From Mobula hypostoma (taxonomy: Eukaryota), in assembly GCF_963921235.1 (NCBI RefSeq), contig NC_086097.1, positions 36,396,001 to 36,460,000 of the forward strand: 64,000 nucleotides of DNA. The letters are read 5' to 3'. Of this stretch, positions 1 to 64,000 are shown in pieces. Under the pieces are notes generated by a model that searched no databases, was not told the origin of the DNA, and saw only the letters and a program-made list of their open reading frames with translations. The translations under genes were made by a program, and so were the position numbers. Each line of letters starts with the position of its first letter. Positions within the stretch are counted from its first letter, which is position 1.

Positions 1-176
1 TGCGAAGGCCAGGAGCTGGGAATGGTTTTATCTTCATTTCTATTGTGAGAAAAGTCATTAGGTAAATGTGAGCTTCCAAAACAAAACAGGTTAAATGTTG
101 GAAATCTGCAAGAGAACAGAAATGACTGTAAATATTCACTTGTTTGGGCAGCATCCATGAAAGTGGAAGCAGAGCT

Positions 177-309
177 GAGACCCAAGGGATTCTGCAGTGT
201 TGAAGATCTTGAACAATACACACAAAACCCTGGGGGATCTCAGCAGGTCAGGCAACATCTATCGAGGGAAATGAACAGTCGGTGTTTTGGGTGAGACCCT
301 TCATCAGGA
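177..309 (-). mobile_element. Penelope-like element terminal-repeat fragment with degenerate hammerhead motif
   Basis: Matches the PLE terminus seen at 51764-51900; minus strand reads cctgatgaagggtctcacccaaaacaccgact; flanked by 13-bp direct repeat tggaagcagagct (164-176, 310-322). Confidence 0.75.
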
Positions 310-328
310 TGGAAGCAGAGCTTTAGAT

Positions 329-409
329 CAGGGGTTCCAACTTTTTTTAATGCCATGGACCAACAGTCTTTGAGCAAGGAGTCCATGGGCACCAGACTGA
401 GAACCCTGG
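329..409. mobile_element. hAT (Charlie/MER5-like) MITE
   Basis: Termini caggggttcc...gaaccctg; flanking duplication ctttagat; related copy at about 16982-17045. Confidence 0.7.
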
Positions 410-496
410 CTTTAGATTAATGAGCTTTCAACTGGAAACTTGGAAAAGTTGGGGGAGAAAAGATAAGATACACAGAAAGAGGAAAGGCGTGGTAAC

Positions 497-653
497 AGCA
501 ACACTCACAACATGCTGGAGGAACTCAGCAAGTCGGGCAGCATCCGTGGAAACAATCAGTCAACGTTTTGGACTGGAACCCTTCGTCAGGACTGAAGAGG
601 GAAGGGGCAGAGGCCCTACAAAGAAGGTGGGGGGAGGGTGGGAAGGAGAAGGC
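497..653 (-). mobile_element. Penelope-like terminal-repeat fragment with degenerate hammerhead (558-593)
   Basis: gctggaggaactcagcaagtcgggcagcatcc... followed by the reverse complement of agtc-ctgacga-agggttccagtcc-aaaac-gtt-gact. Confidence 0.7.
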
Positions 654-951
654 ATGTTAGATCAATCTGGCTGTGCTCAATAGATATTCTCATTTTTTTG
701 ATAGAATAAACTACACATTATTAAAAAATATTTTAAATTCTTTCAGAAAATATGACAAGATGCTTTGTAAACATATCTTTTTTTCATTACCAGCGCTTAG
801 CGACATTTTGTTAAATTCAGTACATAAGAATTCAAACAAACTCATCTTGGTTTTCCACCTAATCATAGAATCAATCTGTGTAGATACCACCAGGGACCTT
901 CAATGCTACTTTTAATGTATTTTTGACTGATGTATATTTGTTGAATTCACC

Positions 952-2315
952 TTTATGAGAATGAAGAATATACTGACCAATACTAAGCTAGGCATGACAA
1001 CCCGCCTCAGAGTACTGAAATGTTACGTTTCTACGGTTGTGTTAGGTGGCTCAGAATGTTGGACAATATCTAGTAACATGAGGAAACGAATTGAAGCAGC
1101 AGAGATGTGGTTTTTGAGAAGGGTGCAAAGAATATCATGGATGAAACGAATATCTAATGAGGATGTCATGAAGAGAGCAAACACAACAAAAAGGCAACGT
1201 GACCTCATTGGACATGTGATTAGGAAAGAGGAGTTAGAATTGTTACGAGAATACACATAAAATTAAGATGTTTGCTGGCCTGGGCTAGCATCAGTGGCAT
1301 CAGCAGTTGGTCTGCCACCTGCCCTCAGGGGAAGGAGAGATAAGGAACAATGGAGCAGCGTCTGGAGATGTGTAATGAAGGGATGTGGGAGGGAGAGCTG
1401 TCTGGAGCGGCTCCCCCCCCTTTGAACCCTGAACTGTTTGAAGTGATGGACAGGCGATACCCCAGCAGGGGGATAAAAAGGGACAGGTTCGCTAAGACGG
1501 ACACACACGCCACCCGAGGTAACGAGACCCTGGAAGCGGTGCGCCTCTCACGAGTGGTGAGAAGTACCGGACAACGCACAGGGTGGAAAGGTACGATCAG
1601 CGGGAACCCGGTGTGTGTCCGCCCTTGCCTGGGTGCCGGGTTCACTGCAGAGGATCGACCGCATCTGGAGGAGGGGTCACAGTCGGTGACCTCAGGTGAC
1701 ATCCCCAAGGACCCGCCCAAAAGCTGTTTGTGAGCCATCTCGCTGGTCTGTGAGCCATCTTGCTGGTCTGTGAGTGAAGCCGTTCTGAATGATGAGTTGT
1801 TCCTATTCTATCTCTCTCTTCCCCCACGTTGTCCACCGCCATGGCAACGATTACTGCGAACTGAACTACTAAACTGGACTGAACTTTGAGTCATTTTGAA
1901 ATTGGTCATTTACCCCTAGACAACGATAGAGCTTGATTGATGCTGTTATCTTAATTCTGTGCACATGTGTGTTTATCATCACTGAACTGTTGCATTTATT
2001 ATCCTTTCGATTACTGTGTTGCTTGTTTCTTTAATAAAACTTTCTTAGTTCTAGTACTCCAGACTCCAACTGAGTGATCCATTTCTGCTGGTTTGGCAAC
2101 CCAGTTACGGGGTACGTAACAGAATGCACGGTAATTATGGGAAAGATTGAAGGGAAGAAAGCAAGAGGAAGACAAAGACAAATGATGATGGAGACAGCAG
2201 CCAGAGAACTGGAAATGAATACTAATGAATTGATCCACTTGACCCGAAACAGGAGTGTGTGGGCCATGGCAGTCAAAGCTCAAACTGGGCATGGCACCTG
2301 ATGATGATGATGATA
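952..2315 (+). pseudogene. RTE-clade LINE 3' fragment (RT C-terminal region) interrupted by a solo LTR
   Basis: SECWTI...IEAAEMWFLRR.QRISW..RISNEDV...GHVIRKEELE continues in frame after the LTR as CTVIMGKIEGKKARGRQR...; ends in a (tga)n tail at about 2299-2314. Confidence 0.85.
1241..2121 (+). mobile_element. Solo LTR (881 bp) of an LTR retrotransposon or ERV
   Basis: Termini TGTTACG...CGTAACA (7-bp inverted repeat); 4-bp TSD GAAT (1237-1240, 2122-2125); AATAAA at 2033-2038; removing it restores the RTE reading frame. Confidence 0.92.
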
Positions 2316-2934
2316 TTTGTTGAAAATAGATCTGTCTCAGAAGAATTATTATGATATCCTTGCAAACTGAATTACTGAACTTAATGTTTAAGGTGGAAAA
2401 TATAGGAAAGTGTTTCTTTCCTGTTTGTGAAACATTGCTGTGTACCAGCTGTGTTTTCTTTACTTTCCAATTCTCACCTCTTGCCATAAGACTAATATAT
2501 TACTTGTAACAATTTGAAAGGCACCATATTCTCTTCTGCATCTGTTCTATTTTTTCTGTGTTTTTCAGGGCAATAGCGATTCTATGATTGCCAAATGATC
2601 CACTGGTTAGTACAAAATTTGGCATAGTTTTGTTTTTCATCCAGACCATCCAAGAATTAATCATATTCCTTAATTTCTCAGTAGAATCCATATCAGTTGT
2701 AACCATTCCATTTACTGTTTAAATGTTATTATAGCCTTGGTTGCTAGTTTTCCTTCAAATGAATCTGTGGAAATAACTTGCATTTTCTTGACTTATTTTG
2801 TAACTTTTCCCTTGTAAAATGTATGCTTCTTTCTTCATAATATTGTGGTCTTCATTTCCTCAAACTTACACTACATTTTACTCCAGGTCAAATCAGGTCA
2901 TGCTTCCTTCCTTATTCAGCTAGTCATTCTTTTG

Positions 2935-3116
2935 AGAGCATTTTTGAAAATGAGCGAAGGCCATTTGATAAAATACCTCACAAAAAGTTATTAAGTTATT
3001 AAGAAGGGATTGTAGGGGGGAAATATATTAACATTTATAGACAATTAGTTAAAGAACAGAAAACTAAGAATGGGATCATTTTCAGGTTGGCAGGTTGATT
3101 CTAATGGAATGCCATA
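2935..3116 (+). mobile_element. Highly decayed CR1 RT fragment
   Basis: gaaggccatttgataaaatacctcac resembles the KAFDKVPH motif; ends in an SG.P-like motif. Confidence 0.5.
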
Positions 3117-4948
3117 AGATTTAACACCCGAGAAATGAGCTATTCATTTTACAGGCTCTGATGAAAGATCTTCATAACCCAAAAAAATTAACTATATTTC
3201 TTTCCATACTTGCAGTCTGACCTACTGAGTGTTGCCAGCATAGAGTCAGAATCATAGAGCACTACAGCACAGAAAACCCCTTCAGCCCATTCAGTCTGTG
3301 CTGCACTATTGACCTGCCTAGTTCCATTAACCTGTACCAGGACCACAGCTCTGTGCACCCTTCTCATCCATGTACCTATCCAAATTTTTCTTAAATGTTG
3401 AAATTGAACCCGCATTTATTACTTGCCCTGGCAGCTTGTTCCACACCCTTACCTTCCTCTGCGTGAAAAAATCCCCCTCATGTTCCCCTTAAACATTTCA
3501 CTTTTCACCCTTACCTTCCAATAAGATGGCGGCATGTTTGATTGCAATGGCTTCAATGGGGTCAGCTAAATGTATTTTTTATGAGCATAAGATCATGCTG
3601 AACATTAAGAACTTGAGGTACTGCAGGTCTACCCCGTCAGCGAGTTGCTCACTGGTGGAGATACTGAAGGAGCTGGACTTGGTACGGGTCGTGCCGCTGC
3701 CTGCCTCAGAGAGGCATTGGAGGAGTCAGTGCTTAAAGGTAGTGGACAGTCTAACAGCTTAGACTGATTGTCTTAGTTGCCGTGTTTTTGAGATTGCGAG
3801 ACCCTGTTGGACATTTTAAATGTGGAATCCTGCAAGCCCGATTGAATGCTTTATTGGCAGATGGTGGGGTAGCCGCGTGGCCTTGCCTGTAGCAAGGACT
3901 AGGCCTCAAGCCGTAGTGTGGCCTGTTTACAGTCACCCAGAAGAGAGGCGTTGGAGACAGCGTGGTATGTCATCCAGGCTGGAGTTGGTGCTGCCCTCAG
4001 TGTACGCTCGGCAGAAGACAAACTGTGTTATGTCTGATTGTGGATTGATGCAGCATTCATGGACTCAGGGTCTTGGACTATTTTTTCTGTGTGTGACTGT
4101 GTTTTACTGATATTTTATATGTGCTTGTTATCTTATATGTGCTCTATGTGCCTTTTGTTATCACTGAGGGTTCCTCGACAGCTGTGGCAGGGTTTGATTG
4201 TCATAACCTCCTACAGAGTTAAATCTTGTGACATGGGGGAAAGATGAGCTTCCAGATAAGCTCAATGCTTTCTATGCTTGCTTTGACCACCAGAGCAGGG
4301 AGGGAAAATCGTGCACCCCCTTGTCTCCCAATGATCCTCTGGTCACAGTATCTGAAGATAACGTGCGGGCTACTTTCAGGAGAGTGAATCCAAGGAAAGC
4401 GTCAATCTGGATGGAATTCTTGGCTGAGTACTGAAGACCTGCGCTGACAAACTGGCTGGTATTTTCACAGATATCTTCAACCTCTCACTTTGGTAGTGTG
4501 TGGTAGCCACCTACTTCAAGCAGCTTCAATCATACTGGTGCCCCCAGTCAGCATGGTAACCTGCCTCAAAGACTATCGCCCAGTGGCACTTACATCCTCA
4601 GTGATGAAGTGTTTTGTGAAACTGGTGTTGAATCATTTCAGTTCCTGTCTGAATGCCAACTTGTATCCACTCCAACTTGCCTACTGAAGCAACAGGGTCT
4701 ACAGCAGATGCCACCTTATTGGCTCTTCACACAACCCTGGAACCTCTCATTCAACGTCAATAAGACCAAAGAACTGATTGTAGACCAGGCGAGGGAAACT
4801 AAATGTTCATGAGCCAGTACTTATCGGAGGATCAGAGGTGGAGAGGGTCAGTGACTTTAAATTCCTGGGTGTCACTATCTCAGAGGACCTGGCCTGGAGC
4901 TATCATGTAAATATAATTTCAAAGAAAGCACAACAGTGCCTCTACTTC

Positions 4949-5387
4949 AAAGTTGCTGGTGAACGCAGCAGGCCAGGTAGCATCTCTAGGAAGAGGTACA
5001 GTCGATGTTTCAGGCCGAGACCCTTCGTCAGGACTAACTGAAAGAAGAGCTAGTAAGAGAGTTGAAAGTGGGAGGGGGAGGGGGAGATCCAAAATGATAG
5101 GAGAAGACAGGAGGGGGAGGGATGGAGCCAAGAGCTAGACAGTTGATTGGCGAAAGGGATATGAGAAGATCCATCCCCATCCCTCCCCCTCCTAACATTT
5201 TGGATCTCCTCCTCCCCCTCCCACTTTCAAATCTCTTACTAGCTCTTCTTTCAGTTAGTCCTGACGAAAGGTCTCGGCCCAAAACGTCGACTGTACCTTT
5301 TCCTAGAGATGCTGCCCGGCCTGCTGCGTTCACCAGCAACTTTGATGTGTGTTGCTTGAAATTCCAGCATCTGCAGAATTCCTCGTG
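4949..5387. mobile_element. Penelope-like fold-back insertion with two inverted terminal-repeat arms, each carrying a hammerhead motif
   Basis: Arms of about 170 bp (~4947-5120 vs ~5175-5345); 14-bp TSD agtgcctctacttc (4935-4948, 5388-5401). Confidence 0.9.
5000..5035 (-). ncRNA. Minimal hammerhead ribozyme motif (PLE-associated), AUC cleavage triplet
   Basis: Minus strand AGTC-CTGACGA-AGG-gtctcgg-CCT-GAAAC-ATC-GACT; stem I AGTC/GACT. Confidence 0.65.
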
Positions 5388-6789
5388 AGTGCCTCTACTT
5401 CCTCAGGAGTCTATGGAAATTTGGCATGTCATCAAAAGCCTTGGCAAACTCCTATAGATATGTGGTGGGAATTGTGCTGACAGGCTATATTCTGGCCGCG
5501 TATGGGAACACCAAAGCCTTTGAGCAGAAAAATCGAAAAAAGGTAGTGGATTCGGCCCAGTACATCATGGGTAAAACCCTCTGAACCAGTGAGCACATCT
5601 ATGTGAAACATTGCCTTAGAAAAGCAGCATCCATCATCAAAGATCCTCACCACTCAAGCCATGCTCTCTTCTTGCTGCTGCCATCATGTAGAAGGTACAA
5701 ATTCCTCAGAACTTGCACCACCAGGTTCAAGAGCAGTTACTACCTCTCAATGATCAGGCTCTTGAACAAAAGGGGATAACTACACTTGTAGTGTTCCCAC
5801 AGCTGATGGGGGTTCACTTTAAAGACTCTTTATCCTGTTATTTCATGTCTGCTATTTATTGCTTTTTTTTATATCTGCACTTGCACAGTTTGTTGTTCAT
5901 TGATCCTGTTCACAGTTATGGTTCTATAGATTTTCAAAGTATGTCCACAGAAAAAAAATCTCAGGGTTGTATGTGGTGACATGTATGTACTCTGATAATA
6001 AATTTTACTTTTTGAAATTTTTCCTGTGTGGTACAGTGGTTTGCACCTTGGCCCCAGGGTAATGTTGTTTCATTTGGCTGTATTCATGGGCACTCATGTA
6101 TGGGTGAATTACAAAGTTCAACTTGAACTTGAAATTAACACATGAACTCTAGTTTAGTTTCATCCACCTTCTCAATCTTTTACATTCTAGGGAGTAACAG
6201 ACTAACCTATTCAATCTTTCCCTGTAACTCAGGTCCTCAAGTTCCGGTAATGTCCTTGCAAATTTTCTTAGCACCCTTTCAATCTTACTTACATCTTTCC
6301 TGCAGGCAGGTAACCAGAAATGCACACAATACTCCAAATTAGGCCTCGCCAATGTCATATACAATTTCAACATAACATTCCAACTACTGTACTCAATACA
6401 TTGATTTATGAAGACCAATGTGCCAAAAGCTTTACTTACCTACCTACCTTACCTACCTGTGATGCCATTTTCGAGGAATTCCCAGATCCTTCTATTCTAC
6501 CGCACTCCTCAGTGCCCTACCACTCATCATGTAGGAGCTACCTGGTTGGTCCTCTCAAAGTACAACACCTCACACATCTGCATTAAATTCTATCTGATAT
6601 TTTTCAGCCCATTTTTTCAGATGTTCAAGACCCCACTGCAAGCTTTGATACTCTTCCTCTCTATGAACTACACCCCCAGTCTTGGTGTCATCTGCAAATC
6701 TGCTGATCCAGTTTACCACGTTGTCATCCAGGTTGTTGATATACAGTAGATGACTAACAACAACGGACCCAGCACAGATCTCTGCTATT

Positions 6790-8070
6790 GGGGAATGAGA
6801 CAGGGCTGGTGAGCGAAGTTTGTGTAGGGGAACACTGCATCTAGTATTCATAATGCCATTAGTTTCGAAGTAAATATGCAAGAAGATTGGTGTGGTCTAC
6901 AGGTTGAGATTCTAAATTTGAGAAAGGCCAACACTGATGGTATCAGAAAGGATCTGGCAAGTGTGGATTGGGACAGGCTGTTTCCTGGCAAAGGTGTACT
7001 TGGTTAAGTAGGAGGCCTTCAAAAGTGAAATTTTGGGAGTACAAAGCTTGTATGTGCCAGTCAGAATAAAAGGTAAAGATAACAGGTGTAGGGAACCTTG
7101 GTTTTCAAGATATATTGAGGTCTTGGTTATGAAAAACAGGAGGTGCTTTGCAGGTATAAAGTAAAGGCATCCGTTAGTCTTGCGAGACCATGGATCTGAG
7201 CCTGGAAAGTCTTCACTCTCCAGAGCACAGGCCTGGGCAAGGTTGTATGGAAGACCAGCAGTTGCCCATGCTGCAAGTCTCCCCTCTCCACGACACCAAT
7301 GTTGTCCAAGGGAAGGGCATTAGGACCCATACAGCTTGGCGCCGGTGTCATTGCAGAGCAATGTGTGACTAAGTACCTTCCTCAAGGACACAACACATTC
7401 CCTCGGCTGGGGCTCGAACTCACGACTTTCAGGTAGCTAGTCCAATGCCTTAACCACTTGGCCACATGCCCACACTTTTGCAGGTATAGGTAAGAACAAA
7501 TGAGGTGCTTATTGAGCATAAGAAATACAAGAGAACAAGAAAGAAATCAGGAGGGCTGAAAAGGCATGAGGTTGCTTTAGCATACAAGGTGAAGGAGAAT
7601 CCTAAGGGATTCTACAGATATGTTAAGAGCAAAGGAATTGAAAGGGGCAAAATTGGTCCTCTGGAATATCAGACTGGTAATCCATGCGTGGAGTCAAAAG
7701 AGGTGATGGAGTTCTCCAGGAGACAGACATGGAGTCAATAGAAGTGAGGCAAAACAGCATCAACTTCATGGACTCTGTACAGATTACAGAGGAGGAGGTG
7801 TTTGCTGTGTTGGGGCAAATTAGGGTGGATAAATCCCCAGGGCCTGACAAGGTGTTCCCTTGGACCCTGCAGGATGCAAGTGCAGAAGTTACCAGGGTCC
7901 TAACAGAATTATTTAAATTGTCCTTAGCAACAGGTGAAATTGAAGGATTTCAATGTTGTCCTGCTATTTGAGAAAGGCCCTAAAAATAAACAAGCAAATT
8001 ATAGGCCGGTGAGCCTGATATCAATAATGGGAATGTTATTAGAAGGTATTCTAAGGGACCAGGTATATGG
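6790..8070 (+). mobile_element. CR1 ORF2 fragment, decayed, with SINE insertion
   Basis: KENPKGFYRYVKSK, DKSPGPDKVFP, NYRPVSL motifs across frameshifts. Confidence 0.8.
7159..7476 (-). mobile_element. tRNA-derived SINE with CORE-like body and RTE-like tail
   Basis: Minus strand head gtggccaagtggttaaggc...gttcgagccc (Pol III A and B boxes), then gtgtccttgaggaaggtactt; 12-bp TSD tttgcaggtata (7147-7158, 7477-7488). Confidence 0.8.
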
Positions 8071-8084
8071 TATTTGTCCACAAG

Positions 8085-10165
8085 ACATTAAGACCAGAAG
8101 ATATAGGAGCGGAATTATACGTTTGGCCGATAGAATCTGCTTCACCATTTCATCATGGCTGATCCAATTTTCCTCTCAGCCCCAATCTCCTGCCTTCTCC
8201 CCGTATCCCTTCATGTCCTGACCAATCAAGAATCTTTCAACCTCTGCGTCAAATATACATAAAGACTTGGCCTTCACAGCTGCCTGTGGCAAAGAATTCC
8301 ACAGATTCACAACTCTCTGGCTGAAGAAATTTCTCCTCATCTTCGTTCCAAAAGGATGCCCCTCTGTTCTGAGACAGTGTCCTCTGGTCTTAGATTCTCC
8401 CACCATAGGAAACATCCCCTCCACATCCACTCTATCAAGGCCTTTCACCATTCGATTGATTTTTATCAGGCATCCTTCATTCTTCTGAATTCTAATGAAT
8501 ACAGGCCCAGAGCCATCAAACACTCGTCATATGACAAGCCATTCAATTCTGGAACCAGTTTCGCGAACCTCCTTTGAACCCTCTCCAGTTTCAGCACATC
8601 CTTTCTAAGATAAGAGGACAAAACTGCACACAATACTCCAAGTAAGGCCTTACCAGTGCTTAAGTTTCAACATCATATCCTTGCTATTATATTCTAGTCC
8701 TCTTGAAATGAATGCTAAAATTGCATTTATCTTCCTCGCCACAGACTCAACCAGCGAATTAACCTTCGGGGAATCCTTCACAAGGACTCCCAAGTCCCTT
8801 TGCATTTCAGTTTTTAGTATTTTCTCTCCATTTGAAAGTTAGTCAGCCCTTTCATTTCTTTTACCAAAGTGCATAACCATACACTTCCTGACACTGTATT
8901 CCATCTGCCATTTCTTTGCTCATTCTCCTAATCTGTCTAAGTCCTTCTGTAGCCTCTCTACTTCCTCAAAACTACTTGCCCCTCCACCTAGCTACATATC
9001 ATCTGCTAACTTTGCAACAAAGCCATCAATTCCATCATCAAAATCATTGATGTATTATGCAAAAAGTATCAATCCCAACAGAGACCATCGTGTTATCTGT
9101 GCTAGAATCTTTCCTGTAATACCATGGGCTCATAGCTTGTTAAGCAGCCTCACGTGTGGCACCTTGTCAAAGGCCTTCTGAAAATCAAAGTACATATATG
9201 AACCAATTCTCCTTTGTCTATCCAGCTTGTTACCTCTTCAAAGAATTCCAAGAGATTTGTTAGGCAAGCTTTTTTCTTGAGGAAACTATGTTGACTACGG
9301 TCTATTTTAGCATGTGCCTCCAGGTAGCCTGAGACCGCATCCTTAGAAATTGACTCCAACATCTTCCCAACCACTGTGATCAGACTAGCTGGCCTATAAT
9401 TTCCTTTCTTCTCCCTCTCTCCATTCTTGAAGACTAGAGTGACATTTGTAATTTTCCAGTTATGTGGAACTATTCCAGAGTCTAGGATCATTAACTAATG
9501 CCTCCTCAAACACTTCAGCCATTTCCTTCAGGACTCTGGGGCAGACACCATCTGGTCGAGGACTTTCAGGCCTTTCAGGTTCCTAAGAACTTTCTCTCTA
9601 GTTATGGTAACTTCACATACTTCATGGTCCCTCACACCTGCAACTTCCTTCATACTGCTAGCATCTTCCACAGTGAAGACTGAAGCAAAATACTTATTCA
9701 GCTTGTCCACCATTTCCTTGTTCCCTATTACTGCCTCTCCAGCATCATTTTCCCGCAGTCCAATATCCACGTTTGCTCTCTTTTACTCTTTATGTATCTA
9801 TAGAAACTTTTGGTATCATCTTTAATATTATTGGCTATCTTTACCTTCGTATTCCATCTTTGCCTTCTTAAAGACTTTTTTAGTCGCCTTCTGTTTGTTT
9901 TTAAAACCAACTCCTCTCTCATGCCTCTGTAATTCCCTTTACGCGACTGTAATACTCATACATCTGATTTCAGCTTCTCCTTCTCAAATTTCAGGATGAA
10001 TTTGATCATATTGTGATCACTTCCCCCTAAAGTTTCTTTTACCTTAAGCTCTCTAATCAATACTGGTTCAACGCACAGCACCCAATTCAGAATATCTGAT
10101 CCTCTAGTGGGCTCAGCCACGAGCTGCTCTAAAAAGCCATCTTGTAGGTTTTCCAGAAAATCCGC
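8085..10165 (-). mobile_element. CR1 ORF2 fragment, decayed
   Basis: Minus ORFs 9956-10216 (FLEQLVAEPTRG, GGSDHN), 9150-9491 (NYRPASL, CLTNLLEFFEEVT) and 8176-8523 (TRGH...FFSQRVVNLWNSLP). Confidence 0.85.
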
Positions 10166-10269
10166 CTTCTGCAGGGGTGCAGTGCTAGTTGGAATGCACC
10201 GGAGTGCGTCCGGCACATCTTTAAGAAAAAAGCTGAAATAAGCAAGCTAATTAATTAGGTGCTGCCCAG

Positions 10270-11181
10270 GGTGATTTGAGTATCTCAGAAACTGCTGATC
10301 TCCTGGGATTTTTACGCACAATAGACTCTAGAGTTTACAAAGAATGGTGGCAAAAACAAAAAAAAAACATCCAGTGAGTGGATTTAACAAGATGTTTTCG
10401 CTCACAGGACAGCCAGTCGCTGGATTTTTTTTGTTTTTTTTTGTTTTTGACTCTTCCATGAAGGTCATATTTGTGCAGGTGTCACTGCACAGTAGAACAG
10501 TGCACCACGACTCCAGAATCTGCTAAATCTTCCTGAACGTCGTTTGCAGTCAAATGGGGGTTTTGATTTGCCTTTCTAGCAATCCTACAAGCAGTTCTCT
10601 CGGAAAGTTTTTTTAGTCTCCAGACCTCAACTTGACCGCCACCGTTCCTGTTAACTGCCATTTCTTAATTACATTACGAACTGAGGACACGGCTACATGA
10701 AAACACTTTGCTATCTTCTTATAGCCTTCTCCTGCTTTGTGGGCATCATTTATTTTAATTTTCAGAGTGCTGGGCAGCTGCTTAGAGGAGACCATGGCTG
10801 CTGATTGTTGGGACAAGGTTTGAGGAGTCAGGGTATTTATAAAACTTTGAAATTTGCATCACCTGGCTTTTCCTAACTATGACTGTGAACAAGCCATCGC
10901 CTTAACAAGCTAATTAAAGTCTGAGACCTTCGTAAAAGTTATCTGAGAGCTCATATTTCTTGTGGTGCCCAAACTTTTGCATGGCGCTCCTTTCATTTTT
11001 TTTTCCCCACTCTAAAATAGTACAAAACAAAAATAACACACTAATCTTGCTTAAAATGTTGAAAAGACTGTTTCATCTTTTAACTTTATAACTCTTGGAG
11101 ATCAGTTCATCTTCTACTCACTAAACTATTCACAGTGACAGAAATTTTGACTAGGGGTGCCCAAACTTTTGCGTGCCACTG
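10270..11181 (-). mobile_element. Tc1/mariner transposon remnant (TIR and N-terminal HTH of transposase)
   Basis: TIR cagtggcacgcaaaagtttgggcacccc on minus strand, adjacent to TA at 11182-11183; ORF 10613-10816 GEGYKKIAKCFHVAVSSVRNVIKKW. Confidence 0.8.
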
Positions 11182-11183
11182 TA

Positions 11184-11960
11184 TCCTTTTCCATAATTAA
11201 CGTGAAACTAATGGCTTTATGATCACAAGATGCAAAGTTTCCAATTACACGAACTTCTAACACTTGCTCTGTCTCATTCCCTAACAGGAGATCAAGTATT
11301 TCACGTTTTCTGGTTGGGAGTTCTACTTCTCCGTTTGACAAACTCTTTCCCATCCAGCCCTTTTACAATATGGGAGTCCCAGTCAATATGTGGAAATCTA
11401 AAATCACCTATTATCCCAATCTTATGTTTTTTGCAACAGTCTGCGATCTCTCTTCAAATTTCTCTAAGTCCAATGGACTGTTGCGTGTTTTGTGACATTT
11501 TCTCTGACTAGTAATGCCATCCTGCCCCCTTTAATCCCTCCCTCTCTATCGTGTCTAAAATGACAACCCCAGAAGATTGAGTTACTGGTGCTGCCCCTCC
11601 TGCAACCAATGGCCACAATGTTATAATTCCTCATGCTGATCCATGCCGAGCTCATCTGCCTCGCTACAATGTCCTTGCACTGAAATATATGCAGCTCAGA
11701 ACATTAGTCGCATTTGATTCCTGGCTTTGTATGTAGGCTTGATAACATCTTTGTCCACAACCACTATTATCTGTTCTGGTGCTCTGGTTCCATCCCCCCT
11801 GCATCTCTAGTATAAACCCCACTGTGCAGCATGAGCAAACCTTCCCGCTAGGATATAAGCCCCCCACCTCCCCAATTCAGCTGAAAACCATCCTTTCTGT
11901 ACAGGTTCCACCTTCCCCGGAAGAGAGCCCAATAATACAAAAATCCAAAGCCCTCCCTCT
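11184..11960 (-). mobile_element. CR1 endonuclease/ORF1-junction fragment
   Basis: PTR...ILDLLLGNE...CDHKAISF and NYNIVAI motifs. Confidence 0.7.
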
Positions 11961-12757
11961 AAAAAGCATTTTCTGTTTAATTTCCAATTTCTGGCATTTG
12001 CAGTATTTTCCGTTTGTGTTGTTTATTTTAAAGACAATGTATGGCAGCACAAGTTCGGGCATGTTAAGAGCAGAAAAGGATTTTCCTTCATCTGCCGAAC
12101 CAGCACGAGATAAGGAACTGCTACAAATTTGTTCTTGCAGGAATGTGGCTCCAGGACAATATCCCATGCATGATCACTCTTCAAGCTATGCCACACAGGC
12201 AGCTGTGCTGATATAAGTTTTGTCACTGTATGTGCTATCATAACTGCATGTACTGCGTTTTGCCCTTGGCCCTGAAGGAACACTACTTTGTTTAACCATA
12301 TACATCTGTTTGGTTGAAGGACTATTAAACTTGAACTTGGATTTTGGGATCATGTGGTATGGAATAGAGTTTTACAGTTCATTGCATTTACCTGCTGAGG
12401 ACTGTTTTCGTGCTGACTTGCCAGCAGTTAACAAGGATCAGAAAGATAAAAAATAAAGGTGGCTGCCCACAGATGAACAGCACATTTCTACCTTCTTCCC
12501 CATATCATCATAAGCAAGGTTATGGGGGTGAGAAGGTAAAATTGACCAAAACTAGATACCACACACATTCTATAAGCAACAAAGTTTTCTTATTACAACT
12601 GAATCACTGCAGTTCAAACAGAAAATGTAAATCAACAAATGGAAATGATTGGGCATGTGCCACAATTTGAGAGATAAAAATAAGTGTTTGATTCTTACAT
12701 GAAAAATTTTGTGCAGTGGTTAGTGGCAATTGATATTGTGGTTGAGAAAAAGGCAAG

Positions 12758-13292
12758 CACACTCAGCAGCCACTTTATTAGGTACAGGATGTAGAACCCA
12801 GTATGGCCTTCTATACTGTAGTCCACCTGCTTCGAGGTTCCATGTATTGTGCATTCAGAAATGCTCTTCTCACACGCCAGTGCTGTGATTAGTGGCCATT
12901 TGAGTTACTGTCGCCTTCTTGTCAGCGAGAACAAGTCTGGCCATTCTCCTTTGACCTCTCTTACTAACAAGGCAGTTTGCTCACAGAAGTTCCACTTACT
13001 GGATGTTTTTCGCTTTTCACACCATTCTCTGTAAACTCAGAGATTGTTGTGCATGAAAATCCCAGGGAATTAACAGTTCCTGAGATACTCAAACCACCCT
13101 GTCTGGAACTAACAATCATTCCACAGTCAAAGCCATTTAGGTCACATTGGTTCCCCACTCTGATGTTTGGTCTGAACAACAACTGAACCTTTTGACCATG
13201 ACAACATACATTGCTATGCTGCCACGTGATTGGCTGATTAGATAATTGCATTAATGAGGGTGTATAGGTGTACCTAATAAAGTGTACACAGT
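12758..13292. mobile_element. Tc1-derived non-autonomous element
   Basis: Inverted termini gccactttattaggtaca / gtacctaataaagtg; same family at 31443-33062. Confidence 0.7.
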
Positions 13293-13339
13293 ATATTTTC
13301 TTTGCTATTTTGAGATCTACAGGTTGGACTTTTCAAAAC

Positions 13340-16300
13340 CCAGATGCACTGAATAATTTATGGATATGTTCTACACAGAACTGACTGAAGCACTGTCAAA
13401 GCATTTCAAGGTCAGCCAATTCACACTGCAGAGCATTTCAGTATCAGCAGCCGGCAGAAGGAGATGTTACTGTGACGTTCGTCCACTAGAGCATCAGGCA
13501 TGCTCCTGTGATTCTGGTCTATTCGTAGATAATGCCTCCAAGATCAGTTTATCTATGGTCTCCAAGGTCAATTTTATAACAGACAACTGTTGTCAGAAGA
13601 GGATTTGACTGTGAGTGGAAATAGAATTTATTCCCTGATGGCAGATAATTCAGTAAACATGCAGCTGGACATCCACCTCGCTTGTACAAGGGGGAGCTTA
13701 TGACATGCTGCTTGCTGTCTTCACATATACACTTGTCACTTCAGGAGGCAGAATTCCTCATGTGGGAGAGATTCAAGTTTCAGTAAAGTATGGAGAGGTA
13801 CAGTATGATTTGGGTCCTGCCCCAGCGGTAATAAAGGAAAATATGCTCCGACTCCTAAGTAAAGTCATTAGGATGAAACTGGCTAGAAAAGATGAAACTG
13901 TAATATCAAATAGTATGCAACAGATTTCACTGTTATCTTGGTACATGAGATAATAATAAACTGATTTCAATTCCAAATTGAACTGGGAAAAGACTTTCAA
14001 CTTAAGCAAGGAAAGATTTTATGACCTACAATGGAGGAAAAGAGTTGGATAGATACACCTCTGTCTTTAAAGAAAGCAAAGGGAAGATAAAGGATTTCAA
14101 AGCAAAGATCCATGAGAAAATCAAAACCAATCCCATCTTCCATAAATTTTGATCTTTGCCTTAAAGTGAGGTGGAGAATGAATTGAATCATTTGGGGAGG
14201 GAAGGCAAAGAGAAGAATGTCTGGTTTCGTTATGTTTTTGTACCTAAACAAAGTGAGGTGTTATGTGGCAACTCCAAGGTCATGATAAACCATCGCATGG
14301 AAGTTGAAACTTACCTGTTAATCAAGGGTTGAGGTTCTGAACTGGAAGAAGGCCAAATTTGAAGAAATGAGAAAGGATCTAAAAAGCGTGGATTGGGACA
14401 GGTTGTTCTCTGGCAAAGATGTGATTGGTCGGTGGGAAGCCTTCAAAGGGGAAATTTTGAGAGAGCAGAGTTTGTATATTCCTGTCAGGATTAAAGGCAA
14501 ATTGAATAGAAATAAGGAACCTTGGTTCTCAAGGGATATTGCAACTCTGATAAAGAAGAAGAGGGAGTTGTATGAAATGTATAGGAAACAGGGGGTAAAT
14601 CAGGTGCTTGAGGAGTATAAGAAGTGCAAGAAAATACTTAAGAAAGAAATCAGGAGGGCTAAAAGAAGACATGAGGTTGCCTTGGCAGTCAAAGTGAAGG
14701 ATAATCCAAAGAGCTTTTACAAGTATATTAAGAGCAAAAGGATTGTAAGGGATAAAATTGGTCCTCTTGAAGATCAGAATGGTCGGCTTTGTGCGGAACC
14801 AAAGGAAATGGGGGAGATCTTAAATAGGTTTTTTGCGTCTGTATTTACTAAGGAAGCTGGCATGAAATCTATGGAATTGAGGGAATCAAGTAGTGAGACC
14901 ATGGAAACTGTACTGATTGAAAAGGAGGAGGTGCTTGCTGTCTTGAGGAAAATTAAAGTGGATAAATCCCCGGGACCTGACAGAGTGTTCCCTCGGACCT
15001 TGAAGGAGACTAGTGTTGAAATTGCGGGGGCCCTGGCAGAAATATTTAAAATGTCGCTGTCTACGGGTGAAGTGCCGGAGGATTGGAGAGTGGCTCATGT
15101 TGTTCCGTTGTTTAAGAAAGGATTGAAAAGTAATCCAGGAAATTATAGGCCGGTGAGTTTAACGTCAGTTGTAGGTAAGTTATTGGAGGGAGTACTAAGA
15201 GACAGAATCTACAAGCATTTGGATAGACAGGGGCTTATTAGGGAGAGTCAACATGGCTTTGTGCGTGGTAGGTCATGTTTGACCAATCTGTTGGAGTTTT
15301 TCGAGGAGGTTACCAGGAAAGTGGATGAAGGGAAGGCAGTGGATATTGTCTACATGGACTTCAGTAAGGTCTTTGACAAGGTCCCGCATGGGAGGTTAGT
15401 TAGGAAAATTCAGTCGCTAGGTATACATGGAGAGGTGGTAAATTGGATTAGACATTGGCTCGATGGAAGAAGCCAGAGAGTGGTGGTAGAGAATTGCTTC
15501 TCTGAGTGGAGGCCTGTGACTAGTGCCACAGGGATCAGTGCTAGGTCCATTGTTATTTGTCATCTATATCAATGATCTGGATGATAATGTGGTAAATTGG
15601 ATCAGCAAGTTTGCTGATGATACAAAGATTGGAGGTGAAGGAGACAGTGAGGAAGGTTTTCAGAGCCTGCAGAGGGACTTGGACCAGCTGGAAAAATGGG
15701 CTGAAAAATGGCAGATGGAGTTTAATGCTGACAAGTGTGAGGTATTGCACGTTGGAAGGACAAACCAACGTAGAACATACAGGGTTAATGGTAAGGCACT
15801 GAGGAGTGCAGTGGAACAGAGGGATCTGGGAATACAGATACAAAATTCCCTAAAAGTGTCGTCACAGGTAGGTAGGGTCGTAAAGAGAGCTTTTGGTACA
15901 TTGGCCTTTATTAATCGAAGTATTGAGTATAAGAGCTGGAATGTTATGATGAGGTTGTATAAGGCATTGGTGAGGCCGAATCTGGAGTATGGTGTTCAAT
16001 TTTGGTCACCAAATTACAGGAAGGATTTAAATAAGGTTGAAAGAGTGCAGAGAAGGTCTACAAGGATGTTGCCGGGACTTGAGAAACTCAGTTACAGAGA
16101 AAGGTTGAATAGGTTAGGACTTTATTCCCTGGAGCGTAGAAGAATGAGGGGAGATTTGATAGAGGTATATAAAATTATGATGGGTATAGATAGAGTGAAT
16201 GCAAGCAGGCTTTTTCCAATTAGGCAAGGGGAGAAAAAAACCAGAGGACATGGGTTAAGGGTGAGGGGGGAAAAGTTTAAAGGGAACATTAGGGGGGGCT

Positions 16301-16760
16301 TCTTCACACAGAGAGTGGTGGGAGTATGGAATGAGCTGCCAGACGAGGTGGTAGATGCGGGTTCTTTTGTAACATTTAAGAATAAATTGGACAGATACAT
16401 GGATGGGAGGTGTATGGAGGGATATGGTCCGTGTGCAGGTCAGTGGGACTAGGCAGAAAATGGTTCGGCACAGCTAAGACCGGCCAAAAGGCCTGTTTCT
16501 GTGCTGTAGTTTCTATGGTTCTAATGCAGAGGATTTATTTGCTATCTTGGCAGACAGAAGGTTCTTCAGTAAAGTATACTAACCATTTGTATGTCAGCAG
16601 TTGGAGTTGGATCCATAACTGAAGGACTATCTCACCATGAGCACTTACTGCCTGTGCAGTTATCATGAACTTGCTGATGGAATTTCATTGCACCAGAAAT
16701 TCTCCAGCATACTATGAGCCAGGTACCGTGTGGGCTAGACCATATTAACCTCTAGAATGG
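13340..16760 (+). pseudogene. Decayed Ty3/Gypsy gag-pol remnant (13340-14317 and 16524-16760) split by a CR1
   Basis: Protease-like VNMQLD..., GEIQVSVKYG..., RT-like CGNSKV...VETY before the CR1; EDLFA.LA...FSK...YLT...IS.APEI.Q.TM after it. Confidence 0.65.
14318..16523 (+). mobile_element. Young 5'-truncated CR1 LINE; ORF2 RT with one frameshift near 15523
   Basis: ORFs 14367-15575 and 15523-16452: [44 protein letters not shown]; tail gtttctatggttcta. Confidence 0.95.
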
Positions 16761-17749
16761 AAAATCCATCTGAGGTCTGTTCTTGGACAGCAACTTCTAT
16801 GGGCAGGCAGAGTAATTCTCTGAAATTATTTTGTGGTTGAACACTTTATCCCAAAATTAGTACCTGTTACAATCTGTGTTGAAGAGTAGATATAAATTGT
16901 ATATTCATTTCAGGAAAGTTTCATCTAAGGGAGAGTTGCATTACATATTGAGTTGTGCAATTCATTGTGAATTTCATAGAGCAGTGTTTCCAAATTTTTT
17001 TATGCCATGGACCCTACTATTAACCGAAGGTTCCGTGGATCCCTGCATAGAGTTAGTTTACCACAAGGTTACCAGCAAGGGGATTTTAGAAGATAAAATT
17101 CAGATGAATAGCAAGTGTCTCTGAAATCCTCTTCATTACTATAACAAAGATTACTACAGTCAAGGAGATTATAGAAAATTTTGGAGCAGGCTTCAGGAGC
17201 TATATGGTTTTCTTCTTTCTACTCCTTACATTCCTATGTGGACTAAAAGGCTCGCACTAGTGATGGTAACAATGAAATTATAATCCTTATAAAGTACTTC
17301 AGTGGAGAAATTCTACTATGCCTGATTCTATAACGAAAGCATCATTAGACTGTTAACTGTTTTTTGAAATGGCCTAGAAGACAATGCACTTTTACTGACC
17401 TCTGTTATTAGGAATGATCTTTAGGAACTTTAGGTCGCACGGAGTATTGGATTGAGCCAAAATAATCATGGACCCATTCGTCCACACCGTCAAAAAGATC
17501 TACATTAGGCATTGCCTCAAGAAGGCAGCGCCTATCGTCAAAGTTCCCCACCATGTGGGCCATGCTACTTTCCTACAGTTGGCATTGGGCAGGAGTACAG
17601 AAGCCTAAAGTTCAAGAACTGCTACTTCCCTTCAACCATTTGGTTTTTCAACTAACTTTGCACAACCCTAATCACGACCTCAGGATAGCAATACTGTGAT
17701 CACTTTGGCCACTTCGCACTACAATTGACATTTCTTTTGTCTACTTATT

Positions 17750-18012
17750 TATTTAGTTTAGAGACAGTGCAAAACAAGGCCTCTTGCCCACTAAGCCGTA
17801 CCGTCCAGCAACCCACCAATTTAACCCTAAACTAATCGCATGGTGACTTACAATGATGGATTAATCTACTAATCAATATGTTACTGTTGGAGGAAACCAG
17901 AGCACCTGGAGGAAACCCATGCACACACAGAAAGGAACGTACAAACTTGCTTATGGAGGATGCTGGAACTTAATTGTAGAAACATTACGACAACTGTCTC
18001 ATTACCATGGCA
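17750..18012 (-). mobile_element. V-SINE-type tRNA SINE
   Basis: ggaggaaaccagagcacctggaggaaaccca is the reverse complement of the V-domain core. Confidence 0.65.
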
Positions 18013-18645
18013 CCCCATTGTGGTTCCGATTGTGCGCTTCCTTGTATAATTAACGTTTGTTGTGTCTCTGATGCTATGTGCCTATAATGTTTCATAGCAT
18101 CTGTGCAGACCTGTACCTGTGTGTATGACAATAAACTCAAATTTGACTTTAAGTGGTGACCAGTGATATTTGTTTCCAAGAAGGATCGGTAAACAATCAA
18201 TTTTTAAATAATGAAGACTTCTTGTGTACCTCACTAATCCCTCTACAAATTTCAATATCGCCATTTGTAACAGATTTCCAATCTTCTTCTCATAAACATC
18301 CAACAAAGTTGCCGACGCCTCCGAGGTGGGCAGAGTAACGTTGGTTCACGTGGGGGTAGGGCTCCCAGCCAGGGAAATGGTCAGCCCAGTGGCATCAACC
18401 CTCTTGCTTCACTTTGAGTATAAAGTGATCAATCCTTACTTTTAATACAATTTTGTCGCCATCACAGTAGCACTTAGATTCTTACCAGACGGTGCTGTGA
18501 ACTTACTTCGAGTGTCCTTTCTGAGCTTCTTCCTTTGCCTTTGCATAAAGCTTTATGCCCTGGAGTCACAGAACTGCTCCGCATGGAATGGGCCATTCCA
18601 CCCATGTCATTCATGTTGACTAGTGGGCCACCGTCAATTTATACG

Positions 18646-18838
18646 TAAACCCAAAACAATCTGCAGACGCTGGGGCCAAAGCAACACTTACAACAAGCTG
18701 GAGGAACTCAGCAGGTCGGGCAGCATCCGTGGAAAAGATTGGTCGACGTTTTGGGCCGGAACCCTTCCTCCGAAACGTCGACCGATCTTTTCCACGGATG
18801 CTGCCCGACCTGCTGAGTTCCTCCAGCTTGTTGTGAGT
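18646..18838. mobile_element. Penelope-derived near-perfect hairpin insertion with hammerhead core deleted at the fold
   Basis: Inverted arms ~18684-18750 vs ~18770-18840; 13-bp TSD gtcaatttatacg (18633-18645, 18839-18851). Confidence 0.85.
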
Positions 18839-19102
18839 GTCAATTTATACGCATTCTCCCAGCACTTGTTCCATAGCTTTCTATGTCCAAGCAATTCAAG
18901 TGCTTTTCCAGACACTTCTTACATGCTGTCAGTGACTCTGCTTCAACCGCTTTCTCAGGTAATGCATTCCAAGTACTTAAGACTCTCTGGATGATGGTGG
19001 TCCCCTCAAATGCCCTCAAAATCTCTTCCTTGAAGAATATATCCTCTAGCTTTATCGTTTATCTATCTCTGTTGTACGATTTTTATTATTATTTATTAAT
19101 AT

Positions 19103-19455
19103 CAAGCAACACACAAAGAATGCTGGAAGAACTCTGCAGGTTAGGCAGCATTTCTGCTGAGAAATAGACAGTCGACATTTCATGCAGAGACCCTCTATCA
19201 GGACTGGAATGGAAGGGGGCAGAATCCAGAATAAGGAGGTGTGAGGACCTGCAACCCGGTACTCCTCCCCCTCCCCCTCACCTTCTTAGGCTGGCTTCTG
19301 CCCCCTTCCTGTCCAGTCCTGATGAAGGAGCTTGGCCTGAAACATGGTCTGTTCATTTCCCTCAATAGATGGTACCTGACTCGTTTAATTCCTCCAGAAC
19401 TTCATGTGTGTTGCTCAAGATTTCTAGCATCTAAAGAATCTCTTGCGTCTTGTAG
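19103..19455. mobile_element. Older Penelope fold-back insertion with degenerate hammerheads
   Basis: Inverted arms; plus-strand agtc-ctgatga-agg-agcttgg-cct-gaaac-atg at 19315-19346; candidate 10-bp TSD ttattaatat (19093-19102, 19456-19465). Confidence 0.75.
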
Positions 19456-21379
19456 TTATTAATATTAAATTATTTCTAGAATTCTAGTTTCCTGTGTCCT
19501 ATGCTTTGATACATAACATACTTCATAGATATTGATGACCCTGCTGGGTATTTACATCAAATCCTATTTTTTAAAATTTCACATCATTTAATCCTTACAG
19601 TTCATTGCATAGAGCAGAAGAAAATGTTCAATCCTAACTTGTCGAGTTATATTCCAATTACAAAATAGCCAGCAGTGAATGATGACAAATTGTTTCCATT
19701 TAAGAGAAGGACAAGTTACTGGTATTGACTTTAGATTTTGTGAGCTGACTAAACAGCCGGGTGACTGAAGTGCTGGCAGTAAGTCTGTCAGCTAAGATAA
19801 AGCTTTGATGTGTCATCAGGACAAAATCCCAAACTCCCAGTTCATTATTTGGTTCCCATATTTTAAGGACAGAAAAATCTCTAAGAACAAAAGCCCAGGA
19901 AATCTATTTGAGCTTCAACCCAACTCTGTGGTTGACATAAAATAGAAAGTCTGCTCCTTTTCATCAGCAGCCTCCTCAAGCAATTGAGCAATGGGGACCC
20001 AGCATACCCAATTTCTGTTGGATGTGGTTGCTGTAGGGTATAACAGGCATCGATGAGCATGGTCAAGGAACCTAATACAGCTCCCTCAAAACATTGGAAC
20101 ATAGAAAGGTAGAAAATGCTTAGAAGAGATCATTTGGATCTTTGGAATTGCTCCACCATTCAACATAATTATGGTGCCTTATCCATTTCTGTACATTATT
20201 TTCCCATCTTAACCAAAATCCTTCAATCCTTTTCTCATTGAGAAGTACATCTGTCTCCTTCATGAATATATTTAATGAACTGGGTTACATCTGCTTCAGA
20301 GGGAGATAGTTTTATAGATTCATCATTTTCTGAGTGTAAGGTTTCTGTGACAGGAAAAGAGTAGATGTTGGGATGTTCTCACTAGTGGGAGAATCTTGAA
20401 AAAGGGGGCATAACTACAAGATAAAAGGCTGCATTTAAAACTGAATTGTGTTCAAATTTCTTCTCTTGGAGGATACTGAAGTCGTGGAATTTCTCACCCT
20501 GGTGAATGATGGCAGCAGGATCATTTAAAGTGAAGGTGGAAAAATAGTTGATGGATTGAGGAACATGAGGAAATGCTACAGAAGAGAAATTGAGGGCAGC
20601 ATAGATAAGCCACAATCACATTCTACTGTACAGAGGGGCTGGTTTGAAAGGGCTGATGGCCTATTCATGCTCCTATTTTTTTACGTTCTTGTGAGAGTGA
20701 AGAAATTTCCTCTGTTCTTGGTTCTTAAAGTCATACCTTATATTCTGAGGTTGTGGACTTCCCACACATTGTGCATATGACAATAAACTCAGCATTGAAT
20801 AACCTCCCTATATCTAGTCTGTCTCATCTCAAGTTCAAGCTTAATTGTCATTCAACCATACACATGTATACAGCTAAACAAAACATCATTTCTCTGAGGG
20901 CAACAGTACGTACAGTTATACACAGCACATATAGTTAAGATAGCTCATACAGTCACAAAATAATATTAGCACAAGTCCCTGAGTGGTATAGCCCAGTGCA
21001 CTGGATGTTGTCCTCATTAGTACTTTATAGGCTTTATATGAGATTCCCCCTCATTCTTCTATAGTCCAATACAAGTCCAAACTAACTAACCTCTGTTCAT
21101 ACAACAAATCTGCATTCCAACTATCAGACTAATAAAGCTCGGATGAACTCTCTCCACAGCAAGATAATCCTACCCTGAAACAGAGACAAAGGTGCATATA
21201 TAACCTCAGATCGGGTCTTACCATGGCTCAATACAGCTGCAGCAATATATCTTAGTTCTTGTACTCAGCCTCCTTGCTAAGAAGGCCAGTGTATTATTTC
21301 TCTTCCTGGCTGCTTGCTCCAACTAAACACTTGTTTGCTTATAGCCACCCAGGTCACATTTTCTCCCAATCTACCTCCA

Positions 21380-23010
21380 TTCAGCTGCCTGGCTGAGTAC
21401 TACAGACCTAGGCTGATCAACTATCTAGAGTGTTCTAACTTCTAATTCTAACCCTTAACCTCTTGCTTTGGCAATCTGAGGTCCCACCCGCATCAAAGCA
21501 GCCTTTGATTATACTGTGCCTAAGAGGAAAGTGGTAACCTGCTCCAATGACTACCATCCAGTAGCACTTACTAACACAGTGACGAAGTATTTTGAGAGGT
21601 TGGTGATGAAACTTTTCAATTCCTGCCTGAGAAATGGCTTGGATCCGCTCCAGTTTGCATACTGTCACAACAGGTCAACAGCAGATGCCATTTCATTGTC
21701 TCTTCACTCAACGGTGGAACATGTGGACAGCGAAGATGCAAATATCAGGATGCTCTTCATTGCCTACAGCTCAGCATTCAATATTAATCCCTGCAAAACT
21801 AATTGATAAGCTTCAAGACCTTGGCCTCAATACCTCCTTGTGCAACTGGATCCTCATTTTCCTCACTTGTAGACCCCATTCAGTTCAGATTGACATCTCC
21901 TCCATAGTCACCATGTGCACAAGTGCACCACAAGGCTGTGTGCTTAGCTCCCTGCTCTACTCCCTTTATTCTTGTGTCTATGAGACTAAGCACAGCTCCA
22001 ATGCCAGTTTAAGTTTGCTTTGGTCAAATCAAAGGTGACAATAAATCAGCATGTGGGAGGGAGCTTGAAAACCTGGCTGAGTAGTGTCACAACAATAGCC
22101 TCTCACTCAGTGTCAGCAAGACCAAGGAGCTGGTTATTGACTTCAGAAGGAGAAAACTCATGGTCCATGAGTCAGTCCTCATATGAGCTATTGATTAGTT
22201 TTGAGGAGATGATAGAATTGCGAGGGTCAGCAACTTTAAATTCCTTGGTGTTATTATTTCAGAGGCTCTGTCCTGGGTTCCTGTCCTTAAGTACCATTAT
22301 GAAGAAAGCAATCAGTTTCTCTACCTTCTTGAAAGTTTACAAAGATTTAGCACGCCATCTAAAACTTTAACAAACTATTGATGTGCGGTGGAGAGTCCAT
22401 TGACTGACTGCATCATGGCCTGCTACGGAAACCCCAATGCCTTTGAATAAATAAGTCTACAAAAAGTGGTGGATACAGCCCAGTCTATCACGGGTAAGGC
22501 CCTCCCCACTATTGAGATAATTCACATGGAGAACCGTCAAAGAAAAACAGCATCCATCATCAAGGGCCCCCTCCATCCAGACCATGCTTTCTTCTCACTG
22601 CTACCATCAGGAGGGAGGTACAGAAGTCTCAGGACCAACACTACAAGTTTCAGGAACAATTATTACCCCTCAACCATCAAGCCCTTTAACCAGAGGGGAT
22701 AATTTTACTCACTCCATCACTGAACTGTTCCGAACAATCTATGTACTCACTTTCAAGGACTCTTTATCTCATGATCTTGATATTTATTGTTTATTTATTA
22801 TTATTCTTATTACTTATTTTCTTTCTTTTTGTAGTTGCAGTTTGTTGTCCTCTGCAGATTGGTTGTTTGCCCATCCTGTTGGGTGCAGTCTTTCTTTGTT
22901 TCTATTGTGTTTCTTGTATTTACTATGAATGCCTGCAAGAAATTGAATCTCAGGGTTGTATATAGTGACATAAATGTTCTTTGATAATAAATTTAGCTAG
23001 AACTTTGATT
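21380..23010 (+). mobile_element. Rex1/Babar LINE 3' half, decayed
   Basis: DYHPVALT...FERLV...[37 protein letters not shown]; tail gataataaatt. Confidence 0.85.
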
Positions 23011-23535
23011 CAGATTTTGCTCACCTACCTGCAGGAAAGATGTAAACAATGTTGAAAGAGTGCAGAGAAAATTTACAAGGACGTTGCCGAGTCTGGGGTC
23101 CTGAGTCACAAGGAAAGATTGAATAGGTTAGGATTATATTCTTGAGAACATAGAAGACTGAGAAGAGATTTGATAGAGGTATATAAAATTATGAGGGGTA
23201 TAGGTAGGGTAATTGCAAGCAGGCTCTTTCCACTGACTGCAGGTGGGACGACAACACAGGTCATTGCTGAAAAGCGAAAGTGAGAAGTTTAAAGGGAACA
23301 TGAGGGGAACGTCTTCACTCAGAGGGTTGTGAGAGTGTGGAATGAGTTGCCAGCAGAACAGGTACATGTGAGCTAGATTACAATGTTTAAGAGAAGTTTG
23401 GATAGGTACATGGATAGTGGGGATATGGAGGGCTATGGTCCCGGTGCAGGTTGATGGGAGAAGGCAGTTTAAATGGTTTTGGCATGGACTAGATGGGCTG
23501 AAGGGCCTGTTTCTGTGCTGAACCTCTCTATGACT
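23010..23535 (+). mobile_element. CR1 3' fragment
   Basis: RRLR.DLIEVYKIMRG motif and 3' UTR gggctgaagggcctgtttctgtgctg. Confidence 0.8.
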
Positions 23536-23694
23536 GTAGAGTAACCTGTGTTGTTGCATGAATGAAATCGCCAGAGAAAATTACTGGTAGATACAAAGCA
23601 GCTTCTTTATTCAACAAAACAAGGTACAGCAGGCATCATAGGGAGACGCTTTTGGTGGAAAGTCTGCTTGGCCAACGTGGGGCTTGTTACATAC

Positions 23695-24733
23695 ACCTGT
23701 TTGGGTGCATACTCCAGATACCTTTAAGGTAACTGTAGCCACCAGCCAGGAGCAGATGTCATCAGGTGGTTCCCAATCTTCACAGTGTGTTTCGACCCTT
23801 AACCACGACACTCTCCAGTTGGTGGGCCGGCAGTGGTAGCCAAATCACTGCCCATCTGCTCCTGGCTTCCAGCTTCCCTCCTCTGGCTTACTCCAAATCC
23901 AACAAGAGGCTCGTTCTACCTCTTCCCCCATCCTATGGGCTGCTTGTTTTTTTGCTCCTTTGGCTGGGAAACCTCTGCAGCTGATCTCCACGGGGAACAA
24001 CCATGCCTGCCATCCCTTGTCTTTGCATTCCTGCACTAAGGGCTGGTACTTCAAGGCCTTTCTCTCGTGGGCGTCTTCCCATCCCTCCTCCCATGGCACA
24101 GTCAGCTCAACCAGAATTATTTTCTTGTCTTCGGTTGACCACAGTACAACGTCCGGGCATAGGGTTGTGTGCACCACATCCGGGAACTGCAACCTCCTTC
24201 CCACATCAACCCTCATCTCCCAGGACCTAGCCGTTAGCAGCAGATTGGGCTTTGGTTGTTTGGTCACGAAAGGCCTAGCTCCCTCTTTGATGAAGGTGAT
24301 GGCCTTCCTCAATTCTGTGCCAGCCGTCCTCTTCTTGCATCTCTCCCGCTCTAGTGTGTCAACAAGAGCCAGAAGGACCTTATCATGGCACCACCTATAC
24401 CGTCCTTGAGTTAGAGCTGTTTTACACCCAGACAGTATATAAACCAGTGTCCCCTTTTGACCACAGAGCTTACAGCTCAGGTCCTCTCACATCCCCCATG
24501 TGTACAGATGTAATGGCGAAGGAAGGGTGTCATACACAGATCGCAAGAGGAAGGAAATATGGAAGGGCTCCAGTCTCCATAACTCTGCCCATGAGATCTT
24601 GTGCTTGGGCAAGATCCCATTTTGTCCAGACACCCTGGGACCCTTGTTCCATTGCCTTTGAAATCCGCTTCTCTTCCTCACGGATCCGTACTTCTGCCTG
24701 TATCATGTCTCGCCTGTTCCTTATGCTTGCGTT
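23695..24733 (-). pseudogene. R2-superfamily (HERO-like) non-LTR retrotransposon 3' fragment: Zn knuckle and restriction-like endonuclease
   Basis: ORF 23845-24312 PDVVLWS...ILVELTVPWEE...AHERKALKY...GWQAWLFPVEISCRGF; upstream FLLRSVYDTLPSP and a CKLC...C...GRYRW.HD segment. Confidence 0.85.
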
Positions 24734-24804
24734 AAATAAGTTAAACAAGTCGTGCAAAAATAGAAATAAAAAAGTAGTGAGGTAGTGTTCATGGGTTCAA
24801 TGAC

Positions 24805-25195
24805 CAATCCTCATAGAGGGATCAGGAGTGGAGAGAGTGAGCAGTTTCAAGTTCCTGGGTGTCAAGATCTCTGAGGACCTAGCCTGGTCTTGACATATTG
24901 ATGCGAGCGACTATACTTCATTAGGAGTTTGAAGAGATTTGGTCTGTCAACAAATACACTCAAAAACTTCTATAGATGTACCGTGGAGAGCATTCTGACA
25001 GGCTGCATCACTGTCTGGTATGGGGGTCTACTGCACAGGACTGAGGGGAGCTGCAGAGGGTTGTAAATTTAGTCGGCTCCATCTTGGTTACTAGCCTACA
25101 AAGTACCCAGAACATCTTCAAGGAGCGGTGTCTCAGAAAGGCAGTATCCATTATTAAGGACCTTCAGCACCCAGGGCATGCCCTTTTCTCAAATT
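24805..25195 (+). mobile_element. Rex1/Babar fragment
   Basis: FKFLGVKISEDL.W, FYRCTVESILTGCITVWYG. Confidence 0.8.
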
Positions 25196-25747
25196 TACTG
25201 CTGTCAGAACCATAAGAGGAAACAATCTCATTTCTTGGCCATGGGTAGTGAGAGAATAACCTCTTTCGAATTCCTGTCCACATTAATAATAGCAATGAAA
25301 AGGTTATTTTATATTTGTCCTTCAAACATCCTATGAATCTTCAGGGGAAAGTATTTCATAAAGAAACTCTATTCCTAAACTTTAATCACTTTTCCAAATT
25401 GTTGGCTCCCTGAAAAAACAATCAGAAAGAGCTTGCTTTTCCCTAGTTTGATAACAATGCACAGTTCCTGACAGGGCAGATCACAATGATGTTATCGCTA
25501 AAGAAGAATTCAGATGAATTGGTGGGTCATGGAAAATTGCAGAAGTAATGCTTCCAAGAATAGAAGGCCTGTTTGCAATGCATGTGAATTCTCCCTTCTT
25601 CTTTATCTTCTTAGCCAGTCCCTTGGAGGTGAGACTGATGGACTAATGAAACCAGTCTGGGAAATTAAATTCTCCTGCAGGTAGGTGACCACCTACAGCA
25701 GACTTCTCAAGGCAAAGGAAAAAAAATGTCACTAATACTGTATCGAA

Positions 25748-26765
25748 GAATCAAACCAAGTTTATTGTCGTTTAACAACATACATGTATATAATGTATAT
25801 AATCATATAATGTATATAGAAATGAGACGTTTCCCCAAATCAGGATGTAAAGCACACTAGTACACGTGGCATGCATAGCACTCGATAACTTATGGAGGTA
25901 AGGATAAATTCTACAGGTGAATCACACATAAATAACAAACTAAAGTGTGTTAATATTAAATATTGTAAAGTACGGAACAGATTAACCAGTGACACTTCGA
26001 ATACGATGCGGCAGGGAGTTCGGAAACCGAATGCCCTGGGGAAGAAACTGTTTCTCATCTTGATTGTTCCTGTTTTTATGCATCGTTGTCTCCTGCCTGA
26101 TGGGAGAAAGTGAAAGAGCTGCAGGATAGATGGGTGGGATCCTTAGTAATAGTGAGGGCACTGATAAAAGTCCCCTGTGGATGGGATGGAGACCCTATGT
26201 TCGCCTCAGCTGTTGTCAGAGACATGTTCGCTCTCAATGGTGCTTTCACCTCCCCTCCATTTTAATACAGTTAAGATGGGGGTGGGGGTGGAACCTTGTT
26301 TGCCTCAATTTTCTTAGGAAGAGGAGGCGCTGCTATGCCTTCTTGCTCAGGGAGGTGATATTAAGCGACCAGGTGAAGTCATCCGTGATGTGGACTCCCA
26401 GGAACTTGGTGCACTTAACTCCCCCTATGGAGGAGCAATGCATTCCTAGAGGGGGATGGTTTATCTGCCCCTTCTTCAAGTCTATGATGATTTCCTTTGT
26501 CGTCTCCATGTTCAGGCTTTGGTTGTTCTACGCACACCCATCCACTTCCTCTCCGTACTCGATCTCGTCATCGTTCTCGATAAGGCCAACTACTGTTGTG
26601 TCATCTGCAAACTTGCTGACCCGGTTTGAGCTGGATCCTGCAACGCAGTCATATGTCAGCAGTGTGAGCAGCGGCGGGCTGAGCACAGGGCCTTGGGGAG
26701 TGCCAGTTCTCAGCATAATGGGATGAGAGGCGTTGCTATGCACACAGACTGACTGTGGCCTTACT
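25748..26765 (-). mobile_element. Rex1/Babar fragment
   Basis: ORF 26528-26743 GTPQG.VLSP.L.TLLTYDC...KFADDTTVVGLI. Confidence 0.8.
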
Positions 26766-27384
26766 GCTAAGAATGATCTTTATGGAAATGATAAGTTGCT
26801 TCAGGAAAATGTCAGAAACATGAGTTTTATTATTGAAAGGAGGCCAGAAGCAACCACAGCTCTTGTTCTGGGCCAAAAGTAATAAAACAACACTTCAGAT
26901 ATGAAAATTAATCTCTTTCTGCTGTCTAGAATACAATTTGCAGGATTCAGTCAGGTGCACGATAAGGCACTGAACAATGTGCTCACTGATAATTAATGTA
27001 TTCAATGTACAACATGCACAAAATGGTACCTCAAGCTGCAGAGTACTGTCCAAATCTAACCCAATAATAAATCTGCCTGTTCTTGACTCCACATAAATGG
27101 AGGTCAGTGCAGGGTTACATAAAGTAGCAACTCCGACCGTCACTTCATTTTGTTTACGATTTTTGTCTCTCCCTTTTCCTACCCAGTGCTGCATAGTAAT
27201 GAAAGATGCTTATTTCAGATAGTGAAAACGGTCCTGGTGAATGGATGTCCCAACCATCGGTTTGCTTTGAACTGCCATTAACTTGGCAGGCCCTTTTTAA
27301 GGTTTTCAGAGAAGCTATATAATATTGTTGTGAATCATAGCAGAATAGTCCTTTAGTACTTGAATAACATTCTTCTGATTAGAT

Positions 27385-27812
27385 GTGATGCATAAAATGC
27401 TGAAGAAACCCAGCAGGTCAGGTAACAACAATGGCGGGGTGGGGGGGTGGGGGTGAACTGTTGACAATTCAGTGGAGATCAGTCCTGATGAAGTGTCTCA
27501 GCCTGAAACATCGATTGTTTATTCCCCTCCATAGATGCTGCCTGACTTGCTGAGTTCCTCCAGCATTTTACTCTGGATTTCCATAAGACATAGGAGCAGA
27601 ATTAGGCCATTCGATCCATTGAGTCCACTTTGCCATTACACCATTGCTGATTTATTATTCCTTGTGACCCCATTCTCCTGCCTTCTCCCTATAACTTTTG
27701 ACACCCTGATTAATCAAAAACTTATCAGCCTCCGCCTTAAATACTGTACACCCAATAACTTGGCCTGCACAGCCACCTGGGGCAATTTCCAGCATCCAGA
27801 GAATCTCTTGTA
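27385..27812. mobile_element. Penelope fold-back with hammerhead motif (27481-27516), interrupted by a CR1 3' fragment (~27583-27785)
   Basis: agtc-ctgatga-agtgtctcagcct-gaaac-atc-gatt followed by gatgctgcctgacttgctgagttcctccagca; inverted arm at ~27390-27430. Confidence 0.7.
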
Positions 27813-28439
27813 CGGTTAAGATTTACAATGAATGGGTTTAATTCATCCTGTAAAATAGAAGATAAAAGAGTGCAGAAAAAAAACATCATACATATTCTAA
27901 TAAACCAATAAATCTGAATTGTGAAGGAAGCGAGAACACTTCACAATTAAGATACTCACAGTGTAGCAGGAAATGGTGTTAATATTTCAGTTTAATGCCC
28001 TTTCATCTGTACTAGAAAGGGCAGGAAGTCAAACAGGCTTTACATTTCAGAGGAGGTTGACAGAGGGAGAATATGAAGTTATGTCGATGATGGAGACCAA
28101 GAGAGAGTGAATGAAATAAATGGTGGGGGTGCCAACAAGGATGGGTTAATAAAGGTTTGTTAATTGCAGCTGCTCTGACTGGATGGAGCACAAATATAAC
28201 AAGGTGAATGAGCACAGAGGAGGGGGAAAGAAAAACAAGGATGGAATTTTGGGATATAAATCACTGTCTTGGAAATTTGAAGTAAAACAGGGAATGAATG
28301 CTGGAAATACTTGACAGGTCTGGGAGCATCCTCTTGGAACAGGAACTCCACCGTTAACATCTAAAGCAAGTGAAATCTGATTTACAGGTTACGAAGCACT
28401 AATGCCACAGCACGGCACCAGCAAATACTTACTGACTTT

Positions 28440-28715
28440 TTGAGATACAACACGGAATAGGCCCTTTCGGCCCTTTGAACCGTATCACCCAGCAATCCCC
28501 TGATTCAATCCTAACCTAATTACAATGACCAATTAATGCACCAACTGGTCCGTCTCTGGACTGTGGGAGGAAACCGGAGCACCTGGAGGAAACCCACACG
28601 GTGATGGAGAGAACGTACAAACTCCTTACAGGCAGTGTGGGAATTGAACTAGGGTCGCAGGTCCTGCAAAGCATTCTGCTAACAATGATGCTACTGTGAC
28701 ACATGCCAACCGCCC
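28440..28715 (-). mobile_element. V-SINE-type tRNA SINE
   Basis: gactgtgggaggaaaccggagcacctggaggaaacccac (V-domain reverse complement) and B-box-like gggaattgaac. Confidence 0.75.
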
Positions 28716-29579
28716 TTATTACATGTTCCTCTCAGGATACAGGGTAAGCACTCAATGAGATAAGAAATTACTTTATGCAAAGGATGGTGAACCTGCAGCA
28801 TTCTTTAACACAGAAGCATATGAAGGTAATGTTTGTGAATACATTCTCAGAAGCAGGTAGATAGATTACTAGATACAAAAGGCATCAGGTGAATATGGGA
28901 GGTTTGGCACAAAGATAGAGGATCAATTATGATATTATTCAATGTCAAGCTGGATTGAAGGGTCGAGTGGCCTTGTCATCCTCTCAATGGTAGATAAAAG
29001 GATACTTTGTTTGAAAAAGAATATATTTCAGTAGACTTTGTGGTACGTTGATTACTTTGGGGCACTGCATATATAGGAAGTTACAATGAATTTCCAGTAC
29101 TTCAGTTCATCTAAAATTATTTTTTTATATATGTAATGGATGATATAATTTTGAAATGATTACTTCCTTTGCCTCTGCTACCACTTTCTAAATACTCTGA
29201 CCAAGGTTTGAGGACAAACCTTCATAGAGCAAATACACGTAACTATTATTTTTTTACCATATGCATGTTTCAGCAAGTTACACCACTCTTCTTGTGTGCA
29301 AAAGGTCTTTATGTGCAGACCCACACACCTGAGTTTTATTTGCCCAGAGCCTAGAACAGACTGTAAATTAAAGGTAGGCACCAAGTAACATCAGTGCTGA
29401 GCTGCTCATGGTGAGTGGTCTTTGTCTTGGTTTGTTACCTATGCCCATTGGCATGCACCTGCCTGCACTCAGCACGGAAACACAATGGATGAAGAACAAA
29501 AACATTAGTACCAGTGTCAAACACTGACTGCTCCCACCACCAAACTAAATTGAATCAGGCTTGTTTCTCCTTTCAGGAA

Positions 29580-30995
29580 ATTCAGTCTCAGACAATTTCA
29601 CCTGGTCCAGGAACACCACTGGGATTGTGAAATGGGCCCAGCAGAGGTTGCGCTTTCTAAGGAAGCTTAAACAAGCATCACTCCCCACTAACATCTTAAC
29701 TACATTCTACAGAGGCGTGGTTAAGAGTGTGCTGGCCTTTTGCATCACAACCTGGTACTCCAGCTGCAGTGCGGTTGACAAAAAAGCCTTGCAGAGGGTG
29801 GTTAGGGGAGCAGAGGTTATTGGGGTGTCCAAGACCTCTTTCAGAGTCGATGCCTCCAGAAGACACGGTACATCATTAAAGACCCCTCACACCCTCTCCA
29901 TGAACTGTTTGTTCTTCTGCCATCAGGCAAACGTTACAGGAGCATCAAAACTAAAACCACAAGGCTACTAAACAGCTTCCTCCCACAGGCAGTCAGACTG
30001 CTAAATAGCTGCTCTACCTGACTCTGCTTTGCACTGGACACTTATAACTTGATTTTAACTGACATGTGGCTGTTGTGTTTTACTATTTATTGTTATGTTT
30101 ATTATTTAGTGTTGCGTTTGTTATGTCATGATTGCACTGCTCCTGAGAAACGCTGTCTCATTCTGCCCTGCAGAGCTGATGTACGGTTAGAATGCCAATA
30201 AAGTTTTTTGAATCTTTGAATCTTGAATCTAAATCAGAAGGAGCAACCAATATTTGTACCCGTGACATCATTACTTTCCTTGGAGTTAACATATCAGTGG
30301 ATCTAACCTGGGTCCAGCATATACATGCCATCACGAGGAGGCGTGACAGTGCCTGTACTTTCTCAGAAGTTTGTGTAGATTTGGCATGTCATTCAAAACA
30401 AAATATTTGAGAAATATTTATAGATGGGGAGAGAATCCTAACTGAGTGCATCATGGCCTGGTATGGAAACACCAATGCCCAGGAATGGAAGAGGCGTCAG
30501 AAAGTGGCGGACATAGATCAGTTCACCACATGCAAAGCCCTCCCAGCGTTGAGAGCATTTATATGAAGAGCTACCACAAGAAAGTGGCGTCTATCAGCAA
30601 AGACCTCCATTCTCCAGGCCACGTGCTCTTCTTGTTGCTACCGTGAGGCAGGAGGTAGTGAAGCATTAGGTCCTACACCACCAGGTTCAGGAACAGTTAT
30701 TACCCGACAACCATCAGGCTACTGAACCAGCATGGATAACTTCACTCACCGTTACTCTGAACTGATTCTATGACCTACAGTCTCATTTTCAAGGACTCTT
30801 TACAACTCATGATCTCTGAATTACTATTTATTTACTTGCACAGCTTGGCTTCTTTTGCACATTGGTTGTTTGTTAGTGTTTGTCTGCTTATAAACACTTC
30901 TATGCAGGTTCTATTGTATTTGTTTATCTCCCCAGTAAATGCATCTCGAGGTTGTATATGGTAACTCTGATAATAAATTTATTTTGAGCTTTGAG
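29580..30995 (+). mobile_element. Two adjacent Rex1/Babar 3' fragments (~29580-30230 and ~30270-30995)
   Basis: AQQRLRFLRKL...FYRGVV.SVL.FCITTWY; (ttgaatc)n tail; second copy with FLGVNIS.DLTW. Confidence 0.75.
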
Positions 30996-31442
30996 GGCAA
31001 CGAACACTGATGATTACTTGTTATACATGATAATTATAATGTTGACAGCACTGTTGAAGATGAATGCTGCCAGTCTTGTGGAACAGAAGAAAGTTGATGT
31101 GGAAATTATTGCCAGGAGGCAAAGCATTGCTTGCTAGAAAAATTGCGCAATATTTATGGTTTGCAAGAAGAATCTGAATATTTCATAACAACATAACATG
31201 TAACAAGAGAGTACACATAAATGATTTCTTCAAATGATGGTAAGCCTCAATCAGATTGTTTAAATGCAGGAACTATCTATGTTGGAAATCTGACATAAAC
31301 CAGTAAAGTTTAGAAATCATCAAAACAAGTCATGTTGATTACACAAGGAAGGTGTAAAGTACACAGCCCTCACCCAAAATAATCGTCTCAAATGAACCCA
31401 TGCAACACTGACCCTATAAAGTTATAAAGTCCCATGTTTAAC

Positions 31443-33062
31443 CAGTGGCCACTTTATTAGGTACCCCTTGTACCCTAATAAAGTGGCCACTGTATGTTCA
31501 TGGTCTTCTGCTGCTGTTGCCCATCCACTTCAGGCTTCATTATGTTCTGCATTCAGAAACACTCTTCTGCACACCTCCCTTATAACCTGTGGCTACTTGA
31601 GTTACTGTCACCTTTCTGTTGTCTTGAAACAGTTTGCCCATTCTCCCCCGACCTCTCTCATTAACATGGTGTTTCATTGACAGAACTGCCACTCACTGGA
31701 TGTTTTTTCCGTTTTTCACACCATTCTCGTCAAACTCTAGAGACTGTTGAGCAGAAAAATCCCAGGAGACCAGCAGTTTGGAGATACTTGAACCACCCTG
31801 GCTGGCGCCAACAGTTATGCCACAGTAAAAGTTCCTGAGATCACATTTCTTCCTGAGACTGATGCTTGGTCTGAACAACAAACTGAAGCTTTTAACCATG
31901 TCTGCTTGCTTTTATGCATTGAGTTGCTGCCATATGATTGGCTGTTTAGATATTTACAGGGGGGATGCCACAGTAGCGTGGCGGTTGGCACAATGCTATT
32001 ACAGCTCAGAGTGTTGGAGTTCAGAGTTCAGTCCCAGCATCCTCTGTATGGAATCTCTCTGCATCCTCACTGTGGAATGACAATAGACAAGAGACAATAG
32101 GCAATAGGTGCAGGAGTAGGCCATTCGGCCCTTTGAGCCAGCACCGCCATTCACTGTGATCATGGCTGATCATCCACTATCAGTATCCAGTTCCTGCCTT
32201 ATCCCCATAACCTTTGATTCCACTATCTTTAAGAGCTCTATCCATCTCTTTCTTGAAAGCATCCAGAGACTTGGCCTCCACAGCCTTCTGGGACAGAGCA
32301 TTCCATATATCCACCACTCTCTGGGTGATAAAGTTTTTCCTCAACTCCGTTCCAAATGGCCTACCCCTAATTCTTAAACTGTGGCCTCTGGTTCTGGACT
32401 CACCCATCAGCGGGAACATGCTTCCTGCCTCCAGCGTGTCCAATCCCTTAATTATCTTATATGTTTCAATAAGATCCCCTCTCAGCCTTCTAAATTCTAG
32501 TGTATACAAGCCCAGTCGCTCCAATCTTTCGACATAGGACAGTCCCACCATCCCAGGAATTAACCTTGTGAACCTACGCTGCACTCCCTCAATAGCAAGA
32601 ATGTCCTTCCTCAAATTTGGAGACCAAAACTGCACACAGTACTCCAGGTGTGGTCTCACCAGGGCCCTGTACAGCTGCAGAAGGACCTCTTTGCTCTTAT
32701 ACTCAATTCCCCTTGTTATGAAGGCCAGCATGCCATTAGCTTTTTTCACTGCCTGCTGTACTTACATACTTGCTTTCAGTGACTGATGTACAAGATCACC
32801 GCGATCTCGTTGTGCTTCCCCTTTTCCTAACTTGACTCCATTTAGTCAATACATGGGTATTCTCCGGGTCCTCCAGCTCCCTCCCACATTACAAAGACAT
32901 GCGGGCTAGGTTAAGTGGCCATTGCAAATTGTCCTGTGTTTAAGTCAGGGCTGTCAAGGGTTGATGGACAGTGTGGCTTGAAGGCCTTTTCTGCTCTGTA
33001 TTACCAAATAAATAAAATAATGAAATTAACGAGAGGTATACCTAATAAACAAGTCACTGAGT
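31443..33062. mobile_element. Tc1-derived MITE containing a V-SINE (~31958-32079 and ~32846-33020), which contains a CR1 3' fragment
   Basis: Termini cagtggccactttattaggtac / gtatacctaataaac...cactgagtg; SINE head and V-domain separated by the CR1. Confidence 0.7.
32080..32845 (-). mobile_element. Young CR1 3' fragment
   Basis: Open ORF 32180-32749 LYRALVRPHLEYCVQFWSP...RRLRGDLIETYKI...TRGHSLRI; caatag-type repeat tail. Confidence 0.9.
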
Positions 33063-34854
33063 GGATGTACCCACCCAAAACTGGCAACTTAATATTTTGA
33101 TCCAGTGTATTTCTTGAACATTTCTGCTTGAAATGTAAAGGAGGGCGTGTGGATAGGGTGGGTGGAATGTAACAAGGTGCCAGTAGAGTAGTAGGAGAAG
33201 TAACTTTATATTGCTAATGGGGTAAACACACAGATGGCCTGATTAGTTTAGCACTCAGCCTGTTCATTAAGTCGATCTATTTCTGGGGCAAATTTCTAAA
33301 TGAAGTGACATCAGCAGATTAAAAAGAGAGGGGATTTATAGAGCTGCTTTTAATATCATTATTCCCTTTCAAACCAAAGCCAGTGTTACAGATCTCAATG
33401 CCCGAAGGGAGCTGGAGGGACAGTATACAGTAGTCTTTCATTATAAAGTTAAGAGCACAGCATAGACATATGCACTGTGATGCATCTGCACGGTAAACAA
33501 CAGAATGAGGTGTGTGTACAATGAATTGGGTGTTGTACAAAGTGATTGTATGCATCATCAATGTGAAATGTAGAGTATGATGGAACCTTGCATGCTCATT
33601 ACATGTTACTCTTCTTTGCTTTCCCATTACTTACAGGTACATTGATTATCATAATCATGCAACTAATCTGACTTGTGTCTTAACACCCATGTCCACATCT
33701 GTTTCTGAAGAATGAAGTCATGTCACAGCTTGCAAAATTGCTTGGTATCAGTCACAGCTTCAGGTCAACTGACAGCAAGTTTCAGGATCCTAGTCAGAAA
33801 AAGAAAGATCAAGTAAATCCACTTTCTCTTTAAATGAAAAAGAGAACATTTTTGAGATTGCTTGGTGACAAGCGTTCTCGATAGAAAATTTAATGTGTGA
33901 AAAAATATCCTGCAGTATTGATCATTGTGAGTCATTAGTTTAATTACAGCAAGATGACATCTCTAAACTTTAAAAATTGATTTGTTGTATGGTGCTTATT
34001 AATCAGAGGCATACTGCACAATATTATGTAAGAATAAATTACAAACAAGATCTTTAATCTGACAGACGAGTAGTTTTTAAACTTTTATGATAAGGATCAA
34101 AAACCTTTAAAAATAATATGCATCCTTCCCTTTTTAAAAAAATATGTGGTGCCTGTGTAGCTCAGCTGCACTCCTACTCCTTTGGCACATTCCAAGCCAT
34201 GTGTAAATAAAACACACCAAAAAATCTCCCAGAGCAAGGTTTAACAAACTTTCACATCACTGAGGACAAATCTCTTCTCCCACATCTCTTGAGGTGCCCA
34301 TTACAGGTAGATTATAATTCTTCATTCATGCCTTCTGTCTTGTTCCAGATTCTATGAAGTCTAAATGTAATTTAGTTTAGGACTTACTTTCAGAACATTC
34401 CACTAAACTTGCAGAATGCCTTCCAATTGCTGTCCCTCTTTCTACAACTGATATTGACTCTTCTGTGAGAACCAAGCAAGAGAGTGCTGCTTTGATAACT
34501 TAATTCACATATCAAACAATTTCAAAGGTTTTGGTTTAGGACACTGACACTTATTTAAGTAAGAGACCTTTGAATATAACAAATCTAAATTTCAGAAATG
34601 TTCTATAGATACTTTAGATGATTTTCATTATTACTTCCACTGCACATAATCAAATTAAAGTTTATAACAAGGTTAATTCAGAGGAGAATGATTCCTATCA
34701 ATCATTCAATGGTAATTGGATGCAGGGGAAGAGAAGTCTGGAAATTACTTAAACTCCAATAATCCAACAAATTTGGTACACTATTGATGCTGGGTACGCA
34801 GATTTTCTGGACTATTGGGTGTTATAAAAAACATTATTCTAAATTGGACTATAG

Positions 34855-37366
34855 TAGTGGTCACCAACCTTTTTAAGCCCAAGATCCCCTACCTCGACCT
34901 CAGTGAAAGGCAAGATCTACCTACTAAATCATTTAGAGAAAACACAGCTCAGATTGTACTTCCAACTTGAGGCCTTTTATTTGGGCTAAATGTATTTGAA
35001 TTACACAAAATACTTTTGTCAAACTTTCAAATTAGTTCTAACAAGAAAACACTGTAACTAGCATATCAAACAGGCCATAGCTATCTTTCTTTAAGAATAT
35101 TACAATACTTCACACCTTTAATTCTAAGTTTCATTATTTAGTTTTATTTCGACACGAAAAATAAATGAATAAAAATTGACTGTTGCACTCAGTGTGATGA
35201 CTGGGGCTGAATATTTGCTGCTTGTTCCCTGAAATTTGGCTCATAACTACAGACAGCCAGTCTGAGACAATCTGTGAGGTGTCTGTCAGTAAGAGAGCTC
35301 CTGTACTTAGATTTAATAATTTTCATATTTGAAAATGCAATTTCACATAGATAAGTTGACCTGAAGTAGGCACTGACTTTTAGTGCACATGCGGTGAGAT
35401 AAGGAAACTTCTCCCTGCTGACAAGCCCCCAAAAGTCACCGTCCCTTGATCTTGCTTTAAGCATGATGTCATTTTGCAAATCAATTATTTCCATTTCAGA
35501 ATCACTTGGCACACCAGGTACTTGCTGGAGTTTGACTGCTATCTGTTCTATTTCGATCAGCAGAAATGGGTTTGAAATAAATGCAGCAATATCTTTCATG
35601 ATGTTTAACTTCCCAAAATGCTGATTGAACTCTATTGCCAGTTTGTCTAGGTGAGCACAGTACTGCTCAGGGCGAAAAGCATTTTTTTCCCGTGATGGCC
35701 GGTAACATTTTTTCCAAGTTGGGAAAGTGTGTTAGCTTCCCATTCTTTAAATTTGAAATCCAAACACCGAGCTTGGCCTTAAACGCATTTACTGCCCTTA
35801 TCATGTGGGTTAGGTGTTGGTCTTTTCCCATGAGCTCATTGTTAAGTGTGTTTAATTTAGCCGTTATGTCTGTCAGAAACCCTAAATCCAGCAGCCACGT
35901 ATCATCTGACAGCTTCTCATGCTCCTCGCTTCTTGTTGACAGGGAAGTCTTTATCTCAGGCAGCAAGTCAAGAAATCGTTCCAGCGCTTTGCCGCGACGC
36001 AACCACTGAACATCAGCCTGAAGAATTATGTCTCCATAAGCGGCATTGAGCTCATCCAATAACGCCTTGAATAAGCAGTGCTGAAGGGCTTTTGCTCGAA
36101 TCAAGTTTATCAGTTTGACCACCAGTGTCATTACATGAGAAAAGTCCACGACCTTCCCAGCCAAGGCCTGCTGATGAATCACACAGTGATAATCCAGGAA
36201 GCTGGGAAAATCAGGGTCATTACGGCACAGTGCTATAAAACCAACGCGCACACCACGCATTGCTGGAGCCCCATCAGTAGTAATTGCCACCAGTTTATGA
36301 ATGGAGTTGTCATTTTCACAGATATATTTTTTAAACTCATTGTAAATATCCTCGCCTCTCATTCTCTCCTTTAATTGCAAAAGAGTGAGGAAGTCCTCCT
36401 TTGTTGTAAAATCCTGGAAAGCCATTCTGACAGATACAACAAGCTAAGCTGTTAACATTACATCCAGGGATTCATCGAACTGCGGTGAAAAATATTCACA
36501 GAGTGACAAGTCCTTTAACCCTTCCACATCCTCTGACAGTGACTCCACCCTCCTTGTTACTGTTGCAGGGCCAAGCGATATATTATGTATTGTGGTTGTG
36601 ATGTCGTTTTTGTTTTTAAAGCCATTAAAAACAGTCTCTGTGGTAATGGCCATTGCTTCCTTGAATAAATCGCCATCTGTAAAAGGCTTCTCGTGACTTA
36701 CACGAAATGATGCTTCAATAGCAGCCTTATTTTGAGCAGCATGTTTTGTGAAAAAGGATTGCTGGGCCTTCAATCCAGATTTCAGCTCAACTTTCCTGGC
36801 ACGAATTGCGCTCTTTGGAAGGTAGGTGTCTTTAAGTTTGTGGTGCTGCTCCAGATTCCCTCTTTTAGTCAGTGCTTGTGTTTGGTGGCACAACATACAT
36901 ACACACTTGTCTTTCACCAAGGTAAACAGAAATTCCTCTTCCCATTCTGGATGGAATTTGTACGTTTTCGCCTTCTTTCGTAGAGCCTCCACCATGCTAT
37001 CAGGATATCACGAGCGAGTGCTGTATATTGATGTTTGCAACAGTCTATACTCTAATCTAATTGGTCACTTTAATGCAGCACAAGCTACGCTGAAAACGCG
37101 GTGCATGGCGGGGCAGCTACACACATGCGCACTGGACAGAAATAACAGAACTAAAACCCCACAACCCGGAAACAATCTCTCTTTACAAACAGCTTTCAGT
37201 AGCGAAAGTATTGCTATAGTACTATTATCCTAATTAGTATTACTTATTTTTATAATGCTCACATTACAACAGTATTTTTGTATTTATTTTTCATTTTTTT
37301 CGGGATCGACTGGGAAAGTCTCATAGATCGACTGGTCGATCGCGATCGACGGGTTGGCGACCCTTA
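34855..37366 (-). mobile_element. Full-length hAT (Buster/SPIN/Charlie, GTF2IRD2-like) DNA transposon
   Basis: 15-bp imperfect TIRs tagtggtcaccaacc / ggttggcgaccctta; 8-bp TSD gactatag (34847-34854) and ggctatag (37367-37374). Confidence 0.9.
35189..36995 (-). pseudogene. hAT transposase pseudogene in three ORF pieces
   Basis: N-terminal F..EWEEEF...C.C.LC zinc finger, FDES.D, TTDGAPAM, HCVIHQQAL, STYLCEIAFS.MKIIKSKYRS.LTD. Confidence 0.9.
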
Positions 37367-37499
37367 GGCTATAGAGTAATACCCCGCACACCATCAATTC
37401 ATTTTTTTTTAAATCACAATCTGAATCAGGTTTATATACATCATGAATTTTGTTGTTTTGTGGCAGCAGTCCAATGCAATATATAAAATATACTATAAA

Positions 37500-38310
37500 G
37501 TTCAAAGTTTAAAGTAAATTTATTGTCAAAGTACATATACAATGCTGGGATTCATTTTCTTGAGGGCATACTCAATAAATCCATAATAGAATAACAACCA
37601 TAATGGAATCACTGAAACACCACATCAGTTTGGATATTCCGCAAGAGTGCAAAAGACAACAAATAGCAAATGGAAAAAGAAAGACATAAATAATAATAAT
37701 AAATAAGTAAGTAATAAATATTGAGAATATGAGCTGAAGAGTCCTTGAAAATGAGTGCATAGGTGATGGGAAAATTTCAGTGACAGGGCAAGTCAAGTTG
37801 TGTCAAGTTATTCCCTTTACTTCAGGAGATGGTTGAGGAGTAATAATTGTTCTTGAAACTGGAGGTGTGAGTCTGAGGTTCCTGTACCATCTTCCTGATG
37901 GCAACAGCAAGAAGAGAGCATGATCTGAGTGGAGGGGGTCCCCGATGATGGATGCTGCTTTCCTTTGTGTAGATATGCTCAATGTTGGGGAGGGCGTTAC
38001 CTGTGGTGGACTGGGCTGTATCCCCCACTTTCTGTAGAATTTTCCATGCAAGGGCATTGGTGTTTCCGTACCAGGCTGTGATATAGCAATCAATATGCTC
38101 TCCACTACACATCTATAGAGGTTTGTCAGAACTTTGGATGACATGCTGAATCTTCGTAAACTTCTAAGAAATTGAAACGCAGAGCAGCACTCTTCTCAGT
38201 GGCCCAGGAGAGGTCCCCTGCAATGATACCACCAAGGAATTAAAAGCTTCTGACTCTTTCTGCCTCTGATCCTCCATAGAGGTCTGGCTCATGGACTTCT
38301 GGTTTCCTCC
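37500..38310 (-). mobile_element. Rex1/Babar 3' fragment
   Basis: LYRCVVESIL..., ALFLLLPSGRWYR. Confidence 0.75.
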
Positions 38311-38342
38311 ACAAATTACAAACCATAAATTACAATAACATA

Positions 38343-38410
38343 CAGTATTGTGCAAAAGTCTTAGGCACCCCTAGCTATCTACATGTGCCTAAAACTTTTG
38401 TACAGTACTG
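38343..38410. mobile_element. 68-bp Tc1 mini-MITE
   Basis: TIRs cagtattgtgcaaaagtcttaggcac / gtgcctaaaacttttgtacagtactg; TA at left; the same TIR ends a Tc1 fragment at ~44490-44821. Confidence 0.75.
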
Positions 38411-39367
38411 TGTAGCAGTGTGTTTATAAGAATTACTCCGTCATTTCCACTTGGCTGGCTATACCACTGTCATTTTAGGCAGCAATTCTGTTATCATAAA
38501 TGAGACATCCAGATCTTTGCTCAAAATAGCCATTAATCCTTTCCACATACTCCAACTGTTTTAACACTGGTCAGCCGCTTAACAACTGATTGACATAAAA
38601 TTTCAAAGTAACATTGCCTTAAAGGGTACATTCCTGCTTTCAATGGGTCTGGGAGCCTGCCAAGTACATGCGGAGAATGTGGGTGGATTGTCGTTTCCCA
38701 CATGATTGGCTGACCACTGCAGTTCAAAAGTGAACAAGGACTTGTGACGGTCTGTACAATAGGCAAACCGCAGCACGAACTCAACAGGTCAGGCAACATG
38801 CGTGGAGGGAAATTGGCAGGCGAGACTCTTAATCTGGATTGAAAGGGTGGGGGGGGGTGATAGCTAGTATTAAGAAGTGAGGGGGAGGGGTGGAACAAAA
38901 GCTGGTAAATGTTAGTTGGATGCAGGTGATGAAGGATGATTGGCAGATGGAGTTAGAAAAGGGTGAAAACAGTGACTGAGTTAACAGGTGGAGACAACAG
39001 TATTCGGCTTCCCTTCATTCACCAATTCAATTCTCCCAAACTATTCACAGCCAGAATTAAAACTGGGCCAGGAGATATGCTGGTATGATACACTCTCATT
39101 TTTTTGTCATACATTCATTCTAGTCCTATATTCATACAAAGCACCTGGATGATATGTCAGTCATGCAATACCAGATAAATTGTATTGAAACCATATTACA
39201 TTCTCAACAATCGAACTCCATCACACACACTTCTTTACCCTTCCTTTTAAAGCACATTTCAAAACTCGTCTCTGACCATCAATGGATCAAATATCACTAT
39301 TACTATATATATGAAACATTAACACTGTTTCTCTATACTGACCCTGCAATGCATTTTCAGTTTATAT

Positions 39368-40170
39368 ACCTGGCACTCAACGTCAGTAAGACAAAAGAGC
39401 TGATTGTGGACTTCAGGAAGGATAAGACAAAGGAACACATACCAATCCTCATAGAGGGATCAGAAGTGAGCAGCTTCGAGTTCTTGGGTGTTAAGATCTC
39501 TGAGGATCTAACCTGGTCCCAACACATTGATGTAGTCATAAAGAAGGCAAGACAGCAGCTATACTTTATTAGGAGTTTAAAGCGATTTGGCATGTCAACA
39601 ATTACGCTCAAAAACTTCTATAGTTGTACCGTGGAGAGCATTCTGACAGTCTGCATCACTGTCTGGTATGGAGGGGCTACTGCACAGGACTGAAAGAAGC
39701 TGCAGCAGGTTGTAAACCTAGTCAGCTCCATCTTGGGCACTAGCCTACAAAGTATCCAGGACACCTTCAGGAAGTGGTGTCTCAGAAAGGCAGCGTCCAT
39801 TATTAAATACCTCCATCACCCAGGGCATGCCCTTTTCTCACTGTTACCATCAGGTAGGAGATACAGAAGCCTGAAGGCACACACTCGATGATTCAGGAAC
39901 AGCTTCTTCCCCTCTACCATCCCATTCCTTAATGGACTTTGAAGCTTTGGACACTACCTCACTTTTTTAATATGCAGTATTTCTGTTTTTGCACATTTAA
40001 AAAAATATTCAATATGTGTAATTGATTTACTTGTTTATTATGTTTTATTTTATTTATTATTATTCTTTTTCTCTTTCTGCTAGATTAGTATTGCAGTGAA
40101 CTGCTGCTGCTAAGTTAACAAATTTCACGTCACATACCGGCAATAATAAACCTGATTCTGATTCTGAATA
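39368..40170 (+). mobile_element. Rex1/Babar 3' fragment
   Basis: LNVSKTKELIVDFRK...FLGVKISEDLTW...KKARQQLYFIRSL; tail aataaacctgattctgattctga. Confidence 0.85.
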
Positions 40171-40306
40171 TGCAGCTGTATGAATGTCAATATAATATTC
40201 ACCATTATGCCGCACAGATTTTTTAGAGTGAATGCAGGAATTGAAATAAAGAATTAGACTCATTTACAGAAAGATTTGGCTTCATGCTACATGCAAGTGG
40301 ATAGTA

Positions 40307-40525
40307 GATGCATTTCAGTGGCATAACCACGTTAGAGTAACATTCCAAATTTGTTTGCAAGCTTGAAAAGTAATAACCTCAGATGAATTGCATGGGTTTA
40401 CATTAGGTCAGCATCCTAATGTGCTTCCCTAGCTGTGGAATAATGAGGCCAAAAACTGAGCAACATGTGTTTCGAGATGAACAAATAGTCTCAGAAAATT
40501 CAGGCAAGGCTGAGTTATTATGAAA
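40307..40525 (+). repeat. Diverged direct repeat of about 215 bp, copy 1 (copy 2 at 42060-42272)
   Basis: Colinear blocks gatgcatt(t)cagtgg, acattccaaa, taacctcag.tgaattgcatg.gtttaca, gccaaaaactga, gaacaaat.gtctca. Confidence 0.8.
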
Positions 40526-41424
40526 AGATCTGTGAGTTCAAAAGAAGAAGTAAATATTTGCATTTTTCATTTCCATTCTGTCATCAAACCACACTCACTG
40601 GCACCCATATCTGGCACAGTCCAGTTTTGACTATAGTGAGGAAAATGGCTTGGATTTACGTGGCTTTCCTGGTAGTTCAGCTGTGAATCTAGCAGGCTGA
40701 AACTACATCAGCACAATTTTGCTGCCAGCTAACAGAAAGTATAGGTCTCATTTTCTCCAATATGTGAGATTTACAGGAACCAAATCATTACAATACGACT
40801 TTAAGTGAACTTCAAAAAATTGACACAAGTGACTTGAGGTGAACAGACCTTCAATTTCATTGTCTTTCCTATATTAGGAACGCAGCTAGGTCTGCCTTCT
40901 ATGTATCATTATCGTGCGAGTTCATAGCAATTGAGTGTGAGTGCTTAGACACTCAACAGAAGATAGTCTGTTCCTGCAGCCAACGAGAATGAATCCTCTG
41001 GCTACTACACTGGGAAAGATTGTGCTCCGATAATAGATCCTGTCAAATTAGTTTACTGGTAGGCAATCAATAAAAAATTCTGGAACCATTGTACACCTGA
41101 TCTTCTATTATTACAGCCACAGAAGCAGGAAATTCAGGCAGTGGAACAGGAAAAGTCTGTTCATTTCTTTGTACATTGTAAAACTTAAGTAGCTTCAGGG
41201 ACCCAACTTCCTTAAGGCTCAAATAGTTTGCTGCATGTGACTACAATTTTATGCCAAACTGGACTGTTGAATCAATTGGCAGGATGGCTTGTTGCATCTT
41301 ATTCAACGTTGATTGCTCTACTGTAGTGGAATTTGATCTATGATCGCAACAAGATTGAGTCGGAGTGCAGTGAAAAATGGTGATGAAGTAGTCAAAAAGT
41401 CCTACCAGAAATGCTCACAATTCA

Positions 41425-41625
41425 ATGGGTTTCTCTCTTATCCTGATCTGAAGCTGATGAGCACAAGTTCAGCTCCAGAGGTTTGATTATAACATCTTAG
41501 CTGTCACCTCAATGCAGTCCCAATGGAATGCTACACTGCCAGAGAGGCCACCTTTCAGATCAGATTTAAACCAGCCATATTCACAGGTGGACACAAAAGA
41601 TCATGTGAGGCTGTACTGAAGACTG
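41425..41625 (+). mobile_element. Decayed DeuSINE (AmnSINE1/SacSINE1-like)
   Basis: tagctgtcacctcaatgcagt...gctacactgccagagaggccacctttcagat...caggtggacacaaaagatc resembles the Deu domain as I recall it. Confidence 0.6.
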
Positions 41626-42059
41626 TTGGAGAGATGCAAGGTTTGACGAAGCATGGATAACAGCCTAAAGGTGCTCAGGTTACTTAAAGCAGAGAGAAGT
41701 GTGTATTTCATACTATAGTAATACTTGAGTAATATTGTAAATATATTTAAATATTTTTAGTATATTGTTTACACATTTTATCATGGGTTATATGTAAAAG
41801 TATGTGAATAGCGTATGTTATATATGTGCGCCTCACGGAAGGAAAACATACACGAGTTATCCCTGGCTCCCGTGTTTTCTCTTTCAATTAGTTTTATGTT
41901 TTGGAGTTACAAAACACGACAGCAGTCATTGGGAAAGTGTGTACTGTAAACTCCTTACAGACAGCCTCAGGAATTGAACCCTGTGCTGTAAGGCATTGCA
42001 CTAACCACACAGTTGGTTATCATTGGTTTAGAGAAACAGTGTTTACTGCTCTTTTTGCG

Positions 42060-42272
42060 AGATGCATTTTCAGTGGTGTAACTATGTAAGAGTGACATTC
42101 CAAAGTTGCTGCAAATTTGAAAGTAAGTAACCTCAGGTGAATTGCATGAGTTTACACTGGGTCGGTGTCCTAATGCACTTCTTAACTGTGGAACAGTGAT
42201 GCCAAAAACTGAATAACGTGTTTTGTGTGAACAAATGGTCTCAAAAATTAAAGAGGATTGAATTACTATAAA
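42060..42272 (+). repeat. Diverged direct repeat of about 215 bp, copy 2
   Basis: Colinear with 40307-40525. Confidence 0.8.
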
Positions 42273-42454
42273 GTAATTCGACCCTGAGAAACCTGCACGA
42301 ACATTGGGTTACGGGTTTTTCCTGTTGTGGGTGTGTCACTTTTAGTTCAAATGCAGTGACCTACAAATCGCTATAACTAATATCCTGCTCTTCCACAGTC
42401 TGCCTTTGCCAAGAGCAACTGAACACAAGTGTCTGTGCTCACTTTGTTCTTATG

Positions 42455-44370
42455 ATTAAGTGGCTAAGTACGCCTCAATGCCATATTTAAGTTTGCTGAC
42501 GACACCACTGTGATTGGCAGAATCAAAGCTGGTGATAAATGAGCCTATCTAGGAGGGAGACCGAAAATCTGGTTGAATGGTGCCCCAATAACAACCTCTC
42601 ACCTAACGTCAGTGAAACCTAACAGCTGATTATCATCTACAGGAGGTAGAAGCTGGAGGTCCATGAGCCAGTCCTCATTAGGTGATCGGAGATGAAAAGC
42701 ATCAGTAGCTTTAAGTTCTTTAGAGTTAACATACAAGAGTATCTCTCCTGGGATCAACATGCAAAGGTGGCACAATGGCATCTCTACTTTCTTTGAAGTT
42801 TGCACAGATTCAGCACGTCATTCAAAACTTTGACAAACTTCTGTAGACGCACAGTGGAGAGTATCCTCATTGGTTGCATTATGGCCTGGCATGGAAACAC
42901 CAATGCCCAGGAATGGAAAAGACTGCAGAAAGCAGTGGAATGGCCCAGTCTATCACAGGATAAGCCCTCCCCATTGCTGAACACAATTACAAAGACCATT
43001 ACCACAAGAAAACATCATCCATCATCAAAGACCTCCACCATCCAGGCCAAACCCTGTTCTCTCCACTACCACCAGGCAGGCATTACAGGAGCCTTAGATC
43101 CAACACCACCAAGTTCAGGAACAGTTATTACTCATCAACCATCAGGCTCCCAAACTAGCATGGAAAATTTCAATCACCAGTACTCTGAACTGATATTACA
43201 ACTTACAGACTCTGCATTGAGCTCTGTTCAATGAAAATTGGCACTTCCATTATATTCTGGATAATGTACTACCTGACTGGCAGATGTGCAGCTTCAGAGC
43301 TGTGTGTCAGACATGGCTATAAGCAGCGCTGAGGCCCCACTCACTTCCTGTTTACACTGTATACCTCGGACTTCAGACACTGCACTGAGTCACTTCATCT
43401 GCAGAAATTCTCCGATGGCTCAGCAATAGTTGGGACTATAAGGGGAGGATGGGAGGATGAGTTCAGGGCCCTGGTGGAGGACTTTGTCAAATGGTGCAAG
43501 CTGTATCATCTGTATCATCTGCAGCTCAACATCAGTAAGACAAAGGAGATAGTGATGGACTTTAGGAAGACTAAGCCTGCACTGCTCCCTGTTACTATTG
43601 ATGGTGAGGACCTACAAGTATCTGGGGGTGGACCTGGATGACAGACTTGAGTGGAGCACTAACACAGAGGTCATATACAAGAAGGGCCAGGGTCGCCTCT
43701 ACTTCTTGAGTGCTGGGGCAATGGCATGAACACGGGTGATGCCAACAAGCTCAATAAACTGATTAGAAAAGCTGGCTCTGTTGTAGGATTCAAATTGGAC
43801 ACACTGGAGGCTGTGGTAGAACAAAGGACCCAATGTGAAATCCTGGCAATTCTGGAGAATGTTTCTCACCTTCTGCATGCCATTTTGGCTGAACAAAAGA
43901 GCACTTCCACACACTCCTTAAGAGTGTTGAAGACTAAGACAATTGCACTGCTCCAAAGAGCGCTATACAAGGTCATTCCTACCCTCGGCCATTAGGCTCC
44001 ATAATGAGTCAATCTATAGCCAGGGAAATGTTGACCCCCCCCCCTCCTGTTAGACTGTTAGTGGTAATCTATTTTTATTCTTTCTACTTCTCTTCTAATA
44101 TTTATATCTGTGGACTTGCAATGCTACAGTGACACTTATTTCCTTCGGGATCAGTAAAGTCTCATCTATCCAGGACTCTTACAACTTATGTTCTCAGTAT
44201 CTTTTTTTATTTGTATAGTTTATCTTGTTTTTCACATTGGTTTTTTATCAGTCTTTGTTTATGTACAGTTTTTCACAAATTCTTTTTTTTGTAAGTGCCT
44301 GCTAAAAAATGAATCTTTAGGTAGCATACAGTGATATACATGTTGTGAATACATTTAGTTTGAACTTAGT
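42455..44370 (+). mobile_element. Rex1/Babar fragment with a second Rex-type copy (~43250-44170) nested near its 3' end
   Basis: KFADDTTVIG..., FCRRTVESILIGCIMAWHG; the 3' UTR resumes at ~44172. Confidence 0.7.
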
Positions 44371-46764
44371 CATGCATGAGCACAGAGTAGTCAATTACGT
44401 CTGCACTGGAAGTGAATGAGAATATTTGAGGTGATGCAAATTCCTTAGACACATGTGAAATAATTCTGTAAAGTGCAGATGCTTTCAAAGATAATAAAAT
44501 GAAAAGTCTCTAAATATCAAAAAAATCCTACAAAGAGCAATTAACAGTAAAAATCAATATTTGGCATGACCACCCTTTGCCTGTAAAACTGCATCAATTG
44601 TCAGAGGTACACTGTTGTGCAGTTTTATAAGAAACATCAGCTGATAGGTCGTTCTAAGCATCTTGGAAATCTTGCCACAGTTCTTCTCTAGGCTTTGGCT
44701 GTCATGCCTCTTTCTGTCTCTCCTGGTAATCCCAGGTAGCCTCGATGATGTTGAGATCAGGACCATACCATCTGAAACCAATCAGCAAAACCAGGGTGCC
44801 TAAGGCTTTTACACAGTACTGTACATGGGAGTAAAAAAGCTAAAGGATCTCCTGTAAGCGAAGAGATATTCTGAAGGATGGTGTGCACAGTGACACTTGA
44901 GAGTTAACAATGATTACTAGTGCCCCGAGGCCCATAATAACATCTGCTAGTAAATGAACCATAGGCAGCTAACTTGGTGAGGAATACTCGAGGAGTATGT
45001 GAAAGTAGTGTCAACCAGATCTAGGCTTGAAGCCGATGATCACAGAGGAGGAAGGGGTTCCTTCATTGACCGGGGCTCAGGTTGAAGGCTTGGCTGGAGA
45101 TCAGACTCCTTTAGGCAAGGAGTCCGATGAGAGAGATGGGGAACAGAAAGGGGCAGGAAATGAGGTGTTGTGCTGGGGACAGAGCTTGGATGAAATCATG
45201 CAACCAGTGGGTTCCATTTGGAATCAGAGGTTTGGGTAATTGTGAAATAAGTGTACAGGTTCGAGTTGGGAGCTGATGAGCAGAGTAGCAGAGGTCAGGA
45301 GTCCCAGGTTCATTCAGAAACAAGCCCTTTAGTGTACACTAATATTTTATATTAATTTTTTAATGTCATTTTTATACTTAACTTACACTAACCCCATTTT
45401 CATTTTGTTACAAATTATTCCTAGTTTATATCACTTATTGGGGGCAATTTGCAATGGCCAATTAATCCGGCAACCTGCATGTCTTTGGGATGTGGTTGGG
45501 GGGGTTGGTTTGAAACAGAGTACCCAGGAAGACCAAACAGTTACAGAGACAATGAGAAAACTCCACACGTACAGCAGTAGAGGAGGTCAGGTTGGAACCT
45601 GGGTCGATGGACCTGTGAGGCAGCCTTTTAAGTCTTTTAATTTTTCTTTAAATCTTCAAAACTCCAGAGAAAAGCAAAATAAACCAATCCAAAGTTCCTG
45701 CAGAGTGAGAGAATGGAGAATGCGGCACAGAATCTAACTGTGGGGATCTTCTGCTGTAACTTACCAAGCACTGGTTTAACCACACTTGGAGCATTATGTC
45801 CCATTCAGGTTGAGGCAATATAGGAAGAATGTGATTGTGCTGGAGTACAGAGGAAGTTCCCCATGATGCTGGCTGGATTGGAGGACTTTAATTATGGGGA
45901 GAGACTAGTCGGCTCTGGATAAACTGGCAAGATTCTGACTGTCTACTCTGTTTATGCCCTTCTTAGAATTTTATAAAATTCTATCAGCTCTCCCTTCAGC
46001 CTTTGATGCTCCCAAGAAAATTAATAGCTTGTACCCTCTAATGTTCGTTGAATCCTGGTAAACATTTCCTGTGCCCTTTCAAGGCCTCTAGATCCTTCCT
46101 GTAATGGGGGTGACTCGAACTGCACACAATTTGAAATATAAATAGCCATAAAAATCATTGATTTTTAATTAATTGCAGGTTAAATCATATTGCTAAACAA
46201 TAATACATTAACAATACTTTTAAAGCCACTTTAAATTTGAACGATCTGGAAGAAGAAATGTCTAATGATATAATTGAAAGCTCTCATTCTTCTAAGTGCA
46301 GCATTTTTTTTGCTAATTGTAAAATTGGAACAAATTTTGAGTTTGCACAGCTGCTGGTAAGTTATGAATCCAAGGAGACATGTTTGAAACTCAGGATGTT
46401 TTCAGCAAGAGTCGTTGGACCATTATTTATCATGTTTATAGAAATAAGAATCATTGTCTGTCTAAGTTCCAGTTGTGCTCCAGCAGCAACAGGAGAGATC
46501 CACAAACTCACAAAATTTACATTTTGGTTTTCTTTCACACAGAGTTACATCATAGTGAAGGAATTACTCTCACCCTGCTGTTACTTAGGCTAATGAGATT
46601 TACTGTTGTCATTTGTAAAATGTTGCCTCATCGAAGGCACTTGGTCCAAGCAGTTACACACAGGCACTATTGCTGATGTCTTAAGTGTTTTGAAACACAC
46701 ATTGCATTATGGGAACTAATGCAACGCAAATTAAGTGTCCACCGAATTTGAGAGAGTACCCAAG

Positions 46765-47130
46765 CTGGTGTGGTGGAGATATATCTCTCCCAAAGGAGGT
46801 GCAAGGCACTTCTTTCCTTCAGTAGCCTGCAGGTCACCCTTGGGCAAGATGTAGCGCCTGCATAGCCCCCTGGTCAGGGTCACATGAAGTCATGGGAACA
46901 GGTAGTGGACTGTCCTATGAACAGCTTATAAATATCACAAGTCCTGGCTTTGCGACCACTGACGCCAGGCAGAAAATCTCAGAAGAGTATTGATAATGGC
47001 TGAGGTTACCTGTCTTGCAAAGGTACTGCCCAGAAGGCAATGGCAGATCACTGCCATAGAAAAGTTTGCCAAGAACAATCATGGTCACAGATCACGATTG
47101 CCCATGTTAAATGACACGGCACATAATGAC
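46765..47130 (+). mobile_element. RTE-related short retroposon (BovA-like 3' part)
   Basis: gaaggcaatggcagatcact...ttgcc...catgg...gacacggcacataatgac. Confidence 0.5.
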
Positions 47131-47540
47131 AGCACAAAAAATGGCTATTTTCATTGGACACCAAGTTGTCTAGATTGGAGGATACTAATTATACACAGAG
47201 GATTTATAAACTTAAGTCTTTTTCTCCTGAATGTCAGAGGCCAAGGGGGGTGACCTGAGAGTAGGATATAACATTATGGGAGACAGTAGGTAGGGTAGAT
47301 AATTAGGATTATACTGGAATTGCAATAACGTGACCCATGTACAGAGATGACACAGAGCAGCTAATGATTTAGGTCAGATTCTTCTGAATGATAGCAGCCT
47401 TTTGGCATCTTTCAAACAGCACACTTTCATTTGGAGTGATCTTATTTAGGATTATATAGGATTATGAGAGTCAGGCTTGTAAACAAAGCAGGCCAGCTGT
47501 AAGAAATAGGATAGTAAGCAAATTAGAGCTAATGAGTTAT

Positions 47541-48445
47541 AGAAACATAGAAAACCTATAGCACAATACAGGCCCTTTGGCCCACAAAGTTGTGCTGAAC
47601 ATGTCCCTACCTTAGAAATTACTAGGCTTACCTATAGCCCTCTATTTTACTAAGCTCCATGTACCTATCTAAAAGCAGGGAGAAGGTATCCGCTGTAGAC
47701 TTGTTTCAGCTGCAGGCAAATTGCAGGGGGTTGTAACCTCTGACAGCTCTCCACACTATCCACAACCCCTCCAACCTTTGTGCAATCAGCAAACTTACTA
47801 ACCCATCCCTCCACTTCCTCATCCAGGTCATTTATAGAAATCACAAAGAGTAGGGTTCCCAGAACAGATCCCTGAGTCACACCACTGGTCACCAACCTCC
47901 ATGCAGAATATGACCCGTCTGCAACCACACTTTGCCTTCTGTAGGCAAGCCAGTTCTGGATCCACAAAGCAATGTTCCCTTGGATCCCATGCCTCCTTAC
48001 TTTCTCAATAAGCCTTGCAAGGGGTAACTTATCAAATGCCTTGCTGAAATCCATATACACTACATCTACTGCTCTTCCTTCATCAATGTGTTTAGTCACA
48101 TCCACACAAAATTCAACCAGGCTCATAAGGCCCTTGACAAAGCCATGCTGACTACTCCTAATCATATTATACCTCTCCAAATGTACATAAATCCTGCCTC
48201 TCAGGATCTTCTCCTTCAACTTACCAACCACTGAGGTAAGACTCACTGGTCTATAATTTCCTGGGCTATCTCTTCTCCCTTTTTTGAATAAAGGAACAAT
48301 ATCCGCAACCCTCCAATCCTCCGGAACCTCTCCCGTCCGCACTGATGATGCAAAGATCATCGCCAGAGGCTCAGCAATCTCTTCCCTCACCTCCCACAGT
48401 AGCCTGGAGTACGTTTCGTCCGGTCCCAGCGACTTACCAACTTGA
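47541..48445 (-). mobile_element. CR1 RT fragment with internal deletion filled by a 55-bp foreign segment
   Basis: ORF 47665-48390 NYRPVSLTS...DFSKAFDK...QGSVLG...INDLD...SCQRLQ, then non-CR1 sequence, then the CR1 3' end. Confidence 0.9.
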
Positions 48446-50669
48446 TGTTTACAATGTCATTGGGATGTTTTGGAACTCATATCGTGAATTATATTCTGTT
48501 AGGATTGACAAACTATTTTACATGGAACGTAATATAGAACATAGAAATCTACAGCACATTACAGGCCCTTCGGCCCACAATGCTGTGCTGACCACGTAAC
48601 TTACTCTGGAAACTGCCTAGAATTTCCCTAGTGCATAGCCCTCTATTTTTCCAAGCTCCATGTGCCAATTTAAGAGTCTTTGAAAGGCCCTATTGTATCC
48701 ACTTCCACCACCGCTGCAGGCAGTGCATTCCACGCACCCACCACTGTGTGAAAAAATTTTAGATGGCGCAATTTGAAATTATTTACAGAAATTATTGACA
48801 AAGCAGCAACAGAGACCAGTAAACAAACCTTGCAGCAGTACAACATTGATAAATCAATGGACGTGGTGCTACTTAGTGATTAACCAGCTTTCATAAGTTT
48901 ACTAGCTATCTAAACACAAAAGGTAATTGTCCTTGGGCATGCTTCCAGCTAAGAGAAGTTCTGACTGTCGCCTGACTTCTTGCAAATGGGAGGCTGTGTT
49001 GCAAATATTATCAAATCCAAATGAAGTTGGGCAACATTACCAACAGTAGCATGTCACTTCCCAGTGAGCTCAATACATTCTGTGTACATTCAGAACAGAA
49101 TGTTACCGCTCCCCCTGACAGTCTCGGAACCCACAGTCACCACTGCAGACCCAAGGTCAGTCTTCCAGAGACTGAATATGCAGAAAGCATCTAGCATGCG
49201 TGTTTGTAGATATTTTAATCTTGCTTTGCTTCAGGCTGTGATTCCTTCTGCTTTAAAATCATCCAGATACCCAAGAGAAACAAGGTGACATGTCTTACTA
49301 ACTATCGCCCAGCGGCTCTGACATTCACCACCATCAAATGGTCATGATACATGTTCAAGTTTAATTGTCATTCAATCATACACGAGTACCCATGAATACA
49401 GCCAAATGAAACTGTGTTACTCTGGGGTCAAGGTGCAAAGAAGTTACACACAAAGCACATAAGATAGCAAGCACATACAAGCTATCAATACAGTCACAAA
49501 AAAAGAGTCCAAGACAACAAGTCCTTGAAATCCATAGTCGACCACAGCACAACTCGTCTTCTGCTGAGAGAACACTAGGGGGCAGCACCATCTCCAGCTT
49601 GGATGCCACACCCTCTCTCTTGGGTGGCTGTAAAGAGGCACCACAGCAATTTGAGGCCTCGTCCTCGCTATGACTGAGGGTACACTGTGAGTTGATATGC
49701 ATCAGCTCCAACTTTTCAGACAACCTTAACCCCCTGCAATTTGCCTGCAGCTGAAACAAGTCTACAGCGGATACCTTCTCCCGGATACCATCTCTTGGAA
49801 CATCTGAACAATAAAGACAATTGGTTGCTGATGGATTGTGTGGTCCAGCTAATAGAGGTTTTTACAGACATCTTTAATACCTCTTTACAACAGCCCACTG
49901 TCGCTGCAGGCTTCAAGGCAGCCACCGTCATACTGGTGCCCAAGAAAGCAATTGTAAGTGGCCGAAACGATTACTGCCCAGTGGCACTGACCTCAACAAT
50001 CATGAAGTGCTTTGAGTGGCTGGTAATGGATTGTATAAACTCCCAGCTTCCAGCTACATTGGACTCTTTCCAGTTCACCTACCTCTCAAACCAGTGCACT
50101 GATGAGGTTATAGCCTCAGCTCTCCACTTTGTCCTGTCCTACCTAGAAAATTATGCCTCATTACGCCAGGTTGTTGCTTATTAGCTTCAGCTTGGTATCT
50201 TACACAATCATTCCTTCGAGGCTGGTAGGTTAACTAACCTCATTGGGTCTCAACACTCCTCTCTGGAACTGAATCTTGGACTTCTTGACAGAAAGACCCC
50301 AGTCAGTCCAAGTTGGTAGCAACATCTCAAGCTCCATCATGCTGAGCACTGGTGGCCCTAGGGCTGTGTGCTCAGTCCACCGCTGTCTTGTGACAGCACT
50401 GCCAGATCCAGCTCAAAATGTATGAAGTTCGTTGATGGTACATCAGTGGTTGGCCTCTTCAGCAACAATCAGCAATACAGAGAGGAGGTAGAGAGGCTTG
50501 TCAAATGGTGTGAGAACAACATCCTGAGTCTCAATGTGGACAGGGCAAAAGAGATGATTGTGGACTTCAGGAAGGTGCAGGTCAACCACTTTCCATTGCA
50601 CATGGTCTTACCATGGAGAATGTGAAGAGCACTAAGTCCCTTGGTGTGCACATAATGGAAGATCTAACC

Positions 50670-50806
50670 GTCCTGGTGAAGGGTCTCAGCCCGAAACATC
50701 GACTGTGTACTCTTTTTCATAGATGCTGCCTAGCCTGCTGAGTTCCTCCAGCATTTTGTGCGTAGCTTGGATTTCCAGTATCTGCAGATTTTCTTGTGTT
50801 TGTGAT
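50670..50806 (+). mobile_element. PLE terminal fragment beginning at a hammerhead variant (CTGGTGA core)
   Basis: gtc-ctggtga-agggtctcagccc-gaaac-atc-gact followed by the PLE 3' terminus; interrupts a Rex DLTW motif. Confidence 0.75.
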
Positions 50807-51863
50807 TGGATCACATCATCTCCTCACTAGTCAAGAAGGCAGTGCAGCACCTATACTTTAAGGAGATTGGGGTGTGCAAGGCTTTCTATAGGAGCATCAG
50901 AGAGTGTCCTGTCTGACTGCATCATTGTGTGGTACAGAAGCTGCAAGGCATTGGACCACAAGACCCTACAAAGGATAGCAAACACGGCCAGGAGGACCTC
51001 TGGAGTCTCCCTTCCTCCTAATTCTGACATTTACTGGGAGCGTTGTATACGAAGGACCCCCAAAGCATTGCTGAGGATCCTTACCACCCATCCCACAAAC
51101 TCTCTGCCCCATTACCATCAGGAAGAAGGTACCTAAGCAACAGGACTAGAACTGCCATATTGAGCAACAGTTTCTTCCCTCAGGCTGTGAGACTAATGAA
51201 TATCTTGCCAAAACTGAGGTCTCATCACTAAACAGCGAGCTGTTTATTGCTTACTCTTTATCTGTGTTGCACACCACATGCACTTTGAATTATATTTTAT
51301 TTACTTATTTCTGGTAATGTTTTGTTTTATATGCTGTGTGTGATGTACAACATGTTTTGTGAGTGCACTGTGGTCCAGAGGAAAGTTGTTTTGTTTGGTT
51401 GTATACATGTAGTGTCAGATGACAATAAACTTGAAAATTGATTTCAGCTCTGCCTTCAATGCTACAATTCCAAGCAAACACATCACCAAACTCCTGACCT
51501 CTGCAACTGGATCCTTGACTTGTTGAGCAACAGTCTGCAATCAGCAAGGTTAGGCAACAACACCTCCACCATGATTATTCTAAACACCGGGCTCCCAAAG
51601 GTTGCGTCCTCAGCCCCCTACTCCACTCCATGTACACTCATGTCTGCATGACCACATCCTGATCTATCTCTATCTACAAGCTTGCACATGGTACCACCAG
51701 CGTGGGCCACATCTCCAACAACATTGAACTGGAGCATAGGAAGGAGATCAAGAGCTTAGTGACATAAACACGAAGAATTCTGCAGATGCTGAAAATTCAA
51801 GAAACACACATCAAAGTTGCTGGTGAACGCAGCAGTCCAGGCAGCATCTCTAGGAAGTGGTAC

Positions 51864-51899
51864 AGTCGACGTTTCGGGCCGAGACCCTTCGTCAGGACT
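51864..51899 (-). ncRNA. Minimal type I hammerhead ribozyme with intact core
   Basis: Minus strand AGTC-CTGACGA-A-GGG-tctcgg-CCC-GAA-ACGT-C-GACT: stem I AGTC/GACT, stem II GGG/CCC, palindromic ACGT stem III, GUC cleavage triplet. Confidence 0.8.
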
Positions 51900-52204
51900 A
51901 ACTGAAGAAAGAGCTAGTAAGAGATTTGAAAGTGGAAGGGGGAGGGGGAGATCCAAAATGATAGGAGAAGACAGGAGGGGGAGGGATGGAGCCAAGAGCT
52001 GGACAGGTGATTGGCAAAAGGGGATACGAGAGGATCATGGGACAGGAGGTCCGGGAAGAAAGACAAGGGGGGGGGGACCCAGAGGATGGGCAAGGGGTAT
52101 ATTCAGAGGGACAGAGGGAGAAAAAGGAGAGAGAGAGAAACAATGTGTGTATATAAATAAATAATTGATGGGGTACGAAGGGGAGGTGGGGCCTTAGCGG
52201 AAGT

Positions 52205-52690
52205 TAGAGGTCAATGTTCATGCCATCAGGTTGGAGGCTACCCATACGGAATATAAGGTGTTGTTCCTCCAACCTGAGTGTGGCTTCATCTTTACAGTAG
52301 AGGAGGCCGTGGATAGACATGTCAGAATGGGAATGGGATGTGGAATTAAAATGTGTGGCCACTGGGAGATCCTGCTTTCTCTGGCGGACAGAGCGTAGAT
52401 GTTCAGCAAAGCGGTCTCCCAGTCTGCGTCGGGTCTCACCAATATATAGAAGGCCACATTGGGATCACCGGACGCAGTTTATCACCCCAGCCGACTCACA
52501 GGTGAAGTGTCGCCTCACCTGGAAGGACTGTCTGGGGCCCTGAATGGTGGTAAGAGAGGAAGTGTAAGGGATGTGTAGCACTTGTTCCACTTACAAGGAT
52601 AAGTGCCAGGAGGGAGATCGGTGGGGAGGGATGTGGGGGACGAATGGACAAGGGAGTCGTGTAGGGAGCGATCCCTGTGGAAAGTGGCGG
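52205..52690 (-). pseudogene. Penelope GIY-YIG endonuclease (disrupted)
   Basis: Manual translation: FQVRRHFTCESAGVINCVR*SQCGLLYIGETRRRLGDRFAEHLRS...VATHFN...LEEQHLIFRMGSLQPDGMN; upstream RDRSLHDSLV...PGTYPC...C linker. Confidence 0.88.
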
Positions 52691-53689
52691 GGGGGGGAGG
52701 GAAAGATGTGCTTAGTGGTGGGATCCCGTTGGAGGTGGCGGAAGTTACGGAGAATAATATGTTGGACCCGGAGGCTGGTGGGGTGGCAGGTGAGGACCAG
52801 AGGAACCCTATTCCTAGTGGGGTGGCGGGATGGCCTGCTGCGTTCACCAGCAACTTTGATGTATGCAGCTTAGTGACGTGTTGTCTTGACATCAACATTT
52901 CCATCAATGTCGACAGAACAGAAGAACTGGTCACTCAGAGAGAGGTGGGACACGTGCGCCTGCCTGCATCAGGGTTACTGAGGTTGAGAGTTGAGAGCTT
53001 TAAGCATAACCTGTCTTGATCCAACCTCATTGACGCCACAGTCAAGAAAGCTCACCAATGCCTCCATTTTCTCAGGAGGCCAAAGAAATTTGGCATATCC
53101 CCATTCACTTTTACTAATATTTATCAATACACCATAGAAAGCATCCAATCTGAAAGCATAACAGCTTAGTATGGCAACTGCTCTGCCTGTGACCACAAGA
53201 AACTGCTGAGCTGTAGACAAAGTTCAGCACATCACGGGAACCAGCCACCCTCTATGGACTCTGTCTATACTTCTCACTACCTCAGTAAAGCAACCACCTT
53301 AATCGATGACTCAACCCACCCTCGACAGCCTCTCCTCTCACCCCTCCCATCGGGCAGAAGAAACAAAAGTCTGAAGGCACATGTCACAGGTCAAGCACGG
53401 CTTCTACTCTGCAGTTAGAAGACTATTAAACGGTTCCCTAGAATAAGATTTACTCTTGACCTCACCATCTACCTCGTTATGATCTTGCTGTCTACCTGCA
53501 CTTTCTCTGTAGCTGTTACACTTCATTTTTCTCTGTCCTTGCACCACCTCAATGCACTGTGTAATGAATTGACCCATATGAACTTTTCAGTATCCCACTG
53601 TAGTTGACAATAATACATCAATTCCAAAGCTGTGATTAATACTTGCTCTTAATATCCAATAATAAAAGTTGCTGGTATGGGACAGATTA

Positions 53690-53962
53690 TAGGCAGCGAG
53701 AAAAAGACCGAAAAAAAATAAACAAAAAGAGAGATGTAGGCAAAAATAGAGAAGGAAAAGCCAAAGAAAAAATAAGACCAAAAAAAGAGAAGTGAAAAAG
53801 TTGAAGTAAGAGAAAGAAACATGAGAAAGAACAAAAGAACAAATAAAAGAACTGCAAAGAAAAAGTAAAATTCTAAAAAATGCAAGAACAAAATGAGAAT
53901 CAAAATGAGTAAAAAGAAAAAGACTGAGTGAAAAAACAAGCAAAAAGATGAAACAGAAAAAG
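53690..53962 (+). repeat. A/G-rich low-complexity tract
   Basis: Runs of A interspersed mostly with G; source of the spurious Phe-rich minus-strand ORFs. Confidence 0.85.
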
Positions 53963-55739
53963 TGGGTGAAAAGCAGTGATATTGAAAGCCTTGATGTGGA
54001 TCCTATTCAAGCTTTGACTTAATACTTCTCTCAGCAGCTTGCAAAGCTGACCAAAATGAAGACTAATGAAGATTGGCAAGACTTACCTGTCTACTGCAAA
54101 ATCTCCATTACTCACTTTGTCCCTACTGTTACAAGGCTTACGTAGTTGTATTCTGGTTTATTTTTTTTACACTGTACCCAACTGCACCCTGGGGGTGAGA
54201 AGGGGCAGCTTGTGGTCCTCAAATAGTCATAGTCATACTTTATTGATCCTGGGGGAAATTGGTTTTAATTACAGTTGCACCATAAATAATTAAATAGTAA
54301 TAAAACCATAAATAGTTAAATAGTAATATGTAAATTATGCCAGGAAATAAGTCCAGGACCAGCCTATTTGCTCAGGGTGTCTGACCCTCCAAGGGAGGAG
54401 TTGTAAAGTTTGATGGTCACAGGCAGGAATGACTTCCTATGACGCTCTGTGTTGCATCTCAGTGGAATGAGTCTCCAGGTTCTGATCAAAGATCAAATCC
54501 AGGTTCTGATCAAAACGGTAACATTGTGGTATGACATGAGATTTCCAATGGCCTCTGTCAATGTACAGACTGTAAGGACTGAATAGGGGTTACTGAAATT
54601 TAATCATGTCTATTCTGGACATGACCGACCTCTCAAAGTGCTTCATCACAGTAGAAGTGAGTGCCACTGGGTGATAGTCACTGAGGCAGTTCACCCTGGC
54701 CTTCTTGGGCACTGGTAGGACTGGCACCCTTTTGAAGCAGCTGGAAACCTCTGACTGTATCAGTGAGAGAATGAAGATGTCCTTGAATACTTTCATTAGC
54801 GTGGACAATGAATTGGCTAACCAACAGAAAGCAGCAAGGTTAAAAGGGACACTTTCAATTGGCATGTGTAACCAGGGATGACTGCTGGAACAGAGGCTGT
54901 TTACGATATTTATTAATGTTTCAAAGGAAGGAAACCAATATTGTGGAGCCTATTTTGAGGTTTCTTATTCAGCTCTGACCTTGTACTTGGCCATGATGTA
55001 GAAACAGCTAATGAATTTTTATGGCAGTGAGCTGTTGCTTTAGAGATGCAGACTAGCAGATCACAATGTACTGTAGTTAGAGAGCTCTCTTGCAGTTCTT
55101 AGTCACCCGGGTTGAAACAAATGCTAGATTGCAAAGTCATTCTGACAATCTAAACCTGAGGGGAAAATCAAAAGCCTGGGAATTTGAAAGTGACTGTTGG
55201 AGGGGAAAACCAACCCCTCTAACAGTGTTTGCTATATTTTTTAGCAGACAGGAAATTTGTGACAATGAACATTGCGATGAATTTAATTTTGTAGGAAAGG
55301 ACAAGTGAAATTCTGTAAGTAAATACACAAAGTTAATTTGAACCCGCAGGGGAAGAAAGTTCCAACTGTCTACTTTACTAATGTTATGGAGTCAAGACTC
55401 TTCATTGAAGTCTTTGCAGAACAACCCTTCTCTTCTTAGGCCTATTGTAGCATGGCCGCCAACAGCAACTTGGCTGAATCCAGTGTCCTGAGCTGAAGGT
55501 TGTTCTGCCCTGTAGTTTCTGCTTTCACAGTGCACATTTATGTGTCTTCTAGATGAAGATTCTTCCTCTCCCAGGGATGAAGTCTTTGGAGCTTCTGTTG
55601 ACCTTCCTGTAGCTCTGGGTTTTTAAAAACAGGATGGGTTTGCTAGCCTCATGCTCAACCTCTTCCTTCAGAAGGTAGGCTTGGGATCGTCCATGTTGGA
55701 GTTAGAACTGCCCTTCGGCTGTTATAAATATTCCAATCT

Positions 55740-56261
55740 CAGACATCCCACCCTGCAAAAACTGATTTAAGGGAAGTAGCACCAACAATTTGTGGGAGAC
55801 TTCCGGGAGAGGTGGGATGCCTGCGATAGAGTAGCTCCCTAGAAGCCAGCCAGCTAGTTTAAATAACGTTAGCTATGCTAATGAATGAATGACACCTGTT
55901 AAACTCACCTCAACATGTCTTTTACAGTCATTTGGGCAATAGAAGTGTCACTGTTGCAAACAGTGCAGCGAGCAACACTGTCATTATTTTTGACCCCTAT
56001 TAGGCAGGGGTACACTTTAGTGTAGTCTGGGGTGACGTACGTTTTATATTTTCTTTTTTTTCTGGAACACTCTGCCACAGCGCGCTCTCGCTCTCTCATG
56101 CTCTCGCTTTCTTGCTCTCTCACACTCTCGTTTCCTTTCCCTCGCTCGCTCACTCTAAAAAAAATTGATTTCCGGGATATTGCATATAATTTGCAGGCAT
56201 CAGGGAGCCACTATTCATATGCGGGAGACTCCCGGAACTTCCGGGAGAGGTGGGATGTCTG
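55740..56261 (-). mobile_element. Non-autonomous DNA transposon with 13-bp TIR, 6-bp TSD and transposase zinc-finger remnant
   Basis: TIR cagacatcccacc / ggtgggatgtctg; TSD caatct (55734-55739, 56262-56267); ORF 55905-56153 KRKYKT...YPCL...ARCTVCNSD.SIA. Confidence 0.85.
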
Positions 56262-58004
56262 CAATCTTCCCTAGACCCTCCAAGTTGTTCCGGAGCCTAA
56301 TCCTTTTCAAAGTGAGGATGGCCTTAAATTGCCATGGTAACACAGCTGTGCCTGGCTTCTGCTGTACCAGAAGCTTTGCACAAGTTAAATTACCCCCCTC
56401 CAGTTAATTTCTTCATAATTAATATTTACCAGAATACTTTGTTTTATAACAATGTAAGGATACAGTTAACATAAAGAACATACATCTGTTGAGAATTATA
56501 GCCGAGTCAGAAGTTAACGGTTTCCACAGACTATAAACCTAATTCTTTCAGAAGTCTAAAAATAATCCTTTTTTTTTGTGATTTAGGGGATGGAGACTTC
56601 GCAGTAACCCAGCCAAGGATGGGTCTGTCGTTTTTAATGGAACATTCATATCATTCTCTTCAAAAGTCATCAACCACTTCCTAGCAGTTAACTGGACTGA
56701 ACTTTGCTTTTCCAAATAGGATGCCTGTAAGTCACATGTCAATTCCAAGTTGTGGGAGGAAATGAAAAGAGTCTGCAGGATGCAGATTGTTGCCAAGTCT
56801 GAACTTAACTGGTCTTTTAAGCAAATGATCACCATCAAGTGATGGTGGTGAAATGTTGATGGTGCAATTGATTAATAATATGAATATACAAACATCAATT
56901 CTACAAAAAAATTAATTTACTGCAAAAGATCTATGTTGTATTCCAAGAATTGCTTGCTAAAATTTTTAAAATCCTGACCCCAAATCTCCCACGTTCATGA
57001 ACTAAGATGTTTGCCAGGAGTCAGGCTCCCAGAGGTGGGATGTCAAATAATTTTAATGAAGTTGATTCCTTCTAACTTAGTGAGCTTTATAATCAGTGAC
57101 TGGGTTTCTCAGGCCTCAAAATATCAGCAGAGCCAAGGACATCTTCAGACAGAAGGTTAATGGCATTAGAGTGCTGCTTGTGCCCCAGACAGATCAGGCA
57201 TCCTTCCCCAGCTTCCGATCTCCCTACAATCTCAACTGTTTAAAATTGCACAGCGAACAAAGTGACCAATAGCGATGTCATACAGACAGCTCATGAAACT
57301 ACTCTTACTTCTTCTTCCAAATATGATTCTACTACCAAGCTGTGTGCAGTTGGATCCTGTGATTTGCATTTTGATGGTGTGTTTTTGTATCGATTGAACA
57401 ATCTGGCGCAATGCTCTCTCTGAGGGGGCTCCGCGAGGTTGGGAGTGGAGTGTGCAGCCTGGTGGCTTGGAAGCGAGGTGAGAGCCCGTGATGAGCAGAG
57501 TGGAGGCAGCCTGTCCGTGTTTGACCAGTCCTCCTCTCCCTCTCGCTGGCTGCTGTTGGAGGAAGGCGCAGGAGTCTTGTGTCCATGTTGCAAGGATTGA
57601 TCGGTGAGGCTCATGGCTGTGGACTTTTTTTTGGGGAATTTGAGGTTCATGCTGCATGTTTATCTGATTCTTGTTACTCTTTTTTGCTGTTTTGGGTGCT
57701 GTTTGATTGGGGCAATTGATGCAGGCTGAGGCACTTCGGCGAGGAATGTCTCTGCGGCCGGCAGTCGTCCACTGGCACGAGGCTGAACTGAACTAAACTG
57801 AATACCCCGCGTTCCTGGTTAGATGTTTGACATTCTGTGTGTTGTTCACTCGCTTTTTGCTGTTTGCTCTTTTTTTGTGCATTCAGTGATGTTTCTTTAG
57901 AACAGGCTCCATGGTGTTTCATGGCTTCCTGAGGGAGGACAGAGCTCAGAGTGTACTCTGTATACAAACTGATAATAAATGTACTTTAAATCTCAATCCA
58001 CCAA

Positions 58005-58710
58005 CTCATAAAACATTGAACAGTACAGCACTCCACAGGCCTGTTAGCCCACAATATTATACTGATCTTGATGTCAATTTATACCAAATGTCCTCCTCCT
58101 CCTGTGTATAATCCATTTCCCTCCATTTTCATGTGTATTTCCAGAAAACCCTTAAACTCCACCAGACTGCCTGCTTCCACTATTACACTTGGTAATCCAT
58201 TCCAGGCACCTACCCCTCTATGTAAATAAACAACTTGCCCCTCGTTTCACCTTTAAACTTCTCCTCTAACATTAGAAGCATGTCCTCTGATGTTTGACAT
58301 TTCTACCCTGAGGAAAAGATTCTGACTGTGTACCTTGTCAATGCCTCTCATAGCTTTAACATTTTCTGCCTCATCTCAGCCTTCAATGCTCTGAGAAGAA
58401 CAATCTACGTTTGTCCAACCTTTTCTTATCACTCACACCCACCATTCCGGGCAGCATCCTGGCAGAACTTTTCTGCACCTTCACCAGTCTTCCAATAATG
58501 GGTGTGACCAGAACGGCAAGCAATTCTCCAAGTGTGGCTTGAGTAAAGTTTTATATACCAGCAGCACACCTTCCATATTTTTATACCCAAAACCTCTACC
58601 AAAGATTCCGTACCAGCCTCTTATACCACCACATCCACCTGTGAAGCCAGTGCCGGGAATTATGACCCTGGACCCAAAGATTCTGATCACTTGGCTGTCT
58701 TCCTTTTACC
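58005..58710 (-). mobile_element. Decayed CR1 3' fragment
   Basis: YKTLLKPHLENCLPFWS. Confidence 0.65.
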
Positions 58711-58799
58711 TGCATACATGCAGAGGCTAGAAAAAAATAAGGCTCCAGAGATAAGGACAACAAAGAGGTGGTCGTGGGAGGGAGAGGAGAAGCTATGGG

Positions 58800-59960
58800 A
58801 TTGCTTTGATTTGGTGGAATGGGCACTGTTCAGGAATCAGAGGATTTGAACCAATTCACCACAGCTGTCACCAACTTTACAAAAATAACAACCAGTTCGA
58901 GATAAATGTTTCCCCACAAAATCATTCAAAACCTTCCCCAGCCAGAAGCCATGGATGAACCATGAGATCCATCATCTGCTGAGGGCCATTTTAGTGGCGG
59001 TTCGATCTGGTGATCAAGTACATAGAAGAGATCTAGGTATGATCTCTGGAAAACCATCTTATGTTTGTATTGAAGATGAATCACTGAAGAATGCTCATCA
59101 GCTGTGGCAGGACTTGAGTCCTATCAGTCCAACAAAGGGAAACCAGGCCACATAGGTGACAACAAGGCTTTGCTCCCATATGAATGCAATGCCTTTTTCA
59201 CTGTCAAAACATGGAGGCACCTTCATGAACTCCCACAGCCCCCAATGACCCTGTGATTTCAGTCTGAGGCTGACATGAGAGCATCCTTTATGAGGGTGAA
59301 CCCACAGAGACATCCGGCCCAGATAGCTACCTGGCTGAGTACTAAAACCCAGTGCTGATCAACTGGCTGGAGAACTCACCGATACCTTTAAACTCTTGCT
59401 TTGGCAATCTGATGTACCCACCTGCTTCAAGCAGCTTTCAATTATATTGGTGTCCAAGAAGAACGTGGTAACCTGCCTCATTGTCTATTGTCCAGTAGCA
59501 CTTACATTCACTCTGATGAAGTACTTTGAGAGATTGGTATTAAAGCACATCAACTCCAGCCTGAGGAACAATTTGGATCCATTCCAATTTGTCTACCATC
59601 ACAACAGGTCAAGAGCAGATGACATTTCATTGGCTCTTCATTCACCCTGGAACATCTGGAGGGGGAAGATGTATATATCAGGATCTCTTTATTGACTGCA
59701 GCTAGGCATTAATTACCATCATGCCCTCAAAAATAATCAATAATTAATAAGCTTCAAGGCCTTGGCCTCAATACCTCCTTGTGCAACTGGATTTTCAATT
59801 TCCTCACTTGAAAACCCCAGTCAGTACAGGACTGGCAACATCTCCTCCAATCTCCATCAGCACAGAAGCACCACAAGGGTGTGTGCATAGTCCCCAGCTC
59901 TACTCACTTTACACTTATGACTGAGGCTACACAAAACTCCAATGCCATATTTAAATTTGC
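58800..59960 (+). mobile_element. Rex1/Babar fragment
   Basis: PWMN..., YCPVALT.TLMKYFERLV...LDPFQF. Confidence 0.75.
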
Positions 59961-59967
59961 ACTATGA

Positions 59968-60552
59968 CAGGGGTCCCCAACCTTTTTTTGCACCGCAGAC
60001 CGGTTTAATGTTGACAATATTCTTGCGGACCGGCCGACCTGTGGAGGTGGGGTTGTTCAAGTAGGGTTAAACTCACCTCAACATGTCTTTTACAGTTAGG
60101 GTTGCCAACTTTCTCACTCCCAAATAAGGGACAAAATTAGCAGTCAAATCCCGGGACACTTGTGTTTACCCCAGGAAAGGCTACCATGACTATGAAGCCT
60201 TGCACGGGCGCCTGTATGCACATGTGTGATGTGTGCATATGTAACGTGTGGATGTGCATACCTGCCGATTTTTTCCCACAAATCGGTTTTGGCTTAATCT
60301 TCCTGACTATACTGTACATACATTATTTGTACTTTATATAGGCTGCATATTTATCATATCATTCCTGCTTTTACTATATGTTAGTGTTATTTTCAGTTTT
60401 ATGTGTTATTTGGTATGATTTGGTAGGTTAGTTTTTGGGTCTGGGAACGCTCAAAAATTTTTCCCATCTAAATTAATGGTAATTGCTTCTTTGCTTTACG
60501 TCATTTCGGCATGAACGGTTTCATAGGAACGCTCTACCTTAGCGGGGGAAAT
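59968..60552 (+). mobile_element. hAT (Charlie-like) non-autonomous element left part, interrupted by CR1
   Basis: Starts caggggtccccaacctttt; contains an internal tagggttgcca terminus-like motif and a 31-bp segment shared with 55898-55928. Confidence 0.65.
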
Positions 60553-60633
60553 ACATAGAACATAGAATAGTAGAGCACAGTACAGGCCCTCCAGCCCACA
60601 ATGTTGTGCCAACCCTCAAACCTTGCCTCCCAT

Positions 60634-63393
60634 CTAAGCCCCCACCTTAAATTCCTCCATATACCTGTCTAGTAGTCTCTTAAACTTCACTAGTGTATCT
60701 GCCTCCACCACTGACTCAGGCAGTGCATTCCATGCACCAACCAATCTCTGAGTAAAAAACCTTTCTCTAATATCCCCCTTGAACTTCCCACCCCTTACCT
60801 TAAAACCATGTCCTCTTGTATTGAGCAGTGGTGCCCTGGGGAAGAGGCGCTGGTTATCCACTCTATCTATTCCTCTTATTATCTTGTACACCTCTATCAT
60901 GTCTCCTCTCATCCTCCTTCTCTCCAAAGAGTAAAGCCCTAGCTCCCTTAATCTCTGATCATAATGCATACTTTCTAAACCAGGCAGTATCCTGGTAAAT
61001 ATCCTCTGTATCCTTTCCAATGCTTCCACATCCTTCCTATAGTGAGGTGACCAGAACTGGACACAGTACTTCAAGTGTGGCCTAACCAGAGTTTTATAGA
61101 GCTGCATCATTACATCGCGACTCTTAAACTCTATCCCTCAACTTATGAAAGCTAACACCCCATAAGCTTTCTTAATTACCCTATCCACCTGTGAGGCAAC
61201 TTTCAGGGATCTGTGGACACGTACCCCGACATCCCTCTGCTCCCCCACACTACCAAGTATCCTGACATTTACTTTGTCCTCTGCCTTGGAGTTTGTCCTT
61301 CCGAAGTGTACCACCTCACACTTCTCTGGGTTGAACTCCATCTGCCACTTCTCAGCCCACTCCTGCATCCTATCAATGTCTCTCTGCAATCTTCGACAAT
61401 CCTCTACACTATCCACCACACCACCAACCTTTGAGTCATCTGCAAACTTGCCACCCACCCTTCTACCGCCACATCCAGGTTGTTAATAAAAATCATGAAA
61501 AGTAGAGGTCCCAGAACAGATCCTTGTGGGACACCACTAGTCACAATCCTCCAATCTGAATGTACTCCCTCCACCACGACCCTCTGCCTTCTGCAGGCAA
61601 GCCAATTCTGAATCCACTTGGCCAAACTTCCCTGGATCCCATGCCTTCTAACTTTCTGAATAAGCCTACCATGTGGAACCTTGTCAAATGCCTCACTAAA
61701 ATCCATATAGATTTCATCCACTGCACTACCCTCATCTATATGCCTGGTCACCTCCTCAGAGAACTCTATCAGGCTTGTTAGACACAATCTGTCCTTCACA
61801 AAGCCATGCTGACTGTCCCTGATCAGACCATGATTCCCTAAATGCCTATAGATCCTATCTCTAAGAATCTTTTCCAACAGCTTTCCCACCACAGATGTAA
61901 GGCTCACTGGTCTATAATTACCCGGACTATCCCTACTACCTTTTTTGAACAAGGGGACAACATTCGCCTCCCTCCAATCCTCTGGTACCATTCCCGTGGA
62001 CAACGGGGACATAAAGATCCTAGCCAGAGGCTCAGCAATCTCTTCTCTCGCCTCGTGGAGCAGCCTGGGGAATATTCCATCAGGCCCTGGGGACTTATCT
62101 GTCCTAATGTATTTTAACAACTCCAACACCTCCTCTCCCTTAATATCAACATGCTCCAGAACATCAACCTCACTCATATTGTTCTCACCATCATCAAGTT
62201 CCCTCTCATTGGTGAATACCGAAGAGAAGTATTCATTGAGGACCTCGCTCACTTCCACAGCCTCCAGGCACATCTTCCCACCTTTATCTCTAATCAGTTC
62301 TACCTTCACTCCTGTCATCCTTTTTTTCTTCACATAATTGAAGAATGCCTTGGGGTTTTCCTTTACCCTACTCGCCAAAGCCTTCTCATGCCCCCTTCTT
62401 GCTCTTCTCAGCCCCTTCTTAAGCTCCTTTCTTGCTTCCCTATATTCCTCAATAGACCCATCTGATCCTTGCTTCCTAAACCTCATGTATGCTGCCTTCT
62501 TCCACCTGACTAGATTTTCCACCTCACTTGTCACCCATGGTTCCTTCACCCTACCATTCTTTGTCTTCCTCACCAGGACAAATTTATCCCTAACATCCCA
62601 CAAGAGATCTCTAAACATCGACCACATGTCCATAGTACATTTCCCTGCAAAAACATCATCCCAATTCACACCCGCAAATTATAGCCTTATAATTTGCCTT
62701 TCCCCAATTAAAAATTTTCCTGTCCTCTCTGATTCTATCCTTTTCCATGATAATGCTAAAGGCCAGGGAGCGGTGGTCACTGTCCCCCATATGCTCACCC
62801 ACTGAGAGATCTGTGACCTGACCCAGTTTATTACCTAGTACTAGATCTAGTATGGCATTCCCCCTGGTCGGCCTGTCCACATACTGTGACAGGAATCCGT
62901 CCTGGACACACTTCACAAACTCTGCCCCATCTAAACCCTTGGAACTAATCAGGTGCCAATCAATATTAGGGAAGTTAAAGTCACCCATGATAACAACCCT
63001 GTTATTTTTGCACCTTTCCAAAATCTGCCTCCCAATCTGCTCCTCTGTATCTCTGCTGCTACCAGGGGGCCTATAGAATACCCCCAATAGAGTAACTGCT
63101 CCATTCCTGTTCCTGACTTCCACCCATATTGACTCAAAAGAAGATCCTGCTACATTACCCCCCCTTTCTGTAGCTGTAATAGTATCCCTGACCAGTAATG
63201 CCACCCCTCCTCCCTTTTTCTCGCCCTCTCTATCCCTTTTAAAGCACTGAAATCCAGTAATATTGAGAATCCATTTCTGCCCTGGTGCCAGCCAAGTCTC
63301 TGTAATGGCCACTACATCATAATTCCATGTATGTATCCAAGCTCTCAGTTCATCACCTTTGTTCCTGATGTTCTTGCATTGAGGTACACACAT
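60634..63393 (-). pseudogene. CR1 ORF2 (APE endonuclease and reverse transcriptase) with two frameshifts and a stop
   Basis: VAITETW, GDFNFP, SDH (endonuclease); [25 protein letters not shown] (RT). Confidence 0.93.
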
Positions 63394-63533
63394 TTCAGCC
63401 CTTCTACCTTACTGTCTTTAGAACCGTTTATTCTGCTTCTCTTTCCTCAAAGCCCCTCTGTATGTTAGATCTGACTTTACTCCATGCACTTCTTTCACTG
63501 CTCTATCGCTCTGGGTCCCATCCTCCTCGCAAA

Positions 63534-64000
63534 TTAGTTTAAGCCCTCCCGAACCATGCTAACAAACCTACCTGCAAGGATATTGCTCCCCCTCGAGTTC
63601 AGGTGCAACCCATCCAATCTGTACAGGTCCCACCTTCCCCAGAAGAGATCCCAATGATCTAAAAATCTAAAACCCTGCTCACTGCACCAACTCCTCAGCC
63701 ACGCATTCAACTGCCATCTCCTCCAATTCTTGCCATCACTGTCACGTAGCACTGGCAGCAATCCTGAGAACGCCACCCTTGAGGTCCTGTTCTTCAGCCT
63801 TCTGCCTAGTTCCCGAAACTCACACTTCAGGACCTCATCCCTCTTCCTGCCTATGTTGTTAGTCCCAACATGTATCACGACTTCTGGTTGCTTTCCCTCT
63901 CGTACCAGGATGTCGTGCACCTGGTCAGAGACATCCCAGACCCTGGCACCTGGGAGGCAACAAACCATGCGGGTGTCCTTCTCACGTCCACAAAATCTCC
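63534..64000 (-). CDS. CR1 ORF1 C-terminal SGNH/GDSL esterase-like domain (partial)
   Basis: VCCLPGARV...VIHVGTNNIG...DGLHLN. Confidence 0.85.
   Translation of the reverse strand, partial: RFCGREKDTRMVCCLPGARVWDVSDQVHDILVREGKQPEVVIHVGTNNIGRKRDEVLKCEFRELGRRLKNRTSRVAFSGLLPVLRDSDGKNWRRWQLNAWLRSWCSEQGFRFLDHWDLFWGRWDLYRLDGLHLNSRGSNILAGRFVSMVREGLN

What the first reader, a model, noticed from the sequence alone, without database searches (positions are those of the whole stretch)
51864..51899. Intact minimal hammerhead ribozyme in the terminal repeat of a Penelope-like element
Seen in sequence: the minus strand reads AGTC-CUGACGA-A-GGG-UCUCGG-CCC-GAA-ACGU-C^GACU. It has the full catalytic core, a 4-bp stem I, an extra A before a 3-bp stem II, and a loop-less palindromic ACGU stem III. 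It lies about 300 nt downstream of the GIY-YIG remnant in the same orientation. Established: PLEs are known to carry minimal hammerheads whose palindromic stem III is thought to form by dimerisation of tandem copies. Inference: this family processes its RNA by ribozyme cleavage. I cannot tell whether this specific family has been described.
Basis: partly seen in the sequence, partly recalled or inferred. Interest (0 to 1): 0.8.

Follow-up and report, generated by a model that had tools for sequence, protein, structure and literature searches.

The report
Known-type hammerhead in Penelope retrotransposon tail
The flagged 36 bases are an intact minimal hammerhead ribozyme motif in the tail of a broken Penelope-like jumping gene, one of tens of thousands of near-identical copies in this genome; the motif type is already described, and it is predicted, not shown, to cut RNA when two copies pair.

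Summary
My own descriptor finds it as the only strict hit in the window, against 0 hits in 50 shuffles.

It lies 304 nt after the stop of a GIY-YIG remnant. The host is a 5'-truncated Penelope-like element (PLE), 52830->51764. With a 36-nt inverted partner it forms one insertion flanked by an 11-bp target duplication.

Longer family copies carry an RT-plus-GIY-YIG ORF, with the motif in both direct terminal repeats.

The exact 31-mer occurs 6,207 times in the 3.48-Gb genome. A one-base variant (U at 11.1) occurs 39,897 times.

In 80 distant PLE loci from metagenomes the same architecture recurs: 19 hits on the ORF strand, 1 on the other, 0 in shuffles. Stem sequences differ widely, and 18 of 20 carry the extra base after A9.

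All these features match the minimal hammerhead of Cervera & de la Pena 2014 (PMC4209133). Cleavage is untested here, and published activity is weak or protein-assisted. This scan has noted the same family in this genome before. Known kind, low interest.

The parts
51864..51899 (-). Minimal type-I hammerhead motif. Layout: stem I AGUC/GACU (plus U.G at 51900/51863), core CUGACGA, extra A, stem II GGG(U)..(G)CCC, GAA, palindromic ACGU, C17.
   Evidence: only strict descriptor hit in the window; 0 in 50 shuffles. (6,207 exact copies of the inner 31-mer; backwards control 0).
51867..51868 (-). Predicted cleavage site, after GUC (C at 51868, G at 51867).
   Evidence: Position follows from the hammerhead consensus applied. 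Cleavage was not tested.
51764..51863 (-). 3' tail of the element after the hammerhead. It includes the box GATGCTGCCTGGACTGCTG (51848->51830), which is conserved across subfamilies.
   Evidence: The end is set by the target duplication.
51900..52203 (-). 3' untranslated region between the endonuclease stop and the hammerhead (304 nt).
52204..52464 (-). GIY-YIG endonuclease remnant (86-aa open frame, GLLYIGET...).
   Evidence: Pfam PF01541 at E=0.011, 16.5 bits, below the 22.6 cut-off. The family copy L065 scores 24.2 bits.
52465..52830 (-). Frameshifted remnant of the RT-to-EN linker. It includes YPCKWNKCYTS, where the third Cys of the CX4CxxC motif is Ser. The 5' truncation point of this copy is at 52830.
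   Evidence: The intact motif is seen in L065.
52831..52866 (+). Inverted 5'-truncated partner: a 36-nt piece of the tail on the other strand, abutting the main copy head to head. It has no hammerhead.
51753..51763 (.). Target-site duplication, copy 1 (AGCTTAGTGAC).
   Evidence: this 11-mer occurs in the window only here and at 52867.
52867..52877 (.). Target-site duplication, copy 2 (AGCTTAGTGAC).

Best explanation
This is an intact copy of the minimal type-I hammerhead motif that Penelope-like retrotransposons carry in their terminal repeats, sitting in the 3' tail of a dead, 5'-truncated copy; it is predicted to cut its RNA after GUC only when two copies pair.

Shown here:
- The motif and its copy number in the genome.
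- Its place after an RT-plus-GIY-YIG ORF, and in both terminal repeats of longer family copies.
- The same architecture, with different stem sequences, in distant PLE relatives.

Inferred from the literature, not tested here:
- Two motifs, from the two repeats of one tandem transcript or from two RNAs, would pair through the ACGU palindrome into a shared 4-bp helix III. That would form two active sites that cut between C17 and G1.1, leaving a 2',3'-cyclic phosphate and a 5'-OH.
- Cutting is probably helped by the element's own protein.
- The cut would trim read-through or tandem transcripts to unit length, and might allow circularisation.

At this locus the motif is most likely idle, because the copy has lost its RT and has no second hammerhead in the same insertion.
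For: Motif and chance:
- The sequence is as described. It is the single strict descriptor hit in the window, with 0 in 50 shuffles.
- Genome counts are 6,207 exact copies of the 31-mer, 39,897 of the U11.1 variant, and 64,874 when CpG transitions are allowed at five sites. The backwards control is 0 in all three searches.

Host element:
- The motif is contiguous with the GIY-YIG remnant.
- The copy aligns to family copies over 52830->51766 at 84-93% identity.
- An 11-bp target duplication flanks the main copy plus its inverted partner.

Family:
- A YIDD RT region is seen in L002, L035 and L037.
- L065 has a CX4CxxC linker and GIY-YIG at 24.2 bits, above the 22.6 cut-off.
- 158 homologues have E<=0.001, the best at 4e-157. 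They are about 900 aa, with precomputed RVT_1 and, in many rows, PF01541.
- L064 has a 644-nt direct terminal repeat at 91% identity. L065 has the motif at 611 and 4208.

Independent relatives:
- In 80 metagenome PLE loci (307 kb) the descriptor gives 19 hits on the ORF strand in 17 loci and 1 on the other strand, with 0 in 10 shuffles.
- 18 of 20 have one extra base after A9.
- Helix III is palindromic in all (acgt, agct, atat, accggt, atagctat). The descriptor required this.
- Stem II reaches 6-7 pairs in 12 of 20 where only 3 were required.
- At least 12 different stem I sequences are all complementary.

Literature:
- PMC4209133 (main text parts 1-2 read) describes exactly these traits, and also dual motifs on opposite strands 100-700 bp apart.
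- PMC8557442 (passages) describes pLTRs, inverted 5'-truncated partners and tails.
Against: - No cleavage data exist for this family. No RNA reads were available, so no 5'-OH ends could be mapped.
- Within this genome I saw no compensatory change in either stem. Variation in 34 unselected copies is mostly CpG transitions.
- 5' ends of 47 tail-anchored, unselected copies do not pile up at the cut site: 1 lies near it, 4 at the outer edge of the motif, and 33 run past it.
- The form with a G.U wobble at 10.1-11.1 is 6.4 times commoner than the canonical form. A strong ribozyme is therefore not needed for amplification.
- The predicted monomer fold is an inactive rod in which GACG of the core pairs with CGUC of the cut site: -13.5 kcal/mol, against -9.5 for the hammerhead fold.
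- Published work: single motifs are inactive and dimers weak (PMC4209133). In the Anolis element, cleavage needs the protein, catalytic mutants still insert in vitro, and no RNA-seq reads start or end at the cut site (PMC11167929, section 3 and passages).
- Naiad PLEs thrive without canonical hammerheads (PMC8557442, passages).
Confidence: 0.85

Rival explanations
1. The motif is kept mainly as a folded recognition or boundary element for the element's reverse transcriptase (a docking site, RNA 5'-end structure or RT stop). Self-cleavage would be marginal or irrelevant to retrotransposition.
For: - Copy 5' ends and head-to-head junctions cluster at the outer edge of the motif, not at the cut site. 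Of 30 loci chosen by exact motif, 8 end at 51895-51908. Of 47 unselected copies, 4 end there and 1 near the cut site.
- Divergent pairs lie 8-43 nt apart in the genome listing.
- The G.U variant at 10.1-11.1 is the most successful form.
- PMC11167929: catalytic mutants do not affect insertion in vitro, and the protein-binding region lies just downstream of the hammerhead.
- PMC8557442 raises the idea that hammerheads may simply parasitise PLEs.
Against: - The full catalytic core, G10.1-C11.1, H17 and the palindromic helix III are kept across very distant PLEs while stems change freely. A mere docking hairpin would not need that.
- C3G and G8C abolish cleavage of the Anolis motif and the double change restores it (PMC11167929). 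The motif is therefore a real, if assisted, ribozyme.
Confidence: 0.12
2. The 36 bases belong to a short non-autonomous element (a retrozyme-like or SINE-like unit of about 135 bp) that only borrows the Penelope tail, not to the Penelope copy itself.
For: - Solo units of about 135 bp that start at the motif exist in the window (50670-50806, inside a LINE ORF) and in the loci.
- bioRxiv 10.64898/2026.07.22.740005 (abstract and Results read) derives animal retrozymes from PLE terminal repeats.
Against: - Here the motif is contiguous with 3' UTR, endonuclease and linker sequence over 1,067 nt, and shares one target duplication with them.
- No tandem array of short units was seen in the window.
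Confidence: 0.02
3. A chance match to a loose hammerhead pattern.
For: The loose pattern CTGANGA-N6-30-GAAAC alone is expected 1.33 times per window by chance.
Against: - 0 hits of the full descriptor in 50 window shuffles.
- 6,207 exact copies against 0 for the backwards control.
- Conserved position after PLE ORFs in unrelated loci.
Confidence: 0.01

Closest known systems
Minimal hammerheads (min-HHR) in the terminal repeats of metazoan Penelope-like elements (Cervera & de la Pena 2014, PMC4209133; main text parts 1-2 read)
   Same: - Type-I layout and full core.
- One unpaired base between A9 and G10.1, and a G10.1-C11.1 pair.
- No helix III loop, with a palindromic 15.2-16.2.
- Short helix I.
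- Location in the terminal repeat after the RT-EN ORF.
- Thousands of dispersed single copies, and pairs on opposite strands 100-700 bp apart.
   Different: - Nothing in kind.
- Copy number is high: at least 64,874 near-exact motifs, against about 4,000 and 9,000 quoted for coelacanth and Xenopus.
- Most copies carry U at 11.1.
- The paper's figures and supplements, which hold the fish sequences, were not seen. I therefore cannot say whether this exact sequence family is shown there.
Poseidon element PAc of Anolis carolinensis (Frangieh et al. 2024, PMC11167929; section 3 part 1 and passages read)
   Same: - EN+ PLE with pLTRs and a hammerhead.
- Both DNA strands are cut and extended in vitro, which fits the head-to-head partners seen here.
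- Insertions end at an internal 'tail' site.
   Different: - In PAc the ORF starts inside the hammerhead (at stem II). Here the motif lies 304 nt after the stop, about 100 nt before the insertion's 3' end, and about 220 nt before the open frame of a full-length copy (L065: tail ends at 707, frame opens at 928).
- The linker here has the CX4CxxC motif, which PMC8557442 assigns to the Neptune and Nematis clades, not Penelope/Poseidon.
Animal non-LTR retrozymes (Cervera & de la Pena 2020, PMC7229834, listing and abstract only; Li et al. 2026 bioRxiv 10.64898/2026.07.22.740005, abstract and Results read)
   Same: Type-I hammerheads related to PLE terminal repeats. Dispersed monomers occur. Reported in one chondrichthyan among 31 vertebrates.
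   Different: Retrozymes are tandem arrays of short non-coding units expressed as circular RNAs. This locus is a coding-element remnant with a single motif and no array.
Rfam hammerhead families (types I, II, III, HH9, HH10; names recalled)
   Same: Same catalytic core.
   Different: No Rfam model scores the site, even at E<=10. The motif lacks the intramolecular helix III that those models expect (my inference).

Membership tests
Hammerhead ribozyme, minimal PLE type | Conserved core: C3 U4 G5 A6 N7 G8 A9, G12 A13 A14, A15.1/U16.1, H17 not G | tested here: met
   CUGACGA ... GAA A..U C, read directly. Passes the descriptor.
Hammerhead ribozyme, minimal PLE type | Helix I closing the motif (4-5 bp in PLE motifs) | tested here: met
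   AGUC/GACU plus U.G.
Hammerhead ribozyme, minimal PLE type | Helix II hairpin with G10.1-C11.1, preceded by one unpaired base after A9 | tested here: met
   A + GGGU CUCG GCCC. 18 of 20 motifs in distant PLE loci have the extra base. The trait is named in PMC4209133.
Hammerhead ribozyme, minimal PLE type | No helix III loop; self-complementary 15.1-16.1 segment able to pair with a second copy | tested here: met
   ACGU. The same or other palindromes occur in relatives, where the descriptor required them. The dimer itself cannot be scored by nested folding.
Hammerhead ribozyme, minimal PLE type | Stem covariation with a constant core across relatives | tested here: met
   Across 80 metagenome PLE loci: 20 motifs with at least 12 different stem I sequences and varied stem II of 3-7 bp, 0 hits in shuffles, and a 19:1 strand bias. 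Pairing was required by the descriptor, so the independent evidence is the strand bias, the shuffles and the extra pairs. Within this genome no compensatory change was seen.
Hammerhead ribozyme, minimal PLE type | Site-specific Mg-dependent self-cleavage | not testable with these tools
   No RNA raw reads were available, and contigs cannot show ends.
Canonical hammerhead as modelled in Rfam | Score at or above a family's gathering threshold | tested here: not met
   0 matches at gathering score and 0 at E<=10 in 51500-52300.
Penelope-like element, endonuclease-positive, C-terminal EN | Reverse transcriptase domain in the same ORF | tested here: met
   At family level only. A YIDD region is seen in L002, L035 and L037. 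RVT_1 scores E=0.037, below the cut-off. Homologues reach E 4e-157 and carry precomputed RVT_1. The window copy has lost the RT through 5' truncation.
Penelope-like element, endonuclease-positive, C-terminal EN | C-terminal GIY-YIG endonuclease | tested here: met
   L065 scores 24.2 bits for PF01541 against a 22.6 cut-off. The window remnant scores 16.5 bits, E=0.011, below the cut-off.
Penelope-like element, endonuclease-positive, C-terminal EN | Pseudo-LTRs from partial tandem copies | tested here: met
   L064: 144-786 matches 3661-4295 (644 nt, 91%). L065 has the motif at 611 and 4208. The window copy does not have this.
Penelope-like element, endonuclease-positive, C-terminal EN | Inverted 5'-truncated partner and target duplication around the composite insertion | tested here: met
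   Window 52831-52866 (+) abuts 52830->51764 (-), with the 11-bp duplication AGCTTAGTGAC on both sides. A second case lies at 4840-5450 with a 14-bp duplication.
Penelope-like element, Neptune or Nematis clade | CX2-5CxxC motif in the RT-EN linker | tested here: met
   YPCKRNKCYTC in L065. In the window the third Cys is Ser. The motif-to-clade link is taken from PMC8557442 (passages).
Penelope-like element | RT groups with PLE and telomerase RTs in a phylogeny with named references | not tested
   No named reference sequences were at hand.

The most novel reading that the evidence does not exclude
In this family the hammerhead marks where the template RNA begins rather than where it is cut. 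Copies and head-to-head junctions end at the outer edge of stem I. The commonest subfamily carries a weakened G.U pair at 10.1-11.1. The monomer is predicted to fold into an inactive rod. Together these would mean that the motif has been re-used as a 5'-terminal structure or reverse-transcription stop, with catalysis largely dispensable.
Probability: 0.12. Interest if true: 0.45.

Novelty: already known. Interest (0 to 1): 0.15.

Why it matters
For this locus, little. It is one dead copy among tens of thousands, and its motif matches a published class feature for feature.

The family as a whole could still be useful as material. It offers two natural variants at 10.1-11.1: 6,207 copies with C and 39,897 with U. 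That is a ready-made comparison for asking whether hammerhead strength matters for Penelope amplification, a question the literature leaves open (PMC8557442, PMC11167929).

Annotators should also expect these motifs, and their hairpin-forming head-to-head pairs, all over this genome.

Tried and rejected
- **Rfam.** No hit at gathering score or at E<=10.
- **First fixed-gap pattern.** It had the wrong spacing and found nothing. It was replaced by a variable gap.
- **First version of my descriptor.** It had a bug: greedy stem II left too small a loop, and it missed the window's own motif. It was corrected, whose numbers I use.
- **Pfam on RT fragments.** There was no family for L002:124-870 or for the first 600 aa of L065, which is frameshifted in the RT core. 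RVT_1 scored only E=0.037 on L043.
- **PDB sequence search** with the L043 fragment: 0 hits at E<=1.
- **RNA evidence.** No RNA holder was listed and no raw reads were available. Contigs from four coded organisms (X1, X3, X9, X11) hold the region and show C/T at 51876, but cannot show RNA ends or expression.
- **Dimer fold.** The nested energy model returns only the trivial extended duplex. The double-hammerhead is formally a pseudoknot and could not be scored.
- **Covariation inside this genome.** None was seen. The non-CpG mismatch rate is 2.4% in the motif against 8.5% in the flanks (34 copies, including the window's own). The flank figure is inflated by subfamily-diagnostic sites, because one real copy (L009) and not a consensus was the reference. 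I do not count this as evidence of selection.
- **Enrichment of copy starts at the cut site.** Not seen.
- **Literature.** No paper in the library holds 'hammerhead ribozyme' + 'Penelope' + 'shark' other than one with a figurative use of the word. None holds 'Penelope' + 'ribozyme' + 'cartilaginous'. Repbase and Dfam are not available here, so whether this family has an entry is unknown.
- **Lunse, Weinberg & Breaker** (RNA Biol; title seen in the reference list of PMC6765202) is not held.

Full report
**1. The observation**

One search shows the minus strand 51899->51864 as AGTC-CTGACGA-A-GGGTCTCGGCCC-GAA-ACGT-C-GACT, exactly as reported. In hammerhead numbering this gives:
- helix I: AGUC/GACU, extendable by U.G at 51900/51863;
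- C3-A9 = CUGACGA;
- one extra A;
- helix II: GGG(U)...(G)CCC;
- G12 A13 A14;
- A15.1-C15.2-G16.2-U16.1 as a loop-less palindrome;
- C17, with the predicted cut between 51868 and 51867.

Rfam finds nothing, either at gathering score over the window or at E<=10 over 51500-52300. I take this to reflect the missing intramolecular helix III (inference).

A structural descriptor of my own requires the core boxes, at least 4 pairs in helix I, at least 3 in helix II with an optional extra base, a self-complementary helix III segment, and H17 not G. It hits this site and no other in the window, and nothing in 50 shuffles. An earlier version had a bug and missed the site.

**2. The element around it**

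The ORF list shows an 86-aa frame, 52464->52204, reading GLLYIGET..., with a weak GIY-YIG hit (E=0.011, below Pfam's cut-off). Upstream lies a frameshifted stretch with YPCKWNKCYTS.

BLAST of the window against 30 genomic loci chosen by the exact 31-mer shows homology from 52830 down to about 51766. Directly upstream, 52831-52866 is a piece of the tail on the opposite strand.

The 11-mer AGCTTAGTGAC occurs in the window only at 51753-51763 and 52867-52877. The 1,067-nt main copy and its 36-nt inverted partner are therefore one insertion with a target-site duplication. A second head-to-head pair at about 4840-5450 has a 14-bp duplication and interrupts a LINE ORF.

This architecture is the one Craig et al. 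2021 describe for PLEs (PMC8557442, passages): 5' truncation, an inverted truncated partner and a tail. It also fits the finding that a purified PLE protein cuts and extends both DNA strands (PMC11167929, section 3).

**3. The family**

The exact 31-mer occurs 3108 + 3099 times in the 3.48-Gb genome, with 0 for the backwards control.

I walked upstream from these loci. Longer copies have a YIDD reverse-transcriptase region followed by the linker and the endonuclease.

- L064 carries a 644-nt direct repeat (144-786 and 3661-4295, 91% identity) with the hammerhead in each arm.
- L065 has the motif at 611 and 4208, around a 991-codon frame that has one in-frame stop and a frameshifted RT core.
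- L065's endonuclease passes Pfam's cut-off (24.2 against 22.6 bits), and its linker reads CX4CxxC. Craig et al. assign that motif to the Neptune and Nematis clades.
- Pfam's RVT_1 reaches only E=0.037 on the best open RT fragment.
- That fragment nevertheless has 158 homologues at E<=0.001. The best is at 4e-157, and they are about 900 aa with precomputed RVT_1 and, in many rows, GIY-YIG.

So the host is an endonuclease-positive Penelope-like element, and the hammerhead sits in its terminal repeat. The window copy keeps only the 3' repeat.

**4. Is the motif conserved for a reason?**

Within this genome the copies differ mainly by CpG transitions, and I saw no compensatory change. That is what neutral decay of recent copies would give.

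I therefore fetched 80 loci encoding distant relatives of the ORF from metagenome contigs (30-67% identity to the query) and ran the descriptor on them:
- 19 hits on the ORF strand in 17 loci, 1 on the other strand, and none in 10 shuffles;
- typical positions 130-530 nt after the ORF match, or upstream of it;
- in L098, both flanks, 3,419 nt apart.

The stems differ almost everywhere (gcga/tcgt, gcct/aggc, cacc/ggtg, ttgcc/ggcaa and others), while the core is constant.

Three traits were not demanded by the descriptor, yet they recur:
- the extra base after A9, in 18 of 20;
- helix II of 6-7 pairs, in 12 of 20;
- the strand and position relative to the ORF.

This reproduces, on independent data, the consensus of Cervera & de la Pena 2014 (PMC4209133): an extra base between 9 and 10.1, G10.1-C11.1, and a palindromic 15.2-16.2. 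The window motif fits it on every point.

**5. How it probably works**

The mechanism rests on the literature, not on my calls.

- A single motif cannot form helix III. Two motifs would pair through ACGU and make two active sites.
- Cervera & de la Pena found no cleavage with one motif and weak cleavage with dimers or trimers.
- Frangieh et al. 2024 found that the Anolis motif cuts only with the element's protein, and loses activity with C3G or G8C. It is not needed for insertion in vitro and leaves no read ends at the cut site in public RNA-seq.

My data add three cautions:
- Among 47 tail-anchored copies not chosen for their hammerhead, 33 run past the motif, 4 end at its outer edge and only 1 near the cut site. 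Among the 30 loci chosen by exact motif, 8 end at 51895-51908.
- The variant with U at 11.1, with all other CpGs intact, has 39,897 exact copies against 6,207 for the canonical C form. The wobble form is therefore a source-copy state and the more successful one. CpG-transition forms together number 64,874.
- The monomer's predicted best fold is a rod in which GACG of the core pairs with CGUC at the cut site: -13.5 kcal/mol, against -9.5 for the hammerhead fold.

I hold that the motif is a true PLE hammerhead (about 0.95). I hold less firmly that dimer cleavage really processes this family's RNA in vivo (about 0.4-0.5). At this locus it is most likely idle.

**6. RNA and other species**

No RNA raw reads were on offer. 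Contigs of four coded organisms hold the region. They show C/T at 51876 (11.1) at 17-64% of depth, and many contigs part from the window sequence at 51898-51899 and at 51862-51865, the two edges of the motif. This shows presence in several organisms and that the motif is the shared block. It does not show expression.

**7. Comparison and verdict**

Every feature is already in print for this class, as listed in sections 2, 4 and 5. Hammerhead-bearing PLE repeats and retrozymes have also been surveyed in vertebrates, including one chondrichthyan (bioRxiv 10.64898/2026.07.22.740005, abstract and Results).

I could not check Repbase, Dfam or the papers' figures and supplements for this exact family. 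My text searches found no paper on it.

This scan has already reported the same family in this genome many times: 92 notes hold the word 'hammerhead'. Those notes include the copy number and the clustering of 5' ends at the motif's edge. My counts agree with them but were made independently.

It is ordinary in kind, and I score interest at 0.15.

Noticed in passing
genome-wide (G000); window 5001-5031 (-) is an example with U at 11.1: The motif with U instead of C at 11.1 (GGCCT GAAAC), with every other CpG intact, has 39,897 exact copies against 6,207 for the window's canonical form. The wobble or shifted pair is therefore inherited from source copies, and it marks the most successful subfamily.
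   Followed up: partly
window 51901-51862 (-): The predicted best monomer fold is a rod in which GACG of the catalytic core pairs with CGUC at the cut site (-13.5 against -9.5 kcal/mol for the hammerhead fold). This is possible because N7 is C. It could be a self-inhibiting conformer.
   Followed up: partly
window about 4840-5450: A head-to-head pair of tail copies, with hammerheads at 5001-5031 (-) and 5261-5291 (+). It is flanked by a 14-bp duplication AGTGCCTCTACTTC and inserted in a LINE ORF (...KKAQQCLYF|LRSL...).
   Followed up: partly
window about 18690-18830: Another head-to-head pair, of a different subfamily (stem II loop UUCCGG). Its junction lies inside stem II of the hammerhead, as if the copying enzyme snapped back at the hairpin.
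   Followed up: no
window 50670-50806 (+): A solo copy of about 137 bp that starts at the outer edge of the hammerhead and has A6 changed to G (CTGGTGA). It is inserted in the reverse-transcriptase ORF of a LINE (50362-51136, +).
   Followed up: no
window 51848-51830 (-) and 13 other places: A box GATGCTGCC-G---TGCTG about 15 nt after the hammerhead is kept across subfamilies whose flanks differ. With the following CAGCA(T) it can form an (A)UGCUG/CAGCA(U) hairpin. It is a candidate binding or start site for the reverse transcriptase.
   Followed up: no
window 241, 526, 19134, 19319, 27485, 38782: At least six further decayed hammerhead-plus-tail copies of other subfamilies (tail ...GAGTTCCTCCAGCATTTTGTG). 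In all, about a dozen copies lie in 64 kb.
   Followed up: partly
window 51793-52164 (+): The reverse complement of the element's 3' UTR and tail is open for 123 codons. This is probably a by-product of its C/T-rich composition.
   Followed up: no
L098:26-66 and 3445-3485; L089:2484-2525 and 3698-3739: Metagenome PLE loci with two same-strand hammerheads, 3,419 and 1,214 nt apart. The first has the spacing of a full unit between terminal repeats.
   Followed up: no
L002:50-130: This copy joins the element's 5' region (...LLGPQRL.LPLTP...) directly to the YIDD region, which makes it an internally deleted copy.
   Followed up: no
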